From Candidatus Latescibacterota bacterium (GTDB taxonomy: Bacteria; Latescibacterota; UBA2968), in NCBI GenBank assembly GCA_965198115.1, contig OZ240241.1, positions 1,056,001 through 1,120,000 of the forward strand: a stretch of DNA of 64,000 bases. Reading direction: 5' to 3'. This document shows, piece after piece, positions 1 to 64,000 of this stretch. Numbering within the stretch: position 1 is the stretch's first letter; each line of letters opens with the position of its first letter. Under the pieces are notes generated by a model, which was not told the DNA's origin, made no database searches, and saw nothing but the letters and a program-made list of their open reading frames with translations. A program made the translations under genes and the position numbers.

Positions 1-2
1 TC

Positions 3-461
3 TACGTCGGAATTACACGGGCGAAGGATCGGCTCTTCTTGAGCCACGCTCGCCAGCGCAGACGATACGGAGGCATCCAGGCCGGGATGCCATCCCGGTT
101 TCTGAGCGAGATTCCAGAAAGCCTGATCGAGGAGGGTTTGAGACTCCGAGAAGTGCCCGTCGATGAACCGGACGGTGAACGTTCTGGTGAACGGGCGCGA
201 CGACCGGCCGTCGAGAGGGCCGTAGGTACGGTCGACCCGGCACCGCGTACAGGGTCGCCCGACGCTATCGAGCTCGCTGCGGAGGCGGGAGAGGGTCGCG
301 ATCTGTCGACCGAGGTGGGTGATTGGGTGATCCACCCCTACTGGGGCCGAGGCGTGATCGAAGCGCGGTCAGGGAGCGACGAGGATACGAAACTGAGCGT
401 TCGATTCCAGGGGGTCACGAAGAAAATCGTCGTGCGCTACGCACGATTGTTGCCCGGTTGA
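3..461 (+). CDS. pcrA: UvrD/PcrA-family DNA helicase, C-terminal part (truncated by window start)
   Basis: Frame 3 reads YVGITRAKDRLFLSHA...PSRFLSEIP (SF1 motif VI and following), then a Tudor-like tail VGDWVIHPYWGRGVI...KKIVVRYARL. Confidence 0.85.
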   Translation, partial: YVGITRAKDRLFLSHARQRRRYGGIQAGMPSRFLSEIPESLIEEGLRLREVPVDEPDGERSGERARRPAVERAVGTVDPAPRTGSPDAIELAAEAGEGRDLSTEVGDWVIHPYWGRGVIEARSGSDEDTKLSVRFQGVTKKIVVRYARLLPG

Positions 462-542
462 GCCGATAGCTCTTGATTTGGTTAGGCCCTTTTCTGATAT
501 TGACAAAGTTGTGACAGACCCAACCCTCTATCGGGGCGGTGT

Positions 543-2693
<2,151 letters not shown>

Positions 2694-2694
<1 letters not shown>

Positions 2695-3245
2695 TGCGTT
2701 TCGGCCGAGCTGCAACAGTCCGTCTTCTCGTGCTGGGGCTCGGAGTCGGCTGTGCTCAGGTCGACGAGGAACCACGAACCCAACCCGAAGCCGCTGACGA
2801 CACACCCGACCAGATTGCCCACGACGTCTCCCAGGTAGTTACACGCGACGGACGCAAACGGGCGGAGATTGTGGCTTCCCGTCTTCTCAAATACGAGGGG
2901 CAGCGACGGTCGGATCTGGAGGGAGGTGTCACGGTTCGGTTCTACTCGGGGAACGGGCGTTTGGTTTCGACCCTCGAAAGCCGGCGCGCGGTGATCGATG
3001 AGGGGGAGCGCGTGTTCACCGCAGTGGACAGTGTCGTTCTCGTCAGTCAGGACGGGACGGTACTGCATACCGACACCCTGCGCTGGGAAGAAGGAACCGA
3101 GAAGGTTTTCGGGCCGGGCCGTGTCACGATCGACCGGAAAGAAGGTCGGGAGGAGGGTGTCGGATTCGTTGCCGAATCGGATCTCTCGACCTGGACCCTC
3201 ACGGAAGTCGTGACGACGCTCGTTCCTGCGGACTCTGCGAGATAG
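2694..3245 (+). CDS. lptC: LPS export periplasmic protein LptC
   Basis: Lipoprotein-like N-terminus, V-x-FY...STLES...LHTDTLRW...G-GF-A--DL pattern; lies upstream of lptA/lptB. Confidence 0.8.
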
Positions 3246-3250
3246 AGGCC

Positions 3251-4525
3251 ATGCGTGCAAATATCCGATGCGAGACCGCCCTGATTTTCGTGGCGGTCTT
3301 TTTTTTGTTGGCGACGGCGCAGACCGCAGACGCCGACCGGCTCATTTCCGCCAAGAACAGTCGCACCACCCAAACGGCGATCGGCATCGAACGCATCTAC
3401 ACCGACAGCGTCCGCGCGGCGTTCGGAGCCATACGGGTCAGCGCGGATTCCGCCGTCGTTCGAACAGACGGAGATGACTACCTCTTTTTGTGGGGCGTTC
3501 GGCTTCGAGATGAGGAGCGTAGGATCCGTGCGGACGCCCTGACGTATGCGGCGGACGATTCGACCGCTCACTTCCGCGGCAACGTCCGGATCGAGGATGC
3601 TGGTCGGTCGGTGTTCGCCGAGCGGATCGATTACGACCTGGCGCGTCAGGTGTTGACCGCCACCTCAGGGGTCCGGCTTCTGCTTCGCGACCTTCGCTTG
3701 ACAGCGGAACGATGGTTTCACGACGCGAAGGTCGACACGGGTAGGCTCGAGCGGACAGTGGAGGTGCGACACGGATCGGGGCCCGATCCGATCTACCTGC
3801 GGGCGAATCGAGCGCGTCTGTCCACGCGGGCAGACACCGTCGACTTCGCCGGGGCCTGTCTGCTCACGGTGGGTGCCTATTCTGCTACGGGTGATAGTCT
3901 GACCTACGCGGCCGACAGGGGTTCGGCACGGCTGGCTGGATCGGCCCGCGTTGAATGGTCCACCGAAGGAAACGCGACGGACACGCACGTAGAGGGGCGG
4001 GAGATTCTGATCTCGCTGGATGGCGGGCGTCCGACGGGATTGACCGTCGACGGCCGGGCATCGATCCACTCGTCGAGAACGGCATCGGATTCGACGCGGC
4101 ACTTTCAGCTTCAGTCGGTTCGCGCAGAGATGGACTTCGCCGATGACCAGATGGCAATGATTCGGGCCGAGGATGATTGCGAGATGATGTTTCTGGGCGG
4201 GTCGGGTGACAGCACGTCGATGCGCGCAAAACGAGCAGACCTCGCGTTCGAGGTGGGGCAACTGACCCGGATCGACCTGACGATCGGAGTCGTGTCCCAT
4301 CACGCAAAAAAGCGGGCTCACCAGGTCGAAGGCGAGTATGTCACTCTCTTGTTTGAGCGGGAGCACATTCGGTCCGTGCAGGCCGATTCGTCCGCGACCT
4401 TTCGAGACCTCGACGGGGCCACCCATATCGTCTCCGATCGTCTCGAGTTGACCTTCGAGAACGGCGACCTAGCCTCGGCCCGGGCGGTGGGTGGTGTTTC
4501 TGGAGAAGTGGAGGAAGCCCCGTGA
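3251..4525 (+). CDS. LptA/OstA-family beta-jellyroll protein (multi-repeat)
   Basis: Signal peptide; repeated 'IRADALTY...AHFRGNVRI' OstA-like strands; lies between lptC and lptB. Confidence 0.7.
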
Positions 4526-5244
4526 CGATCCAGGCGCTCCAGCTAGTCAAGGACTACGACCGTCGACGCGTCGTCGATCACCTCGATTTGGAGGTGTCGG
4601 CCGGTGAGATCGTCGGTTTACTGGGCCCGAACGGAGCGGGAAAGACGACGACCTTCCACATGATCGTAGGCCTGATCGCCCCCCGATCAGGCCGCATCCT
4701 GCTCGGAGACGAGGATATCACCCAGATGCCGATGTATCGGCGAGCGCGCGCCGGGATCGGGTATCTCTCCCAGGAGCCTTCTGTTTTCCGAAAACTGACC
4801 GTGCGCCAGAATCTGCTCGCTGTGCTCGAAACGCTGTCCCTGGACGACGAAGAACGGCTAGCACGGTCCGACCGTCTGCTCGAGGAGTTGGGACTCCTGC
4901 ACCTCGGTGGGGCCCAAGCCGATCAGCTTTCCGGGGGCGAGGGGCGACGGCTCGAGATCTGTCGTGCGCTGGCTCGTGACCCGCGCTTCCTGCTGCTTGA
5001 CGAGCCATTTTCGGGGATCGATCCCAAAGCCGTCGAAGACATCCAGACGATCGTATCGGACCTGAAGGTGAGAGACATCGGCGTTCTGATCACGGATCAC
5101 AACGTCCGGGAAACGCTGGCCATTACCGATCGGAGCTACATCCTGTCGGAAGGAAGGATTCTGGCGTCGGGGACCGCTGTGGACCTGGCATCGGATCCCG
5201 AGGTTCGACGGGTCTACCTGGGTGAGCGATTTCGGCTCGATTGA
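4522..5244 (+). CDS. lptB: LPS export ABC ATPase
   Basis: [45 protein letters not shown]. Confidence 0.95.
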
Positions 5245-5314
5245 CGTCTGATTTTCGCCCTCACGTGTACAAAAGCGGTTGTGAATCCACCAACTTTGTT
5301 TATTCTATACTCGT

Positions 5315-5329
5315 TGGAACGATTTTTGT
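5315..5329 (+). promoter_or_regulatory. sigma54-like -24/-12 site upstream of rpoN, next to a TATACT -10 hexamer
   Basis: TGGAAC-GATTT-TTGT versus consensus TGGCAC-N5-TTGC; TATACT at 5306-5311. Confidence 0.4.
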
Positions 5330-5463
5330 TGGGAACCCTTGGTCGATTCGAGCCGGAGGAGTCTGATCCGGGATACAGATCAGAGGACAGATGGGCCCGA
5401 ATATGCTGCACGGTGGAAACGATGATCCGTCCGGCTACGAGTAGAAAACCATAGAAACGAACG

Positions 5464-6960
5464 ATGATTCGTCTGACCCAGACAGCCTCTCTGCATCAAA
5501 AAATGGCTCCGCAGCTGATCCAGTCCCTGCGGCTGCTGCAGATGCCAACGCTGGAATTGGAGCAACTCATCCAGCAGGAGCTCGAAATCAACCCGCTCCT
5601 CGAACTGAACGAAGAGCAGGACGAGGATCAGGAGGAGTCGGAGGCGGAGCCTGAGGAAGAGACCGAAACCGAATCTACGGAGACAGAAGCGAGCGCCGAA
5701 GAGGAACAGCCTGAGGAAAACCCTGAGGACGAGAAGCTCGAAGAACTGGAGTTCGACGATTCCGACATGGCGGACGACAAGTTCGACGAGGAGGACTGGA
5801 ACGAGTATCTGAACGACTCGGGCTACGTGAGCACGCGCGAGGAGTTCGACCCCAATGTCGAGGAGTGGGACAATCAGGGGGCTTCCCAGATCAGCCTCGA
5901 AGCCTCACTCAGGGAACAGTTCCTGCTAACGGAACTCACGGCCGACGAACGTCAGATCGGTGAATACATCATCGGGAACATCGACGAAGATGGATTCCTG
6001 CACACACCGGTCGAGGATATCGCCGATGTGCTCGACGTCGAGGTCGAGCTGGTCGAGAAGGTCTTGTCCGTGATTCATACGTTCGAGCCGTCGGGGGTGG
6101 GCGCCAGAGATCTCAGAGAGTGCCTCCTCATCCAACTCGAGGAGCAGGGCTACGAGGGCGACCTGTCGATGATCATCGTTCAAGATCATCTTGACGACTG
6201 GATCAATCGTCGCTACAGTCGGGTCTGCCGGGCGCTCGGCATCGACAAAGAAGAATTGACGGAGGTCCAGGAAATCATCGCGGGGCTTGACCCCAAACCG
6301 GGTTTCACACCGGAGCCACGGGTCAACTTTAACCTTGTCGTACCCGACCTCGAAGTGACCAAAGTCGGCGAGGAGTACGTCGTCACCCTCACAGACCGGA
6401 ACGCACCCACCCTTCGTGTGAGTCCGATCTACAGGGAGCTCCTGAGCGGATCGGAGAAGTCGGGCAAAGAGGCGAAGAAGTTCGTCGTCGATCGGCTGAA
6501 TTCGGCACGATGGTTCATCCAGGCCATCAACCAGCGGCGCACGACCATGGTTCGAGTCATGCGCTGTATCGTTCAGAATCAACGTGAATTCTTCGACCAC
6601 GGTGTGGGCCATCTCCGACCGATGGTTTTGCAAGAAGTGGCCGATAAGGTGGGGATGCACGTCTCTACGATCAGCCGCGTCAGCAACGGGAAGTATGTTC
6701 AGACGCCGCACGGCGTCTTCGAGCTGAAGTATTTCTTCGACGGAGGGCTGAGCACCGAGGAAGGCGAGGACATCTCTGCCAAGACGGTCAAGGACAAGAT
6801 CAGCACCCTCATTCAGGACGAAGACGCACGAAGTCCTCTAAGTGACCAGAAAATTGCCGATATCTTGAAGAAAGAAGGAATCGATATCGCACGACGCACG
6901 GTCGCCAAGTATCGTGCTCAACTGAACATCAACCCTGCACGCTACCGGAAAACGATTTAG
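5464..6960 (+). CDS. rpoN: RNA polymerase sigma-54 factor
   Basis: PQLIQSLRLLQMP region I, HVSTISR HTH, RpoN box ARRTVAKYR. Confidence 0.97.
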   Translation: MIRLTQTASLHQKMAPQLIQSLRLLQMPTLELEQLIQQELEINPLLELNEEQDEDQEESEAEPEEETETESTETEASAEEEQPEENPEDEKLEELEFDDSDMADDKFDEEDWNEYLNDSGYVSTREEFDPNVEEWDNQGASQISLEASLREQFLLTELTADERQIGEYIIGNIDEDGFLHTPVEDIADVLDVEVELVEKVLSVIHTFEPSGVGARDLRECLLIQLEEQGYEGDLSMIIVQDHLDDWINRRYSRVCRALGIDKEELTEVQEIIAGLDPKPGFTPEPRVNFNLVVPDLEVTKVGEEYVVTLTDRNAPTLRVSPIYRELLSGSEKSGKEAKKFVVDRLNSARWFIQAINQRRTTMVRVMRCIVQNQREFFDHGVGHLRPMVLQEVADKVGMHVSTISRVSNGKYVQTPHGVFELKYFFDGGLSTEEGEDISAKTVKDKISTLIQDEDARSPLSDQKIADILKKEGIDIARRTVAKYRAQLNINPARYRKTI

Positions 6961-6981
6961 ACGGATCAAAGGCGGACATCT

Positions 6982-7305
6982 ATGGACTTCATATTCATCG
7001 GGCTTTCGTTGGGTTGCGCTGGCTTCCTTGCCAAGATCGTCCTGGACTACCTCAATGAGGTGCCCGTGTGGAAAGATAAAATCCACACAGCCGACATGGA
7101 GATCGAGCACTTCACGTCTCAACTCCAGGCGCTGACTCAGGAAAAGGAGAGCACGGCCGCGCAATCCAAAACGATCGACGATGACATCAAGAAAATGGAA
7201 TCAATGGCAACCGAACTGAAGGTGGAAATCGAAAAGACGAAAAAGGAAATGGCGCGGAAGGGTAAAATCATCATGCGCCGCCAGCCCGACGAAGAGCAAC
7301 GGTAG
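6982..7305 (+). CDS. Hypothetical membrane-anchored coiled-coil protein
   Basis: N-terminal hydrophobic helix, heptad-rich charged body, GGCGG RBS. Confidence 0.65.
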   Translation: MDFIFIGLSLGCAGFLAKIVLDYLNEVPVWKDKIHTADMEIEHFTSQLQALTQEKESTAAQSKTIDDDIKKMESMATELKVEIEKTKKEMARKGKIIMRRQPDEEQR

Positions 7306-7327
7306 TTCCCCGCTCGACCTTCTTCTG

Positions 7328-8158
7328 GTGTCCCGGTCTCTCGTCCTTGGTTTGATCCTGCTGTGCAGCTGTGGCGATGCCCGCTATCGCCTCGATGGAA
7401 GAATCCCTCCCACATCTGGCCGCGTCGCCCTACTCGACAGCGCTGCGACAGGCAAAGTCGAGCGACTCCACCTTCTTTTTTCCTCCGCGCAGGACTCTAC
7501 TGAGCGAATCGCCGAACGGGAAATCGCCGACATCCTTAGCCGTCTGAGCGAATCCGAAGACGATCTCCGCTCTTCCCGACGCAGGCTGAACGATGCGTCG
7601 ACACGCTATCGCAAGACCTTCGAACGAATCAAGGGTTTCGAATCCTTCGGCGGCAATCGGATCTTCACCGATGCGGACCAGCGGGTTTCTACGAAGAACC
7701 TGCTATCGGAGATCGCAGACCGATTCTACAAGGGGAAGGCTTTTTCGCTCGAAACCGGCGGAGAGATACGCACCTTTATCAGGGAGTCGTTGGTTCCGGC
7801 TGAACGAAGGGTGACGCGGGCGCGACGTGCCCTTAAGCGCGTCGAGGCGGGTAGGCAGGACGACGAGGCTACGATCGTGAAGCGACGTGAGACACTGAAG
7901 GATGAGCGAGCCGGGTTGGTCGTCATCTACAACCAGCGAATCCTCGATACGCTGACGGGCGCTGTGCTCGCGGTCGCTCCTGCCGACTCGAGCGGTTACT
8001 ACCGGTTCGACACCCTGTCACCGGCCCGATACCATCTCTACCTCGAATCACCCGGCCACGTTCTGACGACGATTGACCTCCGCACGCACAGTCGTCGTGA
8101 TCTGTCTGCCGGACCAGAGCACTCGCCCTTGCTCGGGGGAGCGAATCAGGCGCTCTGA
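7328..8158 (+). CDS. Hypothetical lipoprotein (coiled coil plus small beta-sandwich)
   Basis: Lipobox-like LLCSC; C-terminal ADSSGYYRFDTLSPARYHL resembles carboxypeptidase-regulatory-like domains. Confidence 0.55.
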   Translation: MSRSLVLGLILLCSCGDARYRLDGRIPPTSGRVALLDSAATGKVERLHLLFSSAQDSTERIAEREIADILSRLSESEDDLRSSRRRLNDASTRYRKTFERIKGFESFGGNRIFTDADQRVSTKNLLSEIADRFYKGKAFSLETGGEIRTFIRESLVPAERRVTRARRALKRVEAGRQDDEATIVKRRETLKDERAGLVVIYNQRILDTLTGAVLAVAPADSSGYYRFDTLSPARYHLYLESPGHVLTTIDLRTHSRRDLSAGPEHSPLLGGANQAL

Positions 8159-8928
8159 ACGGTGCTGATCTCGTCCTCGGAAATCTTGTGGACGCTCTTG
8201 GGATTGAACGTTTGCTGCGTATCCACACGAATGGCCACTTCGATACGCCCTCCGGTCAGGACAAAGAACTGGATGAGAAACCCGCCGCCCTGCATGGTCT
8301 CGACCAGGTAGTCGTCCTCGTCCAACCCCGCCATCCAACCTTTCAGCTTCACGTCGAACTCGGGATCGTCCACGACCTCGGGCGGTAAAGCGGCGATCAG
8401 CGTACCTGGCTGTTCACCGATGGCGGCGCCGATCCGGTTCCGCGCGTCGATCGCGAAAGGGATCAGACGAGTGGCATAGTCGACGTTGTCGTCCCCGTTG
8501 CGTTCGGGGGGAACGACGCCCCAGGTCAGGTGGTGGATGAACGGATTGCCGTAACCCTGGCTGAGCATCTGTTCGCGTGCCGGCTCGTCGACGGGGTGGA
8601 CCACGGCCACGTATCGGAACCACCCCTTGTCTGCCGCGGGATGACCGTCGGGCAAGCCCGATGGCACGTTGATGTAGTCCTGACCGTCGACAGGTGAGGG
8701 ATAGCAGCGCGAATCCCAGCCGGCCACGTAACCGACGGATTTGAGCGGTCCCGCGAGCAGATGGGGAGGATCGACGAAGATCGCGGCGTGATCCATGTTC
8801 GGAAACAGGGCGATCCCTCCCTTCGACACGCAGTCTGCAACGTGGACGGCCTCTTTGAACCGTTCCTCGGCATTCTGGATCTGCAAATAGTCGGAAAAAT
8901 CCGCGGGCAAACGGGGCTGTTCAGACAT
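8146..8928 (-). CDS. Hypothetical protein, probable VOC/HPPD-like metalloenzyme
   Basis: GGAGG RBS; MDHAAI, FIHHLTW, FLIQFF, RIEVAIR motifs. Confidence 0.6.
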   Translation of the reverse strand: MSEQPRLPADFSDYLQIQNAEERFKEAVHVADCVSKGGIALFPNMDHAAIFVDPPHLLAGPLKSVGYVAGWDSRCYPSPVDGQDYINVPSGLPDGHPAADKGWFRYVAVVHPVDEPAREQMLSQGYGNPFIHHLTWGVVPPERNGDDNVDYATRLIPFAIDARNRIGAAIGEQPGTLIAALPPEVVDDPEFDVKLKGWMAGLDEDDYLVETMQGGGFLIQFFVLTGGRIEVAIRVDTQQTFNPKSVHKISEDEISTVQSA

Positions 8929-9141
8929 TTGTAGCCTCCATGCGTGAGTCTATCGACTCTTCATAGAATCAGTCGCGGGTCTACCCTGTCAAGGGGTTCG
9001 TGTCCGAAGACAACCACGACACGGGAGGATTTCCGCCAAGGCCAAACCCCACATCGACCATCCATCTGGGAATCGCAAAGGTAAGTTGTTTTAAAACAAA
9101 ATTTGTGTAATATTCAGGGCCGGTGTCAATCCCAAGTCTTT

Positions 9142-9156
9142 TGGCACGCATTCTGC
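9142..9156 (+). promoter_or_regulatory. sigma54 -24/-12 promoter
   Basis: TGGCAC-GCATT-CTGC, ending 17 nt before ATG 9174; AT-rich palindrome TTGTTTTAAAACAA upstream (9086-9099). Confidence 0.65.
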
Positions 9157-9173
9157 GATATTTAGATACCCGT

Positions 9174-9965
9174 ATGGCCTCTTCGACCCAAAACGGTAAA
9201 TCTGCGAAGCGCGTTCTGGCGCTCGACGACGACGGGACCATCCTCAAGGTCATGGAGAGCGCCCTGACGATGGAGGGCTACGAATCCGTCACGGCCTCAC
9301 AGTGGGTCGAAGCTCTCGACGCTATCGAGGAGCGACAGCCGGATTTACTTCTCCTCGACCTCCAGATGCCCCACGTGGACGGGATCTTTCTGCTCGAGTG
9401 GATGAGAGAGCAGAAAATGGATGTCCCCGTGATCGTCGTGTCGGCCTACCTCGACGACGACTCGGTCGCCCGGTTTAAAGAACTCGGCGTCAAGCGACTG
9501 ATCTGGAAACCCTTCAACGTGGCCAACCTGATCGAGGAAGTCGAAGCCTGCATCGGTCCATCCGGCAGGGAAACTCCGCAGCCGGTCACTGAAGAAGCCG
9601 TTGCGATCGAGCCGCCCCCCCGAGATCCCCGAACCCGACGGCGAGAGCAGACTACTGGGCCGACGCCGAAGGCGTCGCCGATCCGGCCGTTCTCGCCGTT
9701 CCAAGCGTGTCGAACGACGGCGAACCGTCAAGTATCTGACGGTCGTCGCGGTACTCTGTCTGCTCGTTTCGGCCATAACCGTCGTGGCACGTCATATGGC
9801 CAGCAGCCTGACCGAAATCGTCGACACGGGCACCTCGGATCCGCGTGGATCGCGCGACGTGATCCAGGAGTTGATCCGTGCGCAGGTCCGGGCGCAGATC
9901 AAAGAAGACATGAGCAAGCGTGCGGCCCCGCCCAAGCCCGTTGAACTCAAGCTCCAGAAGAAAAA
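9174..9965 (+). CDS. Response regulator receiver + Arg-rich linker + TM helix; frameshift at C7 run (~9615-9621); last codons cut off by ISL3
   Basis: LALDDD, LLDLQMP, WKPF receiver motifs; the second frame continues RRRRRRR...VKYLTVVAVLCLLVSAI as in paralog 11405-12088; original end KKKK-TAG lies at 11386-11400. Confidence 0.7.
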
Positions 9966-11385
9966 GGCTATATCCGGATCTCTCAACGAGATGAAGTGGG
10001 TGAAGGTGCCGTGGTTCCTGGCATGGGGGCGCGGTTAGAGTGTGCGGAACCTCTTCGGAATCTGCTCAGGGATGTTTATGTCTCCGACGGTAAGGAAGAT
10101 CATATCGTTGAATGCGTCGAGTGTGCGGAATCCGCTGGCTCGGTTCTTGACGATTTGGACGATTCGGTTGAGGCCTTCGGCGATGGCGTTGGTAAGACGC
10201 GTGTTCACGAATGCGAGGACGCCGAAGAAGTGCTGTCGCAGGGTCCTGACGAACTTTCGCAGGGGTTCAAGTCGACTTCTGAGTGCGGACGTCGTCCAGC
10301 ATTTCAGGAAGCGTTCGGCAGCCCAGGGCGCTTTGTATTCCCAGAACTGCTCGAACTCGTCCTTGAGTCTCCAGGCTCTATAGATTCGGTAGTTCGCCTT
10401 CTCCAGTGCTTTGAGTGTCCGAGTATCCCCTCTGGAGCGTGTCGCTGAGTGCCGGTAGAGGAGCCATCGGAGGCCCTTCATGGCTTTGCGCTCATCCGGG
10501 GCAGCTTTACGCCACTGGTCCTTACGGACCTCGTCAACGGCGGCATTGAGAGCCTTGACGATGTGAAAGCGATCGAGGACCAGCTTGGCATTCGGACAGT
10601 GTTCCTGGATGGCTCCGATGTAAGCTTCGCTCATGTCGCAGCAGGCCCACTCGATCTTGGATCTCCGGTAGGGACTGAGAGCCTCTGTGAAGAACCGATC
10701 GATCGTTTTACGCGCCCTGCCGCGGCCAACCCACACCACGCAGGAGCGGTCCAGATCGTAAACGAGCGTGGCGTACCTGTGACGCTTGGCGTAGGAGATC
10801 TCGTCGATCCCGATGGTTTTGAGCCCTCGGATACGATGACCTTCACGAAGCCGCGTGATGGATCGGTGAAGGAGATCCGACAGCGTCGAGGCAGAGATGC
10901 GCAGTAACTCGGACGCCGCCTTCTGCGTCATGGTCTGGCAGTAGCGCAGCATGGCATACTCGAAGCGATACGTCACCCGAGAGAACCGCTCCGCCCACGG
11001 AATCTCCTCGACCACACGACCGTGGGTAGGACACCGAATCTCCCGAGGATGGTAGAGAAGCCAGACCCTCCACCCGCACACCGGAATGTCACGCCACCGA
11101 CGCGGATGGGGCATTGTGCGGACGATTTTACCTCGACGGCCGCACTCCGGACAACAACAACCATTCTTATGTGGCTTTACGGCGATGACGAAACAGCTTC
11201 TCCCCTCAAACCACCAGCTGACAACACGGAACCCCTTGAATCTCAGCAGTTTCGATAGTAATCTGCTCCCGGTCATAGGTCGCACCCCCTTCGCTTTGAT
11301 TGTCCTACACACACAACCAAGCGTAGGGAACGATCTATGACCTTGTCATTCTATAGTTTCACCGTTGAGAAACCCGGATAGAGCC
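9966..11385 (-). mobile_element. ISL3-family IS, copy 1 (1420 bp)
   Basis: IRs GGCTATATCCGGATCTCTCAACG / GGCTCTATCCGGGTTTCTCAACG; 8-bp TSD AAGAAAAA (9958-9965, 11386-11393). Confidence 0.95.
10035..11276 (-). CDS. ISL3-family transposase
   Basis: CPECG zinc finger, IGIDEISY, CCDMS, VLDRFHI, TNAIAEGLN. Confidence 0.95.
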   Translation of the reverse strand: MTGSRLLSKLLRFKGFRVVSWWFEGRSCFVIAVKPHKNGCCCPECGRRGKIVRTMPHPRRWRDIPVCGWRVWLLYHPREIRCPTHGRVVEEIPWAERFSRVTYRFEYAMLRYCQTMTQKAASELLRISASTLSDLLHRSITRLREGHRIRGLKTIGIDEISYAKRHRYATLVYDLDRSCVVWVGRGRARKTIDRFFTEALSPYRRSKIEWACCDMSEAYIGAIQEHCPNAKLVLDRFHIVKALNAAVDEVRKDQWRKAAPDERKAMKGLRWLLYRHSATRSRGDTRTLKALEKANYRIYRAWRLKDEFEQFWEYKAPWAAERFLKCWTTSALRSRLEPLRKFVRTLRQHFFGVLAFVNTRLTNAIAEGLNRIVQIVKNRASGFRTLDAFNDMIFLTVGDINIPEQIPKRFRTL

Positions 11386-11404
11386 AAGAAAAAGAAGTAG
11401 CCGC

Positions 11405-12088
11405 ATGACGGAGACGCAGGCAGACCTGCCCTCACAGGTCGCTGGGACGGTTCTCGTCGTCGATGACGATCCCCTCGTTCTTCTTCAGGCCCTTCAGCAT
11501 CTGCTGTCGCGAATGGGGCTCAACGGTGTCTGTGCGAGCCAGTGGGCGACGGCTATGGAGGCGATCGAACGTGAAAACCCGGACCTGATTCTCCTGGACG
11601 TTCGAATGCCCACTGTCGACGGCCCCACCATGCTGTCTTTCCTTCGGGAGCAGGGTGTCGACGCTCCGGTGTTCATCGTTTCGGCCTCTTTAGACGAAAT
11701 CGACCTGAACGACATGCGTGCTCTGGGTGTACTCCAGTTTGTGCCCAAACCGTTCTCGGTCGAGCGTCTCAAAACCCTGATTGAAGAGGAATTGCGGAAC
11801 GCGTGTGTATCCGAGTCCGTCGGCGTCGGGACTTCGAGACGATCCGGATCCAAACCAGGCCACCGCCCGGTCTCATCCAGTCGATCGGTCATGGGCAGAC
11901 GCTGGAAGCCGAAGTGGGGGAGGCGCAAGCAAACGCTTCGTCATCTCCTCGTCGTCGGCATCGCGTGCCTGTCGATGTCGATCGTGTTTCTGTTCGTGCA
12001 TTTCGTGTTTAACTCCGGCGCGATCCTCGCGCTGAGGGAGGCCATCCACCAGAATCTCAGAGCACAGACAGAGATGGTCCAGGAATAA
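11405..12088 (+). CDS. Response regulator receiver + basic linker + C-terminal TM helix
   Basis: VLVVDDD, LLDVRMP, PKPF; RRWKPKWGRRK followed by hydrophobic LLVVGIACLSMSIVFLFVHFVF. Confidence 0.8.
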   Translation: MTETQADLPSQVAGTVLVVDDDPLVLLQALQHLLSRMGLNGVCASQWATAMEAIERENPDLILLDVRMPTVDGPTMLSFLREQGVDAPVFIVSASLDEIDLNDMRALGVLQFVPKPFSVERLKTLIEEELRNACVSESVGVGTSRRSGSKPGHRPVSSSRSVMGRRWKPKWGRRKQTLRHLLVVGIACLSMSIVFLFVHFVFNSGAILALREAIHQNLRAQTEMVQE

Positions 12089-12114
12089 GGCAGACGACGA
12101 GACGATGGCTTTAC

Positions 12115-12145
12115 GCCTCTCCGCTGAGCGGGGAGGCTTTTTTAT
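12115..12145 (+). terminator. Intrinsic terminator; its U-tract is the ISL3 target
   Basis: GCCTCTCCGC-TGA-GCGGGGAGGC-TTTTTTAT. Confidence 0.8.
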
Positions 12146-13565
12146 GGCTATATCCGGATCTCTCAACGAGCTGAAGTGGGTGAAGGTGCCGTGGTTCCTG
12201 GCATGGGGGCGCGGTTAGAGTGTGCGGAACCTCTTCGGAATCTGCTCAGGGATGTTTATGTCTCCGACGGTAAGGAAGATCATATCGTTGAATGCGTCGA
12301 GTGTGCGGAATCCGCTGGCTCGGTTCTTGACGATTTGGACGATTCGGTTGAGGCCTTCGGCGATGGCGTTGGTAAGACGCGTGTTCACGAATGCGAGGAC
12401 GCCGAAGAAGTGCTGTCGCAGGGTCCTGACGAACTTTCGCAGGGGTTCAAGTCGACTTCTGAGTGCGGACGTCGTCCAGCATTTCAGGAAGCGTTCGGCA
12501 GCCCAGGGCGCTTTGTATTCCCAGAACTGCTCGAACTCGTCCTTGAGTCTCCAGGCTCTATAGATTCGGTAGTTCGCCTTCTCCAGTGCTTTGAGTGTCC
12601 GGGTATCCCCTCCGGAGCGTGTCGCTGAGTGCCGGTAGAGGAGCCATCGGAGGCCCTTCATGGCTTTGCGCTCATCCGGGGCAGCTTTACGCCACTGGTC
12701 CTTACGGACCTCGTCAACGGCGGCATTGAGAGCCTTGACGATGTGAAAGCGATCGAGGACCAGCTTGGCATTCGGACAGTGTTCCTGGATGGCTCCGATG
12801 TAAGCTTCGCTCATGTCGCAGCAGGCCCACTCGATCTTGGATCTCCGGTAGGGACTGAGAGCCTCTGTGAAGAACCGATCGATCGTTTTACGCGCCCTGC
12901 CGCGGCCAACCCACACCACGCAGGAGCGGTCCAGATCGTAAACGAGCGTGGCGTACCTGTGACGCTTGGCGTAGGAGATCTCGTCGATCCCGATGGTTTT
13001 GAGCCCTCGGATACGATGACCTTCACGAAGCCGCGTGATGGATCGGTGAAGGAGATCCGACAGCGTCGAGGCAGAGATGCGCAGTAACTCGGACGCCGCC
13101 TTCTGCGTCATGGTCTGGCAGTAGCGCAGCATGGCATACTCGAAGCGATACGTCACCCGAGAGAACCGCTCCGCCCACGGAATCTCCTCGACCACACGAC
13201 CGTGGGTAGGACACCGAATCTCCCGAGGATGGTAGAGAAGCCAGACCCTCCACCCGCACACCGGAATGTCACGCCACCGACGCGGATGGGGCATTGTGCG
13301 GACGATTTTACCTCGACGGCCGCACTCCGGACAACAACAACCATTCTTATGTGGCTTTACGGCGATGACGAAGCAGCTTCTCCCCTCAAACCACCAGCTG
13401 ACAACACGGAACCCCTTGAATCTCAGCAGTTTCGATAGTAATCTGCTCCCGGTCATAGGTCGCACCCCCTTCGCTTTGATTGTCCTACACACACAACCAA
13501 GCGTAGGGAACGATCTATGACCTTGTCATTCTATAGTTTCACCGTTGAGAAACCCGGATAGAGCC
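12146..13565 (-). mobile_element. ISL3-family IS, copy 2 (1420 bp)
   Basis: Near-identical to copy 1 (about 4 substitutions seen); same IRs; own 8-bp TSD TTTTTTAT (12138-12145, 13566-13573). Confidence 0.95.
12215..13456 (-). CDS. ISL3-family transposase
   Basis: Same protein as copy 1 apart from one R/G change. Confidence 0.95.
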   Translation of the reverse strand: MTGSRLLSKLLRFKGFRVVSWWFEGRSCFVIAVKPHKNGCCCPECGRRGKIVRTMPHPRRWRDIPVCGWRVWLLYHPREIRCPTHGRVVEEIPWAERFSRVTYRFEYAMLRYCQTMTQKAASELLRISASTLSDLLHRSITRLREGHRIRGLKTIGIDEISYAKRHRYATLVYDLDRSCVVWVGRGRARKTIDRFFTEALSPYRRSKIEWACCDMSEAYIGAIQEHCPNAKLVLDRFHIVKALNAAVDEVRKDQWRKAAPDERKAMKGLRWLLYRHSATRSGGDTRTLKALEKANYRIYRAWRLKDEFEQFWEYKAPWAAERFLKCWTTSALRSRLEPLRKFVRTLRQHFFGVLAFVNTRLTNAIAEGLNRIVQIVKNRASGFRTLDAFNDMIFLTVGDINIPEQIPKRFRTL

Positions 13566-13695
13566 TTTTTTATGCAAGGTAGGATCAGGTCCGTGCCCGA
13601 ATGGAAAAGACTCTTCAATATTCGTGGGGGAGCAGGAACGGATAGGATCGCCACTGTTCATTCTGACACAATAAGTTGTACGGATTGGATACGGG

Positions 13696-13710
13696 TGGCA
13701 CTCCACTTGC
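13696..13710 (+). promoter_or_regulatory. sigma54 -24/-12 promoter (original promoter of the 15094 gene)
   Basis: TGGCAC-TCCAC-TTGC is a perfect consensus match, 14 nt before the ATG duplicated in the IS256 TSD. Confidence 0.7.
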
Positions 13711-13727
13711 CAGACCATCCGGCCATG

Positions 13728-15088
13728 GGTCAAGTCCCATAGTCAGTTGAAAACTCATCGGGCCCCGTAGTTTGGTCAGGCTCTCTTTTGAGCATTCTGT
13801 TCGTTGTCGAGATTCAGATCTTTGTTCAGTGCTTGCCTGAGTAGGGGAAGATGTTTGTATCCGCTCACGCGTCGCAGGCGAGGTTCGATGTCGAGGAGTG
13901 CGGCAGCCACCCATCTGTGTCTCTGGGGAGAGTTGTTCCAGCGTCTGACCTTCCGAGTGAGCTCGCCGGTCCTGCTGTTGAGGGCTTCGATGCAGTTGGT
14001 GGTTCGGAAGCTTCGTTTCAGGAATGGGAGCATACCCAGCCGGTGGAGGGTCAGGGTTTCCTCCAGGCCTTCCTCGAGGCTCGTTACGGCAGACTGATTC
14101 ATCAGCTTCAGTTCGGGTTTAAGTGATTCGAGTGCGGCCTTTGCCTCCTCGTAGGTGTCGCAGTCATAGGCTTTCTGGAGCTTCCGTCGAACTCTTGGAC
14201 GTTCCCTCTCCGGGAGATAGCTGACGACATTCTCGCGCTTGTGCCACTGACAGCGATGAACGCGCACATACCCTTTGAGGGCTTTGGTGACAGCACTGCG
14301 GAGTCCCTTTGAGCCGTCAAGCACAACGAGAAGGCCCTGGTCGTAGCACAGGCCTCTCCGGATGAGGTCCTGGATCAGCTGGCGGCAGATCCGTTCGTTC
14401 TCCGTCGCCGATTCGACGAAGCCCAGGGGGATCTTCTGGCCGTCCATCGTGACCCCCGGAGCGATCACGATCTCTTCGTCGGCAAAGCTCTTTCCGTCAA
14501 TGAACAGGGTCACGAAGCCGTAGTCGTCGAGGGGACGCTCCTGGAACTGCTTCAGCTTCTTCGCGGTGGCTTTGATGAACCGCCGCGAGACGGAGGACGC
14601 TGAGATACCAAACGCTTCTGGAACCGATTCGGCACAGGCCTTGTAGTTGCGGCACGAGATCCCCTTGAGAACACGAAGCAACAGCCCCTCGTCCGTCTTC
14701 TTGGGCGTCTGTAGAGCCCGGTATGCAGCCAGGGAAACCTCTGCGTCGGCCTCGACGTCGCGCACCCGGGGAACGTCTAACGGGAGCTTCTGGCTTCCCC
14801 ACCGACGATGCGCCTGCTCCGAACCTTTGCGCGCATACCGAACGCCTGCGAGCTGCTCGACCTCCTGCTGGAGGAGGTCTGCCACTGCCTCCAGACCCAA
14901 CGGGATCAACGCCTGGATCACCGACAAACGCGTCTCCAAATCGATGACATCGCCCTCAACCTTGACTTCACCATCGCCTGCAAATAGCTTCTCCATCTGG
15001 GCTCCTTTCTTACGGGTATACGCTCCTACACGTCTACCCAACGTAAGTTTGGAGCCCTCTAAGTTTCAACTACGATAGGCACAACACC
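13728..15088 (-). mobile_element. IS256-family IS
   Basis: Imperfect IRs GGT...AGTTGAAA; 8-bp TSD CGGCCATG (13720-13727, 15089-15096). Confidence 0.85.
13776..14996 (-). CDS. IS256-family (mutator) transposase
   Basis: LFIDG, VVLDGSKGL, HRCQWHKRENV, RTTNCIEALN. Confidence 0.92.
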   Translation of the reverse strand: MEKLFAGDGEVKVEGDVIDLETRLSVIQALIPLGLEAVADLLQQEVEQLAGVRYARKGSEQAHRRWGSQKLPLDVPRVRDVEADAEVSLAAYRALQTPKKTDEGLLLRVLKGISCRNYKACAESVPEAFGISASSVSRRFIKATAKKLKQFQERPLDDYGFVTLFIDGKSFADEEIVIAPGVTMDGQKIPLGFVESATENERICRQLIQDLIRRGLCYDQGLLVVLDGSKGLRSAVTKALKGYVRVHRCQWHKRENVVSYLPERERPRVRRKLQKAYDCDTYEEAKAALESLKPELKLMNQSAVTSLEEGLEETLTLHRLGMLPFLKRSFRTTNCIEALNSRTGELTRKVRRWNNSPQRHRWVAAALLDIEPRLRRVSGYKHLPLLRQALNKDLNLDNEQNAQKRA

Positions 15089-15093
15089 CGGCC

Positions 15094-17211
15094 ATGAACG
15101 GATTCCTGACCTGCGCTCTGTTCGTGGCGACGAGCCTGCATACGCCGCTTCTGGGACAGCTGATCCACGTCCCGGAGCGTGTCGAATTCGGCCCCACCCG
15201 CGTGGGCTCGACGGCCGGCGATACCCTGCGCTTCATCAACAACAGTGCACACTCCCACCTGATCGATCGTGTCGATTTACCTGAGCCCGCCTTTTCTGCC
15301 ACACCCGTCGGCGTCACGACTGCCTCGATTCAGCTCGAGACCGGAGATACGCTCCGCCTCGCCATCATTTTCGCGCCCACTGCGGTCGTGTCCTATGCGA
15401 ACGTCCTCCACCTCGACGGGACCGATGGTTCGCGCGTCACCGTCCCTCTGCTGGGGGAAGGTGTGGCATCTGTGCTGGTGATCGATGAGGTTCTGGCCGA
15501 TCCGCCCACCGGGTTGGAGGGAGATAGCAACGGTGATGGCGTACGCCACAGTTCTGAGGACGAGTTTGTGGAGATCCTGAACATCAGCACGAGACCCGCG
15601 GATCTTACGGAGCTGGTACTGACCGATTTGGGTACCGAAAGCGGAGCGTTTCGATTCCCCGACGGTACCGTGCTTCCGCCGGGGGAACGCGCCGTCCTTT
15701 TCGGTGGGGGGCAGCCGATGGGACTTCCGGGCACCGTATTCGTCGACGATGGCAAGATCGGGAAAGGCTTGACCAATTCGGGGGATGGCGTCGTGCTTTT
15801 GCACGGAGTAGGAGGGGATACCCTCGACGCCATGACCTACGGCAGTGAAGGGGGCCGCGACCAGTCCCTCGTTCGTGAACCGCAAGGAACCGGCGCGTGG
15901 GTGAAACATTCGGATCCGCCAGGCCAGGGCCGCTTTTCACCCGGCACGGCACGGCCTTCGATGATCGGCGCGCACTTCAGCCAGGATAACATCACGATTG
16001 CCCCGGGAGAATCGTCGGTGCTCGATCCGGTCGGGTTTTTTGCCGACGGGGGCGTCGTCAACCTGGCAGGGCTCGTGAGCTACGTGAGTTCACCGACGGG
16101 CATCGTGGAGATGCACGGTGACACGGCGGTCGCGATTGCTGCCGGGCATGCCGACCTGACGGGGTCCCTTGCCGGGTTCGAATGGCGAGCGATCGTGAAC
16201 GTTACATCGGGTCCAATCGATGGCCTCAGGCTCCTACCCGCCGACACCCTCGTCGTGCTCGGGCAGTCCGTTCGATACACTGCGCTGGGCGTTGTCGAGG
16301 ACGATTTGACCCCGATTGGCGGAGTCCTTTTATCCGCCGATCCCGATTCGGTCGCAGTCGTCGTAGGCGACTCCGTACGGATGATCGGTGCGGGCTCGGG
16401 AACCGTTGTCGCCCAGTGGGAAGACTTCGTGACCGAAGCGACGATTCGATCGGCCTCCGCAGGCGACCTCGATGGCGATGGCCGATTCACGCTCACGGAC
16501 ATTGTTCGGATCATCGACCTGATCCTGACCATCGGTCAGAGCCCAACGCCATTCGAGTCAGCATCGGCCGACCTCACCCACGACGGTTCGATCGACCTGC
16601 TCGATCTGACGGCGGTTGTCGTCAAAATGCTGGGAGGACCGGTACGCTCGACGAAACCCGGTCTCCCACAGTGGCGGGCAGTGAGAAAGGGGAGAACGCT
16701 GGAAATAGCCGAAGAACTTTCCGGACTCATCGTTGCGTCGAGGGATCTTTCGAGTTTCACGGCGAACTGGGGAGGCACCATCAGCCGGCGCACGGCCGCA
16801 GATGGTCGTACGATCGTCGTGCTGATCGCCCAGCAAAAGATCGATGGCGTGAAGATCGAGGTCGGCTACGGCACCATCGACAGGGCCATTGGCTTCGACC
16901 GACAAGGTCAGCCCCGACGAATCCAGATCGGAGAGAACAGAAACCGACTTGTATGCTATCCGAATCCGTTCAAGTCTTCGACGGTCCTGGAGTTCCGACT
17001 TGGTATGAGGGGATACGTCGATGTGAGTGTCTTCTCGGCGATCGGCCAGCGTGTCGCTCACCTACGCAGCGCCGTCTTCGACGAGGGTCGGCATCGACTC
17101 GTGTGGGAAGGGCTCGATCGATCGGGACGGAGGCTGGCAAGCGGCGTTTACGTCATCACCCTCACAGCGGCGGAGAGACGCGATGTGGCGAAGATGGTTC
17201 TGCTTCAGTAG
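15094..17211 (+). CDS. Secreted protein: ASH/Ig-like + lamin tail domain + Big_2-like + dockerin + FlgD/T9SS-like CTD
   Basis: Signal peptide; IDEVLADPP...GDSNGDG...DEFVEILN; duplicated GDLDGDGRFTLTDIV / ADLTHDGSIDLLDL; YPNPF...GQRV...WEG...LASGVY...KMVLLQ. Confidence 0.75.
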   Translation: MNGFLTCALFVATSLHTPLLGQLIHVPERVEFGPTRVGSTAGDTLRFINNSAHSHLIDRVDLPEPAFSATPVGVTTASIQLETGDTLRLAIIFAPTAVVSYANVLHLDGTDGSRVTVPLLGEGVASVLVIDEVLADPPTGLEGDSNGDGVRHSSEDEFVEILNISTRPADLTELVLTDLGTESGAFRFPDGTVLPPGERAVLFGGGQPMGLPGTVFVDDGKIGKGLTNSGDGVVLLHGVGGDTLDAMTYGSEGGRDQSLVREPQGTGAWVKHSDPPGQGRFSPGTARPSMIGAHFSQDNITIAPGESSVLDPVGFFADGGVVNLAGLVSYVSSPTGIVEMHGDTAVAIAAGHADLTGSLAGFEWRAIVNVTSGPIDGLRLLPADTLVVLGQSVRYTALGVVEDDLTPIGGVLLSADPDSVAVVVGDSVRMIGAGSGTVVAQWEDFVTEATIRSASAGDLDGDGRFTLTDIVRIIDLILTIGQSPTPFESASADLTHDGSIDLLDLTAVVVKMLGGPVRSTKPGLPQWRAVRKGRTLEIAEELSGLIVASRDLSSFTANWGGTISRRTAADGRTIVVLIAQQKIDGVKIEVGYGTIDRAIGFDRQGQPRRIQIGENRNRLVCYPNPFKSSTVLEFRLGMRGYVDVSVFSAIGQRVAHLRSAVFDEGRHRLVWEGLDRSGRRLASGVYVITLTAAERRDVAKMVLLQ

Positions 17212-20123
17212 CTGGCTGGTCGTCCGTCTGTTGACGGCCGAGAGCCGTGCATCTGCCGAAGCGCTTGGGATGACCGCTACCGTCGCAGACGGCGATCCGG
17301 GCGACCTCGTGTCGGTGGATTTGGCCCTTTCTGCGTCCGAACCCTTGTCCGCTCTTCGAATGGACTTGCTCGTACCCGACGTGTTGATGTCCGATCCGGA
17401 AGCTGCCGTAGTCATAGGGGAAGCACCCTTCGTTTCATTCTTCAGAGCCGCCGCAGACACGCTCCGCGTCGTTGCCGTCGACTCGACAGGTTTGTCGGCA
17501 TCCAATGAGCTGAGGGTCCACATCGATTTGAGGGCCGGGTCCGATGTCGGCTCGGGTCTGGTCCGAATCATCGAATCCGAGGCCGTCACAGTCTCTGACC
17601 GGTCAGTCATCCGTGGGGTGCCCGTCGAGCTTCCGGTCGTGATCAGCTCCAACGTCCTGGCGATAGGAAATGGAGCAGGTTTGCAGGGCGAGACGGTGTC
17701 GGTCACTGTCTCACTGTCGACGGAAGCGCCCCTTGCCGGAATCCAGATAAGTTGGGGCAGCGACGATCTTCACGTTCACGGGGCGGGTCCAGTGAATCGT
17801 GCCACACACCTTCCTCTCTACCTGTCGGATGGTCGGATTCTCCTATTGACGGATCCAACCGGTCAGACCTCCCTGCCGGCTGGGTCAACGGACGTGCTCG
17901 CTCTGGAGGTCGGGATTCCCCGAAACCAGCCTACTGGACCCTACATCCTCCGGCCTACTGAGGTCGTGGCGACGGGGCTCGATGGGAGTCGTGTGATGAT
18001 TCGGGCAATTCCGGGCTCGTTCGACGTTCACAGGCGCCCGAACGAACCCCCCGCCCTCACACTCCCGGACACGCTTCATTTTATGGAGGACGAGGAGACA
18101 CGCTGGACGATTCCGGGCCAGGACCCGGACGGCGACCCGCTCGACTACCACCTCGAGGATAGTCCTGGGTGGCTACGGATATCGGGAAACGTCCTGCTGG
18201 GCAGCGCGGAGGATGTCGATGTGGGCCCACATCGTGTCGTGATTCGTGTGTCCGATGGGCTGGTCGAGGTCGCGGACACGCTGACGCTGTCCGTCGCCAA
18301 CGTGGCCCCCCGAATTCCGACGCAGGAACAAACGGTTCGCGTGGGAAAGCCGCTCGTGTTCGAGGTCACGATCCACAACCTGGACGGAGGTGACATCGCG
18401 TTCGATGGCCAGAATGGAATGAGTTTCGAAGGGAAGACGGTTCGATGGACGCCTGGGGCGATCGGTAGGTTTCTGCTCCGTGTAACCGCCGTCGATCCGC
18501 ACGGGATGATTGGGATGGGAGACGTGTGGGTTCGGGTGGAACCGCGGCCGGCAGTGAAGATCGCAGAAGTCCTGGCCGACCCGCCGGAGGGGGCGAGCGG
18601 GGACACCAACGGGGATGGGATCAGGGAAACCAACGGCGATGAGTATGTGGAAATTGTAAACGAGGGAAGGACTCCCGTGACGATCGGAGGATGGGTGCTG
18701 GCAGACGACGACACACGGCTGGACGCGTCATTCCGATTTCCGGGTGGAACGGTACTCATCCCCGGTGAAAGAGTCGTGGTCTACGGTCGCCCCCCGGGCC
18801 CGAGTGTCCCTCACCTCGCGTTCGGGGACGATGGCAAGATCGGCAATGGTCTGGCAAACCGGTCGGAGAAGGTGCTTCTCCTGGATCCTATCTACGATGA
18901 CACCGTTGATGTCTTCGCATACACGCTCGATAAGAGCCCCAAGGCGTCCCTCGTTCGCACGTCCAGAGGAATCGAGAGGCACGACGCGTTCCCGGGCTAC
19001 GAAAAGATGTCTCCGGGCGAACCCCGAGCGGTCGCTGCCGCCCTTGACCTGATTGTGCCCGGGCAACTGACTCTGGGAGATCGCGATACGGCAGTTGCCC
19101 GCGTCGTTTACAGCGATGGACACGTCACATCGATCGAGGAAGAGGTGAGTTGGATCGCGGGTGGCCCCGGCCTGCACCTGGGGCCTGAAGGATTGCTCAG
19201 GGCCCTCCGGCCCGGCACTTTCAGGATTTTTGCTCTCTGGCATGGCTATGTGGCCACGGCCGATGTGTCTGTCGTCGGTCCGCCTCCTCTTCCACCCATG
19301 CATCTTGAGTCGGACCCACCGGAGGAGGCGAGAGTTGGCGCGTGGTTCCGATATACACCGAGAATTAGCGACGACGAAGGTGCCGAAATTCGCTTCACGG
19401 TCGAGGGTCGAGACGTTCAGCGTGAGGGTGGAACCTTCTGGTGGCGGCCGAAAGAGCCCGGGCCCGTGACGATGAGGCTTCGGGCGATCAGGGAGGACGG
19501 AGATACACTGACGCACACGACGCAACGTGTCGTCGAGCCCCGCCCGGACCTGATTCTGAGTGAAATTCTTGCGGATCCCCTTCCCGGAAGTGCAGGGGAC
19601 GCGAACAGAGACGGCGTTCGCGAGAGCCTGGGCGACGAGTTCTTGGAGATCGTGAACCGCTCGAGTTTTCCAGTCAGCCTGGAAGGCTGGGTACTCAAAG
19701 ACGACGACGTTGCCCTGACAGAGACTCCACCGCTGCCGGCCCGATTCCTCGACCCAGGTGACTTTCTGATTCTATTCGTGAGCGACCGCCCGAGTGGCCG
19801 CCTGGGAAACGGCCTCAGCAACGCGGGAGATCGTCTACTACTGATCGACACGACCTTCGGTGATACGTTGATCGACGTCACCTATCGCGTAGTCGGTGAC
19901 CTCAATCGCTCGGTCGTGCCGTCCGTAAACGGCTGGGTTCCGCACGAAGGTCCTCCCTTCTCCCCGGGTTGGATCGAGACTCCTGAAGAGACGGATGCGG
20001 CATCGGAAGAGCACGAGAGTGAGGGATTGGCATCCTTGCCAGATAGAGGTGCTCTACGTGTCGAGGAAGTGCTGTCGGACCCACCGGCTGGACCGATGGG
20101 GGATGCGAACCGCGATGGCATTA

Positions 20124-21754
20124 GCCTGAATCATGCATGAATTTGAGTTTAGGTTGTTTTGGAGTGATGTGATCACGCACAGGATTTGTTCTCGGCTTCT
20201 TCGGATGTCCAAGGTCCCGTAAGCGGTCTCTACGAGTCGCAAGAGTCACGATTTTCGTCCGGAACAGGTGTTGTTTTGCGACGTGTACATAGCTGTCCCC
20301 GGTATAGATCGGCGTTGTTACTGCGTGTTCGTTTCGAGCCTGGTGATGATTGACACCAAGACGTTTTTGAGTGGATACGATGTTGGAAAATGGAATCGGA
20401 TTCTTCGTGCGCTTTCAATGACTCTCGCGCCGATTTTGAGGAAACGGTTCTGTATCGTGTTGACCTGAGGTTTGGTCCACGCGGTGCCCTTGAGTCCCTG
20501 TGATCGGAGTGCGTGAAGCAAGGCGTATGCAGCACTGTGTAGAAAGAGTCGGAACTGGTTGGCTTCAAACTTGTGGCACGATGTTCGATCGGAGTGAAGG
20601 AATGTTTTGTGGTCCTTGATGAAGCCTTCCGTGCGTCCCCTTGCGCAGTAGATACGATCATAGATAAAGCCGTCTCGATTACTCTGTAAATTGGTCACGC
20701 GGTATCTTGGATTTGCTTCGCCGTTTGTGACTTCAGCCTTGTGAATGATCCGGCGAGGCTGCCGGTAGGTGCCAGCCTGATATGAGAAGGATGAGAACAA
20801 GCGAATCGTCTCCTTATGCTCGCTCAGACGTAGCGCTTGGTCCATCAGGTTTTGTCCAGCCGCTTTGAGCTTGGAGTTGGCGCCCTGGCCCAGAACGTAG
20901 TAGATACCGTTGTCTTCGCAGAAATCGTGCATCTCTGGTGAGCTGAACTTTGAGTCTGCGCGAACGATGATCTCCACGTTTGGCCAAGATCCGCGTAGGT
21001 GTTCCACCAAGCGCTTGAGAATAGAAACGACCTGTTTACCGTTCGTCGGATGCCCGGGTCTCAAGATCGTCGTAATGAGCTTGCCGCTTTGGCCTTCATA
21101 GATATGTAGCGGCATATAGCAGTGTTCATTGTAATACGCGTTGAAGAGTGAAAATTGTTGCGCACCGTGCGTTGGGTCATCCGTGTCGTCGATATCGAGA
21201 ATGATGCTTGGGGGTGCCTGGTCATACGATGCGATGAACCCGTCTACAAAAGCCCGTGCGAGCCGATACAAATCCGAGCGTCGCACATCATTCTCAAGTC
21301 GTGTCATCGTTGATTGGCTCCCGAGATCAGGACCGGAAAGAGGAAGCCGATCGCAGGCAGCCTTGACGCCCGGATCGTGGCGCAAATCATCACAATCGAT
21401 GGCATCTTCATAGCCGCAAGCGATCTGAAAAACACGCTGCTTCACAAGATCCAAAAGCGTGTGATCGATATAGCTTGGGTGACGACGATCTCGCAAAGCA
21501 TCTACCATTCTGGCGATCAATCCCATCTGAGACTCAAGGGCGCGAAGCAACAGAACTCCACCGTCACTCCTGACGGCGCCACCGGCAAAATCAGCCTCAA
21601 CTACCTTGCCCGAAATGCTTGCGAATGGTAACCGGATCTGACTAGGTTCTATCACGGTAGTTCCTTCCAAGTGTTGTTTTGATGTGTCAGCCCTAATGTA
21701 GGGAAAAACAAACACTTGTACAAGGAGACTACCTTTTTTATGCATAATTCAGGC
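20124..21754 (-). mobile_element. IS1380-family IS
   Basis: IRs GCCTGAATCATGCAT / GCCTGAATTATGCAT; lower GC; flanked by a TA duplication. Confidence 0.9.
20318..21655 (-). CDS. IS1380-family transposase
   Basis: SDGGVLLL, GYED..DCD.LRHDP, LDIDDTDDPTHGAQQ, VRADS, DRTSCHKFEANQFRL. Confidence 0.92.
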   Translation of the reverse strand: MIEPSQIRLPFASISGKVVEADFAGGAVRSDGGVLLLRALESQMGLIARMVDALRDRRHPSYIDHTLLDLVKQRVFQIACGYEDAIDCDDLRHDPGVKAACDRLPLSGPDLGSQSTMTRLENDVRRSDLYRLARAFVDGFIASYDQAPPSIILDIDDTDDPTHGAQQFSLFNAYYNEHCYMPLHIYEGQSGKLITTILRPGHPTNGKQVVSILKRLVEHLRGSWPNVEIIVRADSKFSSPEMHDFCEDNGIYYVLGQGANSKLKAAGQNLMDQALRLSEHKETIRLFSSFSYQAGTYRQPRRIIHKAEVTNGEANPRYRVTNLQSNRDGFIYDRIYCARGRTEGFIKDHKTFLHSDRTSCHKFEANQFRLFLHSAAYALLHALRSQGLKGTAWTKPQVNTIQNRFLKIGARVIESARRIRFHFPTSYPLKNVLVSIITRLETNTQ

Positions 21755-23643
21755 TAATGGACAATTCGCCGACGAGTTCGTCGAACTTCGCAACACAGCT
21801 TCCGACACGGTTGATCTGAGTGGATGTCTGATTGGTGACGATGACACTCGTCGCCTCTTTCGCGTCGCCGAGGGCACCAAGCTGCCACCCGATGGACGAT
21901 TCGTACTTTCGGGGGCGGTCAGGTGCCTGCCATTCCTGGAGCAGTCGTCTTTGCGGACGACGGACGCATCGGGGACGGTTTATCGAACGCAGGTGATCGC
22001 GTTCTTGTCTTGGCACCGAACGGTGAAGATACCCTCAGTGAGGCATCATTCGGTACCTCTGATGGTCTCGGTTCATGGGTGTTTTTGGAGCCCGGCCAAC
22101 CTGCACGATCCCACGCCAATCTGCCATTGAGAGGTCCTCATTCCGCTGGTCTGGCGTCACCGACCCTTCTGTCTCTTTTCCTCGAGGTTGTCATCGCTGA
22201 GGATTCAACGCGCACACTGCGTGCGACGGTGGTTGGGACCTTCAGCGATGGGTCGCTCCAGGAGGTGACGAGGCAGACTGACATCGATCCTTCTCCCGAT
22301 GACCCTGCGGTTCTCGGTGCCGGCGAGATCACTTTCGTCGCCCGCTGGGAGGCTTACGAAGCGACAGCCACGGTGAGGATCGAAGATCGCGAGGATGTCG
22401 AATCACCCAGCAACCACCTGCCGGTGGTGGTATCTGACGGTGAGGTGGTGGTCGTTGTCGGACATCCGTTCCGCCACACGATCGTGATCGAGGACCTGGA
22501 CAGGGATCCTCTGACCACGCGAATCGTGAGCGCACCGGCCTGGGTTCGGTTGGAGGGAAACGATCTGACGGGTACGCCCCCGATCGAAGCATTCTGGCCC
22601 ATTCTGATTCAGCTGGACGACTCTCACGACCGGGTCGATTGGTCGATCGAAGTCCGTGCCGTCGATCCGGTGAAATCTTTGGAGACGGTGAAACCCGCTT
22701 CTGTAGGCCTGACCTGGATACACCCTCTGGCCATACCCGACGGGTTTGAGGTTCAGATCGACCGGGGCCCGGACTACGACTCGGACCGCCAAGAGATCGT
22801 TTGGGTTCCCGAAGAGTCCGATCTCGGATCGTCAGAGATCGTTGCCCTGGTCCGTGGTCCATCGACAGACCTCTTTTTAATGCGGTTTCGCGTGGAGGTC
22901 AGGTCCAGACCCGAGGTCAGGGTGGTGGAAATCCTGGCGGACCCGAGAACGGACACGAACGGTGACGGCCACATCGACCCGGAACAAGACGAGTACATCA
23001 CCATCCTGAACGATGGGGACAGACCTTTAGATCTGTCTGGCTGGTGGTTAGGTGATGACGACGGGAAACCTGCCGTGTTGCCACGGGGTACGGTCGTTGC
23101 GCAGGGAGAGCGTTTGCGGCTGGTGGGCGAATCAGGAACCCTGGCGTCTGACGCCGTGGGTGCCCAGGGCAGGATCGGGAACGGTCTTGCTGGCCGCGAC
23201 CGGCTCCTCCTGATCCATCCAGACGGTCCCGACACCGTCCTCAGCGTCGTCTACGACAACGGGAACGTCGGAGAGGCTCTCGTTTTCTCGACCACGTCTA
23301 ATGCGTGGGTACCGCGAAGTGAGACAGAGACCATTGAGACGAGTGAGGACGCGAGAGACTTCGAATGGACCAGGCGGCCGCACCCCAACCCGTTTCGGTC
23401 ATGTGTCAGGATTCCGATCCAGACCACGGGGCCGGGTTACCTGTCGATCCTGAATGTATTGGGCCAACCGGTTCTGCGGGCGTCCGTTCGTGGACGGGAG
23501 ATCTTCGAATGGTGCGGACACGCATCTGATGGAACACCGATGGCGCGTGGCGTCTATCTCCTGCAACTGAGCAACGCCGAGGACCATCGAGCGACTAAAG
23601 TGCTTTACCTGAAGTGATTCCACGACGAAAGGAGGTGATTTCC

Positions 23644-23904
23644 GTGTCTCAGCCAGAAATCGTATTTCGCCACGGCTCGTGCAGCGCATCGATCTTCGAA
23701 AACGAGTATCAACGAGGCGACGATTCGTTCGCGGTCAAGTCCGTGAATTTCCAGCGCGCGTATCTCGATCGTCACGGGAAGTGGCAGCACTCGAGCAGCT
23801 TGAAGCTCAACGACATTCCCAAGGCGGTGTTGGTGTTGAACAAGGCGTATGAGTATCTGACGTCGAACGGCCGCGCGGAAGAGGAACCAGCAGAAGAGGA
23901 GTAG
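23644..23904 (+). CDS. Small hypothetical protein, PC4/SpoVG-like putative nucleic-acid binder with acidic tail
   Basis: Strong AAGGAGGTG RBS + GTG; FRHGSCSASIFEN...QRAYLDRHGKWQHSSSL..NDIPKAVLVL; EEEPAEEE tail. Confidence 0.65.
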   Translation: MSQPEIVFRHGSCSASIFENEYQRGDDSFAVKSVNFQRAYLDRHGKWQHSSSLKLNDIPKAVLVLNKAYEYLTSNGRAEEEPAEEE

Positions 23905-23973
23905 AAGAACAAAGACGTGAGCGACAGGGACCGGCGTGCAGGGGACGCGGGTCCCTTCGTCTTGCGAGGATGT

Positions 23974-24835
23974 TTAGTTCGCGAGGCTGCTGAGGAACTC
24001 GAAGATGCGCTCCTTCTCGTCGACGAGTTCGTCTCGAACATCGACGAGCTGGTCGCCCGTGATGGAGAGATGGGCCTTGAGCAAAGCGCTGGAGTCCGGC
24101 ACGTTGGCTTCGAAGGCAAGACCGAGGTCGGCTTTTTTGATCAGGAAATCGGCCAGGTGGACTACGAGCGTAATCGGCAGATACTGTTTTTTGACGGATC
24201 TCAATGTGTGGTGATTGGCGATCGGGGTGACCAGAATCTCTGGGAATTTCCACCGAGAAGTTAGGATGCCACCGACTTCGGCGTGATCGTTCCAACCGGT
24301 CACGCTCGACCATGAAGGTTGGCCGATGGTCGTGCTCGAGTTCGGCGATCACGCCGTGATACCGTTCGTGGAAGAACGTGTCCAGAATGACCTTGCCGAG
24401 ATCGTGGAAGAGACCCGCGACAAAGAAAGTCTCGTGGTCGGGCAGACTCAGGGTTTTGGCGATGAGGCGGGAGGCTGTCCCACACCCGATTGAATGAATC
24501 CAGAACGCCTCTCGATCGAAGCTGGCTTTACCGTTGCTCTCCGAAAGTGTGTCGAAGACGGAAACGCTGAGCGCTAGGGAGCGAACGGTGTCGAACCCGA
24601 GCACGACGACGGCTTGTTGAATCGTCGTGATCCGGCGGGAAAACCCGTAGAAGGCAGAATTGGCGAGGCTGAGGATCTTGGCGGATACCGAAACGTCCTG
24701 GGCGACGATTTCTCCCAGTTCGACAGCCGATGTCTCCTGGCTGTTCGCGGCTTCGAGCACCCGGCTGACGACGACGGGCAACGTCGGAATGTCACGAATC
24801 TGCCTAAGACTTAAACGGATGTCTTCACGATCCAC
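23974..24835 (-). CDS. HDOD-domain protein (frameshift near 24290)
   Basis: IPTLP, LSLANSAFYG, AVVVLG, FWIHS, GLFHDLGK in one frame; DHAEVGG...WKFP...IANHH in the next. Confidence 0.8.
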
Positions 24836-25028
24836 GAAATCCCCCGAAACAGTTCGCCAGAGTCACGATCCAGGCGGACCGGCTGAAACTTTAATTTGCA
24901 CCTTTGTTGAACTTTACGCAACCCCCTCAACTGGATAGGCCGAACCCAAGTTGAGGCCAGGGTAATCCTGGGAACTGTTTATTTTCAGAGGTTTACGGAA
25001 AGATCAGGGTGTTGCGTCGGAGGGGAGA

Positions 25029-25457
25029 CTAAATTTGCTGAGTGGGAGAACCGTCACCAGTCGCTGTGGGAGATCCTTCGACAGGACGGATTCCCGGTGG
25101 TGGTGAGGTCACCGCCGTCGTTCCGTCGGAGCCGCTCGCGCTCTCTTGAGACGCCGTGGGATCGCTCTCGAGAGGCTCGTGAAGCGCTTTCTTGATGAGC
25201 ACGCCAGCTTTGAAGTAACTTTTCTTTCTGGCTGGCACGTAAACGATTTCACCCGTTCTCGGATTCCGTGCCGCCGGCTTGGGCTTGGTGTCTTTGACTC
25301 CCAAAACTCCGAACCCACGGATCTCGATACGGTTGCCGTCGATCAGGCTTTCACGCATCGCTCTGAAGAGAGTGTCGACAACCTCATAGGCGAGTTGTTT
25401 CTTGACACCCAGCTTTTCGGAAATTCTGAGTGCAAGATCCTTTTTGGTTGTGGTCAT
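25029..25457 (-). CDS. HU/IHF-family DNA-binding protein with low-complexity C-terminal tail
   Basis: TKKDL...RIEIRGFG...ARNPRTGE...FKAG; GGAGG RBS. Confidence 0.9.
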   Translation of the reverse strand: MTTTKKDLALRISEKLGVKKQLAYEVVDTLFRAMRESLIDGNRIEIRGFGVLGVKDTKPKPAARNPRTGEIVYVPARKKSYFKAGVLIKKALHEPLESDPTASQESASGSDGTTAVTSPPPGIRPVEGSPTATGDGSPTQQI

Positions 25458-25730
25458 TCCTTCCTCCGAACGGGTTAAACCATCCAGTTCGCGATAATAT
25501 AGACCGGGGCACCAGATTGACGCAAAATAAAAATTTACTATGGTCTACACCGATTTTGGTCAAAAAGTGCTCAAAAACCAATAAAACACCTAAACAGAAA
25601 CAGTAGAGCATCCATTCTATTGATTTTTCTGCAATTACAAAAGTGCCTCGATCGCTTGACCCAGCCAAACCGGATTCGTTAGTTTAGGGTTGTTCTTATC
25701 TGCCGACAACCCGAGCGACGGAAAAATCTC

Positions 25731-27066
25731 TTGGTCATTCTTCTCGTCTGGGACGGTCTTCGCCCTGATTTCGTCCGTCCTGACCTGACACCCGTTCTCT
25801 GCGAATGGGCCCGTCGCGGCGTGCAGTTTGGTCGGCATCGCTCGGTGTTTCCGTCCGAGACACGCGTGAATTCCTCGTCGATCGCGACAGGATGCTACCC
25901 GGAACGCCACGGGATCGTCGCGAACCGGTTCTATTCACGAGATTTTGACGCGCTCATAGACACCGGAAATCACGAGGATCTGGAACGGCTGCGTGGATCG
26001 GCCGGGTCGATTCTGGGAGCTCCAACCGTCGCTGCACGATTGAGGGTTGCCGGCAGGAAGGTCGTCGTGGTCGGAGCGGGATCCCCTGGATCAACGCTCC
26101 TCCAGGATCCCGATGGTCCATCCTGGCTCGTGAACACGAGGGGTGTCGTCTACCCGCCTACTCTGGCGGCTGCAGTCGGAGTTCTGCCCGGGAGCGAGGC
26201 GAGTGCCGATGATTGGAACGATAAGGCCTGCTCGATCTTCCACTCAGAAATTGCTCAAAAACACGTGGATTTCGGCGTTTTGTGGCTGTGTGATCCTGAT
26301 TTCACCCAACATCACGCCGGACTGGGGGCGGGACCCTCCCTCGATGCCATTCGACGAAACGACGCCCGGTTCGCTGAGCTCATCCGCGTTCTGCCGCGGG
26401 ATGCGACACTCTTTGTCGCATCCGACCACGGATTCTCCACCGTCAGCGGAGACCCAATCGAGGGGACCTGGATCACGGATTCGGTCACTGGTGGAGCCAC
26501 ACCAGTTCCTAACGGGGCCCTTTTCGATGTCTCCACTGACGCCGCAGCGGCGGCGGAGACGCTCTTGCCCGATCGACGTATTGGCGCGCTGCTCGCCCGC
26601 CACGCAGTTGGCGGTACCTTCGGGTTCGATGAGGTTCGACTCTTTCACGCATCTCGATCGCCCGATCTTTACTTCTCGTCCGCGTGGGACCGAGAGGTGA
26701 ACGAGCACGGCATCGACGGTCGTGTCTTCGGCCCCCGTTCGTTGGCGACACACGGTTCGCTCAGTCCGTTCGATCTCCATTCAGTCCTGATCGCTGTGTC
26801 CGGGTCTGCGAGAGGGCCTGATAACGCAAAAGCCGAGCGGCGTCGTTGATATCGCTCCCACGGTGTTGACCCTTCTGGGACACACCGCCGATGGAGTTGA
26901 TGGCCGGGTTCTGACAGAGGCCTTTGACACGGGCCCCGATCCTGATGGGATCGAGGTCGAGTATTGTCGCGTGGTAACGAGCGGGGGCGGGGTGGCCCGT
27001 TACCTCGAGTTCGCCGACGTCGCCGGCTACCGCTACCTGATGGAGGGGGGCATTCAGTCTACCTGA
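25731..27066 (+). CDS. Alkaline phosphatase superfamily (type I phosphodiesterase/NPP); frameshift ~26798; start uncertain
   Basis: WDGLRPD, FPSETRVN, DPDFTQH, ASDHGF, THGS; continues GPGLREG...SGVVDIAPTVL in another frame. Confidence 0.75.
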
Positions 27067-27087
27067 CGGTGTACACGTGCTGATGGC

Positions 27088-27870
27088 ATGAAAATCAAAG
27101 GGTTCATCGTAGACCTGGACGGAACGGTCTATCTGGGCGATGCATTGATACCGGGCTCTGCGGAAACCATCGCCTGGATGCGCAGACGGGGGCGGGTGAT
27201 CTTTCTCTCGAACAAGCCGACCGACTCGCCCGCGGCTTACGCAGCGAAACTCTGTGGTCTCGGTGTCCCGACGGAGGACGAGGAGGTCATCACCTCCGTC
27301 GCGATTGCAATCCAATACCTTCGGGAAAACCGGCCTGGGGCTCGGTTCCATCTCATCGGCGAATCCTTCGTCGAGTCGCGACTCCTGGATGCCGGGTTGA
27401 TCGTCGGTCGGACACCAGACGAAACGGATATCGTCGTTGTTTCTCTCGATCGTGGGCTGACCTATGCGAAGCTGCATCACGCGTACCTCGCGGCTCGTGC
27501 GGGGGCCGAGGTTTACGCGACGAACCCTGACCTGGTCTGCCCGACCGATCGTGGCGGCATCATCGATGCGGGTGCCAGCATCGCCGCGCTCGAAGCCCTG
27601 ATGGGGCGGCCAGTCGACAAGGTATTCGGAAAACCTTCTCCCGAAATGGCCCACGCCGCACGTCGTCTGGCGGGCTCAACCACCGAGGAGACGTTGGTCA
27701 TCGGAGACCGAGTGGAAACGGACATCGCCATGGGGATCGAAGCCGGAATGCGAACCGCCCTCGTCCTCTCCGGAGCAACCGACTCGCAAAGCGTCGAGCG
27801 CGCATCTTTCCGTCCGGATGTGACGGTCTCCTCGCTCGCCGACTTGCCACAAGCACTGGGGGAGGGATGA
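27088..27870 (+). CDS. HAD-IIA (NagD-like) hydrolase
   Basis: DLDGT, LSN, ATNPD, GKPS, IGDRVETDI. Confidence 0.9.
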   Translation: MKIKGFIVDLDGTVYLGDALIPGSAETIAWMRRRGRVIFLSNKPTDSPAAYAAKLCGLGVPTEDEEVITSVAIAIQYLRENRPGARFHLIGESFVESRLLDAGLIVGRTPDETDIVVVSLDRGLTYAKLHHAYLAARAGAEVYATNPDLVCPTDRGGIIDAGASIAALEALMGRPVDKVFGKPSPEMAHAARRLAGSTTEETLVIGDRVETDIAMGIEAGMRTALVLSGATDSQSVERASFRPDVTVSSLADLPQALGEG

Positions 27871-29366
27871 CGCAAAGTCTGGCATCCGAGCTGTGGCGTG
27901 CCGCACGACAGCATCCTCACATTGCCGCGATCAGAGAACCGAATCGGGTGATGACCTACCACCGTCTGTGGACGGCTGTGAGCGCTTGTGTTGCCGATCT
28001 GGAGGGACACGGGGTGGGTCCCGGGAAACGCGTCGCTCTGATGATGCCAAATTGCCCGGAGTTCACGATTGTCTATTACGCAACGCTGGCCCTCGGGGCG
28101 GTGGTGGTCCCGCTCAACGCCTCGCTGACGGAATCTGAATCCGTCGTGCTGCTCCGTCATGCAGGTCCACACATTTTCGTGGGAGACGAGGAGCGACTGC
28201 CGCACGCTTCGGCAGCGGGGATTCCCGTTCTCCGATCGGGAGACTGGTGTGAGCGTATTGCTGAGCCAAGCAGCCCGGCGCCTGTCGATCCTTCCGAAAC
28301 GGCAGTCATTCTGTATACCTCAGGGACGACAGGCCACCCGAAGGGCGTCGAACTGACGCACCGGAATCTGACGAGGAATGCACTGTGGGTGGGGCAGTCG
28401 AGTCTCGACGGAGCACAGTGGGGGAGCACGGACACGGTTCTCGCGGCGCTACCGCTGTCTCACAGTTTTGGTCAGACATGCCTTCAGAATGCTCCCCTTC
28501 TCCACGGGGCGTCGGTTATCTATGTCGCGCGTTTCGATCCTGACCACGCCCTCGACATTCTGGTGAAGGAGAACGTGACGATCTTGGCTGCCGTTCCTCA
28601 GATGGCGCGCCTGGTCATGGAGAGCGGGAGGGAGCGAGACCTCAGACCGACGACTCTTAGATGGTGTCTGATCGGGGGGGCGCCCATACCGACAACGTTG
28701 ATCGACGCATTCGAGAAGTGGTCAGGGGCATCGGTTCTTGAGGGCTACGGCCTGTCTGAAACATCACCCGTTTGTGTTTTCAGGACACCCCAGACACCCC
28801 GGCGTCCTGGCAGCGTCGGACGTGCGATCGAGGGCGTGGAGTTGCGGTTGGCGCTACCTTCTGGTGACTCCACCGACGTTGGTGGACCGGGGGAACTTCT
28901 GGTTCGTGGGCACGTGGTGATGAAAGGCTATTTTAGACAGCCGTCAGAAACGCAGGAGGTGATACAGGAGGGCTGGCTCCGCACGGGAGATGTCGCTCGT
29001 ATCGACGAAGATGGTCTGATCTATATCGTAGATCGATTGAAGGATGTCATTCTCAGGAATGGGTACAGCGTTTACCCATCCGAAGTCGAAGCCGTCGTGG
29101 CGCGGCACCCATTGGTCGAGGACGTCGCAGTCTTTGGAGTCGCCGACGACCGGGTGGGTGAAGAGGTGGCCGCGATGGTCGTCTCCACCGGTCCGTCCCT
29201 GAGCCCCGATGCCCTCCGAGCCCACTGCGAGGCACACTTGGCTCCCTACAAGAGACCCCGGCGGATGGCATTCGTGAAGCACATCCCTCGTGGATCGAAA
29301 GGCCAGGTTCTGAGAGGACTCCTCATCGGGAATCTTGACACATCGCGCCAGGGCGCGATATATTAG
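27867..29366 (+). CDS. Long-chain acyl-CoA ligase / AMP-binding enzyme
   Basis: YTSGTTGHPKG, GYGLSET, RTGD, DRLKD. Confidence 0.9.
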   Translation: MTQSLASELWRAARQHPHIAAIREPNRVMTYHRLWTAVSACVADLEGHGVGPGKRVALMMPNCPEFTIVYYATLALGAVVVPLNASLTESESVVLLRHAGPHIFVGDEERLPHASAAGIPVLRSGDWCERIAEPSSPAPVDPSETAVILYTSGTTGHPKGVELTHRNLTRNALWVGQSSLDGAQWGSTDTVLAALPLSHSFGQTCLQNAPLLHGASVIYVARFDPDHALDILVKENVTILAAVPQMARLVMESGRERDLRPTTLRWCLIGGAPIPTTLIDAFEKWSGASVLEGYGLSETSPVCVFRTPQTPRRPGSVGRAIEGVELRLALPSGDSTDVGGPGELLVRGHVVMKGYFRQPSETQEVIQEGWLRTGDVARIDEDGLIYIVDRLKDVILRNGYSVYPSEVEAVVARHPLVEDVAVFGVADDRVGEEVAAMVVSTGPSLSPDALRAHCEAHLAPYKRPRRMAFVKHIPRGSKGQVLRGLLIGNLDTSRQGAIY

Positions 29367-29421
29367 GGATGGAACTGCTTGATTTTCAGTCGAATATCCA
29401 TCGATCCCCTGGGGGACCTCA

Positions 29422-29790
29422 ATGAAGATTGATGAAGAAATCCGGGGTGACGTCGCGCTCCTGTCAGTGTCCGGGGCGCTGATGTCCGGCCCCGAGGTGT
29501 CGGAGTTTCACGAACACATCAAGAGGCTTGTCAAGGACGGCATTGTCAATGTCGTGGCCGACTTTTCCAAGGTAAAGTGGTTCGGGAGTTCAATGCTCGG
29601 CGTGATGACCGCCAGCCTGACGACCCTGCGCAACGAGGGCGGGGATCTCCGTTTGACGGGCGTGACGAAAAAGATCGAGAGCATCCTGATGGTCACTCAA
29701 CTGGCGTCGATCTTCCGGACGATCGACAGCCCGGAACGGGCGATCGCCAGTTTTGCCACACAGCCGCCCGATCCCAAGCCGGAATCCTGA
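29422..29790 (+). CDS. STAS-domain anti-sigma factor antagonist
   Basis: VVADFSKVKWFGSSMLG...GGDLRL...VTQL. Confidence 0.85.
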   Translation: MKIDEEIRGDVALLSVSGALMSGPEVSEFHEHIKRLVKDGIVNVVADFSKVKWFGSSMLGVMTASLTTLRNEGGDLRLTGVTKKIESILMVTQLASIFRTIDSPERAIASFATQPPDPKPES

Positions 29791-29812
29791 TTCCCAGAAC
29801 CCGATTTCCTTC

Positions 29813-29848
29813 GCCACCCTTGGGCATTGCCGAAGGGTGGCTTTTTTT
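29813..29848 (+). terminator. Intrinsic terminator
   Basis: GCCACCCTT...AAGGGTGGC followed by T7. Confidence 0.8.
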
Positions 29849-29859
29849 CTGGATGATCC

Positions 29860-31533
29860 GTGACCAACGACCAAATCATCGCCAGGTGGCGCGACGAGCC
29901 GGCGCCTCTGCTTTCAGTGCTTCACGCGATTCACGATCGCGATGGTCAACTTTCGGATGACGCACTCCGCGACGTCGCGGCGGGGTTGCGAATTCCGTTG
30001 GCCGACCTCTACGGGACGGTGACCTTCTATCATCATTTCTCACGTGCGCCCAGGACGATCCAAACGCCCCGTGTCTGCACGGGCCCCGTGTGTCGAACCC
30101 GTGGGGCCGACGGCATCCTGGCCGGACTCGAAGGCGCATTAGGCATGCCGTGCCCGGGACGGTGCGACGATCCCGTTCCCGTGCTGATGGCTGCCCGTGT
30201 TGAGACCCATCAGGGAAGCGACGACGTGGTCGCCCGACCTTCTGCTCTGCCTGTTCCGAACCCGGGGGGATTGGACGAATGCGTATTCCGTCACATCCGA
30301 GAGCCAGAAAGGTCCAGCCTGGCCGGATACCGACGATCGGAGGGGTATCAGGGACTCGAATCTGCCAGAGAGATAGGGCCCGAAGGGATACGCGCACTTG
30401 TCGCTGAGTCTGGTCTCGTCGGTCGGGGCGGCGCTGGATTCCCAACCGGCACAAAATGGAATGCAGTCGCGGAGGCGGATGGAGAGCCAAAAACGATCGT
30501 CTGTAACGCTGATGAAGGTGAGCCGGGCTGTTTTCAAGACCGTGCCATCATGGACTACGATCCACACGCGCTGATCGAGGGTATCCTGATTGCGGGTCTG
30601 GCCACTGGAGCCGAACGGGGCATCATCTATCTCCGTTACGAGTATCCGGACACCTTACGCACTTTGGAAAACGCGATCCTGGAAGCTCAAGAGGCGGGGT
30701 TGCTCGGGCCGGAGGCGTTCGGACCGGGGCATCCGTTCCATCTTTGTGTACGGCGCGGCGCCGGGGCATACATCTGCGGAGAAGAGACCGCCCTGCTCAA
30801 CAGTCTCGAGGGGAAGCATCCGTATCCACGCAACAGACCCCCTTACCCGGTCACGAACGGTTTCGAAGATCTCCCAACAGTGGTGAACAACGTCGAAACC
30901 CTCTCTGTCGTACCAAAGGTTATGGTTAAAGGCTCTGAGTGGTACCAGAGTCTTGGTCGAGGATCCTTCGCAGGGACCAAGGTCATCAGCGTAAGTGGCG
31001 ATGTTGAGCGGCCGGGTAACTACGAGGTACCGATCGGTTTCAGCCTGCAAGAGTTGTTACAGGAATGGGCGGGTGGCGCCCCCGACGGCGGATCGATTCA
31101 GGCGGTGACGATGGCCGGACTCTCGGGAGGTTTCCTGGCCGACGCGGACCTCGACGTGACGCTCGACGAACCAGCTATTCGCGAAAAGGGCGGCGCTATG
31201 GGAGCCGCGGGGATCATGGTGTTCGACGATCGACGGGACATGGTCGAAGTCACCCGTGATGCCATCCACTTTTTCGCCGACGAGTCGTGTGGGAAGTGCT
31301 TCCCCTGTCGAATCGGCACGCAGCGACTGTTGGAAAGACTCGACGGAAGCCACGGCCCCAAAACGTCCGAAGTCTGGCGTCGCGAGGTCGACGACATCGC
31401 GACGGTTATGAAAGCCACGAGCGCGTGTGGATTGGGCCAGGCCGCACCGCTGATCGTAGAAAGTTGTGTCCGGTATTTTCCAGAAGACATCGACGCCCAC
31501 ATTAGCCGAGGTGGAGGAACTCAGCATGCGTGA
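29860..31533 (+). CDS. NuoE-NuoF fusion; NADH-binding diaphorase subunit of formate dehydrogenase
   Basis: TFYHHF, CTGPVC...CPGRC; GRGGAGFPTG, CNADEGEPG, GAGAYICGEETAL, SCGKCFPCR...C. Confidence 0.9.
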   Translation: MTNDQIIARWRDEPAPLLSVLHAIHDRDGQLSDDALRDVAAGLRIPLADLYGTVTFYHHFSRAPRTIQTPRVCTGPVCRTRGADGILAGLEGALGMPCPGRCDDPVPVLMAARVETHQGSDDVVARPSALPVPNPGGLDECVFRHIREPERSSLAGYRRSEGYQGLESAREIGPEGIRALVAESGLVGRGGAGFPTGTKWNAVAEADGEPKTIVCNADEGEPGCFQDRAIMDYDPHALIEGILIAGLATGAERGIIYLRYEYPDTLRTLENAILEAQEAGLLGPEAFGPGHPFHLCVRRGAGAYICGEETALLNSLEGKHPYPRNRPPYPVTNGFEDLPTVVNNVETLSVVPKVMVKGSEWYQSLGRGSFAGTKVISVSGDVERPGNYEVPIGFSLQELLQEWAGGAPDGGSIQAVTMAGLSGGFLADADLDVTLDEPAIREKGGAMGAAGIMVFDDRRDMVEVTRDAIHFFADESCGKCFPCRIGTQRLLERLDGSHGPKTSEVWRREVDDIATVMKATSACGLGQAAPLIVESCVRYFPEDIDAHISRGGGTQHA

Positions 31534-34231
31534 TCAACCGACGCTCACCCTCGATGGAGAAGTCGTCGCATTCTCGCCAGGCCAAACCCTCTACGAAGTG
31601 GCAGGAGCGGAGCAGCGAGAGGTGCCGACACTGTGCTATGATCCACGGCTCGAACCGTTCGGGAGTTGCCGGCTCTGCATCGTAGATGTTGAAGGGATCA
31701 GGAATCCTGTGGCTTCGTGCACGATGCGAGCACAGCCCGGCCTGGTCGTTCGCACCACCACGGAGGTCTTGGAGAAGCACCGCAGGACGCTCCTCGAAAT
31801 GGTTGTGTCAGAGAACAGGGAGGTGGAGGTCGACCCACTTCGGGGTTACGCCTCTCAGGAGCTAACGGACCTTGTCGAGCGTTACGATGTCGATCGTGGA
31901 CGTTTCGACGGAGCACATTCCGGCCAGACTTTCGAGGACGATGACAATCCGTTCATTCTGAGGGACTACGACCTCTGTATTTCCTGTAATCGATGTGTGC
32001 GGGTCTGCGCCGAACAGGAAGGGGACTACGCGATCAGCATCAAGGGGAGGGGATTCGGGACACAGATCACGACTGAGTTCGACGAGCAACTGCGCAACTC
32101 CTCGTGCACCTTCTGTGGGCAATGCGTGCAGACCTGTCCGACGGGCGCACTTGCAGACAGGAAGGCTCTGCGTGCAATGGACGCGCCTGGCGAAATCGAG
32201 GAGACGCGCTCGGTTTGTCCTTACTGTGGCGTGGGCTGCTCGGTCGATCTGATGACAAAAGAAGATCGACTCATCGGAATCCGTCCGGCTATGGATGGGC
32301 CCGCCAACGAGGGAGCCCTGTGCGTGAAGGGGCAGTTTGCGTTCGACTTCGTTCAACATTCCGACCGATTGAAGCGGCCTCTTGTGCGGAACGGTCAAGG
32401 GGACCTAGAGGAAACGGACTGGGATACTGCCCTCGACCGGGCCGCGGACGGCTTCAGGTCCGTGTTGGCCGAACACGGGCGTCACGCCATCTACGGTGTG
32501 GCATCAGGAAGAACCCCGTCCGAGGCCAACTACATCATGCAAAAGTTCATCCGAGTGGGGTTCGGGTCCAATTACATAGACAACTGTAGCCGTGCCTGAC
32601 ACGCTCCCACGGTTGCCGGTCTGGCAGCCACGATCGGAAGAGGAGCGATGTCGAACCCCCTGGAGGACATGGAAAAGCCCGATGTCATCTTCTGCATCGG
32701 GACGAACATGACCGAATGCCATCCCGTTGCGGCCACACGAATCAAAAAGGCCGTGGCGCGTGGCGCCAGGCTCGTCGTGGCGGATCCGCGCAGGATCCCG
32801 CTCGCAGACATGGCCGACCTCTACCTGCCCCTGCGTGTAGGGTCTGACACGGCACTGCTTCTCGGCATGGCTCACGTTATCGCCCGCGATGGATTGGTCA
32901 ATCGCCGGTTTGTCGACGATCGAACAACCGAGAGCGACCCGTTCCTCGAACACGTTACCCAGTCCACGCCGGAATGGGCCGAACGGATATCTGGCGTTCC
33001 AGCCAGGGACATCGAGCGGGCAGCCAAGTGGTACGGGGAGGCCGAACGGGGTGCCATTTACTATACCCTGGGCATCACCGAACACATCTGCGGCGTCGAC
33101 AATGTGCAGAGCTTGTGCAACCTGGCCTTGATGACCGGCAACATCGGTCGAGAGGGAACAGGCGTGAACCCCATGCGTGGCCAAAACAACATCCAGGGCG
33201 CCGGTGACAGCGGGGCGATCCCGTCCAATTATCCGGGATTTCAGTCGGTCGAAGATCCGACTAATCAGAAAAAGTTCGCAGCGGCCTACGGGCGGGAAGT
33301 CGACCTGCAAAAAGGGATCACAAAGGTCCGGGCCCTCGAACAGTGTGGCGAGCACATCCACGCTATGTTGATCGACGGCGAGAACACGGTGGTTTCGGAT
33401 CCGGACAGGGCACATTGCGAACACGCCCTGGATGCGCTCAAACACCTGGTGGTGATCGACATCTTTCTGACGGAGACGGCCGAACTCGCCGATGTCGTCC
33501 TGCCTGCAACAGCGTGGGCTGAGACGGATGGCGTCTTTACGAACACCGAAAGACGCGTTCAGCGGGTCAGGGCGGCGGTATCACCGCAGGGTGACGCCAA
33601 ACCCGATTGGTGGATTGTCTGCCAAATTGCAAGACGCCTGGGCTTCGAGGGTTTCCAGTTTGACGATCCCAAATCGATTTTCAACGAACTTTGCAGTCTG
33701 TCCACAATCTACGCTGGGTTGAATTGGGACCGGGTCGAAAAAGGCGAATACCAGTGGCCTGTTCCCGAAGACGGCCATCCCGGGACGCCCATCCTTCACG
33801 AGGGCGAATTTCCGAACGGCCGCGGTATCTTCAAAGTCATCGGCTATCGGGATCCTGCAGAGACGATCGACGAGGATTACCCGGTCTGGCTCACGACGGG
33901 GCGGCGGCTCGCCTCCTACCACACTCGAACCCAGACTGGCCGGGCCAGGGGTATCGACTATTTGCTTTCGGAGGAGGCTTTGGAGGTTCATCCCGATGAT
34001 GTCTCGGCGTGGGGTCTGAGGGACGGCGCCTGGTGCTCGATCGCCAGTCGCCGGGGAACCGTTCGGGTCAAAGTCCGCGCAACCGACCGGTCACCAAGGG
34101 GGACGGTCTTCGCGAGTTTCAGCTTCAACGACGTGCCCATCAACACCTTGACCGGCTCGGGCTACGACCCCACGACCGACACGGCCGAACTGAAAGTCTG
34201 TCCGGTCAGGGTCGAACCTGACGAGGGGTGA
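31526..34231 (+). CDS. fdhF: Formate dehydrogenase alpha subunit, selenocysteine-containing (UGA at 32597-32599)
   Basis: 2Fe-2S, 2x4Fe-4S and CPYCGVGC motifs; DNCSRA-UGA-HAPTVAGL is in frame with the 32648 ORF; RGQNN; SECIS present. Confidence 0.92.
32611..32629 (+). promoter_or_regulatory. Bacterial SECIS element
   Basis: GGTTGCC-GGTCT-GGCAGCC hairpin starting 11 nt after the UGA, resembling the E. coli fdhF SECIS. Confidence 0.85.
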
Positions 34232-35052
34232 GCTTGGCGTCCCAATCGGCAGTTTCGCGCGAAATCGAACGCATTGACGGCGACCGGAAGTCGGTCGAAG
34301 ACCGAGTCGCGGTAGAGGAACCCCTCGAAATCCGTGTGGCGGGAGAGACGGTGGCTATCACGATGAGAACACCGGGAGAAGATCGATGGCTCACCGCCGG
34401 TTTCCTCATCGCCGAAGGGATCGTCCAAGACCTCGGGGACATATCCCGCATCTACCACTGCGGGAGACCGGGCACGGAGGGCTACGGAAACGCGATCGAT
34501 GCGGTTCCCGCCGCCGGCCTAGTCCTGCCGATCGAAAAGACAGATGCGAGCCGAAGGGGTACGCTGACGACATCCGCCTGCGGCGTCTGCGGTCGACAGA
34601 GCATCGACGACCTTATAGCGCGCTGCGAAGTCGTCGAGGATTCGGTTTCGATCGACGTCGGCGTTATCGGTTCAGTCGTGGAGGCGCTTCGAACGAAACA
34701 AGGTGTTTTCGACGAGACCGGAGGCGTGCACGCGGCCGCCCTTGCCAACGAGGCCGGTGAAATTGTCGTCTGCTGTGAAGACATTGGAAGACATAACGCA
34801 GTCGATAAGGTCTTCGGTGCCCTGGCACTCGGCGAAGCCGATTCGGGCGAGCCGGCCATTCTGGCTGTGAGCGGCAGGGCGAGTTTCGAGATCGTTCAAA
34901 AAGCTGCGGCTTCCCGTGTTCCCATCGTGGCCAGCGTCTCCGCGGCGAGTTCGCTGGCCGTAGACCTGGCCCATCGGCTGGGCATCACCCTCGTTGGATT
35001 CGTACGGGGAAAACGCATGAACATCTACACGCATTCTGAACGGATTTCGTGA
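34228..35052 (+). CDS. fdhD: FDH sulfurtransferase FdhD
   Basis: EEPLEI, MRTPG, SACGVCG, TGGVHAA, EDIGRHNAVDK. Confidence 0.95.
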   Translation: MSLASQSAVSREIERIDGDRKSVEDRVAVEEPLEIRVAGETVAITMRTPGEDRWLTAGFLIAEGIVQDLGDISRIYHCGRPGTEGYGNAIDAVPAAGLVLPIEKTDASRRGTLTTSACGVCGRQSIDDLIARCEVVEDSVSIDVGVIGSVVEALRTKQGVFDETGGVHAAALANEAGEIVVCCEDIGRHNAVDKVFGALALGEADSGEPAILAVSGRASFEIVQKAAASRVPIVASVSAASSLAVDLAHRLGITLVGFVRGKRMNIYTHSERIS

Positions 35053-36834
35053 ATGTCGACCGATTCCATCACTGATCGGATCGACGCCCTCCGCGACCTC
35101 ATGCGGGATGAGGGGGTTGCGGCCTTCCTCGTTCCCAGCACTGACGAGCACCAGAACGAGTATGTGCCCGCGTGGTGGCGACGACGGGAGTGGATCTCCG
35201 GTTTCACCGGGTCGGCGGGCGACGTGGTCGTAACGACGGTCGATGCGAAGCTATGGACCGACAGCCGGTACCATCTGCAAGCGGCCGAGCAGTTGAAAGG
35301 CTCTGGCGTCGAACTGATGAAAATCGGACGGCCTGATGTGCCGACCCTGGCCGAGTGGCTGGCGTCGACCCTTTCGAGGGATGAGAGGGTCGGATTCGAT
35401 CCCGATGTCCTCTCGAGAAGGGTCCACTCGGACCTGCTCGAAGAGCTGTCACGGAAGGGGATAGAGCTGCATCCCCTGGAGCGGAACCTGGTCGACAAGA
35501 TCTGGACCGACCGCCCGGACGTGTCCAATCGGTCTGTGCGAGTGCTCGAAGAGACTTATGCGGGCGAGCCGGTTCGCGATAAGCTAACGCGTGTGCGTGA
35601 GAAGATGGCCGAGGCTGGAGCCGACGTGCACATCCTTTCATCGCTGGACGCGATTGCGTGGCTCTTTAACCTGCGCGGTGACGATGTAGACTACAACCCT
35701 GTTTTTCTGGCTCACGCGGCGGTGACGTCGGATTCCGCGTATCTCTTCATCAATGAACGCAAGCTGAATGGCGACGTTCGGGCTGCCCTGGACGGTGACG
35801 TAGAGATTCGCCCCTACGAAGCCGTCGGTGCGTTCGTTGCTTCGTGTCAGTCCGACGCGCTTCTGATTTGGGCGGACCCCGAGGCGACAAGCCACAACCT
35901 TGCGCCCGAGAAGGGTGTGGAAAAGCGGTCTCCCGTGGTCGACCTCAAGGCCGTGAAGAATCCGGTGGAACTCAATGGCTTCCGAAGGGCGCACATCGAG
36001 GACGGTGTCGCCATGGTGGCCTTCATCAGATGGCTCGAGGAACACGTTCCCGCAGGCGACGTCGACGAAATGCGGGCTGCCGAGAAGTTGCTGTCGTTTC
36101 GTCGGAAAGGAAACGGGTTCGTCGGAGCCAGTTTCGGAACGATCTCCTCCTACGGGCCCCACGGCGCAATGAATCACTACGCGGTGAGTAACGAGTCCAA
36201 CATACCGCTCGGCACAGACTCGCTGTATCTGGTCGACTCTGGAGGACAGTACAGTTACGGCACGACGGACATCACCCGAACGTTCTGTTTCGGAAAGCCC
36301 ACGCACGAGCAGGTCGAGATGTACACGCGCGTTCTGAAAGGACATATCGCCATCTGCACCCTATCCTTTCCCGAGGGCACCTTCGGAAGGCAATTGGATC
36401 TAGCGGCTCGCAAGCCGCTCTGGGAGGCAGGTCGAAACTATGGCCACGGAACCGGTCACGGAATCGGCCACTATCTGAATGTGCACGAAGGCCCCATTTC
36501 AATCGGCCCTCGCGGCCAGGAGGTGGCCCTGGCTACGGGCCACGTGATTTCCAACGAACCCGGCTACTACGAAGACGGAGCGTATGGAATCCGTATCGAG
36601 AACCTTCTCGCTGTAGTACCGGATCCCGATCGCTCAGCTGGAGACCAGGCTTTTTTGAAGTTCGAGAACTTGACCCGCTGCCCGATTGCGACGAATCTGG
36701 TTGACGTCAGCCTTCTCGATCAGGATGAAAGGGCCTGGCTCAACGATTTCCATCGAATAGTTCGCGAATCGCTTTCCCCGCATCTCGACACGCCGGGGCA
36801 GCAATGGCTGTCCGAACGGACGGAACCCATCTAG
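35053..36834 (+). CDS. Xaa-Pro aminopeptidase P (M24B)
   Basis: SGFTGSAG, WTDSRY, DSGGQY..GTTDITRT, HGTGHGIG, HEGP, EPGYY, GIRIEN. Confidence 0.92.
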   Translation: MSTDSITDRIDALRDLMRDEGVAAFLVPSTDEHQNEYVPAWWRRREWISGFTGSAGDVVVTTVDAKLWTDSRYHLQAAEQLKGSGVELMKIGRPDVPTLAEWLASTLSRDERVGFDPDVLSRRVHSDLLEELSRKGIELHPLERNLVDKIWTDRPDVSNRSVRVLEETYAGEPVRDKLTRVREKMAEAGADVHILSSLDAIAWLFNLRGDDVDYNPVFLAHAAVTSDSAYLFINERKLNGDVRAALDGDVEIRPYEAVGAFVASCQSDALLIWADPEATSHNLAPEKGVEKRSPVVDLKAVKNPVELNGFRRAHIEDGVAMVAFIRWLEEHVPAGDVDEMRAAEKLLSFRRKGNGFVGASFGTISSYGPHGAMNHYAVSNESNIPLGTDSLYLVDSGGQYSYGTTDITRTFCFGKPTHEQVEMYTRVLKGHIAICTLSFPEGTFGRQLDLAARKPLWEAGRNYGHGTGHGIGHYLNVHEGPISIGPRGQEVALATGHVISNEPGYYEDGAYGIRIENLLAVVPDPDRSAGDQAFLKFENLTRCPIATNLVDVSLLDQDERAWLNDFHRIVRESLSPHLDTPGQQWLSERTEPI

Positions 36835-36846
36835 GAGAAGGATCCC

Positions 36847-37062
36847 ATGCCCCTCTTTGATTATGTGTGCGATGGCTGTGGACACGCATTCGAGGCACTC
36901 GTCAGTCCGGAACGAAAACCCGCGTGCCCAGCCTGCGATGGCGTCCGTTTGACCAAGGAGCTTTCACGGTTCGCGGTTGCAGCTGCCACGACAACAGGCT
37001 CGCAGCCCGCTTGCGGAACCTGCGGTGATCCCAGAGGAGCCGGAGCCTGTCAACTGGGATGA
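36847..37062 (+). CDS. FmdB-family zinc-ribbon protein
   Basis: MPLFDYVCDGCGHAFE...CPAC. Confidence 0.85.
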   Translation: MPLFDYVCDGCGHAFEALVSPERKPACPACDGVRLTKELSRFAVAAATTTGSQPACGTCGDPRGAGACQLG

Positions 37063-37065
37063 TCA

Positions 37066-37135
37066 CAAAAAGAGGCGCCGACCTTGCGAAAGATCGACGC
37101 CTCGGGGGAATGTACACCGACACACACACTTGCCA
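37066..37135 (-). ncRNA. Candidate sigma28-dependent small RNA complementary to the flagellin 5' UTR
   Basis: Own sigma28 promoter and terminator, no ORF; GUGUGUGUCGGUG is complementary to the flagellin leader at 38760-38772. Confidence 0.6.
37067..37103 (-). terminator. Intrinsic terminator (minus strand)
   Basis: GAGGCGTCGATCTT-TCGC-AAGGTCGGCGCCTC-TTTTT; the stem works only on the minus strand (G-U pairs). Confidence 0.85.
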
Positions 37136-37141
37136 CTTATT

Positions 37142-37168
37142 GTATCGGCGTGTTCTCGGATCTGTTTA
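37142..37168 (-). promoter_or_regulatory. sigma28 (FliA) promoter
   Basis: TAAA-N15-GCCGATAC. Confidence 0.75.
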
Positions 37169-37175
37169 GCGGAAA

Positions 37176-37394
37176 TTACGTAAGACGTGCGACGGCACCA
37201 GGACCGTTCGGGTGGAGGGGAAGCCCCTCAGCACGATCCGACACGGCGTAGACCGTTTCTTTGACGTTGCTGCTTTCCAGGTCGATCACGTAGTGAACCC
37301 GACTCGCGTCCCAACCTTGCCTCTGAGCGAGCGCGATCAGCACCCGATGGAGTTCTTCCGCGGTTGTTCCGAATTTGACTGCGATCCGTTCCAT
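37176..37394 (-). CDS. Small hypothetical protein (72 aa)
   Basis: GGAGG RBS 7 nt before ATG; MERIAVKFGTTAEELHRVL... Confidence 0.6.
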   Translation of the reverse strand: MERIAVKFGTTAEELHRVLIALAQRQGWDASRVHYVIDLESSNVKETVYAVSDRAEGLPLHPNGPGAVARLT

Positions 37395-37466
37395 TATCTG
37401 ACCTCCGAGCGATCGTCCATCTAACCTAAAGGTCTGAAGACCACACAGAGCTGTCAAGCACCAACA

Positions 37467-37494
37467 GAAAAAGCCCCATCCGTGGGGCTTCTTT
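37467..37494 (-). terminator. Terminator after flagellin 1 (possibly bidirectional)
   Basis: AAAAAGCCCCA-TCCG-TGGGGCTTCTTT. Confidence 0.75.
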
Positions 37495-37551
37495 CGTTCG
37501 AGGACCGAGCGAGGCCTGCTCTTCCTTGAGCGGCTAGGGTGGGGGTCTCTG

Positions 37552-38737
37552 TTACAGGAGCGAGATGACGCCCGCCGCTTGGACGTTGGCTTGCGCGAAG
37601 ACGGAAAGGCCGGTGTGTGAGAATCTGGCTTCTGGCCAGCGCCGATACCTCGAGTGCCACATCGGCATCCCTGATCGTAGAATCGCTGGCCTGATCGTTC
37701 TCCGCCATGACCTCGTTCGCACGGATATTCGTGCCCAGTCGGTTCTGTATCGAGCCGAGTCCACCGCGTGTCTGCACGACCTCCTGGATGGCAATATCGA
37801 TGTTCAAAATTGCGGACTGTGACGCCGAAGCAGAGGAGACGGAAGCAGATCCCAGGTTTAGCACGGCGCCAGAGGCTCGCATGTCACGAATCGTCGTCTC
37901 GATCCGGTGGACCGAGCCATCGTCGGGGCCGACCTGAAAAGTGCCACCGGTTCCAGACTCGATTTCGAGGGCGAGACCATTCAAGTCACCGTCGCGATAG
38001 CCATCGGTGGCCGGGTTAATGCCCTCGGCAGCGTTCTGGCCGCTCAGGACGAGCTGAATTCCAAGACGGTCGAAGTTGGCCACGACCGAAGAACCCGACG
38101 CTACGACGCCGCCCACGCCGTCCGTGTCCAGCGCGGCACCGATCGCGACCGTCTGTGTTACGGTACCGTTTCCAAGCGAAATGCTGCGGTCTCCGGCTGT
38201 GTCGGCAAACAGATAGCGACCGGTCTGGGCGCCGGAGATCTGAGTGGATGTGAGGCCGGTGGTGGGGGAGGCGAGGGCGGTGGATACTGTGACATCTGAA
38301 CTCACCGAGTTGCCGAAGCCGGTCAGCAGCGACGTGTTGTTGTAGGTGGTTGCCTGTGCTATCCGGTCGATCTCGTTGATGAGCTGAACGAACTCGGCGT
38401 TCACGGATTCGCGGTTTTGGTTGTTAACGGTCGAGCTGGCCGACTGAACGGCGAGCTCCCGCATTCTTATCAGGACGGTGTTGACCTCGTTCAGAGCGCC
38501 TTCGGCGGTCTGAATCAGATTGATCGCCTGTTCTGAATTCCGAATGCCCTGGAGGAATCCGGAGATTTCCGACCTCAGTCCTTCAGAAACGCTGAGGCCG
38601 GCCGCGTCGTCGGCCGCTCTATTGACTTTGAGCCCCGATGACAAGCGTTCGATTCGCAGTGTGAGATCCCTGGTCGTGTTCCCAAGGATTCGCATGGAGT
38701 TGAACGCAGGGATGTTGGTGTTGACTCGGAGTGGCAT
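37552..38737 (-). CDS. fliC: Flagellin 1 (frameshift ~37615 near the C-terminus)
   Basis: RVNTN, ERLSSGLKVNRAADDAAG, QTAEGAL, IRDADVA; true end TGLSVFAQANVQAAGVISLL-TAA is in another frame. Confidence 0.9.
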
Positions 38738-38851
38738 GTGAACACCCTTGCGATGGCCAGTGTGTGTCGGTGGTTCTTCAGTTCCTCCCGTGATGGAAAA
38801 CGCCGCCCGTGGAGTGTGTGTGGTCCAAGGCGTTTCCCGGGTCTACGTGGT

Positions 38852-38879
38852 ATATCGGATACGCTTGAGCGAATCTTGA
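38852..38879 (-). promoter_or_regulatory. sigma28 promoter of flagellin 1
   Basis: TCAA-N16-TCCGATAT. Confidence 0.6.
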
Positions 38880-38897
38880 GTTTTGGCCGGAAAAAGT

Positions 38898-39974
38898 TCA
38901 GGCGGGGGGCGACCAGATGCCGGGGAGACGATAGCCGCAGTCCTGGCAGGTACCGTTATTCTTGAGGCGAGAGGAAAGAATCGTAAAACCTAGCCGCTCG
39001 ATCAGCGTTTTCTCACACGAGGGGCAACGGGTGTGCTCGAGGTCGCCCACTCGTCCCGGTGCATTCCCGGCATAGACGAAGCGAAGGCCCTCTTCGTACC
39101 CGATTTCCACGGCGCGCCGAAGGTGGGAGACGCCCGTGGGCTCCGGATCCGTCATTTTGTAGTCGCGATGAAAGGCCGTCACGTGCCAAGGGATGTCAGG
39201 GGAAACGGATGAGATGAAGCGGGCGGCGTCACGCACCTCCGCATCGGACGTGTTCCAGCCGGGGATGAGCAGCGTGACGATCTCGAGCCAGAGTCCGCGC
39301 TCGAAAATCCCCCCGATTGAATCCAGAACGGTCTGCAGCAGGCACCCGAGCTGCCTATAGCTGCGGTCCGACATGGTCTTCAGATCGACCTTATACGCAT
39401 CCGTCTGTGCATCGATGTAATCGAGGACTTCGGGTGTGGCATTGCCGTTCGACACAAACGCTGTTAACAATCCAGCCTTACGAGCCTCCGTGAACACCGA
39501 AATCGCCCATTCGGCAGTGATAAGCGGTTCATTGTATGAGCTAACGATAGAGCCAGCGCCTCGGCTCAGCGCGGCCTGGACCAGCTCTGACTGCGTTATT
39601 TCGGTCGGGCCTCCGGTAGCGGCTGGATCCCGCAGAGCCTGTGACGTGATCCAGTTCTGGCAATACGCACAATGCAGATCGCACCCCAACATCCCGAACG
39701 TGAGCGCCTTGGAGCCTGGAAGCACGTGATAGAACGGTTTTTTCTCGATCGGGTCACATTGAACACCGGCCGCGTAGCCCCACGGGACCTCCAGTCGACC
39801 GTCCTCGTTGAACCGAACTTGACAGATACCCCGCCGACCGGGTCGAATGAGACACCGGTGACCGCAAGCGTAGCAACGTAGCGACCCGTTCTCCTCGTCT
39901 GCATAGAGGGAGCCCAGTCGGGTAAGCGAGTCTATTTTGTCGGCAAGTGAGGAGGTGGCGTCTGGCGGGGTCAT
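38898..39974 (-). CDS. amrS: AmmeMemoRadiSam system radical SAM enzyme
   Basis: CYACGHRC, DPIEKKPFYH, GCDLHCAYCQNW, SYNEP, PWHVTAFH. Confidence 0.9.
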   Translation of the reverse strand: MTPPDATSSLADKIDSLTRLGSLYADEENGSLRCYACGHRCLIRPGRRGICQVRFNEDGRLEVPWGYAAGVQCDPIEKKPFYHVLPGSKALTFGMLGCDLHCAYCQNWITSQALRDPAATGGPTEITQSELVQAALSRGAGSIVSSYNEPLITAEWAISVFTEARKAGLLTAFVSNGNATPEVLDYIDAQTDAYKVDLKTMSDRSYRQLGCLLQTVLDSIGGIFERGLWLEIVTLLIPGWNTSDAEVRDAARFISSVSPDIPWHVTAFHRDYKMTDPEPTGVSHLRRAVEIGYEEGLRFVYAGNAPGRVGDLEHTRCPSCEKTLIERLGFTILSSRLKNNGTCQDCGYRLPGIWSPPA

Positions 39975-39991
39975 TGGCGAGTAAAAACCTC

Positions 39992-40019
39992 TAAAGGAGT
40001 CTGTTCACTCTGTCGATAC
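39992..40019 (+). promoter_or_regulatory. sigma28 promoter of flagellin 2
   Basis: TAAA-N16-GTCGATAC. Confidence 0.65.
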
Positions 40020-40059
40020 TTTCCATACAACGTGGTATTACATGAGTTTTTGTAGAACC

Positions 40060-40101
40060 GAGAAGGGGATCTTCTCCGAGCAACACCTACAAGGAGGTAG
40101 G
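40060..40101 (+). promoter_or_regulatory. Two GGA-loop hairpins (CsrA-type sites), the second containing the RBS
   Basis: GAGAAG-GGGAT-CTTCTC and CCTAC-AAGGAG-GTAGG. Confidence 0.55.
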
Positions 40102-40105
40102 GCTT

Positions 40106-41302
40106 ATGTCTGCGCTGGTGGTCAATCATAACATAATGGCGATCAACACCGGGCGCCATCTGAAGATCAACAACAGGGGTCTCGGGACGAATCTCGAACG
40201 TCTGTCGTCTGGTCTGAGAATCAATCGGGGAGCTGACGACCCGTCGGGTCTGCAGGTTTCCGAGGGATTTCGAGCAGAAATCGGGGGCCTTTTGACGGGC
40301 ACCCGGAATGCCGAACACGGCACGAATCTGATCCAAACGGCAGAAGGGGCTTTGAATGAGGTCAGTGCCATTCTGCTGAGGATGCGTGAGCTGGCGGTCC
40401 AGTCGGCTTCCTCGACCGTGAACGACGGCAACCGAGAAGCGATCAATGCCGAAGTCGTTCAGCTGACGTCGGAAATCGACCGAATCGCAAACTCTGCGAC
40501 CTACAACGAGCAGACTTTACTCCGTGGGTTCGGCAACACGGTCAGCCAGGATCTGACTGCCTCGAGCGTGCTTCAGTCGACGACGACAGGCGTCGTGGAC
40601 GTGAAAGTTACCGGGGCGGATTCTGGAAATTACATCTTTATCGACAGCGATCCGACAGACAACCAGATTACTTTGGGGAATGGGGTCGCAACGCAGACGA
40701 TCGACCTCGGTGCCGCCCTCGACAATGACGCCGTAGGTGGTGTCGTCGCGACCAGTTCGAGCATCATCGCGAACTTCGACCGTCTTGGGGTCCTGATCAC
40801 ACTGTCGGGTGCCCGTGCGGCGACCCTGGCTGATCCTGCGACGGACGGCTATCGGGATGGGGAGCTCAACGGGTTGACCCTGGCGGTCGATGGGGGAACG
40901 GGCGGCAGCATCCAGGTGGGTGCCGACAACCGGGCCGTCGACCGAATCGAGATCACGATCAACGATCTGTCCGCAACGGGGGCAGCGCTCGCACTGGGCG
41001 GCCTTTCTTTGAGCACGCTCGAGAGTTCGAGGAGCGCGATCTCCTCGCTCGACCTGGCGATCCAGACGATCGCCCAGATTCGAGGCGATCTCGGTGCACA
41101 GCAGAACAGGCTCGGGCACACCATCCGGAAGAACAACATCGCGATCGAGAACATGACAGCATCAGAATCTTCGATCCGAGACACAGATGTGGCGGCCGAG
41201 GTCACGACGTTCACGAAGAACCAGGTGCTGGTCCAGTCGAGCACGGCGCTCCTGGCCCAGGCCAACGCACAACCCCAGAACGCGTTGTCGCTGCTGCAGT
41301 AG
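40106..41302 (+). CDS. fliC: Flagellin 2
   Basis: VNHNIMA, ERLSSGLRINRGADD, QTAEGAL, QVGA, IRDTDVA, LAQAN..PQNALSLL. Confidence 0.95.
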   Translation: MSALVVNHNIMAINTGRHLKINNRGLGTNLERLSSGLRINRGADDPSGLQVSEGFRAEIGGLLTGTRNAEHGTNLIQTAEGALNEVSAILLRMRELAVQSASSTVNDGNREAINAEVVQLTSEIDRIANSATYNEQTLLRGFGNTVSQDLTASSVLQSTTTGVVDVKVTGADSGNYIFIDSDPTDNQITLGNGVATQTIDLGAALDNDAVGGVVATSSSIIANFDRLGVLITLSGARAATLADPATDGYRDGELNGLTLAVDGGTGGSIQVGADNRAVDRIEITINDLSATGAALALGGLSLSTLESSRSAISSLDLAIQTIAQIRGDLGAQQNRLGHTIRKNNIAIENMTASESSIRDTDVAAEVTTFTKNQVLVQSSTALLAQANAQPQNALSLLQ

Positions 41303-41330
41303 AAGATCTTTCAGATCATCAGTGGCCTAA

Positions 41331-41359
41331 CGGGCCCCGGAAGCCACTTCCGGGGCCCG
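41331..41359 (+). terminator. Hairpin/terminator after flagellin 2
   Basis: CGGGCCCCGGAAG-CCA-CTTCCGGGGCCCG; weak U-tract. Confidence 0.6.
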
Positions 41360-41449
41360 CCTCCATTTGTGCCCGAACTTGCCAGAGATTCGGCCATGAC
41401 CTACATTTACGGCTCCTCGGATGGCCAAATCGTATCTCGTGAGGACTCG

Positions 41450-42121
41450 ATGAATCGAAAACGTTTGACGAAAGAGGACCTCAAAGAAGACGAGGTCTTG
41501 ACGACGTTCTACCGTGCCATCGGATATGCAGAGGCAAATTATCCCAAGATTCTGGCCGGCATCGGGGCCGTCGTCGTCGCTGTCTTGATTGGTTTATTCA
41601 TCAAGAACAATGCCGACAAACGCCAAAGGGCCGCCGTAGACGCCCTTGGTCAAATTCAGATCTCGATGATGCAGGGACAGATGGATGCAGCCCTGGCACG
41701 GGCGGAGCAACTGACGCGGGACCACGAAGGAACCCGCATCGCCGCACAAGCACTCCTGACCCTGGGGAATGCCTACTACGGGACCGGGCGTTACGAAGAA
41801 GCTCGCTCGACTTTCCAGAGATACCTAGACGCCTACGGTTCTACCGGCCCCGATGGCTACGGGGCGTGGGTGAGCGTGGGCGCCTGTCTCGAGCAGACGC
41901 AGAATGCGGTCGCTGCGGCGGATCACTATACGCAGTTCGCGGACACGCACGCCGGTTCGCCGTATTCGCCACTCGCGCTCCTCGAAGCAGCTCGGTCGCA
42001 CAGAGAAGCCGGAAACCGTCAGCAAGCCATTGCGGCGCTGGCCCGAATCACGAGCGATTATGGTGATGCCAGCGTCAAACGCGAAGCAGAGGCACAGCTT
42101 CGAATGTTGGGCGCGTCGTAG
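41450..42121 (+). CDS. YfgM-like membrane-anchored TPR protein
   Basis: RLTKEDLKEDE N-terminus, one TM helix, TPR-like helices. Confidence 0.75.
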   Translation: MNRKRLTKEDLKEDEVLTTFYRAIGYAEANYPKILAGIGAVVVAVLIGLFIKNNADKRQRAAVDALGQIQISMMQGQMDAALARAEQLTRDHEGTRIAAQALLTLGNAYYGTGRYEEARSTFQRYLDAYGSTGPDGYGAWVSVGACLEQTQNAVAAADHYTQFADTHAGSPYSPLALLEAARSHREAGNRQQAIAALARITSDYGDASVKREAEAQLRMLGAS

Positions 42122-42232
42122 CTCGCCAGACCACGCTTCTGCCATCCCGCCGAACGCCCAATTCCAGTATAAGATACATTATGTAAACTTGAGCTCGTTC
42201 TGAGCTTTCGGTCACGATCTGGAGATCCCCTC

Positions 42233-43327
42233 TTGTCCATCCCGAGTACTGCACTCTACGACCGCCACGTCTCTGCGGGTGCTCGCATCGTTCCCTTTGC
42301 GGGGTGGGAAATGCCGGTGCAGTACTCGGGCATCCGACAAGAGCACACGGCGGTTCGAACCCACGCCGGTCTGTTCGACGTTTCCCACATGGGTCAACTT
42401 GAATTTCACGGGAATGCCGGATTCGGGTGTTTGCAAAGGTTAACGACGAGCGATGTGTCGAAATTGCGTGTAGGGCGCTGTCAATACAGCTTTTTTGTGA
42501 ACGAAGCCGGCGGAACGGTCGATGATGCCATGGTTTACCGTGTTGAGGAAGACCGCATCCTCGTGGTCGTAAACGCATCGAATACCGAGAAGATCGAAAG
42601 CCACGTTCGGGCTCATTTGACTGCGACAGAAGAAGATGCGGTGAGAAATTCAAGCGAGGAGTGGAATCTGATCGCCTTACAGGGCCCGGAGGCTCGGGAG
42701 GTTCTTCGAGGTCTGGGCACCCCCGAGGAACTGGTCTCACTCCCCTTCCACGCTGTCGCTCCAGGTGAGTTGCTCGGGGTGACCACGTATGTGGCCGCTT
42801 CCGGTTATACAGGCGAGAATGGATACGAAATTTTCGTGAAGGACGGAGTAGAAACCGTGTGGGACGGTCTTGTCGACGCGGGTGGAGCGTCCTTTCGCCT
42901 TTGCGGGCTGGGGGCGCGAGACACGCTTCGTTTGGAGGCATCGCTGGCCCTGTATGGCCACGAACTCGACGAAGAAACGACCCCGATCGAGGCTGGACTG
43001 GGATTCGCCGTTTCCAGCGGCGATTACTTGGGATCGGACGTCCTCGCCCGACAGAAGGAGTCTGGGCCGGCGAAACGCCTCGTCTCCCTTGTTCTGGCAG
43101 ACCGGGCAATCCCGAGGCAGGGCTGTCCGGTCGAGTCCGTCGACGGCGAAGTGGTCGGAATCGTTACCAGCGGCACCATGGCTCCCTGGCTGAACAAGCC
43201 GATTGCGATGGCCTACGTTCAGCCAGGAAACCACGGGATTGGGACGCGATTGAACGTCGATGTGCGAGGCAGAAAAGCGGCGGGAAAGGTCGTAAAACGT
43301 CCGTTCTACAAGCGTCCAGCGAGCTGA
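42233..43327 (+). CDS. gcvT: Glycine cleavage T protein
   Basis: [40 protein letters not shown]. Confidence 0.95.
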
Positions 43328-43337
43328 CTCGGGCCCG

Positions 43338-45773
43338 TCAGATCACGACGTTGACGAGCCGATTCGGGACCACGATGACTTTCCTGGGCGTCCTGCCCTC
43401 CAGATGTTTCTGAACGTTCTCTTGATCGAGTGCCAGCCGTTCCACTTCTTCCTTCGGGGCATCCGGCGACACGTCGAATTTTGCCCTGACCCTTCCGTTG
43501 ACCTGAACGGGCATTTCGATCGTCGACGGTTTCGCGAGGTCGGCATCCCACTCCGGCCAGGGCTGATCGTGAACACTGTACTCCCCACCCGCCCGTTCCC
43601 ACAGTTCTTCGGCAAAAAAGGGCGTGATGGGCGCCAGGAGCAGGATCATCGCCCGTCCCGCTTCTTCCCACGACGGCGTACCGTGCAAGCCCTCCGATTT
43701 CGCCTTCTGAAGACCGTTCGTAAAGGTCATCAGGGCTGCGACAGCGGTGTTGAAATTGAACGTGTCGATGTCTTCGGTCACCTTCCGAATCGTCTGGTGT
43801 GTCAGCTGCCTCAACTCATCTTCGGATCCGACGCACGTTTCGTCCGTTTCTGGCGAATCGACCAGGAGCGACCAGGTCCGATTCAGAAATCGGGGCGCTC
43901 CCTCCATACTTGCCGAGTTCCAGGGTCCGCCCTGGTCCCACCTGCTGATAAACATCAGATAAAGCCGGACTGCATCAGTCCCGTGCTTGCCGATCAGTTC
44001 ATCGGGATTGACGACGTTTCCTCGTGACTTGCTCATTTTCTCCGAGTCTTCACCGACAATGATTCCTTGGTTGAACAGGGATGCCATGGGTTCGTCGTCT
44101 TCTACCAGACCGACGTCCCTCATGGCCTTCGTGAAGAACCGTGTGTAGAGCAAATGCATCGTGGCGTGCTCGATGCCACCTGTGTATTGGTCTACCGGCA
44201 GCCAGTAGTTTCCCTCTTCAGGATCGAAAGGCCCCCCTGAGAAGCTGGGGCTCAAATAGCGATACTGATACCACGAGGAGCAGATGAACGTGTCCATCGT
44301 GTCCGTCTCTCGAACCGCCGGTTCGCCACACTTGGGACACGTCGTCTGCTTGAACTCTTCGTGGAGCTTCAGCGGCGACTCGCCCGTCGGCAGAAACTCA
44401 GCGTCATCCGGCAAGAGAACGGGCAAATCCTCCTCGGGGACGGGAACGATCCCGCAAATGGGGCATTCGACCGTGGGGATGGGGCAGCCCCAGTAGCGCT
44501 GACGCGATATCAGCCAATCGTGGAGACGGTAGTTGATCCGTCTCTCCCCGATCCCCCGCGATTCCAGTGCATCGGCCACGGCTTCCCATCCCTTTTCCGA
44601 CGGCATCCCGTCGAACGGGCCGGAATTGACCATCGTCCCCTCGCCCGTATACGCTGCTTCAGGGGGATCACCATCCCATCCTTCCTGGGCGATGACGACC
44701 GGAATGTCGATCCCGTAGCGAACGGCGAAGTCGAAGTCGCGCTCATCGTGGGCAGGAACGGCCATAATCGCCCCGGTTCCATACGTGGTGAGTACGTAGT
44801 CGGCCACGTAGATCGGAACCTTCGCGTCCGTGAGCGGGTGGATGGCATAGGCACCCGTGAAGACCCCGTCTCTCTCTTTCTCTGTCGACAGCCTTTCGAT
44901 CTCGGTTTGTCGTGTCGCCTTCTCACGATACGCTTCGACTTCGGCCCTTTGGGCTTCCGTAGCGATCGTATCGACCAGGTTGTGTTCGGGCGCCAGCACG
45001 GTGAACGTCACTCCGTAGACGGTGTCGGGGCGCGTCGTAAACACCCGAAACGCCGCGTCGTGACCGGAGACAGCCATTCCGAACTCAACGCCCTCGCTGC
45101 GACCGATCCAATTCGTCTGCATGGCCTTCACGCGATCGGGCCAGTCGATTTCCGAAAAGTCGAGCAGCTCCTCCGCGTAATCGGTGATCTTGAGGTACCA
45201 TTGCTCCAGGTCCTTCTTGATCACGGGTGTTTCGCACCGCTCGCAGTGTCGGTCGTCGCCCCAGACTTGCTCCCGTGCAAGGGTTGTGTTGCACTGAGGA
45301 CACCAGTCCACGGGTGACAACTGTTTGTAGGCCAGACCGTGTTTGTGGAACTGGAGAAAAAGCCACTGCGACCAACGGTAGTATTCGGCGTCCGACGTAA
45401 TCGTCTCCCGTTTCCAGTCGAACATCGCGCCCATCGACCGTAGCTGGCGACGCATGGTGTCGATGTTTTCGTAGGTCCAGCTCACCGGGTGAACGTTTCT
45501 TTGAATAGCCGCGTTCTCGGCAGGAAGACCGAACGCATCGAAGCCCATCGGAAAGAGCACGTTGTATCCACGCATCCGCATCCAGCGCGCCCGCACGTCC
45601 GACGGCGCCATGGCATACCAGTGGCCGATGTGCAGGTCACCCGACGTGTAAGGGAGCATGGTGAGCGCGTAGTGCTTGGGACGACTTTTGTCGATTTCGC
45701 TTCGGTAGATGTCCGTGTCGGCCCATCTGGTCTGCCATTTGTCTTCTGCGTTTTTGAAATCGTAGTCGCTCAT
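43338..45773 (-). CDS. leuS: Leucine-tRNA ligase
   Basis: HIGH, FTTRPDT, SRQRYWG, KMSKS. Confidence 0.97.
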   Translation of the reverse strand: MSDYDFKNAEDKWQTRWADTDIYRSEIDKSRPKHYALTMLPYTSGDLHIGHWYAMAPSDVRARWMRMRGYNVLFPMGFDAFGLPAENAAIQRNVHPVSWTYENIDTMRRQLRSMGAMFDWKRETITSDAEYYRWSQWLFLQFHKHGLAYKQLSPVDWCPQCNTTLAREQVWGDDRHCERCETPVIKKDLEQWYLKITDYAEELLDFSEIDWPDRVKAMQTNWIGRSEGVEFGMAVSGHDAAFRVFTTRPDTVYGVTFTVLAPEHNLVDTIATEAQRAEVEAYREKATRQTEIERLSTEKERDGVFTGAYAIHPLTDAKVPIYVADYVLTTYGTGAIMAVPAHDERDFDFAVRYGIDIPVVIAQEGWDGDPPEAAYTGEGTMVNSGPFDGMPSEKGWEAVADALESRGIGERRINYRLHDWLISRQRYWGCPIPTVECPICGIVPVPEEDLPVLLPDDAEFLPTGESPLKLHEEFKQTTCPKCGEPAVRETDTMDTFICSSWYQYRYLSPSFSGGPFDPEEGNYWLPVDQYTGGIEHATMHLLYTRFFTKAMRDVGLVEDDEPMASLFNQGIIVGEDSEKMSKSRGNVVNPDELIGKHGTDAVRLYLMFISRWDQGGPWNSASMEGAPRFLNRTWSLLVDSPETDETCVGSEDELRQLTHQTIRKVTEDIDTFNFNTAVAALMTFTNGLQKAKSEGLHGTPSWEEAGRAMILLLAPITPFFAEELWERAGGEYSVHDQPWPEWDADLAKPSTIEMPVQVNGRVRAKFDVSPDAPKEEVERLALDQENVQKHLEGRTPRKVIVVPNRLVNVVI

Positions 45774-45819
45774 GGCGTTCGTTGCCTTTGTTGAAGGAGA
45801 TCTTGAAGCGCGTGATGGG

Positions 45820-47115
45820 TCAGGGCGTGAGACGTTGCAACATCCTCGGAAACGGGATCGTTTCTCTCACGTGACGCAGACCACAGATCCACGCGACTGT
45901 CCGCTCGATGCCCAGCCCGAATCCTGCGTGGGGCACGGACCCGTATCGTCGAAGGTCGAGATACCAGTTGAACGGCTCTTCATCAAGATCGTGTTCGGCG
46001 ATCTTTCGCCGGAGTTCCTCCAGATCATCCTCACGCTGTCCCCCACCCACGATTTCTCCATACCCCTCTGGCGCAAGCACGTCCATGCACAGCGCCACGC
46101 GTCCGTCGTCGGGATCGGTCTTCATGTAGAAAGCTTTACACGCAGCCGGATACCGATGGACGATGACGGGGCGATCGAATGCTTCGGCGAGAACGGTCTC
46201 TTCGTCTCCACCGAAATCATCGCCCCACACGTGATCCACACCCTTGCTCTTGAGGCGTTCGACGGCATCCGTGTAGGAAACGCGAGGGAAAGGTTTCTGC
46301 ACGCGCTCAAGCGCTGCCACGTCCCTCTCCAGAGATTCGAGTTCGGGGCGATGCTTTTCCAGCACTCGTTTAACGACGAATACGATGAAATCCTCGGCCA
46401 GATCCATGTCGCCATCCAGGTCCATGTAGGCGACCTCGGGCTCGACCATCCAGAATTCTGTCAGATGTCGGCGGGTCTTCGATTTTTCGGCCCTGAATGT
46501 GGGCCCGAAGCAATAGACTTTGCCAAAAGCCATGGCTCCCGCCTCGACGTAGAGCTGCCCACTCTGCGTCAGATAGGCGTTTTCGCCAAAGTAGTCGGTG
46601 GCGAACAGGGTGGTCGTCCCCTCACACGCATTGGGCGTGAAAATGGGCGCGTCGATGAGCGTATAGCCGTTGCTGTCGTAGTACTCTCGGCACGCGGCGA
46701 CGATCGAGCTGCGAACGCGCAGAATCGCGTGCTGGCGCGAGGATCTCAGCCAGAGATGGCGGTGGTCCATCAGGAAAGCCGTGCCGTGCTCCTTTGGCGT
46801 GATCGGATAGGGTTCGGCCTGATGGAGGACTTCCAGGGCGACGACGCCGAGCTCGAATCCAAGGGGCGATCGCTCGTCCTTTCGCACCTCACCCGTCACT
46901 CGTAAGGCACTCTCCTGGGTCAGATGCCCCGCGGCTTCGAAGGTCTCTTCGTCGACCTCCCCCTTGAAGACGACGCACTGGATGGTCCCCGTGCCATCAC
47001 GCACCTGCAGGAAATGGAGCTTCCCGCTCGATCGCTTGTTGTAGAGCCAGCCATTTATCGTGACCGTCAGGCCATCCGACCCTGCGATCGTACTGATGTT
47101 CACGCGCTCGTGCAT
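45820..47115 (-). CDS. asnS: Asparagine-tRNA ligase
   Basis: [39 protein letters not shown]. Confidence 0.95.
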
Positions 47116-47128
47116 GATCCCGTTCACC

Positions 47129-48247
47129 TCAGACGTTAATCGTATCGCTGACGGGTGTGTAGGCCAGCTGCCAGGCCTCCGCCACGCCCTGATGAGTCAC
47201 CTTCCCCCTCACAACGTTGACGCCAGCGGCAACGTGAAGGTTTTCCGCGCTGGCCCGTTCCCACCCCTTGTCTGCGATTTCGCAGGCCAGGGACAGCGTC
47301 GCGTTCGTCAGGGCGAAGGTCGAAGTACGGGGGACGGCTCCGGGGATGTTGGTCACGCAGTAGTGGCTGACACCGTCGACCACATACGTCGGGTCACGAT
47401 GCGTCGTCGGCCGGCAGGTCTCCACGCAACCGCCTTGGTCCACGGCGACATCCACGATGACCGAGCCCGGCTTCATCTGCCGGATCATCTCCCTGGTGAC
47501 AAGCGTGGGCGCCTTCGCGCCGGCCCTCAACACCGCCCCAATTACGAGGTCCGCGGTCGTGACCACTTTGTCCAGATTATACGTGTTGGACACGAGCGTC
47601 GTCACATTGGCCGGCAGAATGTCGTCCAGGTAGCGCAGACGTTCGAGATCGATGTCCAGGACGAAAACATTCGCTCCCAACCCGGCGGCGATCCTCGACG
47701 CGTTGCTTCCGACGACCCCTCCCCCGAGTACGACGACATCGGCGGGTGCGACACCGGGCACCCCAGCGAGCAGGATTCCGCGACCTCCCTGGGGACTCTC
47801 GAGATACTTGGCCCCTTCCTGAACGGCCATCCTTCCAGCCACCTCGCTCATGGGAACGAGAAGAGGCAGCGTGCCCGAATCCGAGGTCACCGTCTCGTAG
47901 GCGATCGCGATCGCCCCCGTGTTCAGAAATCCTGTTGTAAGCTCTTCGCTCGCGGCGAAGTGAAAGTAGCAGAAAACGGTTTGGTCTTCCCGAATCAGGC
48001 AAAGTTCCGACGCCTGTGGCTCCTTCACCTTGACGATCAGGTCCGATTCGGCGTAGACGGCCTCGGCGTTCGATGCCAATCCCGCCCCCGAACGCTCATA
48101 GTCTTCGTCTTCAGCCCCCGAGGCCGAGCCGACACCACGTTCCACAACCACACGATGACCCGCGGCAACGAGGGCCTGGACACCCACAGGGAGCAACCCG
48201 GCCCGATTCTCGTCCGGCTTGATTTCTTTGGGGAGCCCGACGGTCAT
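47129..48247 (-). CDS. ald: Alanine dehydrogenase
   Basis: [36 protein letters not shown]. Confidence 0.95.
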
Positions 48248-48249
48248 TG

Positions 48250-49491
48250 TTACGGACCGACCGTAATCTGATGCATGCGGGGCGTATCAACCAGGGCCTG
48301 ACACGCTTCCCACACGCCCTCGAGGGTCACCCGTTCGATGTGGTCGATGGCGATCTGCGGCGCGTCATATCTTTGCAGATAGATCTCATCCCGGGCCAGG
48401 TTGCTCATACGGCGGTTGACGCTCTCGGCCCCCAGGATGAGCTCGCCACGGAGCTGGGCCTTTGCGCTATCGAGCTCGGTCGGAGTGACACCATCCCGTT
48501 TGAACCGGTTCAGCTCGTCCCAGATCACGTCGACGGCGCCGTCGAGGCGCGTACGATCACACGCCATGTATGCGCCGAACAGACCCGTGTCCTCGAGCAT
48601 TTCCAGATAGGAGTATACCGAGTAGGCCAGTCCGCGTTTCTCCCGAATCTCCTGGAACAGACGGGACGTCATGCCACCGCCGAGCACCGTGTCGGCCACG
48701 AGGAGATCGTATTGCCGGGGGTGGTCATAGGGCCACGCCGTCGTGCCGAGACAAAAGTGTGTTTGATTGATATCTCGGGGATAGTGCCGTACGACACGGT
48801 CGGCCCCCTTCGGGGCCAGCCGTTTCGGCCGTCTGATGTCGATCCCTTTCTTCGGAAAAAGGCGGCTGGCCAGCTCGACGATACGCTCGTGGTCCACGTT
48901 TCCGGCGGCGGAGAGCACGATGTTGCCGGGGTGGTAGTTCTGCGCGACGAAGCGATGCAGAATGTCGGACTCTATCCCCTTCAGACTATTCGGCGTTCCG
49001 AGTATGGGTGCCCCGACAGGGTGCCCGCCCCACACCGATTGAGCGAACAGGTCGTGAATCAGATCTTCGGGTGTGTCCTCGACGCTCTGGATCTCCTCGA
49101 GCACCACACGACGCTCCTTTTCGACCTCCTCCCGGTCGAACCGGGCGTTCAGAACCAGGTCGGCGAGCAGATCGACCGCCGTCGACCAGTGTTCGTCGAG
49201 GCACCGAATGTAATAGCACGTCACGTCGCGACTCGTGAACGCGTCCACACTCCCACCCAGCGACTCGATCCCGTTCACGATCTCGAACGCGTTACGTCGT
49301 TCCGTGCCCTTGAACACACAGTGCTCGACAAAATGGGCGATGCCGTGCTCGACGGGTCGCTCGTCACGCGTACCGATTCGGACCCAGAGCCCAATCGAAA
49401 CGGATCGCACGTGCTCCAAAGCCTCGGTAACGATGGTGAGCCCGTTGTCTAACCGTGTACGACAGAATTTTCCAGCAAGCATTTCATTCAA
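48250..49491 (-). CDS. M16 (pitrilysin) family peptidase
   Basis: HFVEH..FKGT, SRLFQEIREKRGLAYS. Confidence 0.92.
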   Translation of the reverse strand: MNEMLAGKFCRTRLDNGLTIVTEALEHVRSVSIGLWVRIGTRDERPVEHGIAHFVEHCVFKGTERRNAFEIVNGIESLGGSVDAFTSRDVTCYYIRCLDEHWSTAVDLLADLVLNARFDREEVEKERRVVLEEIQSVEDTPEDLIHDLFAQSVWGGHPVGAPILGTPNSLKGIESDILHRFVAQNYHPGNIVLSAAGNVDHERIVELASRLFPKKGIDIRRPKRLAPKGADRVVRHYPRDINQTHFCLGTTAWPYDHPRQYDLLVADTVLGGGMTSRLFQEIREKRGLAYSVYSYLEMLEDTGLFGAYMACDRTRLDGAVDVIWDELNRFKRDGVTPTELDSAKAQLRGELILGAESVNRRMSNLARDEIYLQRYDAPQIAIDHIERVTLEGVWEACQALVDTPRMHQITVGP

Positions 49492-49502
49492 TCCTGAAAG
49501 AG

Positions 49503-49531
49503 AAAAGACGACCGGAAGGGCCGGTCGTCCT
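49503..49531 (-). terminator. Terminator after pnp
   Basis: GACGACCGG-loop-CCGGTCGTC followed by TTTT on the minus strand. Confidence 0.65.
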
Positions 49532-49570
49532 CTCGTAGCGCCAAGTTCATCGATCCATGATCAAGAACGG

Positions 49571-51691
49571 CTACGGACGGTCTCCCTTGCCGCTTCGCTC
49601 TCTGGCCCCCCCGCCATCGGCGGGAGGGTCGAGAAGAACTTTCCGGCTCAGTCGAATTTTGCCCTGATCGTCGATTCCGATCACCTTGACCTTGCTCGTG
49701 TCTCCCTCCTTGAGGACGTCTTCGACCTTGCGAACCCGATGGTGTTCGAGTTCGGAAATGTGGCAGAGCCCGTCCTTGCCGGGAAGGATTTCGATGAACG
49801 CGCCAAAGTCGGTGACCCGTTTAACGGTCCCTTCGTAGATCTGTCCCACCTCCGGGTCCTCCACGAGGGCGCGAATCATGGCCATGGCCGATTCGCCGGC
49901 CTCCGGTTCGACCGAGGTTACCGTAATCATGCCGTCGTCCTCGACGCTCACGGTCACACCCAGTTCTTCGATGGACCTGATGGTCTTTCCACCGGGACCG
50001 ATCACGATGCCGATCTTCGACTGGTCGATCTTGATCGAAAGAATACGAGGCGCGAAGCGGGAGAGTTCTTCTCTCGGCGCGGGAATCGCCTCCTGCATCT
50101 TATCGAGAATGAAATTCAACGCGCCTCTCGCTCGCTTGAACGCTTCCTCCAGGATCTCGAAACTCACACCGCCGATCTTGATGTCCATCTGGACACTCGT
50201 CACGCCGTCCGACGTGCCCGTGATTTTGAGATCCATGTCTCCCAGGTGATCTTCGGCACCCAGAATGTCGGTCAAAACTTCCCATCGATCCCCCTCGATG
50301 ATCAGACCCACACCCGCGCCGGCGACCGGACACTTGACCGGCACGCCCGCGTCCATCAAGGCGAGCGATCCACCGCAGACCGTGGCCATCGAGGAGGAGC
50401 TGTTCGACTCGAGAATCTCCGAGACCACGCGAATCGTGTAGGGAAAATGCTCCTCGGACGGAACGACGGGTTCGATTGCCTTCTCGGCAAGGGCACCGTG
50501 TCCGATGTCGCGGCGGCTTGGTGCGCCCGGACGGCGGACCTCCCCCACGCTGAACGAAGGAAAGTTGTAGTCGAGCATGAAGCTCTTGAAAGACTTCCCC
50601 TCCAGGTCGTCGACCATGCGCGTGTCCATTTTGCTTCCGAGCGTCGTAGTACACAGCGCCTGGGTCTGGCCACGCGTGAAGATGGCCGATCCGTGCGCCC
50701 GCGGAAGCACGCCAATATCGATCGTGATCGGACGTATTTCGTCGATGGCGCGCCCGTCGATTCTGCGCTTCTCGTCGAGGACCATTCGGCGCATGTCGTG
50801 CTTGACGATGGCATCGAGCTCACCTGCGATTTCATCCTCCAGCTCGGGATAGGCTTCAGCCAGGGCTTCCTGGACTTCAGTCGACAGCTGTGACAGAACG
50901 GCGTCACGATCTTCTTTGACCGGAAGTCGGTTGGCGTCGTTCACACGCTGTTCGGCGAGCTGCCTGACTGCGGCGATGAGCTCCTCGTTCGCTTCGGGCT
51001 CGACGACCTCTCTTTTCGGCTTTCCGGCCCGATCGACCAACTCCTGCTGGAAGTCGATGATCTCGCAGATTGCCATGTGGGCGACCGAGAAGGCCTCCAG
51101 GACCTCTCCCTCGGGGATCTCGTGGCATTCGCCCTCGACGGCGATAATGCCTTCGCGATTGCCCGAGACGACCATGTCCATGTCGCTCTCTTCGCGCTGG
51201 CTGTTCGTCGGATTGACCAGAAACTCGCCGTCGACACGCCCGATGCGTACGGCGCCGATCGGGCCGTCGAAGGGGATGTCGGAAAGCATCACGGCCGCAC
51301 TGGCACCATTCATGGCCAGAACGGCCGCATCGTTTTCGCCGTCGTAGGATACGACGGTTACCATGACCATCGTCTCGACGTTCCGAAGCAGGAACAACGG
51401 TCGAATCTGATGATCGATCAGGCGTGCGTGCAGCTTTTCAGCGGTGGATGGGGCACCTTCTCTTTTGAAGAAATTGCCCGGAATCCTACCGCCCGCGTAG
51501 AACTTTTCGCGATAGTCGACGGTCAGTGGAAAGAAAGGCACATCGGATGCTTCCTTGTTCGCGACGGCCGCGACGAGTACGATCGTGTCGCCGTATCGCA
51601 TCCAGGCCGCACCGTTGGCCTGCTTGGCGACTCGACCCGTCTCGATCGACAGAGGTCGTCCCCCCAGGTCCATCTCTACTTTGTCTACCAT
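49571..51691 (-). CDS. pnp: Polynucleotide phosphorylase
   Basis: FFPLTVDY, RIDGR, FTRGQTQ, RRDIGHG, DHLGDMD, KH and S1 domains. Confidence 0.97.
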   Translation of the reverse strand: MVDKVEMDLGGRPLSIETGRVAKQANGAAWMRYGDTIVLVAAVANKEASDVPFFPLTVDYREKFYAGGRIPGNFFKREGAPSTAEKLHARLIDHQIRPLFLLRNVETMVMVTVVSYDGENDAAVLAMNGASAAVMLSDIPFDGPIGAVRIGRVDGEFLVNPTNSQREESDMDMVVSGNREGIIAVEGECHEIPEGEVLEAFSVAHMAICEIIDFQQELVDRAGKPKREVVEPEANEELIAAVRQLAEQRVNDANRLPVKEDRDAVLSQLSTEVQEALAEAYPELEDEIAGELDAIVKHDMRRMVLDEKRRIDGRAIDEIRPITIDIGVLPRAHGSAIFTRGQTQALCTTTLGSKMDTRMVDDLEGKSFKSFMLDYNFPSFSVGEVRRPGAPSRRDIGHGALAEKAIEPVVPSEEHFPYTIRVVSEILESNSSSSMATVCGGSLALMDAGVPVKCPVAGAGVGLIIEGDRWEVLTDILGAEDHLGDMDLKITGTSDGVTSVQMDIKIGGVSFEILEEAFKRARGALNFILDKMQEAIPAPREELSRFAPRILSIKIDQSKIGIVIGPGGKTIRSIEELGVTVSVEDDGMITVTSVEPEAGESAMAMIRALVEDPEVGQIYEGTVKRVTDFGAFIEILPGKDGLCHISELEHHRVRKVEDVLKEGDTSKVKVIGIDDQGKIRLSRKVLLDPPADGGGARERSGKGDRP

Positions 51692-51778
51692 ACTGCTAAA
51701 CCTCCAAGTGTTGCGATTGCTTTTTGGGCGATGGGTTGAGGGGAGTGTCGTGCCCAGAGAAGCGGAGTGTGCTCGGAA

Positions 51779-52048
51779 TCAACCTCTGATGCCGAGCTTG
51801 GATATGAGTTCGCGATAGCCTTCGAGATCTTTGCGCTGTACGTAACGCAGTAGCCTGCGTCGACGTCCAACGAGCTTGAGCAGACCCCGCCGGCCGTGGT
51901 GGTCCTTCTTGTGCGATTCGAAGTGCGTCGTTAAATCTTGAATCCGCTGGGTCAGCATCGCGATCTGTACGGCCGCTGAGCCCGTGTCGGATTCATTGAT
52001 CCGGTGGGCACCTATGACTTCGGACTTCTTTTCCTGCGTGAGAGCCAA
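51779..52048 (-). CDS. rpsO: 30S ribosomal protein S15
   Basis: DTGS..VQIA.LT, HKKDHH.RRGLL. Confidence 0.97.
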
Positions 52049-52052
52049 CAGA

Positions 52053-53000
52053 TTACCTCCGCGTGATGGTTAACTCCCGACTGGCGAGCAAGGACCGAGC
52101 CTTGGTGACGTCAGTCGCGATCTGATGTTTGAGTTGTGGTAAACTTTCGAATTTGGCCTCGTCGCGGAGTCTGTGAACGAGATCCAACTTCAACTGCGTA
52201 CCGTATAGGTCATCCTCGAAGTCGAGCAGATGTGCCTCGAGACGAAGCGTTTGGCCCCCGACCGTCGGCCGCGAACCGTAGTTCACGACGGCCGCGCTCA
52301 ACCCCTCCGCCGTTTCGGCCCACCCTGTGTAGACGCCGGGTGGGGGCATCAGCTTCCTGTCCACGTCGACGTCTATGTTCGCTGTCGGGAATCCAATCTC
52401 TCGACCGCGTCGGTCTCCTTCCACCACGTCTCCGACGACAGGGTAGCCTCCACCCAGAAGAGCACCTGCCCCGACGAGATCGCCAGACGCGATGAGCGAG
52501 CGAACGCGTGTGCTACTGACCGGCAAGTCATCGACGTGCGAGGCCGCAACCGAATGGACCGAGAATCCGTGCGAGGACCCCAGGTCCCGGAGTGTACCGG
52601 AATCTCCGCTTCGATCTCGTCCGAAACCGTGATCGTGTCCGACGACGACGGAACTGGCACCCAGTCGTTCGACAATGTAGCGCGTGACGAATTCGAGTGG
52701 AGACAGGCTGCGGACACGGTCGTCGAACGGCACCACGGCCAACACGTCAATCCCGGCTGCGCCGATTCGCCACGCCCTTTCGTCCAGCGTGGTCAGGAGC
52801 GGAGGTGCGTGATCCGGGTCGATGACCTGACGCGGATGGGGGTCGAAAGTGACGACCACCGAGTGACCGTCGCCATCCTGCGCAAGACGTCGCACTTCGT
52901 CCAGAACCGCCCGATGCCCGACGTGAACGCCATCGAACGTGCCGACCGTCACGACCGGTCTGCGGCAATCCGAGTTACGGTCAAGCGTGACGCGGCGCAT
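52053..53000 (-). CDS. ribF: Riboflavin kinase/FAD synthetase
   Basis: [29 protein letters not shown]. Confidence 0.95.
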
Positions 53001-53874
53001 CGCTTCGTTCCGAAAGCACACATTTGGGCGTGAGCGTCGCAGCCGTCACGCTCCCGATTCCCAACAACGCTCCCCTTTCGCTTCTTACCCTGATCGGGCC
53101 GTCCACATCCTCCAACTCAGCACCCGTCGAAACCGCCGTGCCTTTCGTGAACCGATCGGCGAGGCGGTCGGGCAAAGCGACTTCCGGCAAGTCGGCCAAC
53201 GCCTCGTTCGGGTCCATCAGTGTTCGCTCGATGTCGTCGAGTTCATCGATCGACCGACACTGGGCGATCGTAATCGGCCCGCTCGCCGTCCTTCGCAACG
53301 AAGCGATGTGGGCGCCGCACCCGAGCGTCTGCCCGATATCGTCGGCGAGTACACGAACGTAGGTACCCTTCGAACACGCCACGTGAAGGTCGAGATACGG
53401 CGGCTCATAGCCCTCTGCACGGAGGATCTCTACGTGGACGTCGATCGGTGCCCGTTCCACGACCTTGCCGGCGCGAGCCAGACGATGCAGCCGCTTGCCA
53501 CCGATTTTTTTTGCCGAAAACATCGGCGGAGTCTGCTGAATCGCACCACGAAACGATTCGAGTGTCGGCGTGATCTCGTCGATCGCGAGGGGAATGTCAT
53601 CGATCCGGGAAAGGACCTCACCCTCGGCATCCATCGTGTTCGTTCTCACACCCAAACACACACGGGCCCGGTAGTACTTGGCGTGTGCCGTCAGGTAGGG
53701 GCTCAGACGCGTGGCCTGGCCCACACACAGCACCAGAACGCCTGTGGCCAAAGGGTCGAGTGTGCCTGCGTGACCCACTTTCCGGGTGCCCAGGTTCTTC
53801 CGAACACGATCGACGGCATCGTGCGACGTCCACCCCTCGGGTTTGTCGAGCGGAAGAATCCCCCACGTGTTCAC
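52981..53874 (-). CDS. truB: tRNA pseudouridine(55) synthase
   Basis: DKPEGWTSHD, GHAGTLDP, SKGTYVR. Confidence 0.95.
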   Translation of the reverse strand: MNTWGILPLDKPEGWTSHDAVDRVRKNLGTRKVGHAGTLDPLATGVLVLCVGQATRLSPYLTAHAKYYRARVCLGVRTNTMDAEGEVLSRIDDIPLAIDEITPTLESFRGAIQQTPPMFSAKKIGGKRLHRLARAGKVVERAPIDVHVEILRAEGYEPPYLDLHVACSKGTYVRVLADDIGQTLGCGAHIASLRRTASGPITIAQCRSIDELDDIERTLMDPNEALADLPEVALPDRLADRFTKGTAVSTGAELEDVDGPIRVRSERGALLGIGSVTAATLTPKCVLSERSDAPRHA

Positions 53875-54224
53875 GCGTTTTCCGATGACCTCAGGTCTTC
53901 GAGGATTCGATCGATTCTGGCGCCACGTTCCATTGTGTCGTCGTAGGAAAAGATCAGTTCGGGTGTGTGTCGCAGGCGAACGCGCGCGGAAAGTTCTCGC
54001 CTCAGGAAGGAGGTGGCTCGCCTCAGCGCATCGAGCGTTTCCTGTTGTTCGGACGAGGCTCCCATCACACTCACGAAGACGGTCGCGACCTTCAGGTCCT
54101 TGGAGACCCGGACACCCGTCACCGTCACGAATCCCAGGTGGGGATCACGGATCCTCAGCCTGATGATCTCGCTCAAGGTTTCCTGAATCGACTTGCCGAC
54201 GCTTTCGGGTCGCCACTGTGCCAC
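53871..54224 (-). CDS. rbfA: Ribosome-binding factor A
   Basis: VTVTGV.VSKDL..A, RHTPEL.F..D. Confidence 0.93.
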   Translation of the reverse strand: MAQWRPESVGKSIQETLSEIIRLRIRDPHLGFVTVTGVRVSKDLKVATVFVSVMGASSEQQETLDALRRATSFLRRELSARVRLRHTPELIFSYDDTMERGARIDRILEDLRSSENA

Positions 54225-54506
54225 TTAGATCATCTCGAACGAAAAATCGATGAGCTGAGCCCGGTGTTCCATCTCGACGAGCTCGACGACCTTGTTGAGC
54301 ACCTGATTGGCAAAGACAGAATCGGCTGACACGATCGCCACGCCGACGATGGCCTTCTGCCAGAGGTCGTGGGCATCCAACTCGGACACCGAGACATTGA
54401 ATTTTTGACGGATGCGTACGGTCAGGCTCTTCAGGACGCTACGCTTTTGCTTGAGTGACCCGGCTTCGGGCAGATGAAGAACCAGTCGACAAAACCCGAT
54501 CGTCAC
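54225..54506 (-). CDS. DUF503 (YlxP) protein
   Basis: SLKQKRSVLKSL...FNVSVSE...DLWQ; typical position between infB and rbfA. Confidence 0.9.
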   Translation of the reverse strand: MTIGFCRLVLHLPEAGSLKQKRSVLKSLTVRIRQKFNVSVSELDAHDLWQKAIVGVAIVSADSVFANQVLNKVVELVEMEHRAQLIDFSFEMI

Positions 54507-56863
54507 GACTCCAGTGTCCGACTGATTTCAACGACTTCGTAGGCTTCGATCACGTCCCCGACCTTGATGTCGTTGAAGTTCTCGATCCCCACCCCGCATT
54601 CGAACCCTGCCTGGACCTCGCGAACATCGTCTTTGAATCGACGCAGGGAGCCGACGCGTCCATCGTAGATCACAACACCGTCGCGCAGGAGCCTGACCTG
54701 GCTGCTGCGCTCGATCTGGCCTTCGGACACGAACGAGCCCGCGATCGTGCCGGCACGGGGGACGCTGAAGATCTCGCGCACCTCGACCGTAGCGACCACC
54801 TTCTCATCCAGCGTCGGCCGCAAGAGACCAGAGAGAGCGGCTTTGACATCCTCGACGGCCTCGTAAATCACGCGATAGGGTCGAATGTCCACCTGCTCTC
54901 GCTCTGCCACGGCTCGAGATCTCGCATCGGGGCGCACGTTGAAACCGATGATGATCGCATCGGAGGCCGTCGCAAGCAGAACATCCGATTCGGTAATGGC
55001 TCCCACCGCCCGATGGATGACGTTGATCTGCACCTCTTCGTGTGATATCTGGAGCAACGCATCTTGGAGCGCTTCGACCGAACCGTCCACGTCCCCCTTG
55101 AGGACCAGGCGCAGTTCCTGCATCTCGCCCGCCTGAATCTGGTCGTGAATGTCCGTCAGACTGACGCGACGAACATTTCGGAAATCCTGTTCTCGCCGAA
55201 GCTGTTGGCGCTTCTGGCTGATTTCGCGGGCCTCGCGTTCGTTTTCAAGAACGTTGAACTGATCGCCTGCCTGCGGAAGACCGTCAAGACCCAAGACCTG
55301 GATGGGCACGGATGGGCCGGCTTCTTCCACGTTGTTGCCGCGTTCGTCGAGCATGGCCCGAACACGACCGTTGTAAAGACCACTGACGAAGGGGTCGCCC
55401 ACCTTCAGTGTACCCTGTTGCACGAGGACGGTGGCGACGTTCCCACGACCCCGGTCCAGCCGGGCCTCGACGATTGTGCCTTTTGCACGACGGTCGGGAT
55501 TGGCCTTCAGTTCGAGGATTTCTGTTTCCAAAGCCAGCCGATCGAGAAGCCCGTCAACGTTCTGTCCCGTGACGGCCGAGATCTCGACCGACTGAACTTG
55601 GCCGCCGAAATCTTCGACCAGGACACCGTTTTCGGACAGCTCTCTTTTGATCTTGTCGGGAATCGCCGTCGGGAGATCAACTTTGTTGATGGCGACGAGC
55701 ATCGGTACTTCCGCCGCCTTCGCGTGATCGATCGCCTCGATCGTCTGCGGCATGACGCTGTCGTCGGCGGCCACGATGAGCACGACGACATCGGTCACTT
55801 GAGCCCCACGGGCGCGCATGGCGGTGAAGGCCTCGTGACCCGGTGTGTCGAGGAACGTGACCATCCGTCCGTCGGGCAACTCGACGTGGTAGGCCCCGAT
55901 GTGCTGCGTGATTCCGCCGGCCTCGCCGGCGACCACGTTAGTGCTTCGGACGTAGTCCAGAAGGGACGTCTTGCCGTGGTCCACGTGACCCATGATGGTC
56001 ACGACGGGTGGACGCGGTTTCAGATCCTCTTCGGCCTCTTCTTCGACCTCTTCGACGATGTCTTCGGCAAACTCCTCGAGTTTTTCGACTTCGAATCCGA
56101 ACTCGTCGGCCACGAGCTCGATCGTATCCATGTCGAGCCGTTGATTGATCGTGACCATCACACCCATCTGCAGACACTTCGTGATTACTTCGGTCGGGCG
56201 CACATCCATCAGTTCGGACAGTTCGCCGACCGTCGTGAATTCGTTGACCTTCAACAGCCCGGCATCGAGTTCCTCGTCACCGCCCTCTTCGTCATCGCGA
56301 CGTCGTCGTCTGCGACGGGGGGTCGTGGTCGTCATTTGCGCCATCGTTCGACGCACACTCTCGGCGACTTCGCGTTGATCGACAGCCGGACGCCCGCGAC
56401 GTCGCCGCCTGCGCTTGCCCTCCTTGTCGAGGTCGGGCGGTGGCTGATTGGCGCCGGGTTCGGTTTTGGGTGGATGAGCCGATCGTGAGCCGCCCTTCCG
56501 GCCCCTTGGTTTGTCCTTCGGAATCTCGACGACCTCGATGTCCGGAGGCTCGGCCACCGCCTTCGCTTTGGCCTTTTTGGACTTTTTGGCAGGAGCTTCT
56601 GCCTCGGCACGCTGGCGGGCCTGGTCGGACTTCCGCTGCATTTCCTCCCGGGCGGCGCTGCGTTCTTCCTCGAATTTCGTCTGGACCTTCGCGACCATCT
56701 CGTCGGTACAGACAGCCATGTGATTCTTGACGTCGAACCCCAGGCCCTTGATGACGTCGACCATCGCCACGCTGGAGAGGTTGAACTCTCGTGCCACTTC
56801 GTAGATGCGCTTCTTCTTGGGCTTGGCTGCGGCCTTCTTTGCCTTCTTGGTCTGGTTTGCCAA
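54503..56863 (-). CDS. infB: Translation initiation factor IF-2
   Basis: [17 protein letters not shown]; TTG start after GGAGGTG. Confidence 0.97.
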
Positions 56864-56912
56864 GGTCCGGATCACCTCCTCGTCATTTCGCCGGCACGCT
56901 CACCGGCTACAG

Positions 56913-58637
56913 TCATTCGTCGTCGACCTGTTGAACGGGTTCGGAAGCATCCTGCCCATCCTCGACGGAACTCGTCGACGGTTCTGCCGCTGTATCCTCG
57001 AGTTCGCTCTGGGTCGGTTCGTCCTGGGGACCATCCGACTCCTCCATAACGGGTGCTTCCGCTTCGACTGGTATTGCCGCCGGCTCCGGCTGTTCGGAGT
57101 CGGCAGAATCGGGAGCATCTTCATCCGACGCCGCAATCTCCGATGCGGCCACTTCCTCCTGGGTCTCTTCCCCATCTGCCACCACAGCGTCGGCCTGCGC
57201 TCCCTCTTCGGTTTCTACCGCTTCTTCGGGAGCCTCGGCAGCCTCTGCTTCGGCGGCCGCAGCTGCAGCGGCTGCCTCTTCTTCCGCACGCTTGGCTGCT
57301 TCGGCCGCTTCTTTGGCTTCCGCTTCGGCCCTTGCGACCTCTTCGGCCTCTTGTTTGATGCGCATCTCTTCCCGATAGGCCCCTACTTTGGCATCGACAA
57401 GGACGTGAGAGGCTTCCTGAATCTTGCTTGCGGTCGCCTCTCCCAGACCGGGAACGGTCGTCAGACGATCGAGCGGCACTTCGATCAGGTCGTTGGCCGT
57501 CTGCACCCCGTATTCCTGAAGTCTGTCGCGCATGACCTTGCCGATACCGTCGACGTCGGCAAGATGCACGACGGTCGCTTCCTTCTCGGCCTGGATTTCG
57601 GCGTGTCGCGTTTCCGTCAGGATGTCGACCTTCCAGCCCGTCAGTTGCGAAGCAAGCCGCGCGTTCTGTCCCGACTTTCCGATGGCCAACGACAGTTGGT
57701 CATCGTCGACGATGGCCGCCATCTGCTTGTTGCGACGGTCGACGACGACCCGCTTGATCTGTGCAGGGCTAAGGGCCCGAGACAAGAAAATGGCCTCGTC
57801 GTCGGTCCAGGGGACGATGTCGATACGTTCGTTGCTCAGCTCACGCACAACGGCCTGAACGCGAGACCCCTTCATTCCCACGCAGGCCCCGACCGGGTCG
57901 ATGCGTGGATCGTTCGAGTGAACGGCGATCTTCGCGCGTTCGCCCGGTTCGCGCGCGACGGCCTTGATCTCGATTACGCCTTCGTAGATTTCGGGCACCT
58001 CGACCTGGAACAGCTTGACCAGCAGGTTGGGATGGGTGCGCGAGAGCACGACTTGAGGTCCTTTGGAAGTGCGGAGCACGTTCACGAGAATCGCACGAAT
58101 CGGGTCCCCCTGGCGGTATCGCTCCTTCCGAATCTGCTCCTTGAGAGGAACGATGGCCTCCGTTCGCCCCATGTTCACGAGGACATCGCCCCGACTGATC
58201 TGCTGAACGGTTCCAGAGATGATTTCGCCGACACGACCCTGGTAGTCTTCGAAGATACGTTCGCGTTCGGCCTCTCTCACACGCTGTACCAGGATTTGCT
58301 TGGCGGTCTGAATGGCGTTCCTGCCAAAGTCCGCGAACGGCAGCTCTTCCTTGACTTTACCTCCGGATTGGGCATCCGGGTCGATCTCCTGAGCGTAGCT
58401 CAGCTCGATCTCCAGGCCGGAATCCTCCAGTTTGCCGTCGGCGACAACATCCTTTTCTGCCAGCACTCGGATGGTTCCGGAGGCCTGGTCGATCACGACC
58501 TCGACGTTGTCACCCGTGTTGAAGCGCTTCTTCGCCGCCGAGATGAGCCCGATTTCGAGCGTTTCGATGACAAGGTCACGACTGACGTTCTTTTCTTGAG
58601 CAATCTGGCGGAGCGCTTCGATGATTTCGTAGTTCAC
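56913..58637 (-). CDS. nusA: Transcription factor NusA with long acidic C-terminal tail
   Basis: FGRNAIQTAKQ, AREPGERAK, GACVG, LAIGKSGQNARLA, HhH repeats. Confidence 0.95.
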   Translation of the reverse strand: MNYEIIEALRQIAQEKNVSRDLVIETLEIGLISAAKKRFNTGDNVEVVIDQASGTIRVLAEKDVVADGKLEDSGLEIELSYAQEIDPDAQSGGKVKEELPFADFGRNAIQTAKQILVQRVREAERERIFEDYQGRVGEIISGTVQQISRGDVLVNMGRTEAIVPLKEQIRKERYRQGDPIRAILVNVLRTSKGPQVVLSRTHPNLLVKLFQVEVPEIYEGVIEIKAVAREPGERAKIAVHSNDPRIDPVGACVGMKGSRVQAVVRELSNERIDIVPWTDDEAIFLSRALSPAQIKRVVVDRRNKQMAAIVDDDQLSLAIGKSGQNARLASQLTGWKVDILTETRHAEIQAEKEATVVHLADVDGIGKVMRDRLQEYGVQTANDLIEVPLDRLTTVPGLGEATASKIQEASHVLVDAKVGAYREEMRIKQEAEEVARAEAEAKEAAEAAKRAEEEAAAAAAAAEAEAAEAPEEAVETEEGAQADAVVADGEETQEEVAASEIAASDEDAPDSADSEQPEPAAIPVEAEAPVMEESDGPQDEPTQSELEDTAAEPSTSSVEDGQDASEPVQQVDDE

Positions 58638-58654
58638 TTCGCCTCCCTTGAGTC

Positions 58655-59140
58655 TCAGAACTCGAAGTGTAGATTGGCCTTGGCCACGTCATCCAGCGAA
58701 AGCGCGACGGCTTCGCCTTCGACATCTACGATCAGTCCCGACCCGACAGCCTCTCCAAGCGCGCCGACGAGAACAGAACCATTTTTGCAGACGATCTTTA
58801 TGTGCTTTCCCGCCGCCCGTTGAAAGTCGCGGGGAGTTCTGAGCGGCCGCGTCAAGCCTGGGGAGGAGACTTCGAGTGTGTAGGACCCCCGGATCGGATC
58901 GTGGGTGTCCAATACGTCGGCCAACGACCGGCTAAGACCCGCGCATTCACCGATTGAAATGCCTTCGGGTCGATCGACGAACACCCTGAGCATGCGGCGT
59001 CGATCATTCCCCGTCAGGGCCATCTCAACCAACTCGATGCCCTGCGCGTCGAGGATTGGCTCGATTAGATGTTCGACCTTTTGGGCCAGATCAAAGGAGC
59101 CCGTTTCTTCCAAAGCACGCCAGTCTTTTTCCCAGCCCAT
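58655..59140 (-). CDS. rimP: Ribosome maturation factor RimP
   Basis: LRVFVD, YTLEVSSPG..RPL. Confidence 0.93.
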   Translation of the reverse strand: MGWEKDWRALEETGSFDLAQKVEHLIEPILDAQGIELVEMALTGNDRRRMLRVFVDRPEGISIGECAGLSRSLADVLDTHDPIRGSYTLEVSSPGLTRPLRTPRDFQRAAGKHIKIVCKNGSVLVGALGEAVGSGLIVDVEGEAVALSLDDVAKANLHFEF

Positions 59141-59144
59141 ATTC

Positions 59145-59170
59145 AAAAGAGTGGGCGGTTGCCCACTCTC
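59145..59170 (-). promoter_or_regulatory. rimP leader hairpin (attenuator-like)
   Basis: GAGAGTGGGC-AACC-GCCCACTCTTTT just before rimP; AGTGGG/CCCACT stems are commonly seen upstream of rimP. Confidence 0.65.
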
Positions 59171-59215
59171 GTTTCAGACGGGTAAATATAAGAGAATGCT
59201 GAGTATTACGCAACT

Positions 59216-59608
59216 TCATTCCGGTTCGCGAACGTCCTCTCCGCTAACGAGTGCCTTAAGCTCGACCAGTGATTCGCGCAGTTCTGCTAATACTTTTACG
59301 TCGGGTGGAGCGAACGGGATTTCACCCTGCGGACCCTCGGCCCCGGAACTGGCCTCCCTCGGTAGTTTGAGCCGTTCACTCGCCCCCTGGATCGTGTACT
59401 TCTGGTCCCAGAGCAGTTGACGGATCTCTTTGACAATCTCGATGTCCCGGTCCTTGTAGGTGCGGTTTCCAGACCGGCCTCGCCGAGGTCTGAGCACGGT
59501 AAACTCCTTCTCCCAAAACCTGAGCACGTGGGGCTCCACCCCGGTCAATTCCGTCACTTCGCTGATCGAATAGTAGAGCTTCTTGAGGGGTTGGCGATTC
59601 ACAGACAC
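59216..59608 (-). CDS. MerR-family transcriptional regulator
   Basis: KLYYSISEV...HVLRFWEKEF..L.P...GNRTY. Confidence 0.9.
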   Translation of the reverse strand: MSVNRQPLKKLYYSISEVTELTGVEPHVLRFWEKEFTVLRPRRGRSGNRTYKDRDIEIVKEIRQLLWDQKYTIQGASERLKLPREASSGAEGPQGEIPFAPPDVKVLAELRESLVELKALVSGEDVREPE

Positions 59609-59609
59609 C

Positions 59610-60929
59610 TCATTTCTTCTTGAAGATCAGTCTCACCGGTGTGCCTGTCAGGTCAAAGTTCTCTCGAAGCCGGTTGACGAGGAACCGACGATAGTGCTCG
59701 GGGATGTCCTGGGGACGTGCTGTAAAGAAAAGCAGGGTCGGGGGTTCTGACCGGGCTTGCACACCGTAAGTCACCCGAAACGGCCTCCCCTTCTTCGTCG
59801 GAGGTGAAGTCGTCTCGTTGAGAAGTTCGATGAACCGGTTGATCCGGGGCGTTGGGATACGCGCGCGGCGTCGATCGTAGACCTCGAGGGCGGTATCGAT
59901 CACCCGCCAGGCTCGCTGCCCTGTCAGGGCTGATGTGAATAGGATAGGATAGGGCTCTATCGACGGGAACCGCGCCACGATGTCACGTCGCGTCTGCTCC
60001 GCGGTCATTGTGTCCTTCTCGATCAGATCCCACTTGTTGTAGCAGAGGACCACGCCCTTCCCGAGTGTCTCCGCGCTCTCGGCAATCTTGATGTCCTGGA
60101 TCGTCACGCCCTCTTCTCCATCCACGAGGAGAATCGCCACATCGCAACGCTCCAGGCTGCGAGTCGTGCGCAAGCCGCTGTAGTACTCGACCTGTTCCTT
60201 CACCCGTGCCCGCCTCCGGAGGCCGGCGGTGTCGATCAGCTTGAAATTCCGGCCCTTGCGGGTCATGGGCAGATCGATCGCATCACGTGTCGTGCCCGGC
60301 ACGTCGCTGACAACGACGCGTTCCAAACCCTCGAGCGTGTTGACGAACGTCGACTTTCCGACGTTGGGTCTCCCGATCACGGCCAGGCGGGGAAGCTCCT
60401 CAGGCTTGGACAGTGGCTCGGTTCCTTCGGGAAACAGGTCAATCACGCGATCCAGTAAGTCCCCCGCATTGCGCCCGTTCAAGGCCGAAACGCGCCACGG
60501 CTCGCCCATGGCAAGGCCGTAGAACTGAGCGGCATCCGCGTCGTCGCGATCCGAATCGACCTTGTTGGCCACGAGGACTGAAGCTTTACCGCTCTTCAGG
60601 ATCAAACGGGCCATTTCCTGGTCGATGTCCGTGGGGCCGGTCTGGATGTCGACCACCAGGAGAATGACGTCGGCATCCGCGATGGCCATGCCGACCTGGT
60701 CGGCGACCGAGCCGGATAGACCGTCGTCTGTGTCGGGCAGGTATCCCCCGGTGTCGATAAGGGTGAAGACCCGCCTGTTCCAGGCCACCTCGGCATAGTT
60801 TCGATCTCTCGTGACACCTGGCAAATCGTGGACCACAGCCCGCCGCTCACCCAAGAAGCGGTTGAAGAGCGTGGATTTCCCGACGTTTGGCCGCCCGACG
60901 ATGGCAACGGTGTGCTGACGATCAGACAA
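59610..60929 (-). CDS. der: Ribosome biogenesis GTPase Der
   Basis: Two GRPNVGKS G-domains, DTGG/DTAG, NKVD/NKWD. Confidence 0.95.
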   Translation of the reverse strand: MSDRQHTVAIVGRPNVGKSTLFNRFLGERRAVVHDLPGVTRDRNYAEVAWNRRVFTLIDTGGYLPDTDDGLSGSVADQVGMAIADADVILLVVDIQTGPTDIDQEMARLILKSGKASVLVANKVDSDRDDADAAQFYGLAMGEPWRVSALNGRNAGDLLDRVIDLFPEGTEPLSKPEELPRLAVIGRPNVGKSTFVNTLEGLERVVVSDVPGTTRDAIDLPMTRKGRNFKLIDTAGLRRRARVKEQVEYYSGLRTTRSLERCDVAILLVDGEEGVTIQDIKIAESAETLGKGVVLCYNKWDLIEKDTMTAEQTRRDIVARFPSIEPYPILFTSALTGQRAWRVIDTALEVYDRRRARIPTPRINRFIELLNETTSPPTKKGRPFRVTYGVQARSEPPTLLFFTARPQDIPEHYRRFLVNRLRENFDLTGTPVRLIFKKK

Positions 60930-62340
60930 GACCGGCTTCCTCGTCGGGAAACTGCCCGGATGCGATGTAAGGATGTCCTCGATCCGGGTCCCGAAAACCC
61001 GCCTCGAAGTGACCCTCAGCGAAATCACTCAGACAGCCTGCAAGGTCGTACGTCCCAACGAGGACTCGTGCGCCAAACCGAGTCTCCAAATCGGACGGTT
61101 GGTGGTCGTCGAGAAACAGACCGTCGTGGTTGATACAGTTGGGAGGCAAGACCACGACCTCACCTGGATTCGGAGGGGTTGCCTTCATCGCTTCCGCGAT
61201 ATCGTCGCCCGCCAAGAGACCCGACACCGTGATCCGTGGTCCCAGAAATCGATTCTCCACGACGATCGCTCGCGCTTCGACCTGCGGCAGATGATTGAGC
61301 CGCTCGACCATGGGGGGAAGAAATCGACCACCCAGAACACCCGTGACGAGGCAGACGCGTAACGGTGGAATCGACCCTAATCGGTCGAATGCCGCGTCGA
61401 ACGCATCTTGAAACCGCCGCACCATCCCTACACCGTTTTCGACCAGCGGGAACCCGTCGTAGGCTGACCGGCCGGGCAGATCTTCGCCCGCCAGGAGGTA
61501 GAACTCATCGGCCGCATACACGAAATTCGTGCCCAGACGAGGCAACAGGGATATCTGATGCTGCTCGACCTCCGAAAGCACGGTCTGCGCGATCTGAGGG
61601 GTCACCGGGGCCAGATCGGGAAGATTCTGTCGGAAACGCGTAAGCCCCAACGGCACGACCCCGACAGAAGCCACGCCCGGATGGCGCTCGGCGAGGTCGA
61701 AAACGCTCCGCTTGAGCTCGATCCCGTCGTTGATGCCCGGGCAGAGAACGATCTGAGTGTGGGTTTCGATGCCGGCTTCGATCAAACGATCGATCGGTCC
61801 CAAAACGTCGACCGGATCCGGACGACCCAGCAATCGGCCCCTCACACCCGCGTCGGTCGCGTGGACGGACACATACACCGGGGTGAGGCGCTGCTCGATG
61901 ATCCGGTCAAACTCGGCGGCGTCGAGGTTGGTGAGCGTGACATACGCGCCGTGCAGAAAAGAAAGTCGAAAGTCGTCGTCCTGATAGTAGAGCGTCTTCC
62001 GGAGGCCCTTCGGCATCTGGTGAAGAAAACAGAACACGCACTTGTTGTCGCACTTGAGGATGCCCATTTCCTCGAAGTCGACCCCCAGATCGTCTTCGGG
62101 GTCTTTTTCGATGTCGAACACGAGCTTTTCGGCCTCGCGGATGACCTCGAGCGATACGTCCTCATCGGCGAAATGGAATCGAAAGTCGATCGGGTCCCGG
62201 ATGGGCGCACCGTTGATGGCCAGGACTTCGTCGCCGGGTCGCAGGTCGATAGATTCGGCCATACCACCCGAGTGCACAGCCCGGATTCCGAGCCCGGCCT
62301 CGACACGATCGAGGAGAGGCACACCTTCTTTTCGGGGCAT
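60922..62340 (-). CDS. PDZ + radical-SAM-like DUF512 protein
   Basis: CDNKCVFCF.HQMPKGLRKTLY..DDDFRLSF, ENGVG, ITVSGLL. Confidence 0.9.
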   Translation of the reverse strand: MPRKEGVPLLDRVEAGLGIRAVHSGGMAESIDLRPGDEVLAINGAPIRDPIDFRFHFADEDVSLEVIREAEKLVFDIEKDPEDDLGVDFEEMGILKCDNKCVFCFLHQMPKGLRKTLYYQDDDFRLSFLHGAYVTLTNLDAAEFDRIIEQRLTPVYVSVHATDAGVRGRLLGRPDPVDVLGPIDRLIEAGIETHTQIVLCPGINDGIELKRSVFDLAERHPGVASVGVVPLGLTRFRQNLPDLAPVTPQIAQTVLSEVEQHQISLLPRLGTNFVYAADEFYLLAGEDLPGRSAYDGFPLVENGVGMVRRFQDAFDAAFDRLGSIPPLRVCLVTGVLGGRFLPPMVERLNHLPQVEARAIVVENRFLGPRITVSGLLAGDDIAEAMKATPPNPGEVVVLPPNCINHDGLFLDDHQPSDLETRFGARVLVGTYDLAGCLSDFAEGHFEAGFRDPDRGHPYIASGQFPDEEAGLV

Positions 62341-62434
62341 CGTGTTGGCTTGCCTATTCAAAACGCCGTATCTCATTGTGGCACAGCATAGTGCCGAAAT
62401 AGATGTATGGATGGCTTCAAAAACTTAGGCCAAT

Positions 62435-62470
62435 AAAAAAACGCGGTCAAGCCCAACAGGGCTTCCGCGT
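62435..62470 (-). terminator. Terminator downstream of the tRNA fragment
   Basis: ACGCGGAAGCCC...GGGCTTGACCGCG-T7 on the minus strand. Confidence 0.65.
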
Positions 62471-62494
62471 CTCTGCTTATGCCGTGTGGTTAAA

Positions 62495-62541
62495 TGGAGC
62501 GGGAATCGGGACTCGAACCCGCGACATCAAGCTTGGGAAGC
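62495..62541 (-). repeat. att site: 3' half of tRNA-Gly(CCC)
   Basis: GCTTCCCAAGCTTGATGTCGCGGGTTCGAGTCCCGATTCCCGCTCCA (anticodon loop, T arm, CCA); no D-arm or 5' acceptor strand upstream. Confidence 0.85.
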
Positions 62542-64000
62542 CGATTCCTGCTTTTCTGTCTGTTTCGGTTTATCTCCGTTTATCGTTGTCTGTCAACCAC
62601 TTATGACAGAAAACCTTTCGGTCTGTTGGTCCTCATTTCTGCCTGATTGACTCCTGTCCATTAGACATTCATTAGACAAAATTGAAAAGCAACCGTTTAT
62701 GTGCCGATGGCCTTAGTCTCTTGGTCAACTCCAAATAACGCCTTGCCAAAACGTGTTGCAGCCTCGCGATTCGAGTCGGGGAATAAGTGCCCATAAGTAT
62801 TAAAGGTCATTTCGATCGAGGCGTGTCGCATTTGCTTCTGGATGTACTTCGGGCTTTCCCTGGCATCAATCAGGATTGACGCGCACGTATGCCGCAGATC
62901 GTGGAATCGAACCCGGCGCAACCCAGCGGCCTCCAAAGACGGGAAGAACACTCGCTGCTTCACGTGAGAATCGTTGAGGGGTCCTCCTGTAGCCGTGGCA
63001 AAGATAAGATCCTGGTTTTGGTAGCCCGGCCCTGCCTCCAACATCTGAGCCTTCTGGCGTTTTCTGTGGGCCCTGAGGTCGTCGATGGCCTCAGGCATCA
63101 GATCAATGGGAGACGCAGATGCTTCAGACTTTGGGGGCCCGAACGAAGGGGGCTCACCCCCACGTGAACGTAACCAAGTCTCCTTGACGTGGCACTGACC
63201 GCTACGCCAGTCCAGGTTCGTCCAACGCATTGCGAGTGTCTCGCCGATCCGAAGCCCGCCCGCAACGGTCACGAGAAAGAAGGGCTGCCACTCTTCTGGT
63301 AGCTTTTCGTAGAGTGAACGAAACTCGGCGGGTGACAGCGCGTCCATCTCGTGTTTGGGGATCTTCGGGTTCTTCACCTTGTCAGCCGGATTTACCCGAA
63401 GGTATCCCCAGTCGATCGCGTGCCTGAACATCTGTCGAATCAATCGGAGGTGGTGCTTCACTGATTGCGGGGAGTTCCGTGGCACAAGCGCTGTCTCTCC
63501 GTTCTCCTTCTTCCTTTCCTTAAGCGCTTTGAGCTTCTGCGCCTTGTAATCCTGGATGTCCTTCACTGTGATGGCTGTCAACTGCTTCGGGCCAAAGGCC
63601 GGGACCAGATGATTCTTGAAGAAGCCTCGGTATTGTATGAGGGTTGACGGCCGAATCTCGCCCTCGCCTTCCGCGTAAGTCTCCATCCAAACGTCCTTGA
63701 ACTCGTCGAATGTGATCTGGCGTGGTTCGACGAATTCCCCGCCCGCAAGCTCCGTGATCCGCTTCGCCAAGAGATTCTGGGCATCAGTCAGCTTTGCGAA
63801 GCGTTCCCCTGGTGCAGGTGGAACTTTCTCCCACTTCTGTTTGCCGCCCACTTGATAGACAGCGTAGTAGCGCGACCTGAGTTTGCCGTGGTCGTCTCGC
63901 TTCGTGCTCTGTCGCTTCACTATTGATCCACGCATTTTCTGTTCCCCCTCAGCAAACGCCTACTGTAACCCCTGCCCGCCCTTCCGTTTGTAATCACTTC
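62542..64000. mobile_element. End of an integrated element (prophage/IME) continuing beyond the window
   Basis: att fragment adjacent to an integrase; lower GC. Confidence 0.75.
62697..63935 (-). CDS. Tyrosine recombinase/integrase
   Basis: GLRIGE, RFHDLRHT, MRHAS, TYGH. Confidence 0.95.
   Translation of the reverse strand: MRGSIVKRQSTKRDDHGKLRSRYYAVYQVGGKQKWEKVPPAPGERFAKLTDAQNLLAKRITELAGGEFVEPRQITFDEFKDVWMETYAEGEGEIRPSTLIQYRGFFKNHLVPAFGPKQLTAITVKDIQDYKAQKLKALKERKKENGETALVPRNSPQSVKHHLRLIRQMFRHAIDWGYLRVNPADKVKNPKIPKHEMDALSPAEFRSLYEKLPEEWQPFFLVTVAGGLRIGETLAMRWTNLDWRSGQCHVKETWLRSRGGEPPSFGPPKSEASASPIDLMPEAIDDLRAHRKRQKAQMLEAGPGYQNQDLIFATATGGPLNDSHVKQRVFFPSLEAAGLRRVRFHDLRHTCASILIDARESPKYIQKQMRHASIEMTFNTYGHLFPDSNREAATRFGKALFGVDQETKAIGT

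Follow-up and report, generated by a model that had tools for sequence, protein, structure and literature searches.

A candidate gene for a sigma28-type small RNA beside a flagellin gene in the Latescibacterota, with the flagellin leader as its predicted target

Next to a flagellin gene of an uncultured Latescibacterota bacterium, a short stretch of DNA resembles a complete transcription unit for a small RNA, and it raises the questions of whether such an RNA is encoded there, whether the leader of the neighbouring flagellin mRNA is its target, and whether the circuit could still operate in this organism. The window considered here is the whole stretch of 64,000 nucleotides that was analysed (contig OZ240241.1, positions 1,056,001 to 1,120,000), part of a single-contig genome of 8.43 Mb (G000 below). 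A preliminary description, made from the letters of the window, had proposed a FliA promoter, a transcript of about 70 nt and a 14-bp terminator followed by U5, and each of these was found on the minus strand where it had been placed. The features are listed below in window coordinates.

36847 to 37062, plus strand: zinc-ribbon gene, convergent neighbour, absent beside the element in several relatives
37067 to 37136, minus strand: predicted small RNA of about 70 nt, its start placed by promoter spacing
37103 to 37072, minus strand: 14-bp hairpin of the intrinsic terminator, followed by U5 at 37071 to 37067 (folding z = -3.0)
37115 to 37135, minus strand: GU-repeat seed, weakly structured by unpaired probabilities (column identity 0.94)
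37142 to 37149, minus strand: -10 box GCCGATAC of the sigma28-type promoter (column identity 0.98)
Between GCCGATAC and TAAA, minus strand: spacer of 15 nt
37165 to 37168, minus strand: -35 box TAAA of the same promoter, identified by sequence (column identity 0.83 in 14 homologues)
37176 to 37394, minus strand: ORF72, a conserved 72-aa protein with its stop 8 nt before the small RNA promoter
37471 to 37490, no strand assigned: terminator-like hairpin between fla1 and ORF72
37552 to 38737, minus strand: flagellin gene fla1, the predicted target (Pfam Flagellin_N and part of Flagellin_C)
38754 to 38772, minus strand: target site 1, at -35 to -17 from the AUG (38737), in the fla1 leader (predicted pairing)
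38813 to 38822, minus strand: target site 2, within the predicted 5' hairpin loop of the leader
38852 to 38879, minus strand: sigma28-type promoter of fla1 (TCAA, 16 nt, TCCGATAT)
40106 to 41302, plus strand: flagellin gene fla2, intact, with its own sigma28-type promoter, a strong Shine-Dalgarno and no seed site

Both promoter boxes of the element are assigned by the sigma28 consensus, and the same boxes also stand before the flagellin genes of all element-bearing genomes. A sigma70-like match over the same promoter (9/12) was rejected, as it is not kept in the homologues. Public contigs are identical to window positions 36600-39200 with zero differences, and may stem from the source sample. 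Among the neighbouring genes, a radical SAM gene (38898-39974, minus strand) lies between the divergent fla1 and fla2, as it also does in G036 and G041, and is absent in several other relatives. Elsewhere in the window, a formate-dehydrogenase-like gene is split by a stop right after a CxxC-type motif (32599-32648), a stop that may be a selenocysteine codon.

Comparison of homologues bears directly on whether the element is a gene. Over 14 aligned copies, from which the duplicates L084, L085 and L086 of G001, G002 and G010 were excluded, mean column identity reaches 0.98 for the -10 box, 0.94 for the seed and 0.83 for the -35 box, against 0.37 for the spacer and 0.46 for the terminator loop; a clear -10 box is missing in one of 15 copies (G043). 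Terminator pairing is kept across 15 copies in 178 of 180 cells (98.9%), compared with at most 55% in slid controls, a comparison favoured by taking the structure from one aligned sequence, and the hairpin covaries, with both sides changed in 6 of 12 pairs and 28 G-U cells on this strand. Indels of 1 and 2 nt between homologues argue against a conserved reading frame in the element. No Rfam family matches the predicted RNA, and the open-access literature yielded no paper on such an RNA. Conserved boxes, a free spacer and a covarying terminator together look like the pattern of a promoter-driven small RNA gene, and we infer from them that the element is transcribed and depends on sigma28. The proposal of an undescribed sigma28-type small RNA gene has thus held up well: the element is very probably a real RNA gene in this lineage, conserved and restricted to one order.

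That restriction was established with a covariance model (R1), built from 7 copies and containing a spurious 5-bp helix that runs through the promoter. The model matched 11 of 53 genomes, and a match in G003 was removed as a different RNA, leaving 10 of the 14 flagellin-bearing genomes of the order (11 of 41 plus 3 of 5 searched) and none of the 39 others. These counts are not independent, the genomes being kin, and the 7 model copies are among the 10 positives; the matches independent of model building are G007, G041 and G043. FlhA was found in 12 of the 53 genomes searched, every one among the 14 that bear flagellin. A model search of 151 genomes sampled from the phylum gave no true copy outside the order. 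Exact-pattern searches returned 9 stretches in species genomes, of which 7 are true and 2 due to chance, and another 9 in metagenomes, where 8 are true (3 of them repeats of copies already known) and 1 is due to chance; metagenome contigs add 5 more distinct copies; the pattern matches L072, L075 and L079, with neither -35 box nor terminator, were set aside as chance. Conservation, which the preliminary description had named as a check on its proposal, is in this way evident within the order. The RNA matched in G003 (L068, G003:C33:10356-10457, minus strand) is a separate short RNA candidate with a sigma28-type promoter, an GGCAGGATGCC hairpin and a terminator resembling that of the RNA studied here; its hairpin resembles a CsrA site, and by its sequence this RNA is possibly a CsrA sponge.

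The element is linked to fla1 orthologues, the commonest gene order being fla1, terminator, ORF72 and element. It is intact in G001, where neither promoter, leader nor 5' end of fla1 remains, and intact also in G002 and G010, both with a broken fla1, a persistence that speaks against fla1 as its target. In the two genera nearest this genome, fla1 orthologues are broken or shortened by differing lesions (L046, L047, L056, L083, L088), with the central domain of the L083 copy lost in frame, and in G006 (L051, about 3560-3620, plus strand) a decayed remnant of the small RNA, having a degenerate -10 box and seed and a broken terminator, directly follows fla1. ORF72, of which 23 proteins were found, occurs in 9 of 53 genomes and always beside the small RNA; it has no match in Pfam or Atlas, and its confidently predicted model (pLDDT 88) has a best structural match of Z 4.7, with none clear.

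The fla1 leader was evaluated next to all other start regions of the genome. Both claimed sites are present, site 1 at 17-35 nt before the AUG and site 2 upstream of it, and folding of the free leader is predicted to leave most of each unpaired; the leaders of L083, G041 and G010 likewise show a second CA tract. A perfect 13-nt complement to the seed is present at just two places in the genome, namely in the element and in the fla1 leader. Among 7531 crudely called start regions a 13-nt run was found in two, fla1 and one enzyme gene, and a run of at least 11 nt occurred in 5 of 20000 random 150-nt windows. Ranked by hybrid energy among the 7531, fla1 came 1st when the 35-nt 5' part was used, 2nd for compact windows and 3rd for the 22-nt core. 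With opening costs included it came first of the 350 best in this genome, at -24.7 against -19.6 kcal/mol for the next, some 5 kcal/mol ahead, so that the genome-wide ranking suggested at the outset also points to this leader. Two further candidates were rejected: for the ribosomal-protein gene rpsK, a 12-13-nt complement over the start in G000 is absent in 9 of 9 relatives, and for a DUF5610 gene, considered as a general target, the orthologue leaders examined had the site in G000 and G001 alone.

In relatives, the pairing exceeded that of 300 dinucleotide shuffles (p<0.05) in 6 of the 8 loci holding both the RNA and a fla1 leader, and was not significant in G012 (p=0.15) and G041 (p=0.14). 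The shuffle null is lenient, as indicated by trials with a donor seed in genomes that have no intact RNA, where p<0.05 was reached in 3 of 9, with sites inside the coding start (3 of 6 for G003 and G006). In all 7 loci with paralogues to compare, fla1 was the best-pairing flagellin, its lead being only 0.1 kcal/mol in G036 and 0.5 kcal/mol in G041. Against the target, fla1 came first among paralogues in the three genomes where the intact RNA is missing as well; in its favour, the upstream site is weaker where the RNA was not found beside fla1 (G003, G009). The AAGGAGG Shine-Dalgarno of most paralogues is missing from fla1 leaders, and that of fla1 is weak. As a separate observation, the fla2 leader of G036 (L052:3422, minus strand) holds a CA tract that pairs with the seed at -23.9 kcal/mol, against -24.0 kcal/mol at the fla1 site. 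The other flagellin paralogues (L003-L005, L012, L014-L017, L023-L027) have long leaders with common motifs, namely an GGCAAGGATGCC hairpin, CCTGACCAATC, and TACYAAGT near the start site.

Covariation of seed and target was another proposed check, and gave a divided answer. In G036 the 5' end of the RNA and the site changed jointly, producing 11 contiguous pairs, and in L083 a single change in the site preserves a G-U pair; a clear compensatory change was seen in that one genome, G036, and crossed RNA-leader pairs did at least as well as the cognate ones, there being hardly any variation in the seed. Nor is G-U bias informative on whether the target pairs as RNA or as DNA, for any transition within an A/C tract leaves a wobble pair possible. 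Taking uniqueness, rank and accessibility together with these results, the complementarity makes the fla1 leader a reasonably likely target of the RNA. The further suggestion that the RNA sets the ratio of flagellin-1 to flagellin-2 was not sustained: genomes carry several flagellin paralogues, and fla2 here has no site (-13.4 kcal/mol).

How such an RNA might act can be outlined. The small RNA and fla1 would be transcribed jointly from promoters of one class, and the GU-repeat seed would pair with the fla1 leader at one or two sites that are single-stranded and CA-rich. With its 5' end the RNA could lengthen this duplex in the direction of the weak ribosome-binding region and so reduce translation of fla1. 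Since the principal 13-bp helix stops 23 nt before the AUG, a short extension would be needed for the ribosome-binding site to be blocked directly. With the same promoter type before RNA and target, the loop would cap or delay fla1, as an incoherent feed-forward loop, so that one paralogue would be capped or delayed in a filament made of several. We infer both the pairing in vivo and its sign from sequence, and if the pairing is real, repression is considerably more probable than activation. The whole reading, in which a sigma28-transcribed RNA some 70 nt long pairs with the leader of fla1 and lowers translation of that paralogue, and is a silent relic in this genome, is given a probability of roughly 0.55.

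The nearest analogue appears to be FlaX of Vibrio cholerae and V. parahaemolyticus. FlaX is encoded next to one flagellin gene and base-pairs with the leader of another, flaB, at three sites, upstream standby sites included; it blocks 30S binding and alters filament composition (PMC11879080). It is RpoN-class, is cut from the flaA 3' UTR by RNase E and needs ProQ (PMC11879080; bioRxiv 10.64898/2026.08.28.747715), and a preprint reports both a sponge for FlaX and activation of other flagellins by it (bioRxiv 10.64898/2026.08.28.747715). By analogy the element would work most like FlaX, lying beside a flagellin gene and being predicted to pair at multiple 5' UTR sites of one paralogue. Unlike FlaX it has its own sigma28-type promoter and a GU-repeat seed, its predicted target is its own neighbour, and between it and fla1 lie a terminator hairpin and, in most cases, ORF72. 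As promoter class and biogenesis differ, the element is not counted as a FlaX member; homology is not evident, as judged by the lack of an Rfam match.

In E. coli, the sigma28-dependent small RNAs UhpU, MotR, FliX and FlgO are made with the late flagellar genes, and three of the four act on flagellin mRNA. These RNAs bind Hfq and pair inside the fliC coding sequence (PMC10578931), whereas the predicted site of the element is in a leader. FlmR (CJnc170) of Campylobacter jejuni is a FliA-dependent small RNA that damps flagellar output, with class II genes such as flgE as proposed targets (PMC11187230). The element would likewise be a FliA-dependent damper; it differs in its flagellin leader target and unrelated lineage, with no sequence match shown. 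No Hfq match appeared in any of 5 genomes searched, single-contig G000 included; the control search was positive for 5 of 14 named genomes. A search for CsrA was positive in 4 of 5 genomes, and a place in the CsrB/RsmZ class of CsrA sponges was rejected because inspection of the predicted RNA revealed no GGA motif.

Several other explanations must be weighed against repression of fla1, the most substantial of which is that the RNA is real and its main or additional partner is a second sigma28-type transcript, as target or sponge, within a small RNA network in which fla1 would be a single node. The transcript in question, B1 (minus strand, G000:C1:7258474), lies upstream of a gene for a receiver-only response regulator and antisense to a second structured RNA. 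It belongs to a pair of convergent sigma28-type promoters about 400 nt apart (G000:C1:7258075-7258474; L105, L128; orthologues L129-L138, L144, L150); 12 genomes show the B1 promoter and 11 the opposing one, all flagellin-bearing. The plus-strand transcript has a predicted structure of about 150-200 nt with a long closing stem followed by a U-rich run and no Rfam match, and by sequence the locus is likely an undescribed pair of overlapping non-coding RNAs. B1 carries a 15-nt perfect complement, the longest of 41 sigma28-type promoter windows scored, which fits the longer seed of G000 and G001 (one extra GU unit here relative to most relatives). At least 11 complementary nt occur in 3 of these 41 windows (fla1, the DUF5610 gene and B1) against the 5 of 20000 random ones, with a window pattern widened after the hits had been seen. 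Pairing with B1 beats shuffles in G000, G001, G036, G041 and G042, in the last of which no RNA was found. A B1 partnership would also account for retention of the RNA in G001, and the sponge reported for FlaX offers a precedent (bioRxiv 10.64898/2026.08.28.747715). Set against this, the B1 site is missing in G002, G007, G010 and G012, all with the RNA, and is significant in 4 of 9 cognate pairs (G005 borderline, p=0.055), the DUF5610 leader site was seen in G000 and G001 only, within this genus, and the RNA keeps its place beside fla1 and not B1. We regard B1 as main or additional partner as unlikely. Hardly less doubtful is a tentative extension by which the GU-repeat seed would be the hub of an Hfq-less sigma28 RNA network, reading CA-repeat sites in the fla1 leader and B1; repeat slippage would then retune the favoured partner, and lineages losing flagella would show the network falling apart piecewise.

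The RNA could also pair with the fla1 leader and yet activate translation or stabilise the mRNA, for instance by opening structure or by displacing a repressor at a common TG(A/G)CCA motif, to which a similar motif exists in other flagellin leaders. A weak fla1 Shine-Dalgarno with the main site upstream of it would suit such a role, as would the activation of some flagellins by FlaX (bioRxiv 10.64898/2026.08.28.747715), but both sites are predicted to be largely unpaired, fitting standby sites rather than an inhibitory stem, and the 5' end of the seed can pair near or across the start codon too, making activation quite unlikely. It seems improbable, too, that the RNA instead binds a protein through its GU repeats, or that the element is the 3' end and terminator of the ORF72 mRNA, with the fla1 match a by-product of low complexity or inverted duplication. 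The seed is a dinucleotide repeat conserved far above any target site, and no terminator is predicted between ORF72 and the element, as these ideas would have it; on the other side stand promoter boxes conserved against a free spacer, a match that lies in the leader of the flagellin next door and comes out on top across the genome, and, for CsrA as the protein, the missing GGA. G012 has the element where ORF72 is absent, which argues that the element is not merely the tail of ORF72. Lastly, the complementary stretches are inverted repeats flanking a flagellin gene, and might be DNA inversion sites flipping the fla1-ORF72 segment in flagellar phase variation. Invertible segments of the hix type have matched inverted recombination sites and occur in both orientations. 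Here a single orientation was found in every locus with fla1 and the element, the repeats match poorly in most relatives, two contig sets of one sample contain no strand-switching joint, no recombinase is among the annotated neighbours, and one repeat lies between the promoter and the covarying terminator; inversion is thus very improbable, and was rejected.

Repression of fla1 by a sigma28-type small RNA, the preferred reading, would require a sigma factor to read the promoter, and in this genome the flagellar system is decayed. Relative to the flagellar cluster of G041, G000 has no orthologous match for FlgD, FlgE, MotB, FliO, FliR, FlhB or FlhA, and a search for the FlhA family, present in 12 relatives, found nothing in this genome, rated 100% complete. 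Hook, motor and export genes are gone between the fliJ region and flhG, and of FlhF a 3' scrap alone is left, about 400 bases past the gene following fliJ; the regions in decay are G000:C1:4518700-4522000 and 7551000-7557100. The fliA gene is frameshifted with its C-terminal part separated, and is full-length in 4 of 4 relatives searched. Also, flgK and flgL are fragmented, flgI is truncated, and fla1 (frameshifted near 37610, in the C-terminal helix) and most other flagellin loci are frame-changed or cut, and matches to fliW, fliS, flgN and fla2 still span most of their length. Assembly error as the source of the frameshifts was rejected, since the same letters stand at fla1 and fliA in public contigs (both runs from one sample, perhaps the source sample) and the compared ribosomal-cluster genes are in a single frame. 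With no full-length FliA the promoter is probably unread, and the element here is likely a recent relic. To judge from these sequences the element is probably silent in this organism, contrary to the activity first supposed, and is probably what is left of a circuit active in relatives, the step to a relic being our interpretation.

In summary, what has stood of the original interpretation is the small RNA gene and the fla1 leader as its likeliest target, and what has not is the ratio role and activity in this organism; fla1 may also not be the sole partner, B1 being possible as another. By sequence, the order-restricted family appears to be new, flagellar small RNAs are a kind of regulator already known, and the flagellin target is good but predicted. 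No new mechanism is revealed, and the element is probably inactive in this genome; the genome set shows a regulator outlasting its regulon. If the reading is true, a small RNA governing one of several flagellins evolved anew, from unrelated sequence and seemingly with no Hfq involved. The phylum is uncultured and distant from Vibrio, E. coli and Campylobacter, so such control would then be a general design for filaments of several flagellins.
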